Notes under the pieces: model-generated
Told to the model about the DNA's origin: nothing
The model's database searches: none
The model's input: only the letters and a program-made list of their open reading frames with translations
Shown here: one piece after another, positions 1 through 64,000 of the stretch
How the letters are laid out: each line of letters begins with the position of its first letter
Numbering within the stretch: position 1 is the stretch's first letter
Source: Trichoplax adhaerens
Lineage: Eukaryota > Animalia > Placozoa
Length of the DNA stretch: 64,000 nt
NCBI RefSeq assembly: GCF_000150275.1
Contig: NW_002060947.1
Coordinates: forward strand, 3,650,980-3,714,979
Reading direction: 5' to 3'
Position numbers and translations under genes: made by a program

Positions 1-3000
1 CCTATATATTAAAATTACCATTTTGTAGTATCTTCTTTTAGTATGTCAAAAAATTTTACTTTTACAATTTCTATTATAATTAAAGTGTACAAAACATTTT
101 TACTTCTAATTACTGATCAATATCTAATAGCAAAGATACTTATTTCAGTTGCAACTTATTAATAACAGTTTTTCAAAGGTCTAAATGTTTATTAATACAG
201 TATAACAACGGTATACATGAAATATATTTTATTTTATGCCTCGATGATGAAATCTATAGTATTAATTTCTTACATTAATAGGTGTTTGAGACTAGAAGAA
301 TGATAGCGAGCAATTAATCAAATATATGGCAACAGTAGTAAATTCTAGATGTGAAAGCCGAGTTATCTATGTAAAATATGCTTAAGCTCATACTGATTAA
401 AAATTGATATTGCAAAGTTTACTCACGTTGAAACCACGCCTATAATTAACATTTTGTATAAGAACACGAGCGGATATCCATTAAATAAGTAATAATTAAT
501 TCCTGGAGTAACCCTTTCGATGAGAGTTTATATTTTACAGACTGAAGAGCACAACAAGTGATGAGAATTCCAATCATGCTTGAAATCCTATAAACCTATA
601 TGTCCAATACTCAGTGTGAAAGCAAAATAAGAATGGCTTAGCTAAAGAGTAAGAATCTATTTCTGTAAGTTAACTCTAATACCGTGTCAAGATTTACAGG
701 ATTGAAAAATAAAACGAAAAATGATTGACGATAATATTTAATCAACTAAGCTATCTGTATTAAACAATTAAAACCTAGGCTAATAATGATTTTACGTATA
801 ATATATCTTATACTATAGTTAATTCCCATTGATTGAACTAAAATCAATGAAAGTTTACTATATAAGGATCAGCATCAGTAAATACTTTATTAGAGATATA
901 AGCTACCAGTACCATTCTTCTATCACGGTGCTTCATCGATAATTTGGAATGAACAAACAAGATTAATCTATGGGATTAACAAAAATGCAAAACCAGTTTG
1001 TTTCTGGATATTATTGGCTAGAATTTTGTTCATTTAATCGGAAATGCAAAAAATTTATCTATTCAAAGTATTTACCATAGCCCCTATGAGTACGAAAATC
1101 TTAATATCGCTACCAATTTCATACAAATCTATCCCGTTAGTGACAATTAAACTGTTATAAAGATGAAACTTGCGTGGTAAGTAACGAAAGATAAAAGAAT
1201 TCAAAATTTGAAACTACAAATGAAATAGAAGCAAATTAAATCGCATTCCTAATATCAACTTCAAAAAAAAATGCCTCAATGCTATCCTATAGTGCATACG
1301 AGTATGGTATATTAATTGAACCTATCTTATTTAAATCATTTCTTGCTTTATTTTTAACTCATTCTAGCCCAGCATATAAAACTATATGCCATTAAATTGA
1401 TAATATGGAATACTGTAGATGATGTATTTCTTACTGATCAGCAAGATTCAATTACTAGAAATCATAAAAAGAAAGTGTTCGGAAGGATCGTTGATCAATT
1501 CTATTAAAACTTTCACATAAAATGATCATAAAAAAGCATAAAATTTTCTGTTATGATTAAATTAAGTTATTAATTATTTTTAGACATTGCTCTTATGGTA
1601 TTGATACATAAGCTTAATTGACAAAAAAATACTATTTTTAAAAGTCATCGGTAACAAACTTTCTTTTATTCTATAGATAAGAAAGACATTTAAACCTCTT
1701 CAAGATCTACTTGCATACAGAAAGTATTTAAGGCTTAAAGTTTTCCATAATGATGGAATCAATAGATCTTATCAATTTTTTAAATAATGCCAAGAAAATA
1801 TTCTAGAACCTTAGTCGAATTAAACAATAGTAACTTTTAAAATTTAAATGTAAGTATAGATGTTTTTCCTACCTATTAGTTGGATTCTGCGTCTCATTAA
1901 TTGAATATCTAGCTAGTACATCAATCAATATATAATAGTAAAGGTAATAAACGTTATTAAACTCTTTTGGTTATAAGGAAATAAAAAAATATCAAGAATA
2001 TCTCAACTAATACTGTAATTAAATTCATTTTGATTCAATCTATTCATTATCTTATAGTTATTCCTGCTCTTAATTTGTAAGCAAATAAAATACTGCCTAT
2101 TTAGCTAACGCCCCAATAAATGTAGACGATGTCTTATTATCGATTTGTCTCTATCTCTTTGTAGAAGTTATTTATATGGCTCAGTTCGTTCATATGCTGA
2201 ATGAAAGTTCAGGGGTAAATCATATTAATTACTATCCATCAATCTTACCGAATCTATAGCACAATTACGATCATTTACAATCACTCAATTTATATTTTAT
2301 TTTAATAAATTACATTTAAATATCAATTTTGATCGTTAATATAAGGCTTGCAATAAAGTTTATCTTTCATCTATCCACAGTCGTCTTCTATTCCTTCTCT
2401 CTATGTACCTTACATAAAAAGGCAATGGAACAACAGCAGTCGGAGTTATTGCAATATCATTGTCTCAGAACTTAATCAATGAAGAAGAAAATACAATAAT
2501 CCTATTTGATATAGGACCATTATTTGAGGACGATAATATTGCCATGGTAGAGTATTCATTCAAAGAGAAGGAATATTAAAAAATTAAATTGTCGAAAAGA
2601 AAAAATGTCAGTCACGAAATTAATCTATATCATCTACTAATTAGTCCAGTGTAATAGAGAATTAAAAATAAATAAGACAGGACAAACAGTAAGAAATATA
2701 AAGACATTAGTACTTAAATCATGTTTTTTCTTCCAATGTAGTTTTAATTAACATGACGTCTCTAACATCCTGCGCCAATTGATTTCCATTACAATGATGA
2801 CGTTGTCAAGGCCATATTACAACTTATTTGCTATGGCTACGCGAGAAATAACGCTAGACTATCATAACCATTAAATATTGATTAAATCTCCCTAACGCAT
2901 TGTTGTTAAACCTGATTTCCAAAAATCAAGTCGCAGTGTTAACACTTCCCTTATATTTACCCTCGAACTCTTCACATCGCAAAATACAATGACTTTTTAA

Positions 3001-3596
3001 TCGTTTTCATGAAGTGACTACAAACGATTTTACATTCAAGATAACCATACTACCATCAAATATACAGTATCTTTTTTATGTTGGTATTTATTCGGGCCGC
3101 TTCAGGACGAAGAAGTATCTTTATCCTAGTCAGCATAACTCTACAATTGAGTAATATTCTATTTGGTGGATACTAATCAAATTTTATGATCTCGATTTCA
3201 TGCCAACCTAAGTGGAACAAATCATTTTTCACTCTTCCTTCTCATCATTATCAACTAAGAATTATACATATATATATACCACTTTCGTTGGGTATGCAAG
3301 TTTACCAATGATATTGAGTTTATACCAACACAAGTAAAACAAATTATTGCCAAAATTCTTTCAATTCTTCCAATTTGTTATCATTAACTAAGAATCTTCT
3401 TATTAATCTCAGCAAAAAAAAGTTCTAATTTACCCAAGACAACGCGTTCATCATCATTGAAAACAGAAGTACTATCATTTTTTATCAAAATACTTTTGTA
3501 CGTCTTAGTATAAAAATTGATTATTATAACTTAAACACTACAATAATATAAATTATAAAGGGGATTAAAAAAATTCCGTCATCAAAAGTTTCAGCT

Positions 3597-6212
3597 ATGA
3601 ATAACAGCCAATATTTGACCAATCTGATAATAATTACTTTTATCTACTTGGCTCTGATAATGCCCTCTATTCGACACATGGCTGATGGAAGCCAGGGTAA
3701 ATCTTACGCATTTAAAGATGGAGATATCATTCTTGGTGGGTTATTTCCAATTCATGAATTTCTATCTGATCAAAATTGCGGTAATATAAGAGAAACAGAA
3801 ATTTCATTACAATTAATGCATGCCATGATCTACGCTGTTCAATCTATCAATAACAGAAAGGATCTATTACCAGGTATACAGTTAGGATTTCAAATTCGCG
3901 ATTCCTGTTCTCGTGACACCATTGCATTAAAAGAATCTCTACTAATGCTAACTCGCCCTGATTCTAATTTCAATACCAGCCTCGCTAGTCAGTATAAGAT
4001 ATTACCAAGTTGTGCTAACAATAATTCACGAAAATATAATAATGCTTCACAAAAACGCATTGTTGGCGTTATCGGACCGGGCAGTAGTCGTGAATCAGTT
4101 CTTGTTTCTGATTTATTAAATATCTTTCGTATACCACAAATCAGTTACAGTTCGACTAGTGATGACTTGAGTGAGAAAGAGAGATATAAATATTTCCTTC
4201 GTACTGTTCCTCGTGATTATCTACAAGTCCGTGCAATGATTGATCTATGCTTACACTATAATTGGTCTTATGTTCAATTCGTCTATTCTGAAGGCAGTTA
4301 TGGTGAAAATGGATTTAAAAATTTTCGTTCACAAATTACTACTCTCAATCTATGTATCGCTGCTGAATATGAACTAGCTCAATCGGCGCCTACACATCGC
4401 TACGATACAGTAATGAGTAGTATACTTAGCAAAAGTAATAAGGCTAAAGTTGTAATTTTATTCTGTAATTGGGGCGAAATGGCAAAATTATTTGAAGCTG
4501 CCGATCGTGCTAATGCTGCTGGTAGGATAATATTTATAGGTAGTGACGATTGGACTACTAATACTTATTATATGAATAGTAGTAATTATGTCGCAGAAGG
4601 ATCTCTTTATTTTCAACTTCATGGCGAGTATGTTAGAGATTTCGATCGTTATTTTACTCAATTAACGCCGTATAATGTGGATCGAATACAAGATCCATGG
4701 TTTAACGAATCTTGGCAAGCTAATTTCAATTGCAATCTTCCACCAGCGACAGAAAATATATGTGACAAAAGTTTACGATGGACTAATGTAACGGGTGGAT
4801 TTACTCAAGGTCGTAAAATAATTTATGTTATTAATGGTGTGTATGCATATGCACATGCTCTTCATAATATGCATAAAGAATTATGTAAAGGAAAATCAGG
4901 TTTATGTTCAGCAATGCAATCGATTGATGGTCATTTATTATTCAAGTATTTGTTGAGAGTAAGTTTCATGGATATTGCTAACAGCAGTCATGTAGAATTC
5001 GATAATCAAGGAGATATTAAAAATGGGGGTTACGATATTGACAATTTACAAAAAGTAAATAAAAGTTACATTTCAAGAATAGTTGGTATATGGTTGTCAG
5101 ATGATTTATCATTAAGAAAAGATACAATTCAATGGTCAATTGGTAATTCAAGTCATATTTTAGAATCGGAATGTAGTCAGCCATGTCAGGAAGGACTATT
5201 TAAGATTATTAAGGAAGAAATTTGCTGTTGGGTGTGTACTAGCTGCATTAGCAAGCAGTATTTTAATTATAGTTTAAGTCAATGCGTTGACTGCCCCATA
5301 AATTACTGGCCGCATCCTAACCGAACATTTTGTATTCCAGTTGATATAACTCATATCAATCTCCGTGATGGTATTTCCGTCATTTTAATCATTTTCAGCA
5401 TTATTGGGATGACATTTGTTGCCTACCTCTTTTATGTTTATCGAAAATTTAACAACCACCCCACAATCAAAGCATCAGGACGAGAGCTATGCTACTGTAT
5501 CATGTGTAGTTCTATCGTTATCTCCATTAATTGTATAACCCCTATTCCAAAGCCAACTATTTCTCTATGTGTTTGGTATCGTGTAGCGACTGGTTTAAGC
5601 TTTTCGTTATGCTATGGCTCATTATTAGTTAAGACAACTCGAATCTATCGCATTTTTCGTCATAGCAAACAGAGCCTAAAAAGGCCATCCTTTACCAGTC
5701 CAAAATCGCAAATTTTGTTCGTGTCGACAATTGTAATTATACGCTTACTCGTTGTTATTACTTGGGTAGGATTAGAACCTCCTGCAATCCAGCGTGAATA
5801 CTACGATTATGGCAAAGAAATTCACTTAAAGTGTAAGCATGCAACAACAGATATGATCATATCAACCTCTATTGATGGCACCTTGATTGTTTTATGTACT
5901 GTATTTGCATTCTTAACTCGACATCTTCCTGAAAATTATAATGAAGCGAGATTTATCAATTTCTCGATGTTTGCCGTTATTATCGTTTGGTTGGCATTTA
6001 TTTCGGCTTATTTTACATTTAAAGTTAATTTACAACCAGTCATGCTTGCCATTACTGGTTATATTTCGGTTATGGCAACCTTACTATTTGTTTTTGTACC
6101 TAAATTATATGAAATATTCATTAACAAGAGGACTAGCATGGCTCCTAATAATTCCGTCGTCGAGCGTGCAGCTGCAGCCGCAGCTACTGCAGGTAATATG
6201 ATTATTGCATGA
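3597..6212 (+). CDS. Class C GPCR, metabotropic glutamate receptor-like (Venus flytrap, Cys-rich domain, 7TM); intronless; 871 aa
   Basis: Single long ORF with an N-terminal hydrophobic signal. VFT motifs GDIILGGLFPIH, IGPGSS, PQISYSSTS, RTVPRD, GSDDW. CRD SECSQPC..CCWVC..C. 7TM motifs IKASGRELCY, KTTRIYRIF, PENYNEARFI, LFVPK. Confidence 0.95.
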   Translation: MNNSQYLTNLIIITFIYLALIMPSIRHMADGSQGKSYAFKDGDIILGGLFPIHEFLSDQNCGNIRETEISLQLMHAMIYAVQSINNRKDLLPGIQLGFQIRDSCSRDTIALKESLLMLTRPDSNFNTSLASQYKILPSCANNNSRKYNNASQKRIVGVIGPGSSRESVLVSDLLNIFRIPQISYSSTSDDLSEKERYKYFLRTVPRDYLQVRAMIDLCLHYNWSYVQFVYSEGSYGENGFKNFRSQITTLNLCIAAEYELAQSAPTHRYDTVMSSILSKSNKAKVVILFCNWGEMAKLFEAADRANAAGRIIFIGSDDWTTNTYYMNSSNYVAEGSLYFQLHGEYVRDFDRYFTQLTPYNVDRIQDPWFNESWQANFNCNLPPATENICDKSLRWTNVTGGFTQGRKIIYVINGVYAYAHALHNMHKELCKGKSGLCSAMQSIDGHLLFKYLLRVSFMDIANSSHVEFDNQGDIKNGGYDIDNLQKVNKSYISRIVGIWLSDDLSLRKDTIQWSIGNSSHILESECSQPCQEGLFKIIKEEICCWVCTSCISKQYFNYSLSQCVDCPINYWPHPNRTFCIPVDITHINLRDGISVILIIFSIIGMTFVAYLFYVYRKFNNHPTIKASGRELCYCIMCSSIVISINCITPIPKPTISLCVWYRVATGLSFSLCYGSLLVKTTRIYRIFRHSKQSLKRPSFTSPKSQILFVSTIVIIRLLVVITWVGLEPPAIQREYYDYGKEIHLKCKHATTDMIISTSIDGTLIVLCTVFAFLTRHLPENYNEARFINFSMFAVIIVWLAFISAYFTFKVNLQPVMLAITGYISVMATLLFVFVPKLYEIFINKRTSMAPNNSVVERAAAAAATAGNMIIA
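4149..5011 (+). repeat. Left arm of an 863-bp perfect inverted repeat (partner 13939-14801)
   Basis: Line-by-line comparison with the reverse complement of 13939-14801 showed no mismatch. Identity extends with 3 mismatches back to about 4083/14867. Confidence 0.95.
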
Positions 6213-9200
6213 TCTATTACTACCTTTATTCATTAAGGACTTACGAAGAATGAATTAGTAATCATCTAACTGATGACAATTGAATTTAAGTATAAATTCT
6301 ATGATTGATCAATAATAATTGTTCATTGCTTTCGCCTAACGGACAATACATTTCAGTTCTTCGGTATTATCATCCGTCGTTAATTTTGCTATAAAATTCG
6401 ATAGCGCTCCATTTAATTTAGCTTGTAGTTCATATATAACTTCAATACATTATATGGTACATTATAGCAAGTTAAGTAGATACTAATTTAGCTACTCGTT
6501 AATCGTTCTTTGTCACGATGCATTGAAAGGATGTACCATTAGCAAGGGAAATTTGATAAATCTGCATGTCATGCTACTATATTAATTATAATAGTCATAG
6601 TAAATATAAAATCCTTTCTTCAGTGTAGTATCATGTAATCAATACCAGTTTTACAATCTAAAATTTATTGTGTTATTCACAATACCGCGTCTAACTATAA
6701 CGGATAGCTAGTTATATTAATTGCAATCAGGCTATAATCTTAGATACAGCAGAATATAAATCAAGTAACCAATTGTTATAATGATTTTATCATTCCTTAA
6801 TTTATCCATATCACCATTTGTTGGTACATACTAGCCATAATGCACAATCCTAAGACGTTATTTCAACAGCGTCCAAAGTTAGTAACACGAACTACAATTA
6901 ACTTAGAGCAGTAATACTTACCATCTTCTAATACCTAGAAATTATCTCATAGACGTAGGGTAATTAATCGAATAGAATCGATAACCTCCATGAATTAGTA
7001 TTTTGTAATAGTTCATCAATTTAACATTCAAGATGATTACAGTCGACCTATTTCTCTCCGTAGGTTACATAATTTAATTTATTCAGGTTAAAGATTGGTA
7101 GGCGATATTATCTACTAATAATTGATCATCTACTTGTACCATATCAACTACAATCTAGATAAATTTTATAACAACTTTATATCAGAATATACATACAACA
7201 CAAATTACCTGCATTATACCACGTATGATTCATTTTAAACACAGCACATAAGCGTTTGTAAGTTTTTGATCAACTACCTTTGCCTCCATTTAATATCTAC
7301 TGTCGGGATCCAACAAACGTAATGAAAATTAATTAAATAAGTTTAAATTTTGGCTGAAATAATGTAACAGTTAGCTTTATATCTTTCCTTTTGAATTGCT
7401 AATATTAGAAATATTAGTATTTTATTTTATCTTATATTTATTCAACAGTCGGAAATACTACGACAGTAGGCTGAGACATGAGGCATTACACCCTAACTAC
7501 GCACTTTTAGTATTTCATGGATAAGTTAGCCAATAGAGTACAGTACGCAAAAATATAGTTTATAATAATGCCAATAAAAGTAATTCCAGTATTAAAAGAA
7601 TCACTCAATTTTTACTCTTTACCGTATCATGAAAAATAACCTAATAATGAACTACTACGTCGTTCTTAGATATAAAGTTTGTGATTTTTAATACAACTGT
7701 GTCTTCTAATAAGTTTAGTAATAAATACGTGACCAAATACCCTTTTATTCACAAAAAAGGTCCTACATATCAGTTATAATTTATTACATATTCAATACGT
7801 GAGATATATCATTAAATACAATTTAAATTATACAACGTAAGATCACTAATTTATGTCTCTTGAAAATTTTTCAGTCCTCGCTCAAGGAGAAATAGAATGC
7901 TATGAATCAGTGCCATAATTACATACTGATATGAAATGCTATCTAATAAATATTCGCTGTCCCGCCATCTTCAGAAAATACACAATACAATGCTGTCTTC
8001 ACATATAGTTTACTAGATTCTTAAAGGGACTCCTACGTACTGATAGCCTATGGGAATGATCATCCATTATGAATTCTACTTCTCTTCCAAGACTAATAAA
8101 TTTCTATCAACATTCGAATGAAGCATTCATAGCTGCACTGACTAAAACCTTTTGTAATCATTTTAAGCTGTAAATACTAGGCGGAAAAAGTTTGCATTAA
8201 GCCTCAATTCTTTATATTGATTTATAACTGTATTATAAGTATCGTATATCGTTCGATCCTGCCATTATGTAAGAACTGAATGCAATAATAATATTTTAAT
8301 TAGTAATAACACTGAACCCCGTTTGACTCGGTTTTTCTAGAAAGAGAGTGTTGAATAATTCACATTCACTACGTACTACACGTGATGAATGATAATATAA
8401 TTTAAAGATAGCCATTGAACTACATAAAGAAATAGTCTTAAGTAAATTTTTTCGGTGCTAATTATATATATATATACTTGGTTCTATTTTGATGGTCTTG
8501 AAGTAAATAATAAGGCCAAATTCTATAAAGAATGATAAATGTCTCTTGACTACTATGTAATATCAGCTATGGAATACTATGTATTCGTTGTAACTTAACA
8601 AAGACTTTTGTGTAAATCGACTTATGTAGTGAAGAATTTTCTTCTATATTGATGCATCAATTCTCTACTATTTTTCTGAATTATATAATTATTCATAACA
8701 ATAAATAAAATTACTCTAAAACTTAAGGTCAAAGTTCATTTCCTCAACGATTCTAATAATGTGCAATTAGATTAAATATTAGTAACAATCAAATTATTTT
8801 AACTTGCTTTCAAAAACTGTAATCGAAATCAAGAACCGTATACTGTATGTGCAACCTAGAATACTAAGCTCTATTAGCATTGAGAATTTCAATCACCATT
8901 ATTGATCTGATGCTGTAATGGCCAACCGTAGATCTACTCGATATTATCTTGGGATAGAAAATTTAATAAGTTTAAAATTCTTACAAAATGTTGAATTTAC
9001 TTGCATCTATTTATACAACTTGTATTACTGAATACCAACACTCAATAAAATCAACCAACCGAAATCGTCCTAGAAATCGTAGCATTTGAAGATTACAGTA
9101 AAGTTGTGAGGGCTAATCAAGATCAACTAGGTTACTCTGGCTATTCTATTTTTAAATTCTCCATAAAGACTGTTACTAAAATTCAACTACGCAAAGATTC

Positions 9201-12200
9201 TTGGTGAAATCCTGACTTTATCAGCAATGTAACAATAGTACTAAGGATTTATAACCATATTCCTTCAAATATATAAACGCGTAAAAATTAGAGCTATTCC
9301 AATTAATCTAGATCGACCAAGATAGCCTACTCTACTGTGAAATTTGCAGCTTTGAATTTTGTTCTTAGAATTTCTCTATGTAAATGTGTAAAATGATTGT
9401 ATGTAGTCTAGAAATATAACAATATAAAGGTCGGATCTAATCTATCAGAATAAGCTAATTTTTAATTCAATCATCTCTCTAGCAAATCTACTATTCAATC
9501 ATTCAATGTCTTAAAGCTCTACTTTTTTGTGCAGTGCTATGGCCGGGCCCGTACTGTCAACAAATCCAACAGTAGAGTATTACGTATCTACTAGTAAGAA
9601 ATTAGAGAACATGACAAAATTGGAAAGATATTAATCCACGACTAAGTCAACTATGTCCTAAGAATTTGTATCCTACTACATCGTAATTAATCCTCAAATA
9701 TCATGAAGTTGTGTAAAAATTCTTTTACTGTAAATGCTAGCACGGTCACTAAGATGCGGTTAAGAATTTACGTCCTAGTAGTTCGTGATTTATAAATTTC
9801 ATTAACTTATGTAGGAAATCTTTTACCGCAAATGCTGGCTAAGTCACTCAAAAATTTAAGGGATTTAGCTTAGACAGAAATAATTCAATTTCATATGCTC
9901 TAGTGACTTATCACCTTATCACGCTCTTTCTTCTGGCGTACTTAAGTCAAAATGTACAATTTTATTAGCTTATACTGTACTATGCATTCATCACCACATA
10001 GATATTAATTGTCAGTGTCATAATTAGGCCTACCGGGGATAGAATCTAGCATATAAACCCGTACCGTAAATGCCCTAATGCGCAGTCAGTATGCGACATA
10101 ATAAATACTTTAGGCGTGAATGTTGCAAAATAAAAAATAAAGGAAATAAGGCAATATATTGAATTTGATTATTTCTCTAACAAAATATTGATATCATACA
10201 ATGAATAACCAATTAAATTCCTCTACCTTTTCTCGATTACAGTATATGGCTAATAAAATACAATATTAGAATGAATCAACACCATCTTAAGAAGTGTGTG
10301 CACTTACGTATTAATAGTTTACCAAACGCAATATAGGTGCGCGAAAGCTTCTATCATGAGTACTCATATTATAGCTCAGAAAAGTTTACATCAAGATCTA
10401 CAAAATCAGGCATTAAATAGTTACATCATTAAAGCGAAAAATGAGATTTAAGCTGTTAGCAAACTGGGTCAAAAACTTAATTATCAACTCAAAATTTGCT
10501 ATGATTTAAAGACAAGAATTATTAGGGTTTTGGAAAACATCTAATGAACGTTCTATAGTGCATTATAGTACTAAATTCAATATCTTAAAAAATGTTTTTG
10601 ATAATGTATCGTAGCTAATATTCACAGAAATATCAGAAAAAATTGACTGATGGCGATTAATTTTCCTTCTCTTATTAAATTGTAAGGATTAAGTAAGGGC
10701 GTTGTCGTATTTATTCATATTCATATATATTTAGTAAATGTATAATCGGCATTTTTTTATCTTCCTATTGCGATTATCAATAACGTGTAACACAGCAGCA
10801 TGGTTGCCATACTTATATTTGTTAATGACAGATTGCTAATAAGGTCTGACGTAATATTCAATCTTTAGAATTAATTAATTATTACGCTAAGTTAAAATAG
10901 TTGTTTTGCAGCAGAATTGAATATTTAAATACTAATCATTAGTGATTTAAATTTAATGCACAAACATCGGTGCATGCCATATCTATTTAAATGCTCCCTT
11001 ATCGAAACGTAATCTTTAATTATATATTTTTATAATAGTTTGATTTGTATATTGAAAAATTTTCTGATCTATCTCCAAAAATAGCTAATTCTGATCAATC
11101 TTTTAAACTTTATTTAATTTTTTATTGATACACTCACACGTGCAATTTGAGCTATACAAGCGTTAACGGTAAGGCAATATAAGTCATATAATCAAATTGC
11201 TATAGAATGATATTTTAGAATATTCCAAAGCTAAATGCTAGTGTTCTTTTGCCCAGTAACAAATAAATATGTTCTATAAATAGAATAGTGAGTATAAACC
11301 GATTACAGATCTGATGAAGAAATCATATCTCATTTATATTTTACAAGTATCATAAAGTGAAAAACAAATCATAACAAATAGTTTATTTATTTCAATACAT
11401 AACATGTAATCAAACTGGGCAGTTCAATACTAATAAAAACTGTTATTAGAGATAAAGAATTGAAATGACAGAAAGCAATCATAATCTTTGCACTAATAAT
11501 ACCGTAATAGCAACGTGGTACTTGAAATTTAATTTAACCTGTATTATTTGAAGACAGTCCAACAATTTTACTATAAATCCTATCGTGTTGGCAATCATTT
11601 ATAAATTAAGTAATTTTTCTCAAATTTACGGTTAAATAAAATAAAAATAAATAGTTCCGCTCCTGTCTATATATATGTTACTATATATATAGAGTATACA
11701 TGCGCACATAAATACCGTACCGTACAAATTTATTTATTCAATCGTCTCATACAGTATGCGCTCATGTGAAATATACATTCTATTATAAAATATTCTCTTG
11801 AGAGTACTTATTCCATCTATAATATCACGATCTGTTGGCCTATTAAATGTTCTAGAAGTTAATTTAGTTCTACAACAAACGGCATAAGTCATGACTGGAT
11901 TTTAAATCAAAATAATACGCGTACTTAGATAATCAAACGATTACTGGAGCGACTGCTAGAATGGTGGTCATATTGAAATTGGATCAGTACCTTTAATAAA
12001 TCCTACAATTACATTTATGTAGTAGTCCAAGTCATATCATGAATACATGGCACATGCATTACACAATTTTAGTTTAAATACTATATGTAAATTTTAATAT
12101 CGGTATACTTGTGATACTCGAAACTGCTAGATTTTAAGCTCAATTATTATTATACATAGATTTTTATAAATGCTTAAAATTCTTGCATTACCTAAATCTT

Positions 12201-12725
12201 TAGTATTTGAACCATTTCCAGTTGACGCATCGATGTGATGATCATTATAAAAGCTTAGTTGCCTACAAGACTAAAATTTTAACCAGATTTCAAAATACCC
12301 TTAATACATTAACGCATATGTGCAGTTATTTTCCTTAATAAGATATATCACAAACGTGATTTATCTCAGAAACAAACTATCCCTAATCAGTAACATGATA
12401 ACAATAGCAGGTATGGAATCAATGTTTGGTTACTACAGAATATATCAACCTCCAATCAATCTCACACCGCATAATAACAGTAAAAGTAACATTTATTTTA
12501 TCGAACTTGTCTTATACTGCACCACTAACAGTCAAGTTGTTCAATTAGTATTGGCATATATGGTAGTCAATAATTAATGCCGATAATATGTATTCATATC
12601 AATCATTTTTAAAAGATTGCGCCTGATTTTCCTTTAAGGATCGCAAAATAATTGTAATTCTTATTTACAACAAGTTCATAAGATGAAAATATTTGTAAAT
12701 TCGGAGGAATTAATACTTTAAAAAT

Positions 12726-15347
12726 TTAATGGCCCCCTAGAAATAAATTTCCGCTAGATAATGTAGCCGTTGGTGCTGGTTTAATTGCAAGATTATTTGA
12801 CATCCCATGAACGTTTCCATTGCTGAAACCAAATATACGTAATAACTTGGGCACAAATAAAAATAATATGGTTACCGTTACAGAAATATAATCAGCAATA
12901 GGGATAATCAAAGGTCGCAATCTGGGATCACTTGTAAAGTAGGCTGGAATAAAAGCTAGCCATACAATCATGACTGCAAACATGGAGAAATTAATAAATT
13001 TTGCTTCATTAAAATTTTCCGGCAAATGACGAGTTAAAAATGCAAATACAGTGCAAACAATGATTAAACAACTGTCAGCACCTAATGTAATCACCATTCC
13101 AACGACAGATTCATTACATATTAATCTTATTTCTTCGCCATGCTTATATTCTACGCGACGCACTCCAGGTGGCTCTATAATAATCCAAACAAGTACAATT
13201 AACAATCGTAAAGCCACAATGGTAGCTACCATAAATAGTTGTGATCTAGGGCTAATAAGGGATGGACGTTTTAATGTTGCATTATTATGATTAAAGATTC
13301 GATAAATTCGTGTCGTTTTAACAAATATAGCACCATAGCATAAAGAAAAGCTAAACCCTATTGAGATTCGAAACCATATGCATATTGGCATATTCGGTCT
13401 CCATAGTGGTACTACGCAGTTAGTACAAATGATACCAAAGCTAAACATAATGCAATAGCAGAGCTCACGTCCTGAAGCTTTAATTATAGGATGAAGATTA
13501 AATTTAACGTAGATAATTACCAACGAGATTAAAAATGCTCCACCCATTCCAGCGAAGATAATTACGGTAATTGCAATTGCCTCTTCGGCTTCCATATGGG
13601 TTATATTGACTCTATTACATGCTGTTCTATTTTGTTGCGGCCAATAACCCGCTGGACAGTCAATACACTGGCTCAGAGTATAATTGAAATACTGTTTGCT
13701 AATACATTCAGCACATACCCAACAACAAATTTCTTCTTTAGTAATTTTAAATAGTCCTTCCTGACATGGCTGACTACATTCCGATTCTAAAATATGACTC
13801 GAATTACCAATCGGCCAATAAATATCGTCTTCGCTTAATAATAAATCTTCTAACATCCACACACCAACTTTTTGAGATCGATAATTATCACTTTTCCTTT
13901 GCAAGTTATCAATATCGTAACCTCCCTCCCTGATATCCCCTTGATTATCGAATTCTACATGACTGCTGTTAGCAATATCCATGAAACTTACTCTCAACAA
14001 ATACTTGAATAATAAATGACCATCAATCGATTGCATTGCTGAACATAAACCTGATTTTCCTTTACATAATTCTTTATGCATATTATGAAGAGCATGTGCA
14101 TATGCATACACACCATTAATAACATAAATTATTTTACGACCTTGAGTAAATCCACCCGTTACATTAGTCCATCGTAAACTTTTGTCACATATATTTTCTG
14201 TCGCTGGTGGAAGATTGCAATTGAAATTAGCTTGCCAAGATTCGTTAAACCATGGATCTTGTATTCGATCCACATTATACGGCGTTAATTGAGTAAAATA
14301 ACGATCGAAATCTCTAACATACTCGCCATGAAGTTGAAAATAAAGAGATCCTTCTGCGACATAATTACTACTATTCATATAATAAGTATTAGTAGTCCAA
14401 TCGTCACTACCTATAAATATTATCCTACCAGCAGCATTAGCACGATCGGCAGCTTCAAATAATTTTGCCATTTCGCCCCAATTACAGAATAAAATTACAA
14501 CTTTAGCCTTATTACTTTTGCTAAGTATACTACTCATTACTGTATCGTAGCGATGTGTAGGCGCCGATTGAGCTAGTTCATATTCAGCAGCGATACATAG
14601 ATTGAGAGTAGTAATTTGTGAACGAAAATTTTTAAATCCATTTTCACCATAACTGCCTTCAGAATAGACGAATTGAACATAAGACCAATTATAGTGTAAG
14701 CATAGATCAATCATTGCACGGACTTGTAGATAATCACGAGGAACAGTACGAAGGAAATATTTATATCTCTCTTTCTCACTCAAGTCATCACTAGTCGAAC
14801 TATAGCTGATTTGTGGTATACGAAAGATATTCAATAAATCAGAAACAAGAACTGATTCACGACTACTACCAGGTCCAATTAATCCAATAATTTGTTGGCG
14901 TTGAAAACGTTCATCAATTTCAGGTTGTGAGTCATTAGCACATCTTGGCAGATTACGATACTGATCTAAAAAATTACCCACCGAGTCACGTCCATTAGGA
15001 GTTAACATTAAGATCGATTCCCTTAATGCGATGGTATCCCTTGAGCAGGTGTCATGTATATGGAAGCCTAACTTAATACCAGGTAATAAATCTTCTCTGT
15101 TGTTTATGCGTTGAATAGCGTAGATCATGGCATGCATTAACTGTAATGATATCTCAGTCTCTCGTATTTGGCCACAACTTTGATTTGAACTGCTAAATTG
15201 ATGGATTGGAAATAATCCACCAATAATAATATCACCAGGTTGATAGCCGTAGGCTCTATTATCAGATAAACTGTCATTACTTTGAACCAGGATCGACGTA
15301 ATTAAGATGAAATAATGTAGTGATATATAGCTTAATAGATGTAACAT
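12726..15347 (-). CDS. Class C GPCR, mGluR-like paralogue; intronless; about 873 aa from the first ATG (MLHLLSY)
   Basis: Same motif set as the first gene. The ORF track starts at a TTG (15380); the first in-frame ATG is at 15347 and precedes a signal-peptide-like hydrophobic stretch. Confidence 0.95.
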   Translation of the reverse strand: MLHLLSYISLHYFILITSILVQSNDSLSDNRAYGYQPGDIIIGGLFPIHQFSSSNQSCGQIRETEISLQLMHAMIYAIQRINNREDLLPGIKLGFHIHDTCSRDTIALRESILMLTPNGRDSVGNFLDQYRNLPRCANDSQPEIDERFQRQQIIGLIGPGSSRESVLVSDLLNIFRIPQISYSSTSDDLSEKERYKYFLRTVPRDYLQVRAMIDLCLHYNWSYVQFVYSEGSYGENGFKNFRSQITTLNLCIAAEYELAQSAPTHRYDTVMSSILSKSNKAKVVILFCNWGEMAKLFEAADRANAAGRIIFIGSDDWTTNTYYMNSSNYVAEGSLYFQLHGEYVRDFDRYFTQLTPYNVDRIQDPWFNESWQANFNCNLPPATENICDKSLRWTNVTGGFTQGRKIIYVINGVYAYAHALHNMHKELCKGKSGLCSAMQSIDGHLLFKYLLRVSFMDIANSSHVEFDNQGDIREGGYDIDNLQRKSDNYRSQKVGVWMLEDLLLSEDDIYWPIGNSSHILESECSQPCQEGLFKITKEEICCWVCAECISKQYFNYTLSQCIDCPAGYWPQQNRTACNRVNITHMEAEEAIAITVIIFAGMGGAFLISLVIIYVKFNLHPIIKASGRELCYCIMFSFGIICTNCVVPLWRPNMPICIWFRISIGFSFSLCYGAIFVKTTRIYRIFNHNNATLKRPSLISPRSQLFMVATIVALRLLIVLVWIIIEPPGVRRVEYKHGEEIRLICNESVVGMVITLGADSCLIIVCTVFAFLTRHLPENFNEAKFINFSMFAVMIVWLAFIPAYFTSDPRLRPLIIPIADYISVTVTILFLFVPKLLRIFGFSNGNVHGMSNNLAIKPAPTATLSSGNLFLGGH
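13939..14801 (-). repeat. Right arm of the 863-bp perfect inverted repeat (partner 4149-5011)
   Basis: Reverse complement equals 4149-5011. The two proteins are identical from IGPGSSRES to FDNQGDI. Confidence 0.95.
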
Positions 15348-18300
15348 GTTTCCTACTACTACGAAATCTTTTACCCTCAAATGGCTGAAATATATGCGTT
15401 AATCAGTACCGTAATTTAATAAAGTTAAAGACTCTTAAGTCTAGTCATAAAAGCAGATTCTCTTGTTAGTGATATTTGGTTCTAATCCAATGATCGCTGG
15501 CTTTGCTTGTGTAATATTCACTTTCGCGGCTATGCACGCAATCTATTTCAAGGACTCTTCCAACAACGATGGCTTTATACGAATGAAGGTATTAATCAAA
15601 TATCACATTCAAGTAAGTATTCACGCTTGTCAGCACCTTTTACTTTAATTCCTTAAATTAAGTATTATTGGTAAGGCTTTTATAATTTTAACTGAAAGGC
15701 TCAGCTAATGTGACACATCATATGGTATAATAACATATATTAGAACCAGGAATAGATGAAAAATTACTTTTAAATTCTTTAAACTGATAGCAGCGCCCAA
15801 AAATTCATAAAAGATTGGAGTAAAACACTAAGGTAAAAATATTTCTCTTGAAATCACTTTTGCCCAAAATGTGGATACACTTAAAAATGATGAATCCTGC
15901 GATATTTCTTGACAATACGGCATATAAAATAAGTGATGTTAGGCTAAGAGCTAATCAAGGACAACCGATATCTCACATTGAATACCGATGCTACAAATTA
16001 GAATTAATAAGGTTGGACAATCTGCCGAGAAAAGCTATACGGCAATAGAGAATGCACTGACAGTAGATGATATTATTGATCTATAGGTTATACAATAAGG
16101 TAGGCTAAATGTCAAGGCTATATACCAGAGATTTGACCTCTCTCGAAAAGGTATTGCCAGCAAGAAGAATCGGATACAACATCCGCTTATTTATTGTAAT
16201 AAAATCACAAAGAAAAATTAATTATTTGCATGAGATCAAAATCTCAACCTACATCATCGATACGTTGATAATAACATCTCCTGCTGATTTAACGATAGTG
16301 TGATAAAACAAATTGCTGAAGATGATAACGACCAGTTATAGTTTAATCATCAAGTATTAAGTATGAGATAAAGTTGTACACTAACACTGCAATAGCAATG
16401 CTTTAATTACTAATAAGATGCGTACAAGATAAGAATCAATATTATTTTACATAAAATAAGTCGGAAGTTAAACACCTGTCGTTGTATTGTTAAAAGAATT
16501 TAGTTTTCTTGAATGATAGAGCTTATTAATATCTCCTAACAATAAATTTCAAAGTAAATATCAAATCAGAAGTAGAGATAGAAGGTATAGCGATTTACTT
16601 CGCGATTAAATAACAATTATAATAAACTATTACTTACGTAATTGAAATGCTAAAAATGACCTTTTCTTCTTCCGTGGATGGCGTTGCAAAGCTTGAAGTA
16701 ATGATTGCAATAGATTATATCATAGGCTTTGTTCTGTCGTCAACAACCCTTAACACCACAAGATAACAGTTCTAGTGATACTGTTATACCCACATATGAA
16801 TCTTAATATATCGTAAATTTACTATATTTTATTTCTCTTGACTAATAATATTTATGTTTTAGCTTTGCTCGTTTGAGATGAAATTGAAAACGAAATTCTT
16901 TCGGTAATCATACCACCCATTATTACGGATAGAGAGTTAAGACTCGTTTTTAATCGTCACGTTCATTTTTAATGAAAGAAAATTTTTATCTAATTTCACG
17001 AATTTCAGATTTGACAGTGATTAAATCTAAATCTACTTAAAAATATTACTAAAATTCATATTACTTTGAGCGATAGAAAATGTGTTGCTGGATAAAAAGG
17101 GTTCTAATGATTAACTATATGACTCGGGATTCAAAAAGTAGCTAGTAATATATCGTATTTCTTCAAGAAATTATTTTGGAACGAACTGTTTAAAAATGAT
17201 GCGTAGCACCAGAGAACAATATATTCAGAATAAAATTTTACTTGAGCTTCGTCTTATCTCATAATTTTACATTTTTGGTTTGGCAGTTTCTTCCTTCCTT
17301 TTATTAGCCTCTAAATTATTTTAGTCAGATATTTCGTGTGAGAAATTCGCAATTAAATCTTTGCCTAATTACGACTTTATAAAATTACTTCATATAAGGT
17401 CTCCAGATATGTCTAGATACTTTTAAATTTGCTGTCTTCATGCTACAATTTGTCTAAACCAGTTAGCCTGTGATACTACCTCACAGATATCCCTATAATA
17501 CCACTCAATTTAACTTTTAATTTTACTTTTGAATCGAATTATCTATATATATGTATATTATTTTATGTCGAATCGACAAAATAGGATAATTTCAATCAAT
17601 CTTTGGATCAAAGTCTTCGCTATTTACCTTTTTCTTTCCTGACTAAATATTATTAAGAATATTCTGTAATTCAACAAATTATCTGAAACATCCAGACACA
17701 GAGATCAAAGATTACAATAAGTATAATGTAAAAGATAATCTTTATCGTCTACAAATGAGTTCTTTATCATCAATAGGGAAACTGGACACTTTCAACACTT
17801 GTCTATAACAATTGAAGGTATTTTAATCCAGCAGTCATACAATTAAACCGACTTCAGTCCTCGAACTTTATCGTTATTTACTACTTTAAATAGTCTGTTA
17901 ATTGATACATGATAAATGTTGTTCATATCAAAACGAGTTCAATTCTGTTAGGATCTTAACAATGCTAAATTGGATATCATTAACTCGATCATGACATTGC
18001 TTTGGATTGATAGATTCAAAATTTTAATTTTTTTATATAAAAATCGCCCATAAAAGAACCAATTAGCCTAAAAATATGAATAAAAAATCGTATAAATAAA
18101 TTTATATCCTATAGTTATCAAATTTTGATTTTTTTTAACTTTGTCTTAATAAATGGGTTATGTAAAATTATAAGTATTAATTCTTTCTAACAATTTACTG
18201 TTTAATAAAAGCTTGACGATGATAAAAATTTCGAAACTGATAGTAAGTGCACGAAAGCATTAAAAAATCTTATAAAATTCATTTATTCTGACGCCTTCCG

Positions 18301-21300
18301 CGAAAACAGTATAAGTATACCTTCTTTATGCCTAGTTCATACCGTAGGAGTACTGTATGAATTCTACATCATGTACTATTAAGAACATGAAATTAAGGTA
18401 CTTCTCGATTAATCAGAGTGATGAAATCGTACATATAAATTAGTTTTGGCAAGTACCTATCTAAGTGACAGGCTATAATTCTTTCTAATAACTTGTTGTT
18501 CAATAAAACTTACATAATTAGGGTTTTGATGTAGCTAACATTAATTTCGTGAAACTAACACGAAAATCGTGCTATAGTTTACTGATTATAATATTAGTAA
18601 ACTATTAACAGCGATGATCAGTTGACATCGTTACTATACAGTAACTTATATTTTGTAAATTTGTCTTTATATAAAGTTTTGAAATCTTTACTCATCTTGT
18701 AAATAGTAAGTGTTAAATCTATCTTATAAAAAGTATTCTATTTGCTTAGTGTTATGATACGGCATCGGCCAATTCACCATCAGTTACTTCATTGATTATG
18801 ACCCTAATTATAATTAGTCAAAAAACAGCTGTGGTCTGGTTCATCATACTATGCTTATTTACCTGCATTATTGTAATGAAACTGTCTTAATAAGTTCTCA
18901 TAACAATTCATGTTGTTTTTAAGCTTGCTACATGTAAATAATTGGTATAATTTAATGAAACTTCGTAGAGTCTAGCAATGTACATAAAAATGTGAAGCTG
19001 GGTGCTTTTAAAATTAAAAATATTTATTGATTATAATCAATCATATCTTACCTTTAATTATGTCATATCGTATGCATTTACAACGGACAGTAATATTAAT
19101 TAACATAACTTTTGAATAAACACATTTTATAGGAGCTGTCGCTGTTTCTGGTACTTATAATTTTGTGACACCGTTATTACAGAAACTTTAAGTTTAGTTA
19201 TTAAATATCCTTTCAGTTCCTTTACTATCTAAACAATGTTATATCTGTAAATAACTTGAAAAACTGCCGTGTCTTAGCAGTAGTACAAAATATCACACTG
19301 CAACAGTAAATCGGCCACAGTAAGCTCAAGTTTGAAATAGTAAGATAATATTCGTATTCTTTGTTTAATATCGCTATAGTATTCTAAATTCCTACAATAA
19401 AGCGTAGATTTATTTGTTCATTATTATTAATATTGATGTTATAGTATGATTTATAAAGTAGAATCGAAACTGAACATGTAATAAGCTGATTTGATATTGC
19501 GTTGAAACTATAGTCTCATGAGATTGAATTATTTATTAAGTTAAGGCAGTATAAACAAGCATTAAATCAGAAGAATATACTGTAATAAAAGAAAGAGATC
19601 AATTATAGTTATATACTTTTCACGTAGCTGTAATAAATTCGTACACTGTACATAAAATTAGATAAGAAATTAATCGTGACTGGGCAATTAGAGAATATCT
19701 ATGAGTTATAGTATTAATTAAAGGTCCGGTACCTACTTTCATGCAGTAATATAATCGCGGTGTTTATTCTACTACGGTCGTAAAAATGAATTACATCATT
19801 CTCATAAAATAACAGGAATCTGAGAACACCTGCCTCATCATCCCAACTTATACCTCCTACTTTTGCTGTCACTAATCCTCGATAATAGCATATAGGATAA
19901 TTTAAACATGAGATTGTAAGTAGATTTGTCTATGGTGAGGTCTGGTCTAAGTATATTATTTTATTTCAGTAACTATCATAAAGCATCTTATACTTGTAAT
20001 ATTCATTGATATAATGTGTCTCTACGGTCTTACAAGCGATAAAACAACCAAACATTTCATAACAACTTTCCTTAACATATACAAAGGCAACACTTAATGA
20101 CGTATTTTTGGCAGATATACAATACTGCTATCATTTTTTGTTCACAATTAATAATACATATACTATTACTTAATTCAGTTATAAAAAATATAATGTACTA
20201 GTATTTTTAGAAATTTAATCATTCAATTTTATTTTGATGGAACGCTACTAAATAAATAATTTGATATCTAATAACTTGGCTTTTTTTATAGTATTAAACT
20301 TTGTAATTTTTCGAAATCGTGTGTGGGAATTCACGTTGTAGCATATATTTTAAAACAATGGATTATCTGTATATGATAAACGATTTGCCTATTTTGTAAA
20401 CTTTTCATATGAGGATCCAATACAGTATTTCGAATATTGTTTAGTGATCAGAAAAAAACTAGTATAATTGTTTACTTCAAGACTTCTGCGCTAAATGATG
20501 AGATTTTAATCTCTATTCATGAAAATGCGATATAGCTGTTAATATCATATAGCATATTAAGAAATTGAATTGAAATATGATCATAAATAATAAAATGCGA
20601 TAGTAATCAAACGTTAAAGTGACTGATGTAAAAACGATTCATTTATTTACTAGGATAAGTATAAATTAGCGAAATAAATTCAATTTACGAGTTTATATAT
20701 GATTAACTAGAAGATTCATTTCTTTGATCTCCACAATTTATACATTTACGATTAAAACTCTGACTCGATTATTCACAATTTTAACGTTACAGTAATTAAA
20801 CTTTTACTTTAAATTTAGCTGTTATTAAATAGACTGAAGTATTCAATTAAAAATCTACGATACGCTTGATGTATATCATAAATGACATCTTTTATAACTA
20901 TATCTCGTAAGACTTTCAGTTTTTCTACTTAGAAAAAGTATTTTAGATATCATTCACTACTATAAACACAGCTACTGCGGTATAAAACAAGGTTTTAGCA
21001 CATTGGTTGCTTAAAAAACTACATCATTTTATCTTCTTGTTCATCTAGGAGGTTATGATTGGACGATGAATAAAATGCTAACTGTTATTGAATGTCAAAG
21101 AAGTTTTATTAGCGCAATCTTTAATAGATGATGTAATTACCTATCCTTTCTTTAGCAGTGTAAACTGTAATATAGTTACAATTTGGAAATTATACTGATA
21201 AATTATGATTTCGTGCTTGTTTGTATAGACTAATTCTAAAATGATATATGATAATACGTAAGAGGGCGATGACTAAAGAAATTTTGATCTCGTTAGCACT

Positions 21301-21684
21301 ATCAGGGTATACAGGGTATAGAGAGCGTGATAGCTTTACAACCATCCTATCCATAGATTACTACTTAAATGAATCAACTTTAGAACTCATTACTTCCCAG
21401 GAAGACCATATGGCGTCCTTTTTTCCTTTATAAAGCCTGTAATAATGTTTGAAACTGACACATGTTACGTAGATGAGGTAAAGCTTAGTATGTCAATATA
21501 AAAGATATTTAAAAGTGTATGCATGTGTTTATTTGTGCATTAACAACACCGAGCCCATCGATTGTGCATTAAATAAATTTTGGGCTTATAGTACATCTTC
21601 TAAGAAATATTTACGAGTAGTGTGTTTTAGCAGGACTATAAAGTCGTAGTTAATCCATAGCGGATAAAATTCTTTTGGATTGAT

Positions 21685-22862
21685 ATGGAGTACCAAGCTC
21701 TCGATCGTACTATTGAAACAATCCCGGGCAATAGTCAAATCGACAATGGATCCGATCAATCCTCGTTACCACTCTTGAATAACGACTCAAATAGTACAGT
21801 AGATAACCTAAATCATGTTTCATCAACTATTGATGATATTTATCAAGCTAAACGCACTACACCAAACTACTTCAAGTTTGCCTTAGAAGTCTTTAGAATT
21901 CTAAGAACAACAGGTAATTTGATAGCTGTAATTAATCTATAAGAGAATTCGTCTTTCTTCTTATTCATAGAGATTACGCCTAAGTTTTTTCGGAGATTTC
22001 AATCACAGGCTTACTAAATTTTCAGCTACGGTGTTCAAATTAAAATTTTATTTGACAGTTGGGTATACCGTAATCTCCAGCCTACTATTGGTGCTCCCTA
22101 TAGTTATGATCGCGATTGGTAAGGACTTTAAATCTAATTTTAAATTACATATTATACTAATACTTTTATGTTTTATCAGCCAATTTTATACACCTAGCTG
22201 TATGTCACCATTAATTATAACTATCAAACCAAATCCGATAGCCATTTCTGGATTAGATTGTTATATCATCCTATAGCGTAAACTTTTACGAGTTATTATA
22301 AAATATCGTTGACATAAAATCATCCAGCTTGTATCATTTTTCGGACATAATCATGATCCTATTTTAAATTGCGATACTTAATAGTCTTATAGAATAAATC
22401 GTACAAAGACTATGTTTTCTAAATAGTTACATTTGTTTAGGTGCAAAGTTTGAAAAGCAATGCCCGATACAACCGATGATACCGAAATTTTTGATAATTG
22501 GCGGATCGTTTTTAGTGTTGAAGTTATCGTTAGCTATTCGCCAACAAGGTCAAGAATCAAACATCAGTCAAGAAAATCACTATCATTTTGACTGTTATGT
22601 TATAACAGACCAAATAATATCGGCATTCCTATTTATATGGTTTCTATTGGGTAATATTTGGGTATTTAGTCATGCAAATAATAATACTGTATGGCAAAGT
22701 AATGAGCCCAGCAAACAATCACCGTGTAATATAGTCTTATATAGATTTTCATTCGATCTTGTAATATCCGTTTATATTTTTTATCTACTCTTAATTGTGA
22801 TAACAATCGTTATCTCATTTTATGCCGCAATAACTTTCTATAGAAGGAAAATAGACATATGA
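21685..22862 (+). CDS. TMEM272-like four-pass membrane protein, about 236 aa; exons 21685-21913, 22059-22118, 22441-22862
   Basis: GT-AG introns with matching phase 1. Spliced product reads LPIVMIAIGAKFEKQCPIQPMIPKFLIIGG...FLFIWFLLGNIWVF...CNIVLYRFSF, the pattern I recall for the TMEM272 family. Confidence 0.75.
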
Positions 22863-23899
22863 TGTATTTTAATCAGGTTACATGTGTATAAAGTATTGAT
22901 GCAGAGGATAGGTATGCTAACCATAGATAGATTTTCTCTCAGCTGTATGCAAACTATCATTTGAGAAGTATTATACCTGATTTGAATAGAGTATAAGGTA
23001 CACCAGGCTTTAAAAAATATTCGGCGACGCAGTCTACTAATTATAATATTTTTTTGTGATGTTATAGTCTATTCAAGAAATAACATAGTGATATAAGATT
23101 AGATAAATATTCTTATACGATATTTACTTGGTAGCATAATGTACATTTAGAAATTCGTTTTTAACAAAATCTTATTTTTTTATATATATAATGCAATGTG
23201 TAAATTATTATGATAGCCAATTGCAAAAATCTATAACAATACAGTCAGTTTTAGCCCATTTTTTTATCATGGTGCAACTGAAATACTGTCATTATAGAAA
23301 TCATTTTAATGCTGTATTTTTGTAATTGCACCTTCTAACGGTAACCTATAGACCCTTAATCACGTCGTCATGCTATGATAAACTGACCATGGTATTTACG
23401 GACATTACATTACTTCGTCAATTTTAACTCAATCGCAATCTAGCATGCTAATATCATTACTGAACTCGTCATGTAAATATGCTACGACTATAGTTACTCG
23501 GTAATATAGAGCAAAAAGGCAAAATCTATTCAGGACCATTACTTTATAGAGTGTAGAATACAGCCAGTAGTCGTTTTGACATGACACAGATGATTTTACC
23601 AGGGCAAGTACAGTAATGGCATCATTTTTGTCAGAGATATGCGCTAACGGTAATACGCTCAAGCCTACAGCAAGAAGTAAATTGCTGCAGGTAACATCAT
23701 TTTTTTGTGAATACAGTGCAATGCTATGGTGAGACATGTATGATAAACAATATCCACACTGATTGAAGTAATTTACAAGGGGAGATTTTTTTCTTTCCAT
23801 CTTTGTGCATGCAAAATGGAATGTATAGCTGACTGATCCGGCTGATTTTGCAAGACTTGCTGCAGCTGTGACGCTCAGATGCTCTGCACCTGGGACCGA

Positions 23900-24065
23900 T
23901 ACGGAAGAGTACAGTACGGTACCGTACAGTGGCATGTATCGTAAGACAAGTACTATACACTGTAAAGTACAGACTGTGCACTGTACAGTATTGTAGCGAA
24001 GGACAAGTACAGTACTATACTGTACTGTGCTGTACACAAGTTAGTAACTGTACCAGACTGCGGTT
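23900..24065. promoter_or_regulatory. Cluster of TACAGTA/TACTGTA-type motifs and short palindromes upstream of MBTPS2
   Basis: Dense ACAGT/ACTGT/GTAC repeats 200-370 bp upstream of the ATG. Perfect palindrome GTACGGTACCGTAC at 23914-23927. A regulatory role is inferred from position only. Confidence 0.4.
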
Positions 24066-24268
24066 TGCAGTCGTTGAACATGAGACTGTATTAAGTCTAT
24101 ACTACGCTACACCACAGTATTGAATTCAGTCCGTCACACCGGCTCCGTTAAACCATCCAACTTCGATGCTGCGAGATTAGCTTTGCATTTCTTAGTCTTC
24201 AAATAGGAAACTGCAAGACGCAAAAGACAAATGATAATGCCATTTTAATCCTGATATATCAATCATCC

Positions 24269-27200
24269 ATGGCCTTATCACTTGGACTCATACCTGGCTT
24301 AGCTCTATTTTGGTGTATGCTATTTATATTCGATAATTTATTGAAGGTAGGAAATGCAATAACCAGTCCTTTACTCTCATACATCCATGGACTTCAACAG
24401 GATGACTCACTATTCTACTATTCGTCATCAGCTGACATTATCAATGCTCCGTTAGTCATCGCTCAAACATAACTGACTAGTATAACAATATTGCACATGC
24501 TTATCTTGGCCACTAAGCTCTTCTTCAACTTAGCAATCACTATTAGTGTCACAACTTATTGTACAAACATTAAACCTCTAGAGCTAAGCGAGATATTGCA
24601 AAAGCGTTGTGTATTCGTTGTCATTAATATTACTACTTACTTTCAATGACTACATAGTAGCTAGAACATTGTACAATAATTGATTAGTTTATTTATAGCA
24701 GCATTTCTTGAAGTAAAATTTAAACTCCACAAGGGCAAATTAATATCGTGATAATCGTTGCAATGTTGATTTCAAGTAAACCTTGATATACTTCTTGCGT
24801 AGTTTATCGTATTGTCATTGTGCATGCTACGTAAGAGTATGATAGACGTAGATCTTCCGATAACTAATCTAATGATTATATATATATATATTATATATTT
24901 ATTATTAGCATTCTCCTTGTACTGTAGTACTGTATCATGAATCATCGTACAGCTGTTGAAAATAACTCATACTAACGAATAAAATTGGGTGATTTTTCAA
25001 TTGGATATCAGTAGTATCGCAAGAGAAATTCGTACAGGTCAGGCAACAATAGCATGAACATTGGACATGTTCCAGTCCTCTTCAAAGCTATCCGCTGTAC
25101 CCGCATAACTGTCGCACAATATCGATCGTCGATTCAGATGATATAATAATTCTCTTACGTGCCAAATCTGATCAGCAAACGTTAATACTGTTGTAAAATA
25201 CCACATGACATTCTTAGCTTGAGGTCGAAGATAGTAATATCTATATTATGTACTTAGAATATTTACGTACATTTTACCTTGACTATTTCTATAAACGTAC
25301 AGTATTACTTGTCATCAATGGATAGTCAAATCTTAGCATTTATGCAACTGCTGCAGTGATTTCCCTCGACGTACTGCAGTATGCAGAAATATTAATATAG
25401 GTAGCGTGCATTAATTGATCCAGAAAAAGGAAACAACAATCGGTTTATCAAATTCGTTATTCTATACTAAACTGTATTATCTACTTATAATATTTACGGT
25501 GTACTCCATGGATGGCGTATGCGTAACTGTCTCTCATCAACATTTGGTTAAAATGAACCTTTTATCACCAATATGTGCTGTAGACTATTAGTATTTGAAA
25601 TACAGTTTGATAATTATATTTAATAATAATAATTCTCTCACTTCTAACTATTTATGCAGTGCGTATGCATTGATCATTCAATTAGGAAGATATAATATTT
25701 ATTACAGCATTTCTGTATATTACTGTACATACTTGTTTATATAGACTATTCACTTTACGATACAAAATAGTGCCAAAAAATCATACTTTCAAAGTGTTGT
25801 AACATAAAATCAAGTCAGCTTTAGTATCTGCAATCCAGAATAATAAGTATTGGTATTGTTGTACACGTCTAATTAAATTTCTTTTTGACTGTTTATTAAC
25901 TGAAAAATCAATTTACCGTTTAACGAATTTCTAAAAATGTTTCCTCTTCTACTGTATTTGAATAATATCAATTAAAAATAATAATAGATGGATTTATATT
26001 ATTACAATATACGAATATCTCTACAGTTACAAATATCCTATCACGCATATTATACCAACTTGTTAATAATTAATTTTTCTTATGTTTCATTCTATCAACA
26101 GAGAAGCAAATGGTCTGAATGTTATGACAACTTTTTAAGACGCTATGGTATCACTATCTCATTAGCTCAAATTCGGGTGACAACCACGCGATTAAATCGG
26201 ACATTTGTACAGATTGGCTGTTATTGTACATATTTATGGAAAATTTGGTTTACTACTGGATTATGTTGTGGTCTTGTCATAATGGCATCTTCCATTTTTA
26301 TTTTAACAATTACTGCTGTTCGGTCACTGCTACCAAAAAAGCATACTGAACTTCTTCTTACACCAGTGGTAGGTATCACACAGCCAATTTAACGCATTTT
26401 CTATAATCATATGATAATAGCATACATATAATAACACTTGCGGTATGAAGAAGGTCGAAAGATGTTTTATGTCAAGTTTTTGTCCTGTACAATTTTCAAA
26501 CTCTATAAATTTCGTGAAATTCTAATTTATTCTACCTCATATAGCAAGATTTTGCAACGTATGTTATTGAATACATTTACTTTTTAGTTGCCAGGGATCA
26601 ATATAGGATGGAGTCAGCTGGTCTATGTTATCCCTGCTATAGCTATAAGTGGAATATTTCACGAATTAGGTCATGCAATCGCCGCAATCAGGTAAACTTA
26701 TAAAAACCTCAAATAAGAACTGTAAGCACAATTTGCTAGTCTCTTCAAAGCTTAATCATGTAGATAGAATAATAAGTATCTATTGAAAAGATAGGTAGCA
26801 GCAGCTTTAATTACCAATGGAAGGACCGTTATTTACTATTTAGAAAGCATTACTATTTACAGAGTGTTGCGCTAAATGCGGTTTCGTCGCAAAATAGTGC
26901 AAACTCCGTAAAGTCAATCATTGTCTTATATTCCTTTGTCATTCCTAGGGAGAACGTTAAAGTCAATGGCTTTGGTCTCTTTGTGATGCTTATTTATCCT
27001 GGTGCTTACGTTGATTTGTCCTCAGATCACCTGTCGCAAATATCGCCGTATAGACAATTAAAGATCTATTGCGCTGGAGCTTGGCACAACATCGTATTGG
27101 CACTTTTATGTATAGTACTAGTGAAAAATCTTTCCATTGTCTTATGGCCCTTCTATGTAACCGGAGGTTCTATTGCAGTGTTAAATGTGTTTTCGGTTAG

Positions 27201-29425
27201 TGCATGCACTGATACTAATTAATAACTATCAGTTGAAATCAATAATGGATGCTATCATCATTCTCGTAATTTTTTATCTGACATATCTGTGAGCAAATTT
27301 GTAAGATATTCTTTGTCCTACCTTACGTAATTACTTTACCTATGATTAACATCATTTGCTGCGAAAAATTTCTTATTTGGGTACTAATTTTATACACTAT
27401 GGTTGTACAAATAGTAATAATTTAATTCATTTTTTTAGGGCTCTCCCTTGTACAATGTTCTTGAACGCGGAGATATAATTACCAATATTAATGAATGTCC
27501 CGTTCAAAGTATATCCTTATGGAGAAGTTGTTTAAGTGACATACAACAACAGCCATTAACTGGTTATTGTGTTGACATAAGAACTTTAGAAAAAAGATAT
27601 CATCATACTGTGAAAGGTGGTCATATTAATAGTATATAATTTCATGTACTATTTCGTTTAGGAGTCTTTAACAAACGAAGTTGCTGTTGTACAGTATATT
27701 TCTGCACTCTATAGAATTTGTTAATTCGTGCACAGTATGTTTACAGAAGTATTTTGCGTAATCACTGTTTAGTATCAAATTACTATGACTCAGGCGTAAT
27801 ACATGTACGGGTATCTTCGATCACTTCTATAGGGCTCAAATTATATAATTTGAGTAAGAATTAAAATGAATTTCCGTAGACATTCTATGGAGATATTAGA
27901 TATTTTCTAAGAAATATTGTAATCACACAAGGCCATGTATAAACTGCACTGTTTTACATAAATAAACAAAAAAATGTAGATAGTTATCGAAGTGATCACG
28001 AGAATCTTTTCATCTCATCAACTTCATCACATTACTTTGCTCTTCCACTATAAACATATCATCAAATAAATTTTATTATAGTTGATGTTAGTATATTTAC
28101 TGTGTATTTAAAGCTTATTCTATTCTGAACTTATAGGCTACGAATTACTCATACTTTATCTGTAAGATTAGCGACTATTATAGCCATGTTGAAACCCATC
28201 GTTATGCCCCATTAACCTCGCTTATATCCTAATTTTAGGTCCTATCTTCGATTGTTGCAATCGCACATCTAGCGATCTATGTTTTTCTTTTAAATCGATG
28301 CACATGCAAAAGGTTTGTTGAAGCCTAAAATTGAGTGCATTGCGTGAATGAAATTGAAGAAGTGATATATATTCCTTTATTTCTCTAGAGATCAAAGGTT
28401 TGCCTAAACGCTCGAAATACCAGTGCACGTTCTAGTTGTAACACCGATTTAGATTGCCTAACAAGTAAGGCGAGAGTATTCCTAATGTATTTATATGATT
28501 ATATTTTAATTATGTTCCTTGCAACGCATAACGTGTCTAAATAATATTTTGATTAAAATATATCGATCTAAATGCATGTATAACTACTTGTAGCTAATAA
28601 ATTTCGTCTTTAATATTTCCAATTGAAATTCTGCAACCCCAATTTGTAATCAACGATGTTGGTATTTTATTTGCTAATAAAGGTCAAAAAAGTACTTGCG
28701 TTATTCCGGTTCTACCAAAAGATTATCGATTGCTTAGAATAAAACGAAATAGAAAAAAGGACGTCTTATATATCGATATTCCAAAGAACCTTCTTCAAGC
28801 AGGTAAAATAAACCGGTGTCCGTAATTAAAATTACTCTCTGTAATGTAAAATACACTTATACAATTAAGACGAATCCGTTTTACCTCACATCCTTCGTTT
28901 TAATTCAAAGTTATTTTCGTACTAAAAATGAAATGCAATTTGAATCAGTTTTTTCAGTACGAGAATGATATTCTCATTACATAACTTTATAAACTTTATT
29001 ATTAATAGTTAGTATTACAAATTATCTTCCTCGACTTTCAAGTCTATCGGTTATGATTCCCGACAACGTGGAAAGGTTCTTATTGTATCCATCATAAACG
29101 TATTATATGAACGTTTTTTATTCTAGTTTCATTCTTCGGATTGCTTATAGTATGCCTTACTGTATATGAATCAACATTTTACTCTGTTGTCCTTAACATT
29201 TTTAATCATAGGTACATAATATCATTTTCAGCAGCGCTGGCTCTATTAAATTTGGTTCCAGCATATGCTTTAGACGGCCAATGGGTACTGATAGCCCTTA
29301 CCGACTACTTTACTACACCATCTAATAGGCGTACCGTAAACCGATTGCGATCCATTATACATATAATAGGAACTGGTTTACTTGTACTTAATGTAGCTAT
29401 AGCTCTACGACCACTTATAATTTAA
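24269..29425 (+). CDS. MBTPS2: Membrane-bound transcription factor site-2 protease (M50 metalloprotease), about 477 aa; exons 24269-24346, 26102-26368, 26588-26691, 26949-27195, 27439-27616, 28239-28312, 28389-28464, 28683-28802, 29009-29084, 29212-29425
   Basis: HELGH zinc motif (26660-26674), YPGAYVDL, CAGAWHN, PDZ-like/Cys-rich luminal region and NLVPAYALDGQW (LDG third zinc ligand). All intron phases are consistent and exons total 1434 nt. Confidence 0.93.
29085..29211 (+). other. U12-type (minor spliceosome) GT-AG intron, last intron of MBTPS2
   Basis: 5' splice site GTATCCAT (consensus RTATCCTT). Branch point TCCTTAAC at 29190-29197, about 15 nt from the AG. Splicing restores ERFLL-YIISFS. 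Confidence 0.85.
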
Positions 29426-29623
29426 TTATCTTGAATAAAACAGTTCCTGTATTTTAGTTCCGCGACATATATTTGATTTTTTTTTACTCGAAGGCAATAC
29501 ATGGGGAAATAATATTGAGTAAATAAAGCCGAATTATGAATACCCGAATAAACACATAAAATGCCTCAATAATTTTTTATAATTATTACGACTTTATTGG
29601 CTGAAATAAATGTAAAAAACATG

Positions 29624-32600
29624 CTATTTCGAATCAGAAGTCAGAAGGTGCACAGGCGTCGGAATAATTGTTGTTCCTCGTCGTATTTGACCCCATCCAA
29701 TCAATCTACAAAAATACTTTAGGTTAGATATTATTTCGCAGTGCGTAAAACTGAACACTCGTGTAATCCATACGATAGTGGAAATAATGACAAATTTTAA
29801 TCTGGTAACTAAATTTAAAACTACTTTTCTTGGTATAGCGATAAATACGATACCTCCAGTGTTTTTCTACTCTCCTACTTAGAGCAATTTTTTCTCCCGT
29901 TTCGGTACAGACTGGTTGTGTTAGTAATACCTTTGCTAAATCAGCTTTGACAGCAACTACTCTGCCTCCCGTTGAAAGCGATCCAATATTTACCATTAGG
30001 ACTTCATTTTTAGATAGTTTCTGAACCTAGAATTTTCAAATGAACAGAAATTTAGAACATCAAAACAACTTATAGTTTAAAGAAATGGCATTTGTAGGTC
30101 ATACAAGTTTCTTTTTACTTTATGACAGACATATAACTTAGGACTTAATTGAACACTAACTTGCGTAAATCTACATCACTTGGAATTATAAGCAACAGCA
30201 ATGATTACGAAATTTTTCATTATTAATATCTACAAATATTACTGCATTTTTTGTGACAGCTTTGTTCGAGTAAATCGGCCCGAGCAAAAATTCTATTCAA
30301 ACATTATCCATTACTATCAGTGTAATTACTATTACAATCTACCTATGTCATAAGTTTATAACATTACCAATTTGATATGGATACAACTAAGTTATAATAC
30401 TATTAACCAATAGCTATTTGCGCTTTGTTTCAATTTTAATATATATAAATAATAAGGTAATAGTTGCTTACTTTAGCCCCTTTCTTATCACCTTCGGTAC
30501 GAACTCCAAGGAGACGTTTTAATAAGAAAAAGCTGATCTCAATCTCAGTATAGATACTAGGCAAACCGTCAATACCTCCTAGTACCTGCACATCAAATAA
30601 TTTGTAGTTAGCCCACATATAAAATTTGTATCAACTTTTTATTGATCCTCACATTCACAGGTAGATTGTCACTTACCTGGCCAACCATTCTGTCACCTCG
30701 ACAAAGCGTTGGATCAATTTTTGTTCCAACACCTAAAAAGTGTAATTGGTACAATTATTAAGATTAATCAGAACTGTAAGCCCAATACAAGAATTCGTTC
30801 TACTATTGTTACCAATTAGGCCACCAGGGACGGCATATTGGAGATCATTTTTCTCAGCATACAGAGATACTATTTTAGATACAATAGGTGTACAAACTAT
30901 TTCTCCATCTTTATTTTTCGATACAATGCCAGGCCTAACTTCAATCTCTTGCCCAACCTATAAAAGTGATATTCATAGTGTGATATCGTATTTACTACCA
31001 TGTAATTGGGTTGCCAAGAACGTGCCAAGTCTCATTTATGATAAAACTTTGCATACCTTTAATACACCCTGAAGGATACTTCCACCAGCAACTCCACCTT
31101 TTAATTCATCAACCTCACTACCAGGTTTGTTAACATCGAAGGAACGAATGACTGATAAGATTATAGACAAAATAAACAGATCCGAATTAGATAAAAGAAT
31201 ATGGAATCATTTATAGCGATAAATGTTGAATTGATGAACTAAGCTTAATGTTAGTAAATCTTGTTTATGTACCAATTAAGCGAGGATCAGCTAGAAAATC
31301 CCTAACTGGTAATGGAATCTTTTTACAGATGTATTCACATACAACTTCAATGTTATACTTCAGTTGGGCTGATATTGGAATTACAGGGGCTGACTCAGCC
31401 ACGGTGCCTTAACATTTGTTTTATATAAATACAGTTGGACATGGTTAGAGGAAATCATTTATACTTAATACATTATTAATACAATTAATTATAATCGAAT
31501 TAACACTTGGAAGATGTTTTATTACCAACCGTGAACAAATTTCGTAATTTTTTCATATTGGTCTTTAGCTTGACCTTCTTTAATTAAATCGATCTTATTT
31601 TGCAAAATTATGATATGATTCAATTTCATAATTTCGATAGCGGCTAGATGCTCGGATGTCTGTGGTTGTGGACAAGATTCATTTCCAGCTAACAATCATA
31701 GAATGATGAGGCAATAAGATTAGAAAAAAGTGTATTGTAAAAAATATTTCCCTACTGTTTATACGCGTATACTAGATGTACCGATTAACAACAATGCAGC
31801 GTCCATAACTGCAGCTCCGTTTAACATAGTTGCCATAAGGATATCGTGGCCAGGACAATCTACGAATGATACGTGTCTGTAAAATTTATATAAGACGGGG
31901 ATATTAATAAGCATGCTTGACATGGAAATTGAAATAATGCTAAAGAAATAAGAATATATCAGTATACCTTTCCAATCGAAATTTTCCGCCACATCCTGGT
32001 CGTTCACAAGGGAATACGTCCTCCTTGACGCTTCCACATGAGCGATAACAGCCAGGACGGGGACACTCGCTATTGTCACACTTGTATATCTGTCAACAAG
32101 CACAGTGTAAATTAAATTTTCCTTTATGTACAGGTAGATTGGCAAATAGCTTTTTTAACTACAAACATTTAATCACCATGAATGGAAATTCTTAGTTGCA
32201 TAAATCACATAAATATAAACTTACTTTAGCGTTAGCATATCCTAACTTGATTGTAATGTTACGTTCTAATTCACTCTTGAATCGCACAGTCTAGACACAA
32301 TATTAAGATAGTATTTATTCAAAATGAAAAGTATTGTGTAGCAAAGTATTTCGTAAGAATCGATTCATTTGTGAAAACAACATCTATTTATGTTGAAGCA
32401 GCTATACGAGCGGCAATGATTACCGACTTTCTACAGTAACGTTTACGCAAGATAATTAGTCAGTAATATGTCTATATATTGGTATTTATCCTTTTACTGT
32501 TGGTAAGCAAATGTTTCAAGTTATTACTTTCCGTAACATAGCGATCCACACGCCTTTTACTCGGCTAACAAAAGTATTTACGATACAAACAATAAAGTAA

Positions 32601-34071
32601 GCGTATAGTATTACATGGAGAGATTTATTGTAGCCGGTTATCGCTAGTAATGAGTGTTATTGATTTTTTTGTATGTATTATCGAAAGTAGCGCATAAAGT
32701 ACCTACTTCACGATTATAAAAATCATAGGATGTTTCATTTGGATTAACTAGTCAATACATATTGCTGTACATTTATGTTTCCAGTAAAACCGCTTTACCT
32801 GCACACCAGAAATAGCTTTAACTAAAGTAGATTTCCCGTGAGCTACATGACCAATTGTACCTATAGAGAGTGAAAGTGATAAAATAAGTCATACAGTCAA
32901 TAGATACGCATGGTATGGTAAGCAGTACTCGTCTAACAGCATGACATAAAGAGAGAGTGGAATCGATGTTCTTAAAAGTCATGTATATCTACGGTACGTA
33001 GTAAAAATATCAACTGCTATATAAAATTGTAAAACGCAGTAGGATTACTTTACAATACTTGTAGGTAATGTATGTTGATAGCTGTAGACAGTTGTAATGA
33101 TCCAACAATGGTGATTCACTACCATACTGTCTAAGCATGACAATTTTTACGATATCATGGAGAGACTGTGTTTTTCAATTTACTGCATGGAATCGTTGTT
33201 GATATGAAGACTCATAAAGAGTACGGTCAAGCTATTTGAATGCCTTTCTTATTTATTTCAATTACCGATATTAATAGTCGCCTGCCTACTAATAACTTCA
33301 GGTGTTATCGCAGAAAGCTTGTTGATATCCTACAACAAGGAATAGAAAGACATGAGGAAAACAACCTAGTCAAATTATCTGTAATACATGCCAAGTATGA
33401 CGCAAGAAAAAAATGGAAAATGCAATGGAACATAGAATGCTGTAGGTAAATTGGAAAGCGCCACACTTGATGGGTATAAAATGAATTGCAGTTGATTTAT
33501 AAGTGGTGTAATACCAATTGAAAAAGACTGCCAAAACCGCAGCAGAAGTATCATTATGTGCCGTTGTCGATCAATCATGATCAAGTTATAAAAACTACTT
33601 TCATCAATCCATGATGACAACCAGATCAAAATGACTGCCTTTCCAAATAGGAGTACTGTCTATTTAATAGATGTATTTTCCATTAGGAGTAGCGTAGACT
33701 GCACTATGATGAACCTGTACAACGTTCAATCAAAAATCAATCTATTGCTACTACTACTACTACTGTACTACCACCACTTTTGCATTGGTTTGGCCAAGGG
33801 TAGCAAAGAACTAATTCAATCGTAACACTACTTGACTGAAGAAGAATGCCTTTCAAGATGAAAATATGCATGGCAGCCTTGTTGAATTAGTGAAGATGAA
33901 TCCATCGCGTTCTTCTTTCGATATATAAGAGGAATCAAGTAAAAAAGGGCCAAAAAGAAGGCCATTGCAACTTACTAGTGTACTCGCATCTTGGCTAGCC
34001 AGATGCGATTGTGTTAGGGTCGTTACAGAGCCTGTATTCGCCGCTTCAGTTGGACTGGCTGTTGTCGCCAT
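29624..34071 (-). CDS. EIF2S3: Eukaryotic translation initiation factor 2 subunit gamma, about 487 aa; exons (5'->3') 34071-33976, 33329-33266, 32860-32799, 32290-32225, 32089-31968, 31876-31782, 31688-31530, 31407-31273, 31151-31057, 30957-30813, 30732-30677, 30585-30472, 30026-29854, 29705-29624
   Basis: [20 protein letters not shown] (G1), [16 protein letters not shown], Cys-rich zinc ribbon, [17 protein letters not shown] (G3), NKID (G4) and C-terminal [16 protein letters not shown]. Phases are consistent and exons total 1464 nt. Confidence 0.96.
33748..33777. repeat. (CTA)n/(CCA)n short tandem repeat in EIF2S3 intron 1
   Basis: ctactactactactactgtactaccaccac. Confidence 0.7.
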
Positions 34072-34570
34072 TGCTGACTGAGACTCGAGCACGTATGGCG
34101 TGGTTGCTGGCACGGAGTAAAAATCACTCGCTCTGACTGCTTTTTTTTTACAGCCTAGCGCATGAATACAGCGATTGTGATGGGTATGAAGGTGTTGAAG
34201 AGAGCGATCACATGGAGTTATGTCATGATCCGGCGGTTTGCAACTTTGTACCATTTGTATAGCCTACCGAGGTGGTGGCAGTATAGGCATGCGCAAACTA
34301 CAAGACGTTTTGGTTCTGCTTGAAAGAGCAGGGGGAAAACTATTAAATTGTGCGAGTGCATTCTCCCTCCCTATACACTCTCGTGACAGTATTTGTTGTG
34401 ACGCATTTTTACTGCACTGTGCCTAGCGGCTGAGACACAGTACTGTACTCTACTCTACAGTCTACAGTACACCATCTACAGGAGTCGATGCGCCAAGTAC
34501 TGTAACCCTAGGCCCAAGATGCACCATGGACTACTTGTACAGACATGGACGCTTTCTCGCTAGCAAGGAG

Positions 34571-34910
34571 TCGCTTGTCCGCCTTACTCTCATTTTCAAC
34601 TTCCTATAAAGGGACGCCTATCGCTCCAAGATACTACTTTTTGGATGCCACTTTCCTAATTATACGTTTACTGCCATAAAACTCAAATATAGAGTTTCAT
34701 AAGGTAACGGCGCAACTCTGACGCATTAATCATCACCCATACCAACTCTTTCTCCTTCTTAAGCAGTCGCCGTCGCCTTTCCCTCATCTTAATTAAACTC
34801 CATATTAATAGGGACACCTATCGCTCCAAGATACTTTTTTTATCCAATTTTCGTAATCATACGTTTACTGCCACTATAAAATTCAAACATACAATTTCAT
34901 AAAGGAAACG
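34571..34910 (+). repeat. Degenerate direct repeat with about 200-bp period (core GGGACRCCTATCGCTCCAAGATACT...ATACGTTTACTGCCA...TTTCATAA)
   Basis: Copies at about 34611-34710 and 34811-34910, with weaker similarity about 40 bp further upstream in both. Confidence 0.85.
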
Positions 34911-34982
34911 TATGGATTATGTACAGTACAACGAGCGTCAGTTGTAGTGAACGAGGGGTCTACTAGGACAGCATTCTATATT

Positions 34983-35040
34983 TCAGGGGAATTTTGGATG
35001 GTTGGATTCCCCTGATTTTTTTTTCTTGGGGGGGGGGGGG
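34983..35040 (+). other. 10-bp hairpin followed by a T9 tract and a G13 run
   Basis: TCAGGGGAAT (34983-34992) pairs with ATTCCCCTGA (35006-35015), then TTTTTTTTT CTT and a poly-G run ending at 35040. Confidence 0.7.
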
Positions 35041-38000
35041 CTACAGCTCGTACTAAAAGCTGTTAAAACCGCAATATTTCGCTTTCTAAATGGCATAAGG
35101 GAAGTAAAATTATTAATTGTAACAGTTTTACATTAAGCATAGAGAAGAATTCAATAATTGATGTACTGTACAGTGTAGACTGGACACTCACAGTAAAACT
35201 GTTTACTGTGCAAGTTCGTATACGAGTATTCGCGTATATGTAGTACAGCATATACTATAAGTAAAAGTTGATGTCTACACGAGTCTACACGAAGTCCCAG
35301 GATTCTTTAAATCTTACCAATTGATTGCCTATATTTATAGGCGGCAGTAGCAGAATTATCAATGGCTTCAATTTAAAAGGTGAGATAAAGTTACGTCTTT
35401 GAAATTGAAGCCATTGATAACTCTGTGGATTTCCTTTACAGTATTTATATTATTATTGCCTTATTATTATGCAGGAGAACATGATGCGTTACGAGTAGAA
35501 TTAAAACCCAGATTTTATCATCATAACGAAATGAATGAAATTGACCGGATTGCTCCTATCGTATACGCATACTGGAAAACTTTTGTGGCTTGAATAACAC
35601 TTTTTGCCTGCCAAATTGCACATTGACATAAACGTAGTACTTTAGTACAATACTGTATCAAATAGAAATGCATTTTAATTTTAATTTCTTCTTATGTCTG
35701 CAAGGATTGACGACAGTTACATAAGATGATCATAGACATCCTCTGCATATAAAGATAAAACACAAAGATATCAACCCGTTTTTGATGATTGACCAGTACA
35801 CAAACACTATACGGAATCTGGGCAGAATCAATAGAGGAAATCTACCGTCATGGCTCTCCAATAATAATAACTGCCCTTGATATAGTTCTTGAATCAATGT
35901 TAGACTATTATCACGCAATGCACATAGTATCAATTGGACATAATCTGCGTTGGACTAGATTAAAAAAATTTGCACGCTAAGCCACTAAAGGTGTTACAAC
36001 AATCGGATAATACTGCATGTAGTTATTTGGAAATTAGTAAACCACGAAACATCGCATTATAAGATATGTGATAGATATGACCAGTAAAATAATAATACCA
36101 ATATGGATAGGCCTAACCTGAACGAAAAGGTTACCTGGAATTAAATTAATTAAAAGCTAACTGAGGTAATCTAACAGTAAGAAATGAGCAAGTCTTACTC
36201 TATCAGTTTATGAAGTTGTCGCATGATAGATGTTTCTATTCTACGCTGCACGTATTCATCCACTACATTTAAATCATACCTTGAAGGTATATAATAAAAA
36301 CACACTGTATAAAACATAAAGTCTCGGCGTAATATAAAAATAAAAATAATATATCTTAGTTTGTAGGCAGAATATGAGAAATGAGATATTATCAAGCAGA
36401 AATCAGTTTATAATATTGTCAAGCTTAGCAAATTCCAGTTCTATAAAAGTACCGCGTAAGTATTATAACGCTAACTGTCTTTCATAACGCATTATTACCA
36501 TAATGAACACATCTTATCGGATAATTAATTGAGATGATAGTAAAATAGAATAGCTAGATTTATAAAAACAAAGAACATTCTTGACTATATCTGTCACATG
36601 AGTAAATCAAATGAGGATATCAACAATCGTGAGAATATAGGAAGCCAGCCTACCATCACAACAAGTAGGACAATACAGGCTGTATTGTTTACTTAATCGC
36701 TTAACATAGTTAATATCAGAGCATTTACCACACCTGTAACGCAAAGTTGAAGCAAAATAAATATTATTGAATAAATGTGACGGCTAGATTTGTCTAATAA
36801 CTAGGACTTGCAGATATCCCTAGATAATAGCATCCTATCGTGATAGGACCAAAAATGGATTTAACTCACCCACATCCTGACTCTACTGTTACTAATTGAT
36901 ATTTTTATAGTATATTTTTCTATGACATGCGTCAAAAAAATGACCTACAGGGTATAACTAATGGACTTGCTTATTTACGTTATTTATTAGTTGCGAAAAG
37001 ATCACGTGTTCTACTATTGGATCCAATACGTTCATTATTGTTTCTTAAGAATGGGCATTGACTGAAATGTAATCAACGTAAATTAACGGAGAACGGCGCA
37101 ATATAATATTTGATGTAAAATGATAGACAACACTTTGTTGGCCTACTATCATTGATTTGTTTTAGTGGAATTATTGATAAACTAGCAAGTATGACCGGCT
37201 ACACTCAAAATAAATCTTCACTGTAATAGTATTATGTGCATATATCAAAAGGTGATCAATGATGTGGAGTGATAATTACATTATCATTACTAGTGTAAAG
37301 GTAAAAATAGTTTAGAAACTACTCATTACGCTAAGGATTTGAATTTAGAATAGAAATGAGACAGTTAAATTATAATTAAAATTAAATTTTTTTATTTTAC
37401 TGTAACATTCGTATATTGTTGTAGTATACAGGTATAAATCCTAATTGTTAGTAACTAGTAATAAAATTGTTGTTAAAAACTATTCTCAGTATCAGAATTA
37501 TTAAAAATTTGATAATAGCGATTGAACTCCGACGGGAATAACTATAGTCCAAAATTGATATTTCCACTTACATCTACAGTGTTAAATATTTAGTCGTGAC
37601 CAATTTATAAATAACTACAAATAACTTTGAAACTCGTTCGTTTATGGTATTAGCGGAACTTAAAATTCCTCTTAGAATAGCTATTTACTTTATTATATAC
37701 TTTGGTCTACATTTGATCAATAACTATTTTTTAATAATATTTTAGTTCAGTATAACAATTTATTACTGATATTGGTGAGATAAAATTTTTGTAAGCCGTA
37801 CAAACCGCGGTATAACCGCTATTATTGATGTAACATCTATTACACCTATTAAAAATAAATTCTATATCCGAATAGATAATCTATAAAATTTGCCTACAGC
37901 GATCTTTCTAGATCTCTATCTGTAACATAATCACTCAATTAGTGATAAGAGATTAAATTAATTGAAATAGTGCCTGGTCGTTCCGTCAACGTTTTACTAG

Positions 38001-39225
38001 CATTAATATGAACACCAGTATCATGAATTTTTGGCAACTATCTTATCTTATCATTGAGCGTAACGCGACAATTAAAATCTTGGTTCAGGACTTGAACCGA
38101 TTAAAATACGAAGATTTATGTAGAAAATATGAAGATATATCCTAAATAAAAATATATTATTAAATACCTATAATTAGGAAATTGGATCTTAGCCTAACCT
38201 CTAATATTCTGAGCTTTCTCATTTTACACGCAGTAATGTAAGCAATAGTACATAGCTATAGGAAATTGTTAAGTAAGGATAATACAGATAAAAATAGAAC
38301 GCTCTTTCTAATGAAGCTACCATTGTAACATAGATAGATTGATCAATGAATAACACTAATTACGAATTTACATGCTATCACGAGCAGAACATTCCTTTGG
38401 CATTTGTTACTGTTAAAATTATAGTATAATCTAAATAATAGTGTATTAAATGGTAATTTGAAAGGATATCCTTCATGATACAAATACTCAACTATCACGT
38501 TGTAGTCCACAATTTATTGTATACGCCCACACATCTCTGCTTAACAATATACCCAACAGCACTATTGACTATTAATTTAAATTAGGTATAGTAACGTTAT
38601 TTAGATGTAAATTTGTGTCAATATAACTGTTCATAACAGTATTTTAAGTCAGTGTATGCCAGGAAACAATGCTCCTATAGTAGAATAATTTAAACCCTTA
38701 GGCAATAGTAGTAAGCATTTTCTACACAAGGTAAAGTTACTCATAACAACAGCTTTTACTATACGATTAGTTGCTTATTGTTCAACACCATTATTGATCT
38801 ATTAATGCTTCAGCATAATAAACTATCATCTCATCCTCTTCATATTTTATAGTTAATAGGATGTTTATAGCGCATACGCGCCTAACATTCTACAATATAC
38901 ACTTATAGTATAAGAATAGCGTAAAAAAGATCGATATCGTTATTCTATAACAAAAATAGATGATTGATCACTAGACCAGTAGGTTATACTTTGGGGGTGT
39001 TGAAAAATTCAATGTGCTACTCTCAAGTATAGTTATTACAGTGTCTAGATAACACTTTTCCTTTTCGAGAAATATCCATATCCCCCCTGCTATCTAGTCT
39101 TATTATATAATCTGTCAAAAGAGAATATTTAGCATTCTTCATTTCAGGACACCTACGTGGATTAGAGGTAACATTAAGAAAAAATATTCAAGCGCGATTG
39201 AATAAAAGGATCGAAAGAGGGCATC

Positions 39226-42200
39226 ATGACGACTGTGGCAAGAAAAATTGCACCTCGAGCATCTTTTGCTCGATCTAAATCTCTCTCTGATAATATGATG
39301 CAAGATTTGTATCTAGCACGAGCTGGTGGAATGGATGCGGATAGCGGTGATGAAACATCAATTGAGATTAAGGCTATACTACCGGACGGAAATCGTAAAA
39401 CGGTAAATGCTTGACCTATTTGCCATAATCAATTACTCAATGATTTGTCAACATCGTGTTAACCTTATTTACAGCTAACCGATGATTCGATAGCTTACCG
39501 TTTTATACAAATTTTTCTTTAGTTTTAATTACTTTTTTCTTATACAGCGTTGTTTATACGAGTTAAATATGATTCAAATTAAAAAAGAAATGAATCCTTA
39601 AATGAGTATTGACCAATACTAATATCACTTTATGATCAACTCTATCGCATGCTAGATATTTAATGATATTTCGTCACTGATGTTGATCATTTTCGCGAAA
39701 GAACTATCTTACAACATACTTAACTTATTAAATTTCGGCACAGTAGCATTCTAATATCGTCGATAGGATAAGCGATAAAACAAGTGATACTTCGACCAAT
39801 TAACTCTAGCTTGATGTGACAATCAAAATGTTTTAATGATGAGGTGGCTTTTGAAGATAAAATAATCATATCTAAAAAATTGACTACAGAACTTTGAAAA
39901 AATAAATACCATCTTATGAAAGACTTTCATTTATTATAATTATTAAATTGGAAATTAAAGTGGCGCAGCTAAAAGACCTATTATTTTAAGTAATTACATA
40001 TAATGATCTAGCTTCCTGTAGATCTAAAGCAATTATCTGATCTTAATAATATAAAATGCTGAATCAGCCGACAATTATAATCAATAACCCACTGTTGATA
40101 ATTTCTTATTTTAAAAATGACTAACCAAAGCGTTAAAACATTTGTTATCAGTTTTCTTTGAAGTTATTGGATGAAAAGGTATAGAGACTTATGCGAATAC
40201 TCAAAAAGTTTATACGTAGAACTTAATAATTACGGTACTTTGAATACGGTTACAATCTTAATCGGCATTTCATAATATTTCTTTATCAGTGCTGGCTTTC
40301 TATACGTAAGACGTGAGTGCAATGTACAAGATGTCATACAGAATTCTTGTAACATCCGGAAAACTTCACCATTTACTTTTCTTACTTTTTTGCTACATAA
40401 CGGCTGTAATGATGATAAGGTGTAACAGATAAACCTATTGTAAACTTCTAGATTCGAAGACTAATAATATACTGATCGCTATTGATGATATAGAAGGACC
40501 GTTGATAAAATTTTAGGTGAAAGTATAGTCCAATTTAATACTGTACTAGCCTGAATTGAAAAAGGATGCTAAAAATTTTGTAATTGAATATTAATTTTAC
40601 TTACGCATTATTTCGGTCTAATAAGAAACTGTAAAATGTAGTTAATTTAAATTTGATACTGTATTAGTAGAAACAAGTTAGTATTGTAAATAGTGATAAT
40701 CATCATAATATAATGAGAGCGTAACTTTCGGTGAAGGTTATTCTTAGAAACTTTTGTAATCGTATCTGTCAAACTTCGATCATTCTCATTTTCGTTCTTC
40801 GAGCTATGCAGCCATAATCATATTGCGCCTTTCTATTTAATAATACTGTTTAATTGGCTGTAGTTTTTCTTACACTGTTTTAGTTTTAAATATTTCCAAT
40901 TTTTAGACATTACCTAAATTGTTAATCAAAGTGCAATTGATTTTTTTTAATGCTAGTGGGTAGAGTATTATGTAAACTGTCGGATCTTAGCTGAATCAAC
41001 GTAAGGGAATTTGTTTATCCGTATCATCACTTGTGTTAGATTTAGTTTAACCTTTCTACAGATTTTCTGACATATGCATAAGAGCTACTGGTCAAGCTAC
41101 TGTAGAATAAGCTTCTAGTTGGTATCCTGATACTGTACCATACACTAGAATGAATAACATTAGATTTCAGATCTATTAGAAGATATTTCACCGGTACCAT
41201 GCTTAGATAAATTCGTATTTCTTTACTATGACACGCCGCTAATTGTAATTTATTCGTTAAAAATTAACGACATGAATATTTTGTAATTGAAAATTTAGAT
41301 ATTTACAACGAAAGAACTAACTAAATTATACTCCTCCGTGAGACTGTATGAATTTCTAAGCATGCGAGTTGATACGTATTCATTAATTCAGCGTATTTGT
41401 GAATCTTCAAGTTTTTAATCATATGAGTTGATCGCTCAGGAAATTTTTCGTACTTTTATTTTAGATATTCCTCATCATATCTATACAATTATTAATTATT
41501 ACATCCCGTCTTAATATGATCAAGTTTTTGCTTTTAAAATCTAACATATTTCATTTCGACTTATCATGGAGCTTGATTTAGTGAATAACCTAAGTAATAT
41601 TTAACTGATTGCAACTCTTCTTGTTTTCGAGCAAGCTATTTTATAATGTCCATCTTTTCAGATATAAAACGATCGGTCAATATTTTCTTTCTTGGATGTT
41701 TAATTCCAACATTTTAGTAATCAAATATACGTTGTATAATTAAAACAAAAACTGTAGTAGTTCAGCTAGTAAATCTATTGACAATTCCTTTATCACCCTA
41801 ATTAAATTGAATCCCTATATTCGTCTTTTCGTTAGTAGCGATCCGTTACCATATATTTTTCTCAATCGTTGTTTTGGCCTTAATTTAAAACTTGTAATAA
41901 AATTTCGCACGTGACTGCTAAATCGAGATGGATAACATTTTACAAGTATCAAGATTGCTAACTTTTTCTCATTACTTCCAATCGAATTGTTATGTAAACT
42001 CCTGCAATATCAAAGTTCAAGCCATATTGTAAATGATACAAAAAAAAATCAGCTCACGGACAAAAGGATTGTTCCATGTTCGTCAAGTGTATTTATTAGA
42101 CATAATAGACTTCATACAGCAAGTGAGAAAAGAAGGCCATATTGCGTTTGTACTATTTTAGTCTTTTGATCATCTCATTATGGGAATCTAAGCTTCACGG

Positions 42201-45200
42201 TTTGTTGTCGTCGTCATTACTACTCTATTCAATATCATTTGTAAGAGTTAATCTAACATCCAGTCCATCTGTCAAATGAAAAAGACCATTATGCTTATTT
42301 TTCTCATCTATCCTACTCTGATCGCATTTTTGGGGACTTAATATTGACAGACATGTTATGATTTTCATCGTAGAACTCACTCTCTAACTATGGGTAAATT
42401 ATGATTATTGTATCGTAGTTACTTCTGCTGATTCATAATATTTAAGATTTCTTGACTGACATTGTTTAAAACTCAAGAGTTAATACGACGAAAGTTAAAG
42501 AATTTAAAGTTTAGTTTTACTATAAGGTCAGCTATATTAACCAACAATTATAAAACTATAATCTGCCGGTAATCAGCATTATAAAGAGCTGATGAAAGAG
42601 TTCAGCCGACAATGTTATAAAAGCTCATTCTCACAAAATAATACACATTGCATTCCGTATTGGCCATAGATAGGATATTTCTTCTTTGGGTTATTAACTA
42701 TCTAGCTAAACAGGATGGACGTGTGCTTTGTATAGTACAAGCAACGTTATATCTATAGGTTTCACGGTTATAATTTCTTTTCAAGTTCGTAATTTTATAT
42801 CTAGTGAATGAACTTTTCGAATATTAATAGTGGTAACCTAAAATACGTAAATACTATATAGCCTATTGTATGAATTATTATTCGAATTTCTATACCAAGA
42901 AGAGAACAGTTATTAGCTTTTAATATCAATATTCCCAGAAAATCAATTACACTTACGATGTACACTTTTTCGGGATACATGTGTAATTAACTTCAACAGC
43001 TACAGACAATGTTCATTTTAATGCATATCCTCTATCTCCGTTTGTTTGATGCCATATATCGATCAGCGGACTCCGAATATGCGTATATTACAGTAGTATT
43101 ATTTGCGTCAATATCACAATCTTAATGACTATCTAACCTTTCGAATGAAATCATAAGACAAAATGTTAATGCTATTTACTATAATATTTGAGTTAATACG
43201 ATATGCTCCATTTTATAAAATTTTTATCGACTATTATCTTTAATCAATAGCTAATAACATAAATCTAGTATCCTTAGCATACAGCATTTAATTATGCGTA
43301 GTACTGATAGTTATAACTGTATTGATCAAAGCTTACAGAATGAAATGCAATAAGATCAAATTATTATCAAATACTTTTCGAGAGTTGCATCACGTTGCTA
43401 CAGATAAATTAGTGAGCAATCTCTTGACCAGTTACCAAATATTTCGAGATTAAATTCTAAGTAAAGTGCCTTCATTATCCGCGTCTTAGATCGATCAGTA
43501 AGTTACGGGAGCAAATCTCTATAAAAATTTTGCGCACATCATGGCCTCCTCACTGATAGCCTTTCAATAGTTTATACTAAGCCATATTGTTTAAGTATCT
43601 GTATTATATACTTTCTTTGCTGATTGATTTAAGTACCTTTACCTTTTTGGTTACAAACTTTATTGTTTTATAACATTCATTAAAATTTAGCTTAAAATAA
43701 ACCCAAACCAGCAAATTCCTCGTAAACAACATTGCAAGTATTCTGTACAGAATGTATGAAGCTAATATACTCTTAGAAAATATTTCTCATGGATCAAAAC
43801 TATTGAATTAACCTTCAAAGGCGCTTATTTGCATAGTAATTATAGTTTTTATGGCTTAAATACTGGAATTATTTTGTATTTATCTGTTCTTTTCTGACGA
43901 ATTCATGGATTGATTTGAATTCCTGATAGTTAGCCCGTTAAGCTATTACTTTAAGTCCATTTTGAAAGTAAACGATTACTGTAGCTTTCGTTAGCCCTGA
44001 AAAGTTGACATTTTTAATTCACTTCAATTACTTTCCCTCTCTGTACCAATCGATTAATATATTACAAATAGTCTCAAGAAAACGAAAAGTGCATTCTGTC
44101 TTTAAATTTACGAAAAATGCTCATCGATCGCTCCAAATTATAAAGAAATTAGAGATAAAATGTTATCATTCTTTAAGGAGATTTTTACTTCGTTCAAAAG
44201 GATTATTTTCGTCGACTCAGAAGAATTTACATAGGTTACAGTCGATTACGATGTTCATTTGTAATTATTGTAAAAATTGAACGGCCATGATATGAATTTT
44301 ACTTAATGTTGTTCATTGTAGCTATCACTAAAACAAGTAGATTAATGTGTATGTTTATATTATTGCCTACGGAGCAAGCTAGAAACTAATTATTCCATAC
44401 AAATGAATATTGATAAGTGAATAGACATAGACATATGTTAATATCAACATATTGAGCATTTTCCTCTCTAAGAATAATATGACTAAAATTAATCCCATAA
44501 TAATGCTATTATCTTTTTTCCTATAGTTAAATGGCAAAGTAGGAATGAGGGTTGGGCATTTAGTTGCTGATATCGTCCATCAATTTAACTTATCATCTTG
44601 GCATGTTCGTATGTTGCCATCGCGCGCTATCGTTAATGATGGCTCTGATATAGGCGTCTTAAATGGTGAAGAAATATCAATCGAAGGAATTAGTCAATAT
44701 CCACAAAGCGATATTATGCAAGGTAAAATAATAAATTTTATTTTTAAAAATCATGTGCTATGAGAACGATAATAAGATACAGCATTTTTAGTCATTATGT
44801 ATGACCTTTTCCATCGAGTGAAGATTATTAGCCTTCATTCATACATTATATGTTCATGGCCAAAGCACTTTCACACTAAATTATTACTGTAGTTTTGAGA
44901 ATTGTTATGATATAATTTTTAATATAACAACTAAATCAACGCTCTCTTTGAAAGCAAATTAATCTTAATAAAATTGGTTTAGTAACAGTTTTAAACAACA
45001 AGCATTTGGTTTAATTTATGGGTTAATCCGTGATAAATATCCTTTACGTCAATGAAATTGATACAGTTACCGTAATTATGACGACTAAAATCTTGACCTC
45101 CTGTTATTTCCTTTTTCCTAACTGGAAAGGAATATAGTAATGAAACATTAATCGCTTTAAGCAATTCTGTATGAGAAACTCACTGTTACTGGTTTGAATT

Positions 45201-48200
45201 TTGCTTTGCCTATTGTAGACAGAATTAACTAAGTGTAGCATTTAACAACCTTAACAATATTACTATAGTAGAAGAGTAATCAAAAGCCATTCTAGTATAA
45301 TTCATTTTTCTTGTAATCAAATTTCTAGTTAACCAATAACAATTAATCACTTCTATCGTCATTACCTATATTGACTCTTATATTTTTTCCATTATTTTCC
45401 CTATTTTCCTGGACAACCAAATATTAATCCTATTAATATATATTGTAATATTGATAATTGATCTATTTAAAAAAATTAGATTGTAAGCAATTACTTTATT
45501 CAATAAGTTCACAAGCTCTTTTATAATGAACAAAAAAACGAAGTACGGTACTCTACTTTAATTTTTGTGAGAAATCTTCTATAATAAGGTTTGGTCAAAC
45601 CCAATCGAATTTATTTTTGAACCTTTCGCACCTAAGCTACTACATAGCAATGCATTTATGCAGGAGAAATTTTACTCGTCAATTCATTCGCTATACTAAA
45701 TGCAACTATGGTAAAGCCTCTACATTGTTTAATTTCTATCATACTGTACATTACCCTATTCTATTTCTCTATTTTTATTAATTTTTTCTGATGTGAGCCG
45801 TTTGACTATTTATCGGCACTACGATATGCGAATAGGCCAATATACATACTTAAGGAGCTACTGGCTTTTTGCTTAGTACTGGGTATCTGATGTTACAAAA
45901 ACCATGATGTTGTTGACAATCAGACTTAAATTACGTTTACCTTGAGATCTTTCATTACTATTCCAAGTAAATTTTGTCAATGTGATAATTTTATAGGCAA
46001 AAGAAATACTTTACGTCTATTTGTATTTGCTGAAAAAATGAATAGTTAAACTAAATATTGATTACTTAGCGAAAGTACTTTGTCACTACAACACTGCCAT
46101 TGGTAACTGATCGACCTATGCTTCTCGATTTCCTTATAGAAATGGATGAACGATTAAAATGTGTCAATAATTTGCTTTTCTCCGAAGAGCTTTACTTGGA
46201 ATCGCTTAAAATTACCATCGATAATTATGCTGATCCTCTTTGGTAAGGAAAATTAACTCTAGCGGCTTTTGCCGTATGAAGTATTCATATTGAATGAAAA
46301 GAACCTCTCAGAAAAATCCTAAAAGAAATAAAACCAATGTCTAAACATAGTGAATTATAATTGATGAATTTTCAATTTTACCACAGGAAATGGGGCTTAA
46401 GTGAATTAGAGTACGATACTCTCTTTGGTGGTATCAAGCAACTTCGACAGCTTAATACTCTGCTATGGCAAAAGGTAGAAATTAGAGATGTAAATTCAGC
46501 TTTCATAAAACAAATTTGGTATGACCAAGACAATCAAAACAGATTCTTTAATGGTTTTTAGTAATGGCTTTTGCAATTTTTACCATAAATGTTGCAGTCG
46601 AAATTATTTTATATTTCATTTTGTATCGCCGCTTAAAGCAATAATTTCAGTTATAGTTTAACTTAGTCGTCTGCCGATTTGAAAGCTAGAATATTTTACA
46701 AAGTCAATGTGATCATTATGGTGCCGATTATAATCGTAGTTAAGCCAATATAAAAGTGCAGATAGAGCAGTCACGGAAAACTTATACTAGCATAAATATA
46801 AGGCAATGGCAATGTTGATTTAATTACATTTTAAGCCAACATAAGAAAAAAGACAGTTAAGACTGTGATAAAATAAATTTCGTGAATGTGGTCGTGGAAA
46901 GGAGTGCAATATCCATTCCTTCCACGACTAATAAACGAATAGTAATTCAAGGAAACAAACAATCTCAGAATACTTGTCTTTATTGTACTGATATCATTTT
47001 AGAGGTATTTTAATCGTCTGTCTCTTAATTAAAATTCTTTTATTGTCGGCTATCGTTTTCATAAAACAATATTACTCTGGTATCATAGCAATATTAATTC
47101 TTTTTATTTAAGGCTTAGATAGTATGCTAGCACAAGAATGTCCACAGTTAGTAGTTGGCAATAGATTGGTTCAGTATAACAATTGCACATAATTAAACGT
47201 TTTAAAAATTTTTATTCGTGCTATACATGAATCAGTATCCACTTTTACTCATCTATCAGTTGACTAAAACCACTTTCCAAGCTAGCAAAAATTGTTTTGC
47301 GTATTAAATCTACTCACAAGATAACATTAACATTCTATCATGTAATATCGATTCTAAGTAAACTAAATAAAGGTAGTATGCGAGCATAAGGATGATTATA
47401 GATATGATACTTCGAATTAGCGTAAACGCTATACTTAATAATTTAATAGCTATCCATGTTGTACTAGTATGAACATTTTTTTTAAAAGCTATTTAATTGA
47501 TTCATCAGCTAATCAATGAATTAAAACTACTTTATTTGTTAATTATTATGACATCCTAGCAAATATTGATGCAATATTATTACAGTATAGAAACTGTAGT
47601 ATTAGAGATAGCATCAAAAATCGCAATAATGTTGTTCAGTCTTCATTTATTCATTTATATAAGCTATCTCATCAGTTAATAATATCGCTTCGTGGTCTTT
47701 AATCATTTTTAAGCCGTTTTAGGAACGGTAAGCGCAAAGACTATTTAAAAATTCGAGCGGTATTAGATTAATATCTATCAAACATATTCTAATTTAAAAA
47801 TCACTTGTGGAGGTCGAAAAATAACATTACTAAATTTGGCTTCCTGTTCAAGCAATCATCCGTTAAATTTAGCGGCACTGGAGAATTGTCGTCAGAATTG
47901 ACATTACTATGATCATTGAGCACCACAATAGTTTATGTAATTACGACTATCGTCTATATAATCACATGATATTACAGCTATTTATCATATCTCTTTTTAT
48001 TATAGTTGAAAAGTGCTACAGCAACTTGGGATTCCGAGCTTACTTGCATAGGTAAGATAAAGGCTTTGATAATTACTCAAGAAAGATTTACAGTACATTT
48101 GGTTGTACTGATTCTTCTCTCGGGTCTACTTTATCGTATCATTCTTGGTTAATTCCAAAAAATAAAAAATACAGTACGAGGTTCCCTCCTCCTACATAGA

Positions 48201-51200
48201 ATTCTGTATTAATTGATACCTTTGTAAGCAAGCCTATCTATTCTATCTGTGTCAGTGATAATACTCGTATGTAGAGTATTTGGGTATAAGCCAACCATAT
48301 CAATTTGTAATAGTAGCACACAATTCTATTATTTCTTTTACCTTGATTAATCTTCATATCAAGTTAGCACAATATTCTACGTATCTCCTAATGTAGTCTA
48401 AGCATATCAGCTTATACCGTTACCTTCTTTCATGGTATCTTTTTTTATACAGTAGTTACCAACTGTATGTTAATATCATGAAATGCTAGTATATTGTTTC
48501 TTGTTAGCATGAAAAATGCGATTTCCAAAAATAACGCAATAAATTTTAGAGATAATTATTACGAATTCATCCAAAAAGTGGATTTGCATGCAAATTGAGT
48601 AAATGTAATTAAAAATAAATGACTAACTAATGCTATTATCTCATCATTTAGGTCAGATTTTTGTTTTCTTTGATCTTTTCTGGCCTGTCTACGAAGAATA
48701 TTACCAAAGTTTTAAATCGGTCAAACTGTAAGTCTCTTTTCTTATTAGTATTCAATATTTGATTGTTCGATAACTACAAGGGTGAATGGATATTTTATTA
48801 ATCATGAATAAAACTAAATTTCTGAATAATTCTAAGCTGTAGTTTTCAAACTATTTATCTTGTCAATTCTATAATTAAAGATAAAACCAATAATCAAATT
48901 ATATATTAAAAAGATTTTTTTTAGTAAAGTAAAACGATAATAAATATCAAAAGTTGTACTATCACACCCTTAGTCAAGTCTTAAGCCACCTTCATAAATT
49001 ATTTATTTCATCGCGACGAAATTAATCGACGGCTAATCTAATAGAACATCTGCGTCAATATTTTAATTACACTGTAATACTATATTATTATCAAATCTGG
49101 ATTACTATCATTTATACAGCTTCTCTTTACACCATCAAATCCAAATTTATTTCTCAACTATATTAACTGTAGTTTTATAAAAGTTCACTACAGTTAATGC
49201 TCTCTGAAATACCATCTTGCGAGTGCATTAAGCTGGTCTTAATTTGATACAATAAATAATATCCCTTTTTAAGTCGGTTTTGAGGTTTAACAAAAAACCT
49301 TTGATATTACGTACGTTTTTAAAATAAATAGTAACATACCCGTACTTAAATTTATATACGAATATTAAGTCGTTGAACACGTTTCTGGGTATATATCTCC
49401 ATGTAATTAATTTTTGAATAGCAATGATGAATTTCACCGATTAGCTTGTAATTAGATGATAGCTTAGAAAATTATTTTCTACCAATCATTTATAGAATAC
49501 TAAAATCCAAGAAGAGTAATGATCCGACCTTCAGTGACTTCTTGCGAACTCAACGTCTTAGCGCTCATCATTCCTTGGAATCATTGTTACTAGCTCCAGT
49601 AAGTGATTAAGTTGGTTGTAGCAATATTTTTTATGATGCCTTCACTAACCGTGAAAGGAGTTAGAAATCAATTGGACTATCTCACTATTTTTATTTGGTA
49701 TTGTAATTTATGAAACTCTATTTCTGTTCTGCAAAATTCGTATACAAAGATGTTCATGCCAAGTTAATATTGAACGATTGGTCAAGCTTTTTAAATACAA
49801 TTTAAATTCTACAAAAATTTTTCTATAGTCCTGTATCAGTTTTCTTACCCACCTATTCTTTGTTAGTTAATAATTTATAATATACTGTAGTCTTGCATTT
49901 TAGAGTTGTATAATAGCCTTATTTGATATTAGTAACATTGCACATGTTTTTCTGAAGCCATTTACGATAAATCTGTTTAGCTTAAAATGAATCTTAGCTA
50001 AGGAAACGTCAAATAATTTTATCCTACACTACAATAAATTAAAAGCTTGCGATTACGTAGTAATTAAATTTAAAAATTTAACTTTATAGAATTCTTAACA
50101 GTTTCATTTCAGCAAAGCCAATGTTAATTTAATATACCAACGCTATTCTTAAATTAACGATCGCACCGTATAGTATGGTCCTATTTGCTATCTTCTTGAC
50201 AGTTCTATCAAGACGAAATACTTATTTAAGAAATTCTCAAAAATACTGTTATAATATTACTTTGCTTAATACCTTGCAAAGTCAATAATCAAATTTGATA
50301 TTAGCGTAGCTTTATCTTTGGCCGCTCAACAGTACTGAAATTAGCATATATTGCTTACATATTTTAGTAATGAGATTTCTGATTTATTTTCTCTACTTTA
50401 TTCCCTTCAACTTTAAGCATAAGCATCTAAATAATTTCAGCTATTAAGTCTAATCGAGCGTAGCAAATTATTTGTATATCGTTTCTACCGTGTTGTCAAA
50501 CATTTTTAGAATAGTTATGGAAAAATTCATTTCCTAATTAGTTTATTTCAAGAGAGATTTTATTAATTAAGTTGTCATTATCAAATTAGCAATTATTATA
50601 ATCATCGTGGAACAACCATAAATATTTCCGTATCATAATTAAACCTCGATATGTCAAAGATAAATTTCACCTTGAAAATTTTGATTTGAAGTTGTCGGTT
50701 GAGTTTGCTCTTAATGTCTCTTCTTAATGGCCGTTGTAGATATAGACCTAAATTTTGCCTTAACTGAATACAAATTTTCGTAAATGATACGCCTATAGTC
50801 AAAACCAGAAACAAATCCACAAAGCATAATTTTTTATTTGCACTGACATAACTTTCTTTATTTGAGGCTTTCATTCTAGTAATATTCCTAATCGCAGCTA
50901 ATAAGAAAGTATATAGTAAATGGCTGCCATTAATACCAGTATTCATTCTGTTATAGTTGATTCTCCTTTGTAAACCTGAAAAATAATAGCATCATGAATA
51001 ATGTAAATAAAAGCGTAGATGGAATCAACGCAAGCAATTTATTCTGAAGCTAATCATTACAATAATAATAAAGAAAACAATTTATTGTTTCTCGAAAACT
51101 GGATAGGTTTAATATTAAAAAAATGGCACAAATAAGTAATAATAATTCCTACCAAATTTGTTAAATTGGTTGTAACTATCTTTAGTCTACATAATTGATG

Positions 51201-54200
51201 GTCTTTTTTAATAAAGAAATGGCTATTATGATTATTGCACCATATATTGATAATTTCTAACTATATTCTCTTAGTTAGCGATATTAATAGTAAATATTTT
51301 TGTCTGTGATAAAGGTTCAACGAATTCCACAATACAACAGACTGCTTGGTGACTTGATAGAGAAAACATCCGAAGATCATCCAGACTATAAATATCTGAT
51401 TGAAACCAAGGAACAAGTTAAACAGGTTGGTTTGAATTACGTTATATTAAATTAATATGCTAATAACAGACTTGAATGTATCAATAACCCAAAATATTCT
51501 TCTATACCTTGTCTTATCACTATATACTCGTCTAATATCAGCATGCTATCTATAATCCATCATAAGTAATCACCTTTTAGAATAGTTTTAATTCAACCAC
51601 CTACTGTGTAATTCAATAAGTAAATATATCAAAGGTGTATTGTAATCATCATACTTCCTACCATTTTTTTCTTCATATCCTACTGTACCTGCTGTGAATA
51701 TCTATACAGATGATAAGTGAACGTGAACAAGAAGTAAAAGCTGTTGAGAATGAGGTTAGCATTTTTTAAAACTCCCTTTTCGCTGACCACCTCATAAACA
51801 TATAGAATTGTGTTGTTCTAGCCTTAAATTGTAGCTCTATTGATGGAATCAATTATCAGCTGACAAATTTATTCTAATATTAGAAGGAATTTTACGGTCA
51901 TTATGATGACATTGTAGAACATTTTTTAAACTATGCTTCGTGTCCACCTTTAGAAAATAAAATAAAATTTAATTACGTCTCTGTCGGAAATTCCATTCTA
52001 ATATACTTAATTTTTCTCCTGTACCATATGAAGTAATTTCTCGTAAATCTCATGAAGTATACTATAGCTTGAAATAGTTGTTTACTAGATTCGCAATAAC
52101 TTTAATATACGAAACAGTAAATTAAAATAGAAACTTTACTAGTCGTCACGATGGAAAGTAAATATGTCGCTTATATGAAGGATATTGAATAGATATCTAG
52201 TCTACCCTATTGTCATATCGTTCTGCAATAGTCATTATACTTATTATATTGGTTGCATGGTTGGATAGCAGTAATTAATGAATTCTTTTCTCTCTTTTTG
52301 CTATTATATTCTCGATATAATACAGTATAAGTTGATACAAATACAAGAAAGATTTCCAAATGATCCACTTTACTTACTGGACGACAGGGTGGCTGTTGCC
52401 GAAATGGTAAGTTAACGATCGCTTAATCTCTTCAATCCCCCCAAATTTTTTGAATCAAGTCGTATAAGCCAATCTAATAATTGCTGTTAGGAGTGAATTT
52501 TTTATATGGGTGCCTTATATTCTCTGTCAATCCCTGTCGTTGTATCTGTATTAATATCGATATTGATTGATGACAATTATGCAGCAATTTCATTTCTATC
52601 CTCCCTTCTACTCGTCTGAGAATCATCATAGTAAATCTAGCATTCTCTTCGGTTTCTTAAGCATTAGCATGTCGCTACATTCTTTAGAAATTTAAATCAG
52701 GTTTGAAAATCTTTAAGTAGGGTGATAAAATGGTTTTAGTACTTAGTAGAAAACGTTAACCTTCATCATTAAATGTTAAATAGCTGGCTACAACCATTTT
52801 TTATAAACTATTGATCGTACTGTACAACGTAATCATAAAAAGGACTTAGATCTCTATCACTTAGATATTTATAGATTTATCAGTCATTAGTAGGCTCAAA
52901 TAATTTTAACTTAATGTAAAGAGAATTTGAAGCCTTAATTGCTTATTAAGGCCATTAAGCAGAGATCAGCTGCGGATCACATACACAGTTCGTCAATGCT
53001 TGCAAATTTAAATTGAAAATTATTCATACCATTAAAATAAAAATTTATTACAATCCCTTCTTACCGCTATTAATTTCCGATTTTTCTGTTATTTACATCT
53101 ACTATCGGGTTTCTGTAAAAATATATACAAACCTTACTCATAGCTAGATAATTTTACGTACGACTATCAGGACACGATACGCTAAAATCAAGCGGAATTA
53201 AAGACAATCTTAGCAAACTTTTACTAATTGGTTAAATTTTTTACTCCAAGGATTGATAATAATTGCTTATATTTATGAATACAACACAACTTTTACTCTA
53301 ATAATTCATAATTTTAAATACTATTATCTTCTCGTTTATGTAATATTTAGAAATCGAAGTCGCATGCTCCTCGTCGACGATCAGCTCCAACTTTGTTCTT
53401 GAAACACAATATATCATTCAATAAGCATTCTGGTAGAAGTATTGCCAAGTAAGTTATTTTATTGCTTTTCGAAGACTTTATTGAAAATATATGATATTTT
53501 ATAATATGCGTGACTTATTAAGGAACAAGTTAATTACATGTAAAAGATGGGTCACGTTAGTTATCATTTATTATAATAATACTACAGTAATTTATTTATG
53601 ACATTAATATGAAATGTTTTTAATACAAATCACTTAGTAACTTATTTGGTATGACAGCGAACAATAAAGTACCCAGGCAATTTATTTATGAAGGTGTTGT
53701 TGATATGAATACGGTCAGTCAAATGAAAAATTACAAGATTCTATTTCCTTGTAATATTTTACCTATATTTGTGCTTCATCCATTAACCCAATTTCACATT
53801 TATTTGCAACTGCAGTATAACGTTTTATGGTTATCGAAATTTTGTATCTGGTCTTTTATTTAATTTCTAAACTATTACGTTGTAGGGGTTTCAAACAGTT
53901 CCACGCTATTTATTCCTATTAAATGATATTCTAATCATAGCCAAACCAAAGTAAGTCAATGTCGTCGTATATAAATTTAATAATATATACGTGTATATAT
54001 ATATATATATTGTATTTTCGATGAGCTATTTATGCCTACCTTCATTCTATTTTCGTCATTTTTATTACGAAACCTCAATTATTAGGGCTATAATTGATAT
54101 CGCAACAGTTACAGTAAGCCCTTTCTACATTTTTGTTGCAGAATAGTAAAAGAAGTAAATTAAATCTATTATAAAGATAATCTTTTACTTCCAAGTTTAA

Positions 54201-57200
54201 AATTGGCTATAATTCTATTTTATTCGTAAAATGATGGTTGCAGAAGTCAGAAGTGTTATACAGACTCAATTAGTGATTTAGAGTACAGATTTACCCACTG
54301 GTGACATATCGCTTTTCAAAAATAATCATTTCATTATGACTATAAATTTAACTACAGAAAGCCATGCTTACCAGTATTGAATCGACGCATTTATTAATGA
54401 CGTTGCCAGTTAGACGTTTTAGAAAACTATGCAATACTATGTAATGACCATTATAGTTAGCGCTAATAAAATTATTTATAGCATTTATACAAGTCGCCAT
54501 TGCTATTTTCAACAAATGCTACCATGAATTCCTGAATCTTTGCATCAATTGTTCTACCGGTGTAGGGGTTCAACATTTAGATTGAAAAATTTAATTCGTG
54601 TTACTGATATTTGGCTATCGGAGTCATTCGATGATGTCTGTGAAGTAGTACAACATCCAGATAAGTCTTTCGTAATTGGATGGCCAATCGTAAATTACTT
54701 GGCAACTTTTTCCACAGTTGAAGAAAGGAATCTTTGGTTTCAATTATTATCGAAGTAATGTTTTTACACTGATAAAAAACAAAGCAACGACGACTGATTT
54801 CTATCTAAATTATATGATTTAAAAGAGTAGATGATAACTCATTCATGAATATGACTTCTTTTTTCACCACGTAGACAAATCGAAGAACAACAAGAATACG
54901 ATGATCCAAAAGCGTTATCCGCTACAATATCTCTAAGAATTTCGGAAATTAATCCTTCATTAAGAGATATTGTAAGCGAAATGATTATAATGTCTAATAA
55001 TCTTCCTAAGTTATTAGTTTACACAGAAAGCAATCTATAGCGTTTACTGTAATGTTGTCATTATGATATTAATTAATCAATCATCTTCACAAGTCCATCT
55101 ATGTACTATGCAGACCTTTCGTCTCATTTTTAGCTTTATATTTTACTGTAGACTATAATAAGATAGCAAACAAGATACTGCTAGTATTTAAAGATGATAC
55201 CAACATTATTTTAAACTTCATGGCAGATATACGAAATGTAATAATGTATTCGTATAAGGGTAGAATAGTTCCCAGAGTAGAATATACAGTAATAACAGTT
55301 TTACTTAACCTTTAACTCTAATTCATTTTTAAGGTAACCAATATTAATATCACGAATAAAGATGATGTACACTTTGCAATAAAAGAATGTTTAAAGGAGT
55401 CACAGTTAGAGGTATTTACAAATTAACAATTATTCAATTCTGATTACAAGGCGTTTAAAGTTACGAAGCGGAATAAGATTAACTTCTTACTTCTTTCTAT
55501 TTTAAAGATGACCAAAACGCTTTCTCAGCAATTATGGATTATAACCAATAAAGAAGACGTACTCAATACTCCATTGATTGGTAAATGTTCCCATTTCCGC
55601 ACAACTGTCATAGCAATGATGACTTAACTGTTGTTTCCTCTTGCGAACTTTAATATACGCAATTGCAATACAAAAATCTCGTTTAAGTATTTCTTGATAA
55701 ACTCTGATATAAGCTTAACTCTATATTTTCCCTAATTTATAGGCCATGAACGTCTTTATGCCATTAAATGTTTTTCTTTACGAGAAGGACAAGAAAATAA
55801 TGGATTAGATGGTGTTCTGGAGACAAAAAACACCCAAGATTCAGAACTACAGTTTGTTATCAGATTCAGAAAGGGTGCTAAAATATCAGCCTTAGGTCAG
55901 TGATTTTATGATCCACTAATAGATGGACATATTTCATATTCTATAAAACTTCAATTTTATTTGCTAAAAAATAACATTTTACTTGATTTCACTATAAAAA
56001 TTAACCGGTTATAATTCCTACAGATATCAAGAAAAAAGGCTTAAGTAAACGTGTGGTAGTGCAATGGCTAAAACATTCAACAGGTAGTATTAAAAATTCA
56101 TCACCATCAAAAAATCAAGAACCGTTAGCAGAGAAAGCATCTGGAAGGTAGAATAGAATTAATTTATCAAGCTTATATACTTTATAAAGTATAGTGGAAG
56201 TTTCATTTGACTGAATAGTCATTTATTTTATCGCTTTCCTGTTATCTAAAGGATATTTGGGGTTCCACTAGAAAAGCTAATTCAAGATGATACATTACCA
56301 AAACCTCTCATGGTAATTACGATATGGTCTTCATAAAAATTATGTCGAAATTATTTACATCCAGACTTAAATTTTAATGTAACTATAGTACGAAATATCA
56401 ATTCCATTGCTACTTACTAAAATCTTTACGCCCTTCTTGCTATAGGGAATGCTGCAACAGCTTTCTATTTATGGTCCGACGACAATAGGAGTGTTTCGTA
56501 GATCTGCTAATGTTAAAATTATTCGTGAACTACGAGGATTAATTGAAAGCGGTAAGTCGATTGATAAAATTTGTTCTGAATCACAGTTTGTAAGAGATCG
56601 TTATTCCCGCATACTGTATTGATCTAGTATATACTTTTTAAGTGGCTCTTTGAAATTAGAAAGAGTATTTCATTCATTATATTATAATTTAATGTTGCTC
56701 TAAAAGTCGCTGGATCTTTTAGTAGTATTTCACTGACTTAATTAATTGCAATTGTTATGGTAGCAGTATATAATCGGCTTAATAGACTGCGGCTATGTTG
56801 CTATGTCTACAATGTTTAAATTATAGACAGTATACGGTTTGGTAGGCTTTGATAAGCTTTATGCATCTTTGATTATACCTGGTTTTAAACATTTTTATTA
56901 GTGTGTACCTAATAATTTAGTTTGTAATTGGGATGATTTAATCGTTACACTAGCTCTGGCTAGTTTTTGGAGCTATAAATAATTAACTTTAAATGCAAAG
57001 CACAGATCCACTTTCATCAGTCTAGGTGCATTATACATACTATGATCAGCTAGTTACGAATAAAGTCATATTAACTTTCTCATTACTGAAAAAGGTATGG
57101 ATATTCTTTATGAAAATCATCAAGTTTTGGTTTTGGCAGCATTGTTAAAGGTTATTATTATTACTAATTGATCTTTTAAGATTTGCAAATTTTTACGACC

Positions 57201-58801
57201 ACTTCGATATCATTTAACGTACAGATTTTTAATCGGCATAAAAATTTAATCAAATTCGAATAGTTCACAGAAGTAATTTAATTTGTACTCAGTATAGTTA
57301 TATACTTTAAGTTATAGTTAATGTGATAATAACTAGAATTTTAATTTTCCAGTGTATTTAGTTTGATCAAAAATTGCGGATAACAGTAGATGTAACTAAC
57401 ATATTTTCTGTATATATTAAATCAGGAATTTTTACTGTCTCTACCCCAACCTGTTTTCGATATTAATTTATTCGAAGAATATCTTATTACAAATAAAATC
57501 GAAGATAAGGAAGAAAGAATTAATGCTACGAAAACGTGAGACTTGATAATAATTAAATAGAAAAGGATAAAAGATTTGTTTATGGAAAAAATTTTCATAA
57601 TAGAATACTAAACGTGGAATATTTGAATACTTCTCGATACTTTCGGTGTATATTCTCATAATTTATTTACTTAGTAGTAATTTGCAATTCAATGATTTGT
57701 TAGAATATGGCTTACTCTGGTGTTGAATTAGAGCATTTATAAAAATATTAAATAGAGTACTTGATTAAAATTTTAAGAATACACTTACTGTATAGAAATA
57801 CTTTATCTACTGGGAATAGAATTTTATTTCATAATCTCTTACGGCTAAAGGTTAAAATTTTCTTCCTTTTACATCATTCATTTTAACATGCTATATTAAT
57901 GAACTATAGGGTATTGCAAAAACAACGAGAGAATTCCAAGGCAGCTACTGTGTTATTGAATTCTATCTTCTGTGTCTTAAATCGAATACTTGCTCATTGT
58001 GAAGAAAATAATATGAATGCCTATAATTTAACGGTGTGCATCTCGTCAAGTATGATGTGGCCTAAAGATTTAAATATAGCACACCAACGTCGTGATGATA
58101 TCGTGGAATTTTTTCAATTTTTATTGGAGAATTGTCAAGAGATCTTAGGCGAAGAGATGCAAGGGTCCTTAGGTGATGCTGAACGACCGGTACGACATAA
58201 ATTAAATCGAAGGAAAGCCGTATCATGCGGTGATGCCTACACTCTAGATGAGAATGAAGATAGTTCTAATCCAAGTTCAAGTCTTAAATCAATCTGCGAT
58301 AACCTTGGCCGACGTATAGCTAACGCAGATACTTGCGGTAGCCATGATTCAGGCATTGCCAATAGTGATTTATCACATCTAGGATTAGAGAACGATGACA
58401 ATAGTCAAGGGGATAACGGTAGTATTGCTACATCGGATTCCTCTGGCGGTCAAGAAATTTCAACAATACAAGAGAAACCACATAACGGTTCAGGTTTTGG
58501 AGGTATTGAGAGGCATGAAACTAGATATGGGCGTTTTATTAAAAATATATATCAAGGAAATAAGCAAAAAGGTGAAAAAATACGTGACAGTCGGAGTGCT
58601 TTTGCAAGTAATAATAAAAAGAACAATAATACCAATAGTCCATTCTTAAATAAAACTCGAAGAAATGGACGCCCTCGACCACGAGATGATTCTGCATGTA
58701 GTGAAGATAGTATTGCTAGTAGCGCTGTGAGCGGAAGCCTTAGTAAAGATAGCCAAATGGATGAAGGTCTATCACTAAAAGATCACAATCAACATCATTA
58801 G
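39226..58801 (+). CDS. ARHGAP20: ARHGAP20-family protein with RBD-DH(RhoGEF)-PH-RA-RhoGAP domains, 1067 aa as assembled (about 1309 aa if the frameshift is corrected); exons 39226-39402, 44527-44722, 46140-46242, 46387-46474, 48006-48051, 48652-48727, 49496-49598, 51315-51425, 51710-51754, 52326-52406, 53351-53448, 53638-53713, 53886-53950, 54566-54754, 54875-54971, 55334-55411, 55508-55580, 55743-55895, 56024-56147, 56252-56312, 56446-56551, 57095-57150, 57426-57535, 57910-58801
   Basis: All 23 introns are GT-AG with matching phases. ARHGAP20-type PH (SFVIGWPIVNYLATFS), RA (PLIGHE) and GAP (IFGVPL, GVFRRSAN, NNMNAYNLTVC). DH motifs LLFSEELYLESL and LLAPVQRIPQY..EDHPDY. An in-frame stop lies upstream of the ATG at 39226. 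Confidence 0.85.
53994..54010. repeat. (TA)n microsatellite in an ARHGAP20-like intron
   Basis: Direct reading. Similar short TA tracts occur near 3268, 8463 and 24877. Confidence 0.8.
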
Positions 58802-59526
58802 AATCAACGCGTCCTAAAATGGTTGCTATATCCAGGCATCAAAGTACCCCGTCAAAAGGACGTAGAATTGGTGGTATTATCATGAAAAAGCTACGCAATA
58901 ATTCACTTGGTGATGGTGAAGAATATTCATCATCGCCAGTACCCCAGCATAAATCTTCTTTAGGCAATAACAGCGACGAAAGTGATAGTACATTTGATTC
59001 GAAATTGAAATCACGCTTTGCCTATGGTATGAAATCCAACAAGAAGTCACAGGATCATGAAAATGACCTATCGTCGTCAACACCTTGTTCTCCATTAAAG
59101 AAAGAGTTTGATTCACACGAATTAATATCAAGTGGATCACAACCTGATTTTAATAAATTATTCGGTGGAGATGGATCAAAATTAGATTTGCCAATAAAAG
59201 AGGATACAATATCAAATTATTCAAAAAGTTCCTCTTCACCAATTGACATTCGTCCTTCTAGAAGTTATCCTGACTATCGACATGGTTTAACTGAAAGTCA
59301 TAGTGATTCACACCTGATTAGTTCATCGTTGGATCAGAGTATCATTCCTGTTGGATCATTACGTAAAGTTGGTACATTTCCAAATGAGGTAGCTATTAGC
59401 AATCAGTCATCACTACCGGATATAAATAATCGAGATCGAGGAGGAAATGATTCAATGGGAAAAGTGTCACCTATAACCAGGGATAAATTTTTGAAAATGA
59501 GTTTTACTGAAGAAGAATTTGTTTAA
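58765..59526 (+). CDS. Probable continuation of the ARHGAP20-like terminal exon in the -1 frame (Ser-rich tail ending EEEFV)
   Basis: This frame is open from 58765, overlapping the end of the previous ORF. It has the same Ser/Asp-rich composition, and one extra A in the AAAA at 58777-58780 joins the two frames. Confidence 0.75.
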   Translation, partial: RSITKRSQSTSLESTRPKMVAISRHQSTPSKGRRIGGIIMKKLRNNSLGDGEEYSSSPVPQHKSSLGNNSDESDSTFDSKLKSRFAYGMKSNKKSQDHENDLSSSTPCSPLKKEFDSHELISSGSQPDFNKLFGGDGSKLDLPIKEDTISNYSKSSSSPIDIRPSRSYPDYRHGLTESHSDSHLISSSLDQSIIPVGSLRKVGTFPNEVAISNQSSLPDINNRDRGGNDSMGKVSPITRDKFLKMSFTEEEFV

Positions 59527-62500
59527 ATTAAAATAAATGCTTAAGAACTTTTCATCATAAATTTTTTAAACCTGATTTCTGTTTTATTAGTTGTACATTT
59601 TATAACATCTAACATAGGCTATTTGAAATTTAGACTTTAATATCCATATTCATTGAACTTACTGAACCATATAATGGTATCAATATCTGGAAAGAATATG
59701 AAGCGATTAATTTTTAAAGTTATCTTCTGCATTGTCTTTTTAATATCGTATATACGAATATATGTAATGTATAGTATGTTTACATAAAATTATATACTAC
59801 AACAGTAGTAATGCATGTTTAGTGTAGCTATTTCTATTTGCATTATCTCAATTAGTTGCAACTTATACATAACACTATCATAGGTTCATCATGAAGAAGA
59901 ATTGGTTATGTAGAAAAATTCGTAAAAATAAACTGCAATATTCTAAAATGATGTCTATGAAAGAAAATAATATCCGTGTTTCAATATAACAATTATTGAT
60001 CAACTTAGCTATTATGGCAATAAATTATTTGTCAGCTAAGATTTTTTAATTACCTAATGATCATTGTACCGCAGCAGTTTATTATACATGATGTTTTCAC
60101 AAGTTGTTGCTTATTTATAAATGTAGAAGATATATGTATATAGTTTGACTATGCATGGAGAATAGTAAAAAAATTTCAATGTTGCTGTTATCATTGAATA
60201 TCGATTTACATACTTGATCCTATGTCATAATTGAATGCTTATTTCTACAATTGCAGTATAATGTTTCTTGTTTTAAAATGAAGAATACTAAGTATGTGTA
60301 GCGATAAATTACGTATTAATTTCATTTTTTATCGTCTTAAATTTAATAATTTTGCCGAACTACGTCGTATATAAATATTCCAATACAATCTGGTAATATC
60401 TATGAGAATTATTGAAAAGTTAGAGTTACTTATTAAAGATTGTGCTCTTCGTTTTGTATTCTTCTCGTCGCTTTCTTTATTCAATATTTACTGTTAAACA
60501 AAGGGTATACATAGCTAAATTCTATCTCAATATACTATTTGAAAGAGTTCGCATAATATAGTGAAGGGAATAGTGCTTAATATCATTTTTCCGTATTTTC
60601 CCTCTTCTTTTAAATAATTATTACTGTTATTAGGCTTATAGAGCGCATGCTGCCTAGTCGTATCGATTAAAATGTACCCAACGTCACTGTTGATAATGCA
60701 TTCAGCAATTCTTTTTTCTTTTTCTTTTTAAATATTAATCTCTATTAGATACAAGGTAATTTGCAATGTATATCTAATATTAAAGAGTATAATATGGTAA
60801 TTGAAATGTTATTATATTTTTCATTTCATTTTCTATTATATAAACTTAATCCTTAACATCTTATTTTGGTATCTAATTAGAAATATGTAACAGGACTAGA
60901 TGTAATAATTTATGTCTTAAATTCATCGTTTACAAATAAACAACGTTCATTTCAAATTGATTGTTACAATGGCAATTACTGTCCATAGCTATTAGTAAAC
61001 TTTGCTACTTTCATAGTCAATGCGCAGAGAAAATTTTCTGTTAGTATAGTAACAAATACTTGATTAGAATCAATTAGATTGAATTTAATATTTCATTATC
61101 CTGTTTCTAACTTATTATAAAGTAGGCTCAGCCCTTTCTAATGTTTGGATAGGATTTGTATTGCATAGATATCTGGTATAAAATTGCTATTATCAGCCAA
61201 CAATACTAGCTTTAAAATAATTTAATTGTATTTATTAATTTTGATGCAGTTGTTCATGATCCAATCTTTAACTATTCCTCAAGTAGGCTCAATTGTTCTT
61301 TATATCAATTATTCTTCATGTGGTGATCCATGGATAGCTAGATATTTAAGGAAATATCTAGCGAATATCTAGCAGCTAGCAACTCGTGATTTATGTATTT
61401 TACCTTACATACATCCAGCCCAGTAAGTGGATCTGTTATCAATTTTTTCCTCTTACAGCTATTACTTAGTAGTGCACAGATATAAAATCGCAACAACGTT
61501 ATATTGTAATTGTCATTTGCGATACCTTGCGTAATAAACTATACTGTTTTCGCTTATCAAATTAGATTTCTTCAGTTACATTTGAATTGAATTATTATAT
61601 TTAGTCCTAGAATGAGAACTTTCAAATTTTAGCATTTTATTAAATCTCGTTTGTACTGTAGCTCTAAGCTAAATTAAGTAAAGAGATTAAATCATATGAT
61701 ATTATTTTCGATATTTTTAGAAAGATTTCCTGTAATTTTATGCCTAATAAGATGAATAGTAGATCTTTTCCGTCTTAAAAGGCGATATTTCGTCTATTAT
61801 TTTAGTAATAAACATTGCAGGTTTATTTTCACGTTGCTTAATAAATCGTAATAGTTCTCAACTGTAGAAGCTCTATTTTTAGACGTTATTCGAAAATTTT
61901 GAATCGACTAAAATTAATTAACGAATATTAAGTAGATTGCACTTGATAATTGAAATTAGTGATAATGATTCTATAATGCCATAATCTGAGTTAAATGATA
62001 ATTAGCTTAATAATTGATTGCTAATCAGTATGTATTTCTATGATCAAATAACATATAACAGATTTTAAATAGCATCAAATCTTCAAAATACTTAAATTAC
62101 AGCAGTAAATTTATTATAGACTTGATTTAATATAGATCTGCACCAATTTTGAACTTTTGAGCATATTACATAATTTTCACTCTATTACATCATCTTTGCA
62201 AGAATAAAAGACCAACTAAAATTAGCTAATTAAAGGGATATCGCGAAATATTTTAGTAGTGCAACGATTCTGTAATACTATAAGCCATAATTAGCAGCGG
62301 TACTATTGAATTTTGCAAAAGATACCGACACTGTATTGACTACTATGACTAATAATACTTAAAATAATACTTAAATATCGATTTAATATCGTTAGTTAAT
62401 GTGCAGACGAGTTAACGAATAAGAACCATTTCTGCTTCTACATTTACTACACTCTATTCATTTATCATACTAGGGCGTTTTGAAGTTGATTTACTATTAA

Positions 62501-63580
62501 TACCGATTCAATATCAATTATTAGTTTTGCATTGAAATTCGGATTTTGCAGGATAACCTTTTAATACTTTTGCTTTTGATATTTAACACTAATAAATAAA
62601 TCATATTCTATTAATGCCATTTTTAATATTGAGTTTGTATCATTTGTAAGATAGGCATTGCCGTATCAAGGATCTAGTTGATAATTAATCGTTATATTGT
62701 ACGGGTGTGAATATCGTATATGATAATATATAGCTGTATTAGATGTAGCTGCTATAATATTAACCATAATATACTAAACTTTCCAAATACTCGTATATAT
62801 AAATACCGCTCAGCATTGCTACAGAGATGAAGTATAATTAAATCATGAGGACCTCGTAAAATATGACTATATAGATTAAATTATGGCTCTGATCGATTGT
62901 TAAATGCCTGAATTTCTATGAACTTTAAACTTATTAAGTGAGACTGCTACTTCATGTCAGAAAATTGTCATTTGATTAGCATGAGAACATGATTTAGTTC
63001 AGTTGCAACCGACTCTAAGAATCACTGTGACTTATACGGACTAACGGTGGCAGGCATTCAGAGTTTAGTTTTAATTGCGGGGGTCAAACATTAAATTACC
63101 TAATGGATTGCATCTAAAGCGTACACTACTAGTTAAAAGTAGTCTTCCTCTATTCGTAACCAAATCATTTCGTATTTTCACTATTTATTTATTTCATGGT
63201 TAAATAGCATAATCTATAGAGGTGTTTATTATTTATATATTTAATCAATATGAACAAAAGTATGTTAAAGGGTTACTCTTATCCAAAAAATATACAGTAA
63301 ATACATGTACTGAAGTATAAATGTCGAATTACTGTAGGTCTCATGTGAGACTAATCTTACAGTTTAATAAATGCGACAATAAGAAATATTCTGTAGCAAT
63401 GCATACAACTTGTATAAAGTGAACATGAGCTGCAACGGAAATTATATATATGAGCCTAAAAATTCTTAATGGGCATTAATGCGGCATAAATCCCATATCG
63501 AGTTACTGTTTATCATAATGAGTTCGAAATCGAAATGTTTAGGAGTCATAAATAAATAAATAAAACATCTGTTAATGAAA

Positions 63581-64000
63581 CTATTCAGCTCCGGGTGCAT
63601 CCTCGTAACTATTACTATTGCTTATGCTACAACTATTATCGCCCTTAAATTGAAGTTGAGGTAATCCTGAATTCTGCCTAACACTTTCCTGGACATTGGA
63701 ACTATCACAATCTTGATTTATGGCTTGATTTTCTTCTTTCTTATTCACATTACCAATCTTGTCTGAGGCTTTAGCAGTTTCATGATCAGCCAATTGACAA
63801 GAAAAGTTAGTAGCATCACAAATTTTTGTGCTATCCACAAACTCAGCTGTGTCATACAAAGTTTTATCTAATATCAACTCGGTGTATTCAGCTGTTGTTT
63901 TATATACACTGCTTAAATACATCTCTAATTCCTCACTGTATTCAGATACGTTATCAGGGACTCTATAAAATCTTTCATCGTCATCGCAATTTACACAGTT
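63581..64000 (-). CDS. 3' coding end of an unidentified gene truncated by the window edge (acidic, Ser/Asp/Asn-rich)
   Basis: Frame is open for 139 codons from position 64000 to the TAG at 63583-63581, which is unusual in AT-rich DNA. No recognisable domain. Confidence 0.6.
   Translation of the reverse strand, partial: NCVNCDDDERFYRVPDNVSEYSEELEMYLSSVYKTTAEYTELILDKTLYDTAEFVDSTKICDATNFSCQLADHETAKASDKIGNVNKKEENQAINQDCDSSNVQESVRQNSGLPQLQFKGDNSCSISNSNSYEDAPGAE

What the first reader, a model, noticed from the sequence alone, without database searches (positions are those of the whole stretch)
4149..14801. Two facing GPCR genes share an 863-bp perfect inverted repeat: candidate invertible receptor cassette
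Seen: 4149-5011 is the exact reverse complement of 13939-14801, including every synonymous site, while the N-termini and 7TM regions differ at many amino acids and silent sites. The arms flank an 8.9-kb spacer (5012-13938) holding both CRD+7TM halves and both 3' UTRs. Inference: one crossover between the arms would flip the spacer and keep both ORFs in frame. That would join promoter and N-lobe A to 7TM B and vice versa, giving four possible receptors from two genes. Non-crossover resolution of the same pairing gives gene conversion, which would keep the arms identical. No recombinase is visible, so ordinary homologous recombination is the implied mechanism.
Basis: partly seen in the sequence, partly recalled or inferred. 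Interest (0 to 1): 0.85.

Follow-up and report, generated by a model that had tools for sequence, protein, structure and literature searches.

The report
Gene conversion between two glutamate-receptor paralogs
Two neighbouring, oppositely oriented glutamate-receptor-type genes of the placozoan Trichoplax share a real, perfectly identical 863-bp stretch because one gene copied part of its ligand-binding domain onto the other (gene conversion), an ordinary process; nothing shows that the DNA between them flips.

Summary
Window 4149-5011 is the exact reverse complement of 13939-14801. It sits inside two convergent, intronless mGluR-type class C GPCR genes that are otherwise about 37% diverged at the DNA level.

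The identity is real. In four public runs the tract forms one collapsed contig at twice the flank depth, and the Trichoplax sp. H2 assembly has the same tract boundaries.

The window is the 2008 Trichoplax adhaerens assembly. Outside the tract, gene B groups with its orthologue from a more distant placozoan. Inside the tract, A and B group together. That is the classic signature of interlocus gene conversion, and B was probably the donor.

Partly re-diverged shoulders suggest repeated exchange. So does an A/G polymorphism at 4990 that appears linked to both genes' flanks in two runs. A second receptor pair, in direct orientation, shows a 2.4-kb tract, so the process is general and needs no inversion.

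The invertible-cassette idea is geometrically valid, because both arms are in the same codon phase. It has no support: no recombinase is present, the spacer is unique and non-coding, and the ancestral N-term/C-term linkage is preserved.

It is also untested. All available runs are k=31 contigs, and the H2 assembly was guided by the reference. The finding is a new member of a known kind, of modest interest.

The parts
3597..6212 (+). Gene A: intronless mGluR-type class C GPCR (871-aa ORF). The first 21 codons are uncertain, because the H2 model starts at Met22 (850 aa).
   Evidence: ORF. Pfam ANF_receptor 1.3e-72, NCD3G 3.3e-10, 7tm_3 5.7e-58. Best solved relatives are mGluR3/1/2 at E about 1e-165. 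RNA runs X19/X20 hold 0.41/0.39 of the words of 3000-8999, roughly the share that the CDS makes up.
12726..15347 (-). Gene B: intronless mGluR-type class C GPCR, 873 aa from Met at 15347. The mechanical ORF starts at a TTG at 15380.
   Evidence: ORF. Pfam ANF_receptor 4.3e-71, NCD3G 6.7e-11, 7tm_3 1.3e-59. 72% aa identity to A. Protein P0002 is identical in the H1 and H2 assemblies. Met position.
4149..5011 (+). Arm A: the conversion tract, gene A codons 185-472 (core of the Venus-flytrap ligand-binding domain).
   Evidence: Exact identity. Collapsed 2x-depth contig in 4 runs. Codon phase 0.
13939..14801 (-). Arm B: the same tract in gene B, codons 194-481 of the 884-codon ORF.
4047..4148 (+). 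Left shoulder: reduced divergence, with only 3 mismatches in 4083-4148. With the tract and the first codons to its right it gives a 316-aa identical protein stretch (A residues 159-474).
5127..5216 (+). Right shoulder in the cysteine-rich domain: 8 differences in 90 nt, including an exact 53-nt run (5151-5203) that is also a 2x-depth contig. Probably an older or shorter conversion tract.
   Evidence: Contig 5150-5203 at depth 181/75/72 against about 72/38/29 in the flanks.
6213..12725 (.). Intergenic part of the spacer between the two stop codons. It is unique in the genome and has no ORF of 100 aa or more, so it holds no recombinase or transposon.
   Evidence: No gene is called there in the H2 annotation.
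4990..4990 (+). Variable site inside the tract (A in the reference, G elsewhere). It is codon 465, CAT His / CGT Arg, at a CpG. It appears linked to both A-type and B-type right flanks in runs X1 and X2.

Best explanation
The 863-bp perfect inverted repeat is a tract of interlocus (ectopic, non-crossover) gene conversion. It lies between two old, convergently oriented mGluR-type paralogs of Trichoplax. The duplication predates the split from a more distant placozoan lineage, so the genes have diverged to about 63% DNA identity outside the tract. Later, homologous-recombination repair of a break in one gene used the paralog about 9 kb away as template. That copied the core of the Venus-flytrap domain from one gene to the other, probably from B into A. 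The partly re-diverged shoulders and a polymorphism apparently shared by both genes suggest that such exchange happened more than once and may still occur. One consequence is that the two receptors have identical ligand-binding cores (316 identical residues) but different N-termini, 7TM domains and tails. The ability of the arms to support an inversion is a by-product. Shown: the identity, two copies in real genomes, phylogenetic incongruence, and a second tract elsewhere in the family. Inferred: the repair mechanism, the donor direction, and recurrence.
For: (1) Exact identity with sharp ends inside diverged paralogs, silent sites included. (2) Real in independent data: 2x-depth collapsed contig in 4 runs, and the same boundaries in the H2 assembly. 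(3) Incongruence. Outside the tract the tree is (A,(B,C)) with support 89/89 and quartet sites 16 BC|AO against 3 and 3. Inside it A=B, with quartets 5:0:0. C is the orthologue of B on an ENA contig that also shares B's upstream element. (4) The in-tract distance to C is 0.215, against 0.54 (B-C) and 1.02 (A-C) outside, which favours B as donor. (5) Mosaic shoulders at 10-20% silent divergence, against 45-60% elsewhere. (6) In X1 and X2 both 4990 allele contigs end at 5011 and both flank types start at 4991. In X4 and X6 the flank contigs start at 4982. This is as expected if A/G at 4990 occurs in both paralogs. (7) A direct-repeat pair of the same family (L031/L032) has a 2.4-kb tract at about 99.8% inside 60-70% identical CDS. 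Conversion is therefore general in this family and independent of orientation. (8) No recombinase or other gene lies in the spacer.
Against: The donor direction rests on one outgroup and on regional rate assumptions. The 'shared polymorphism' at 4990 is inferred from contig end points, not from reads. It sits at a CpG, so recurrent mutation could mimic it. Between the H1 and H2 assemblies the arms differ at 2 of 1726 sites, against 7 of 3545 in the rest of the CDS (P = 0.34). That shows no measurable extra homogenisation, although both assemblies are unphased consensus sequences. A crossover history with an even number of inversions cannot be told apart from none.
Confidence: 0.85

Rival explanations
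1. Invertible receptor cassette. Crossovers between the arms regularly flip the 8.9-kb spacer, in the germ line or in somatic cells. That would recombine promoter + N-lobe of one gene with the CRD + 7TM of the other and yield four receptors from two genes as a used mechanism of diversity.
For: The arms are inverted, perfectly identical, 863 bp long and in the same codon phase, so a crossover would give in-frame chimeras. Nothing available here could have detected a second orientation: all runs are k=31 contigs that break at the arms. The H2 assembly was extended with the H1 reference as guide (PMC6057997).
Against: No recombinase, transposase or any ORF of 100 aa or more lies in the spacer or arms. 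B's 5' flank, N-terminus and 7TM all group with the single orthologue C, so the reference orientation is the ancestral linkage. Only non-chimeric proteins are on record. A direct-repeat pair in the same family shows the same kind of tract, where inversion is impossible. The arms became identical only after conversion, so they were not built as recombination sites.
Confidence: 0.03
2. Occasional, unprogrammed NAHR inversion. The arms sometimes cross over, so inverted alleles with chimeric genes segregate at low frequency as a by-product of the conversion-made identity. This is compatible with the best explanation.
For: 863 bp of perfect identity at 8.9 kb distance exceeds the minimal homology that supports ectopic crossovers in other eukaryotes (general knowledge, not tested here). 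Conversion tracts show that the arms do pair.
Against: No observation of the inverted form exists. The Sanger assembly gives one orientation. The ancestral linkage is retained.
Confidence: 0.1
3. Assembly artefact: the true arms differ, and the assembler wrote one consensus into both places.
For: The reference is a 2008 Sanger draft of a heterozygous diploid.
Against: The k-mer depth of the tract is twice that of the flanks in four runs from at least three studies. No internal bubble occurs in 4149-4957. The H2 assembly has the same boundaries.
Confidence: 0.01
4. Extreme purifying selection on the ligand-binding core keeps the segment identical, without any DNA exchange.
For: The segment encodes most ligand-contacting motifs of the Venus-flytrap domain.
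Against: All 288 codons are identical at silent sites too, whereas 45-60% of same-amino-acid codons differ elsewhere. The same segment differs at 51 residues from orthologue C.
Confidence: 0.005

Closest known systems
Concerted evolution of inverted gene pairs by gene conversion (for example the Drosophila Hsp70Aa/Ab inverted pair, and arm-to-arm conversion in human Y-chromosome palindromes). Cited from general knowledge.
   Same: Paralogs lie in inverted orientation a few kb apart. A block of identity includes silent sites. The flanks are diverged. Ordinary homologous-recombination machinery acts, with no dedicated recombinase.
   Different: Here only an internal 863-bp segment of the coding sequence is homogenised, plus the shoulders. 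The rest of both genes stays about 37% diverged, so the products are mosaic rather than identical.
Interlocus gene conversion in clustered chemosensory and receptor gene families (olfactory receptors, TAS2R, opsins OPN1LW/MW). Cited from general knowledge.
   Same: Short conversion tracts occur between neighbouring receptor paralogs and create mosaic genes. A second tract in a tandem pair of the same family was found here.
   Different: The host is a placozoan and the family is class C GPCRs. I found no earlier report: a full-text search for Trichoplax + 'gene conversion' gave nothing on this locus.
Inverted-repeat-mediated (NAHR) inversions such as human FLNA-EMD or F8 intron 22. Cited from general knowledge.
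   Same: Highly identical inverted repeats flank a unique segment, and arm identity is maintained by conversion.
   Different: In those cases both orientations are documented. Here only one is seen, and no suitable data exist. The arms are also much shorter and lie inside coding sequence.
Prokaryotic invertible cassettes and shufflons (Hin/Gin invertases, hsdS shufflons).
   Same: The only likeness is the idea of swapping protein modules by inverting DNA between inverted repeats.
   Different: Those systems have a site-specific recombinase gene and short defined sites. Neither is present here.
Metabotropic glutamate receptors (class C GPCRs).
   Same: The full ANF_receptor + NCD3G + 7tm_3 architecture is present. 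Identity to bilaterian mGluRs is 35-38%, and solved mGluR3/1/2 match at E about 1e-165. T. adhaerens is reported to have eleven mGluRs, some of them orthologous to classes I-IV (PMC6307864).
   Different: The genes are intronless. The residue aligned to the glutamate side-chain-binding Arg of the 'GIQR' motif is Leu in both genes (the residue's role is from memory). The ligand may therefore be another amino acid.

Membership tests
Interlocus (ectopic) gene conversion tract | A block of identity with sharp ends inside otherwise diverged paralogs | tested here: met
   863/863 identical, against 662 differences in 1753 sites outside. Ends at 4148 and 5012.
Interlocus (ectopic) gene conversion tract | Silent sites homogenised as well, so protein-level selection is not the cause | tested here: met
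   0 of 288 codons differ silently, against 45-60% elsewhere.
Interlocus (ectopic) gene conversion tract | Phylogenetic incongruence: paralogs group inside the tract, orthologues group outside | tested here: met
   Outside (A,(B,C)) with support 89/89. Inside A=B. Quartets 16:3:3 against 5:0:0.
Interlocus (ectopic) gene conversion tract | Present in real genomes, not only in one assembly | tested here: met
   2x-depth collapsed contig in 4 runs, and the same boundaries in the H2 assembly.
Programmed DNA inversion switch / shufflon | A site-specific recombinase encoded at or near the invertible segment | tested here: not met
   No ORF of 100 aa or more in 6213-12725, and the spacer is unique in the genome.
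Programmed DNA inversion switch / shufflon | Both orientations present in a population of cells or strains | not testable with these tools
   All 24 runs are Logan k=31 contigs that break at the arms. The H2 assembly is reference-guided.
NAHR inversion polymorphism | Inverted repeats of high identity and several hundred bp | tested here: met
   863 bp at 100% identity, 8927 bp apart.
NAHR inversion polymorphism | The inverted allele is observed | not testable with these tools
   Same limitation as above. Indirectly, the ancestral linkage is retained.
Class C GPCR, mGluR group | Venus-flytrap (ANF_receptor) + cysteine-rich (NCD3G) + 7tm_3 domains in that order | tested here: met
   All three domains lie above the Pfam cut-offs in both genes.
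Class C GPCR, mGluR group | Closest solved and annotated relatives are mGluRs | tested here: met
   mGluR3/1/2/5 at E 1e-165 to 1e-156. Named hits are mGluRs at 34-38% identity.
Class C GPCR, mGluR group | Conserved amino-acid-binding motifs of the flytrap pocket | tested here: inconclusive
   The GSS, SST, D, Y, D and K motifs align with mGluR3. The Arg of the 'GIQR' motif is Leu. Residue roles are recalled from memory, not tested.

The most novel reading that the evidence does not exclude
The conversion-made arms do cross over at a measurable rate in clonal Trichoplax lineages. Animals or cell lineages would then carry the flipped spacer and express chimeric mGluRs (A promoter and N-lobe with B 7TM, and the reverse). 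That would be an animal analogue of an invertible receptor cassette. A milder version is that recurrent conversion is selectively maintained, so that two receptors with different G-protein-coupling domains share one ligand sensor.
Probability: 0.07. Interest if true: 0.65.

Novelty: new member of a known kind. Interest (0 to 1): 0.25.

Why it matters
The locus is a clean, datable example of ectopic gene conversion in a placozoan, an animal lineage thought to reproduce mostly clonally. It shows that homologous-recombination repair between paralogs shapes its large intronless class C GPCR family.

There is a practical consequence for functional work. The two mGluR-type receptors have identical ligand-binding cores but different 7TM domains and tails. 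They are therefore a natural 'same sensor, different transducer' pair.

Short-read expression or variant calls in 4149-5011 and 13939-14801 cannot be assigned to one gene. The finding also warns that synteny of the H2 assembly with H1 is not independent evidence across repeats. It does not establish a new mechanism.

Tried and rejected
(1) Assembly artefact: rejected on the 2x depth and the H2 boundaries.

(2) Using H2 collinearity as proof of a fixed orientation. H2 aligns at 99.46% over window 1-16209. I withdrew this argument after reading that the H2 assembly came from 150-bp reads with 500-bp inserts and was extended with AlignGraph on the H1 reference.

(3) Testing orientation with reads: not possible. 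All 24 runs are Logan contigs, there are no raw long reads, and the contigs break at the arms.

(4) Searching for an A-orthologue or fragments in other placozoans, to date the duplication and look for an independent tract. The full-length query found only the B-like P0003. The 7TM-only query found nothing above 44% identity. L033 has no second gene in the 4.6 kb downstream.

(5) A rate test for extra homogenisation between H1 and H2: not significant (P = 0.34), and weakened because both assemblies are unphased.

(6) An apparent 299-bp exact match between L025 and L032 was not recovered by BLAST, so it is probably low-complexity flank sequence. It was dropped.

(7) Searches of earlier scan notes for similar cases returned nothing.

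(8) The first two four-way comparisons failed because H2 gene A has a 1-bp indel after the ATG. This was fixed.
Full report
**Observation**

Window 4149-5011 is the exact reverse complement of 13939-14801: 863 of 863 bases match, and the match stops precisely at 4148 and 5012. The repeat finder sees the wider homology 4054-5356 / 13594-14896 at 93%, plus two weaker arm pairs that cover the rest of the coding sequences. The genome holds only these two copies. The spacer between the arms is 8927 bp.

**The genes**

The only long ORFs in 1-20000 are 3597-6212 (+, 871 aa) and 15380-12726 (-, 884 codons, 873 aa from the Met at 15347). Both carry ANF_receptor, NCD3G and 7tm_3 in that order. Both match solved mGluR3/1/2 at E about 1e-165 and annotated bilaterian mGluRs at 34-38% identity.

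They are convergent (tail to tail) and 72% identical in protein. The next paralog is only 32% identical, within a family of at least 39 intronless class C GPCR genes.

**The organism**

The genome has 105.6 Mb in 1414 contigs. Gene A clusters with 'Metabotropic glutamate receptor [Trichoplax sp. H2]' RDD45886.1. The window is therefore the Trichoplax adhaerens H1 reference. T. adhaerens is reported to have eleven mGluRs, some orthologous to bilaterian classes I-IV (PMC6307864).

**Why the identity is neither chance nor selection**

- Outside the tract the genes differ at 662 of 1753 aligned sites.
- 45-60% of codons that encode the same amino acid differ silently there. Inside the tract none of 288 codons does.
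- The corresponding probabilities are about 10^-178 and 10^-75.
- The tract covers codons 185-472 of A, in codon phase 0 in both genes.
- With the adjacent conserved residues, the proteins are identical over 316 residues (A 159-474).

**Is the identity real?**

Yes. I laid the Logan contigs of four runs (at least three studies, two organism labels) on 3000-8500. The tract forms one collapsed contig, 4083-4989 or 4083-5011, at about twice the flank depth:

| Run | Tract depth | Flank depth |
|---|---|---|
| X2 | 72 | 29-38 |
| X4 | 45 | 24 |
| X6 | 68 | 22-30 |
| X1 | 166 | 71 |

Beyond 5011, both A-type and B-type continuations are present at single-copy depth. The short exact run 5151-5203 is likewise at 2x depth.

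The Trichoplax sp. H2 assembly (L034) has the same tract boundaries. It differs at two sites near the right end: 4958 (G in the B copy) and 4990 (G in the A copy).

**What the tract is**

An ENA contig (L033) carries a 66-72% identical gene, C. Three results show that C is the orthologue of B from a more distant placozoan, so the A/B duplication is older than that split:

- C shares a conserved element with the upstream flank of B (L033 292-419 with window 16435-16561).
- Outside the tract, sites polarised with five bilaterian mGluRs give 16 BC|AO against 3 AB|CO and 3 AC|BO.
- The maximum-likelihood tree outside the tract is (A,(B,C)) with support 89/89.

Inside the tract A equals B, and the quartets are 5:0:0. 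This incongruence is the defining signature of interlocus gene conversion.

The in-tract distance to C is 0.215 changes per site. Outside the tract the distances are 0.54 (B-C) and 1.02 (A-C), while the stems to the outgroups are similar in both partitions. B was therefore probably the donor and A the acceptor. This step is inferred.

**Recurrence**

Next to the tract lie shoulders with intermediate silent divergence. They look like older or shorter tracts.

| Region | Same-amino-acid codons that differ silently |
|---|---|
| 4047-4136 (left shoulder) | 5 of 25 |
| 5127-5216 (right shoulder) | 3 of 27 |
| Rest of the coding sequence | about half |

In runs X1 and X2 the collapsed contig ends at 4989. 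Two 52-nt allele contigs span 4960-5011, at depths 54 and 63 in X1. Both the A-type and the B-type right-flank contigs begin at 4991. In X4 and X6 the flank contigs begin at 4982.

In a k=31 graph this pattern arises only if both alleles at 4990 are joined to both flank types. So the A/G polymorphism (His/Arg465, at a CpG) appears to occur in both paralogs. That points to exchange after the polymorphism arose, or to recurrent CpG mutation. It is an inference from contig end points, not from reads.

A simple rate test between the two assemblies shows no excess homogenisation: 2 differences in 1726 arm sites against 7 in 3545 other CDS sites, P = 0.34. Both assemblies are unphased consensus sequences of admixed diploids (PMC6057997), so this test is weak.

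**Generality**

Among the 30 family loci fetched, one further pair shows the same phenomenon. L031 and L032 are direct tandem neighbours about 7 kb apart on contig C1404. They share about 2.4 kb at about 99.8% identity, with exact runs of 784, 841, 315 and 294 bp. The rest of their CDS is 60-70% identical and the flanks are unalignable. Conversion therefore operates in this family regardless of orientation, and it is not confined to the ligand-binding domain.

**The invertible-cassette idea**

*Geometry.* The idea is sound geometrically, but nothing supports it as a mechanism.

*No recombinase.* The intergenic part of the spacer (6213-12725) is unique in the genome and has no ORF of 100 aa or more. 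No gene is annotated there in H2.

*Linkage.* B's 5' flank, N-terminus and 7TM region all belong to the same lineage as C. The reference orientation is therefore the ancestral linkage.

*Proteins on record.* Protein databases hold only the two non-chimeric proteins.

*Origin of the arms.* The arms became identical only through conversion, so their capacity for crossover is a by-product.

*What stays untested.* The key prediction, two orientations, could not be tested. All 24 runs found are k=31 contigs that necessarily break at an 863-bp repeat. I first took the collinear H2 assembly (99.46% over window 1-16209) as independent evidence. It is not: that assembly came from 150-bp reads with 500-bp inserts and was extended with AlignGraph on the H1 reference. 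The 2025 chromosome-level T. adhaerens genome is a Micro-C rescaffolding of the same 2008 assembly (PMC12221973). Rare NAHR inversions therefore remain possible and untested.

**Comparison with known systems**

The locus behaves like classical concerted evolution of inverted or tandem paralogs. Examples from general knowledge are the Drosophila Hsp70 inverted pair, Y-chromosome palindromes, and olfactory, taste and opsin clusters. The difference is that only an internal coding segment is homogenised.

It lacks the defining parts of prokaryotic invertible cassettes. It shares with NAHR inversion loci only the presence of inverted identical arms.

A full-text search for Trichoplax with 'gene conversion' returned nothing on this locus. 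I rate it a new member of a known kind.

**Verdict**

Interest is modest (0.25).

Noticed in passing
L031 and L032 (G000:C1404:1591632-1594148 and 1598855-1601314): A second conversion tract in the same class C GPCR family. Two direct tandem genes share about 2.4 kb at about 99.8% identity (exact runs of 784, 841, 315 and 294 bp). The remaining CDS is 60-70% identical and the flanks are unalignable.
   Followed up: partly
window 3597-3615 (start of gene A): The first codons are unstable. The H2 assembly has a 1-bp insertion after 3607 that cuts Met1 off from the hydrophobic signal-peptide-like stretch, so its model starts at Met22 (850 aa). Runs X1, X2 and X4 instead show A>C at 3610 and T>A at 3612. 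X6 shows no indel here. The insertion is either an H2 assembly error or a real N-terminal variant.
   Followed up: partly
window 16435-16561 and L033:292-419: A 129-bp element upstream of gene B is conserved at 74% in the distant placozoan contig. It is a candidate promoter or regulatory element, and it supports orthology of L033 with B.
   Followed up: no
window 3786-3845 (gene A residues about 64-81; the same motif occurs in gene B): In the alignment to mGluR3, the Arg of the 'GIQR' motif is Leu in both genes ('ISLQLMHAM'). From memory, that Arg binds the glutamate side-chain carboxylate. The backbone-binding Ser/Thr/Asp/Tyr/Asp/Lys motifs are kept. The natural ligand may be an amino acid other than glutamate.
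   Followed up: no
L034 (Trichoplax sp. H2 NOWV01000012.1) as a whole: The H2 assembly was extended with the H1 reference as guide (AlignGraph; PMC6057997). Its collinearity with H1 across repeats longer than the 500-bp insert is therefore not independent evidence. This matters for any other finding in this genome that leans on H1/H2 synteny.
   Followed up: yes
window 3000-8500 in runs X1, X2, X4, X6: The variants of the four runs and the H2 assembly are shared in a mixed, non-nested way, for example at 5297, 5552, 6130 and 4990. This fits the reported allele sharing and admixture between the H1 and H2 lineages, and unphased diploid consensus sequences.
   Followed up: partly
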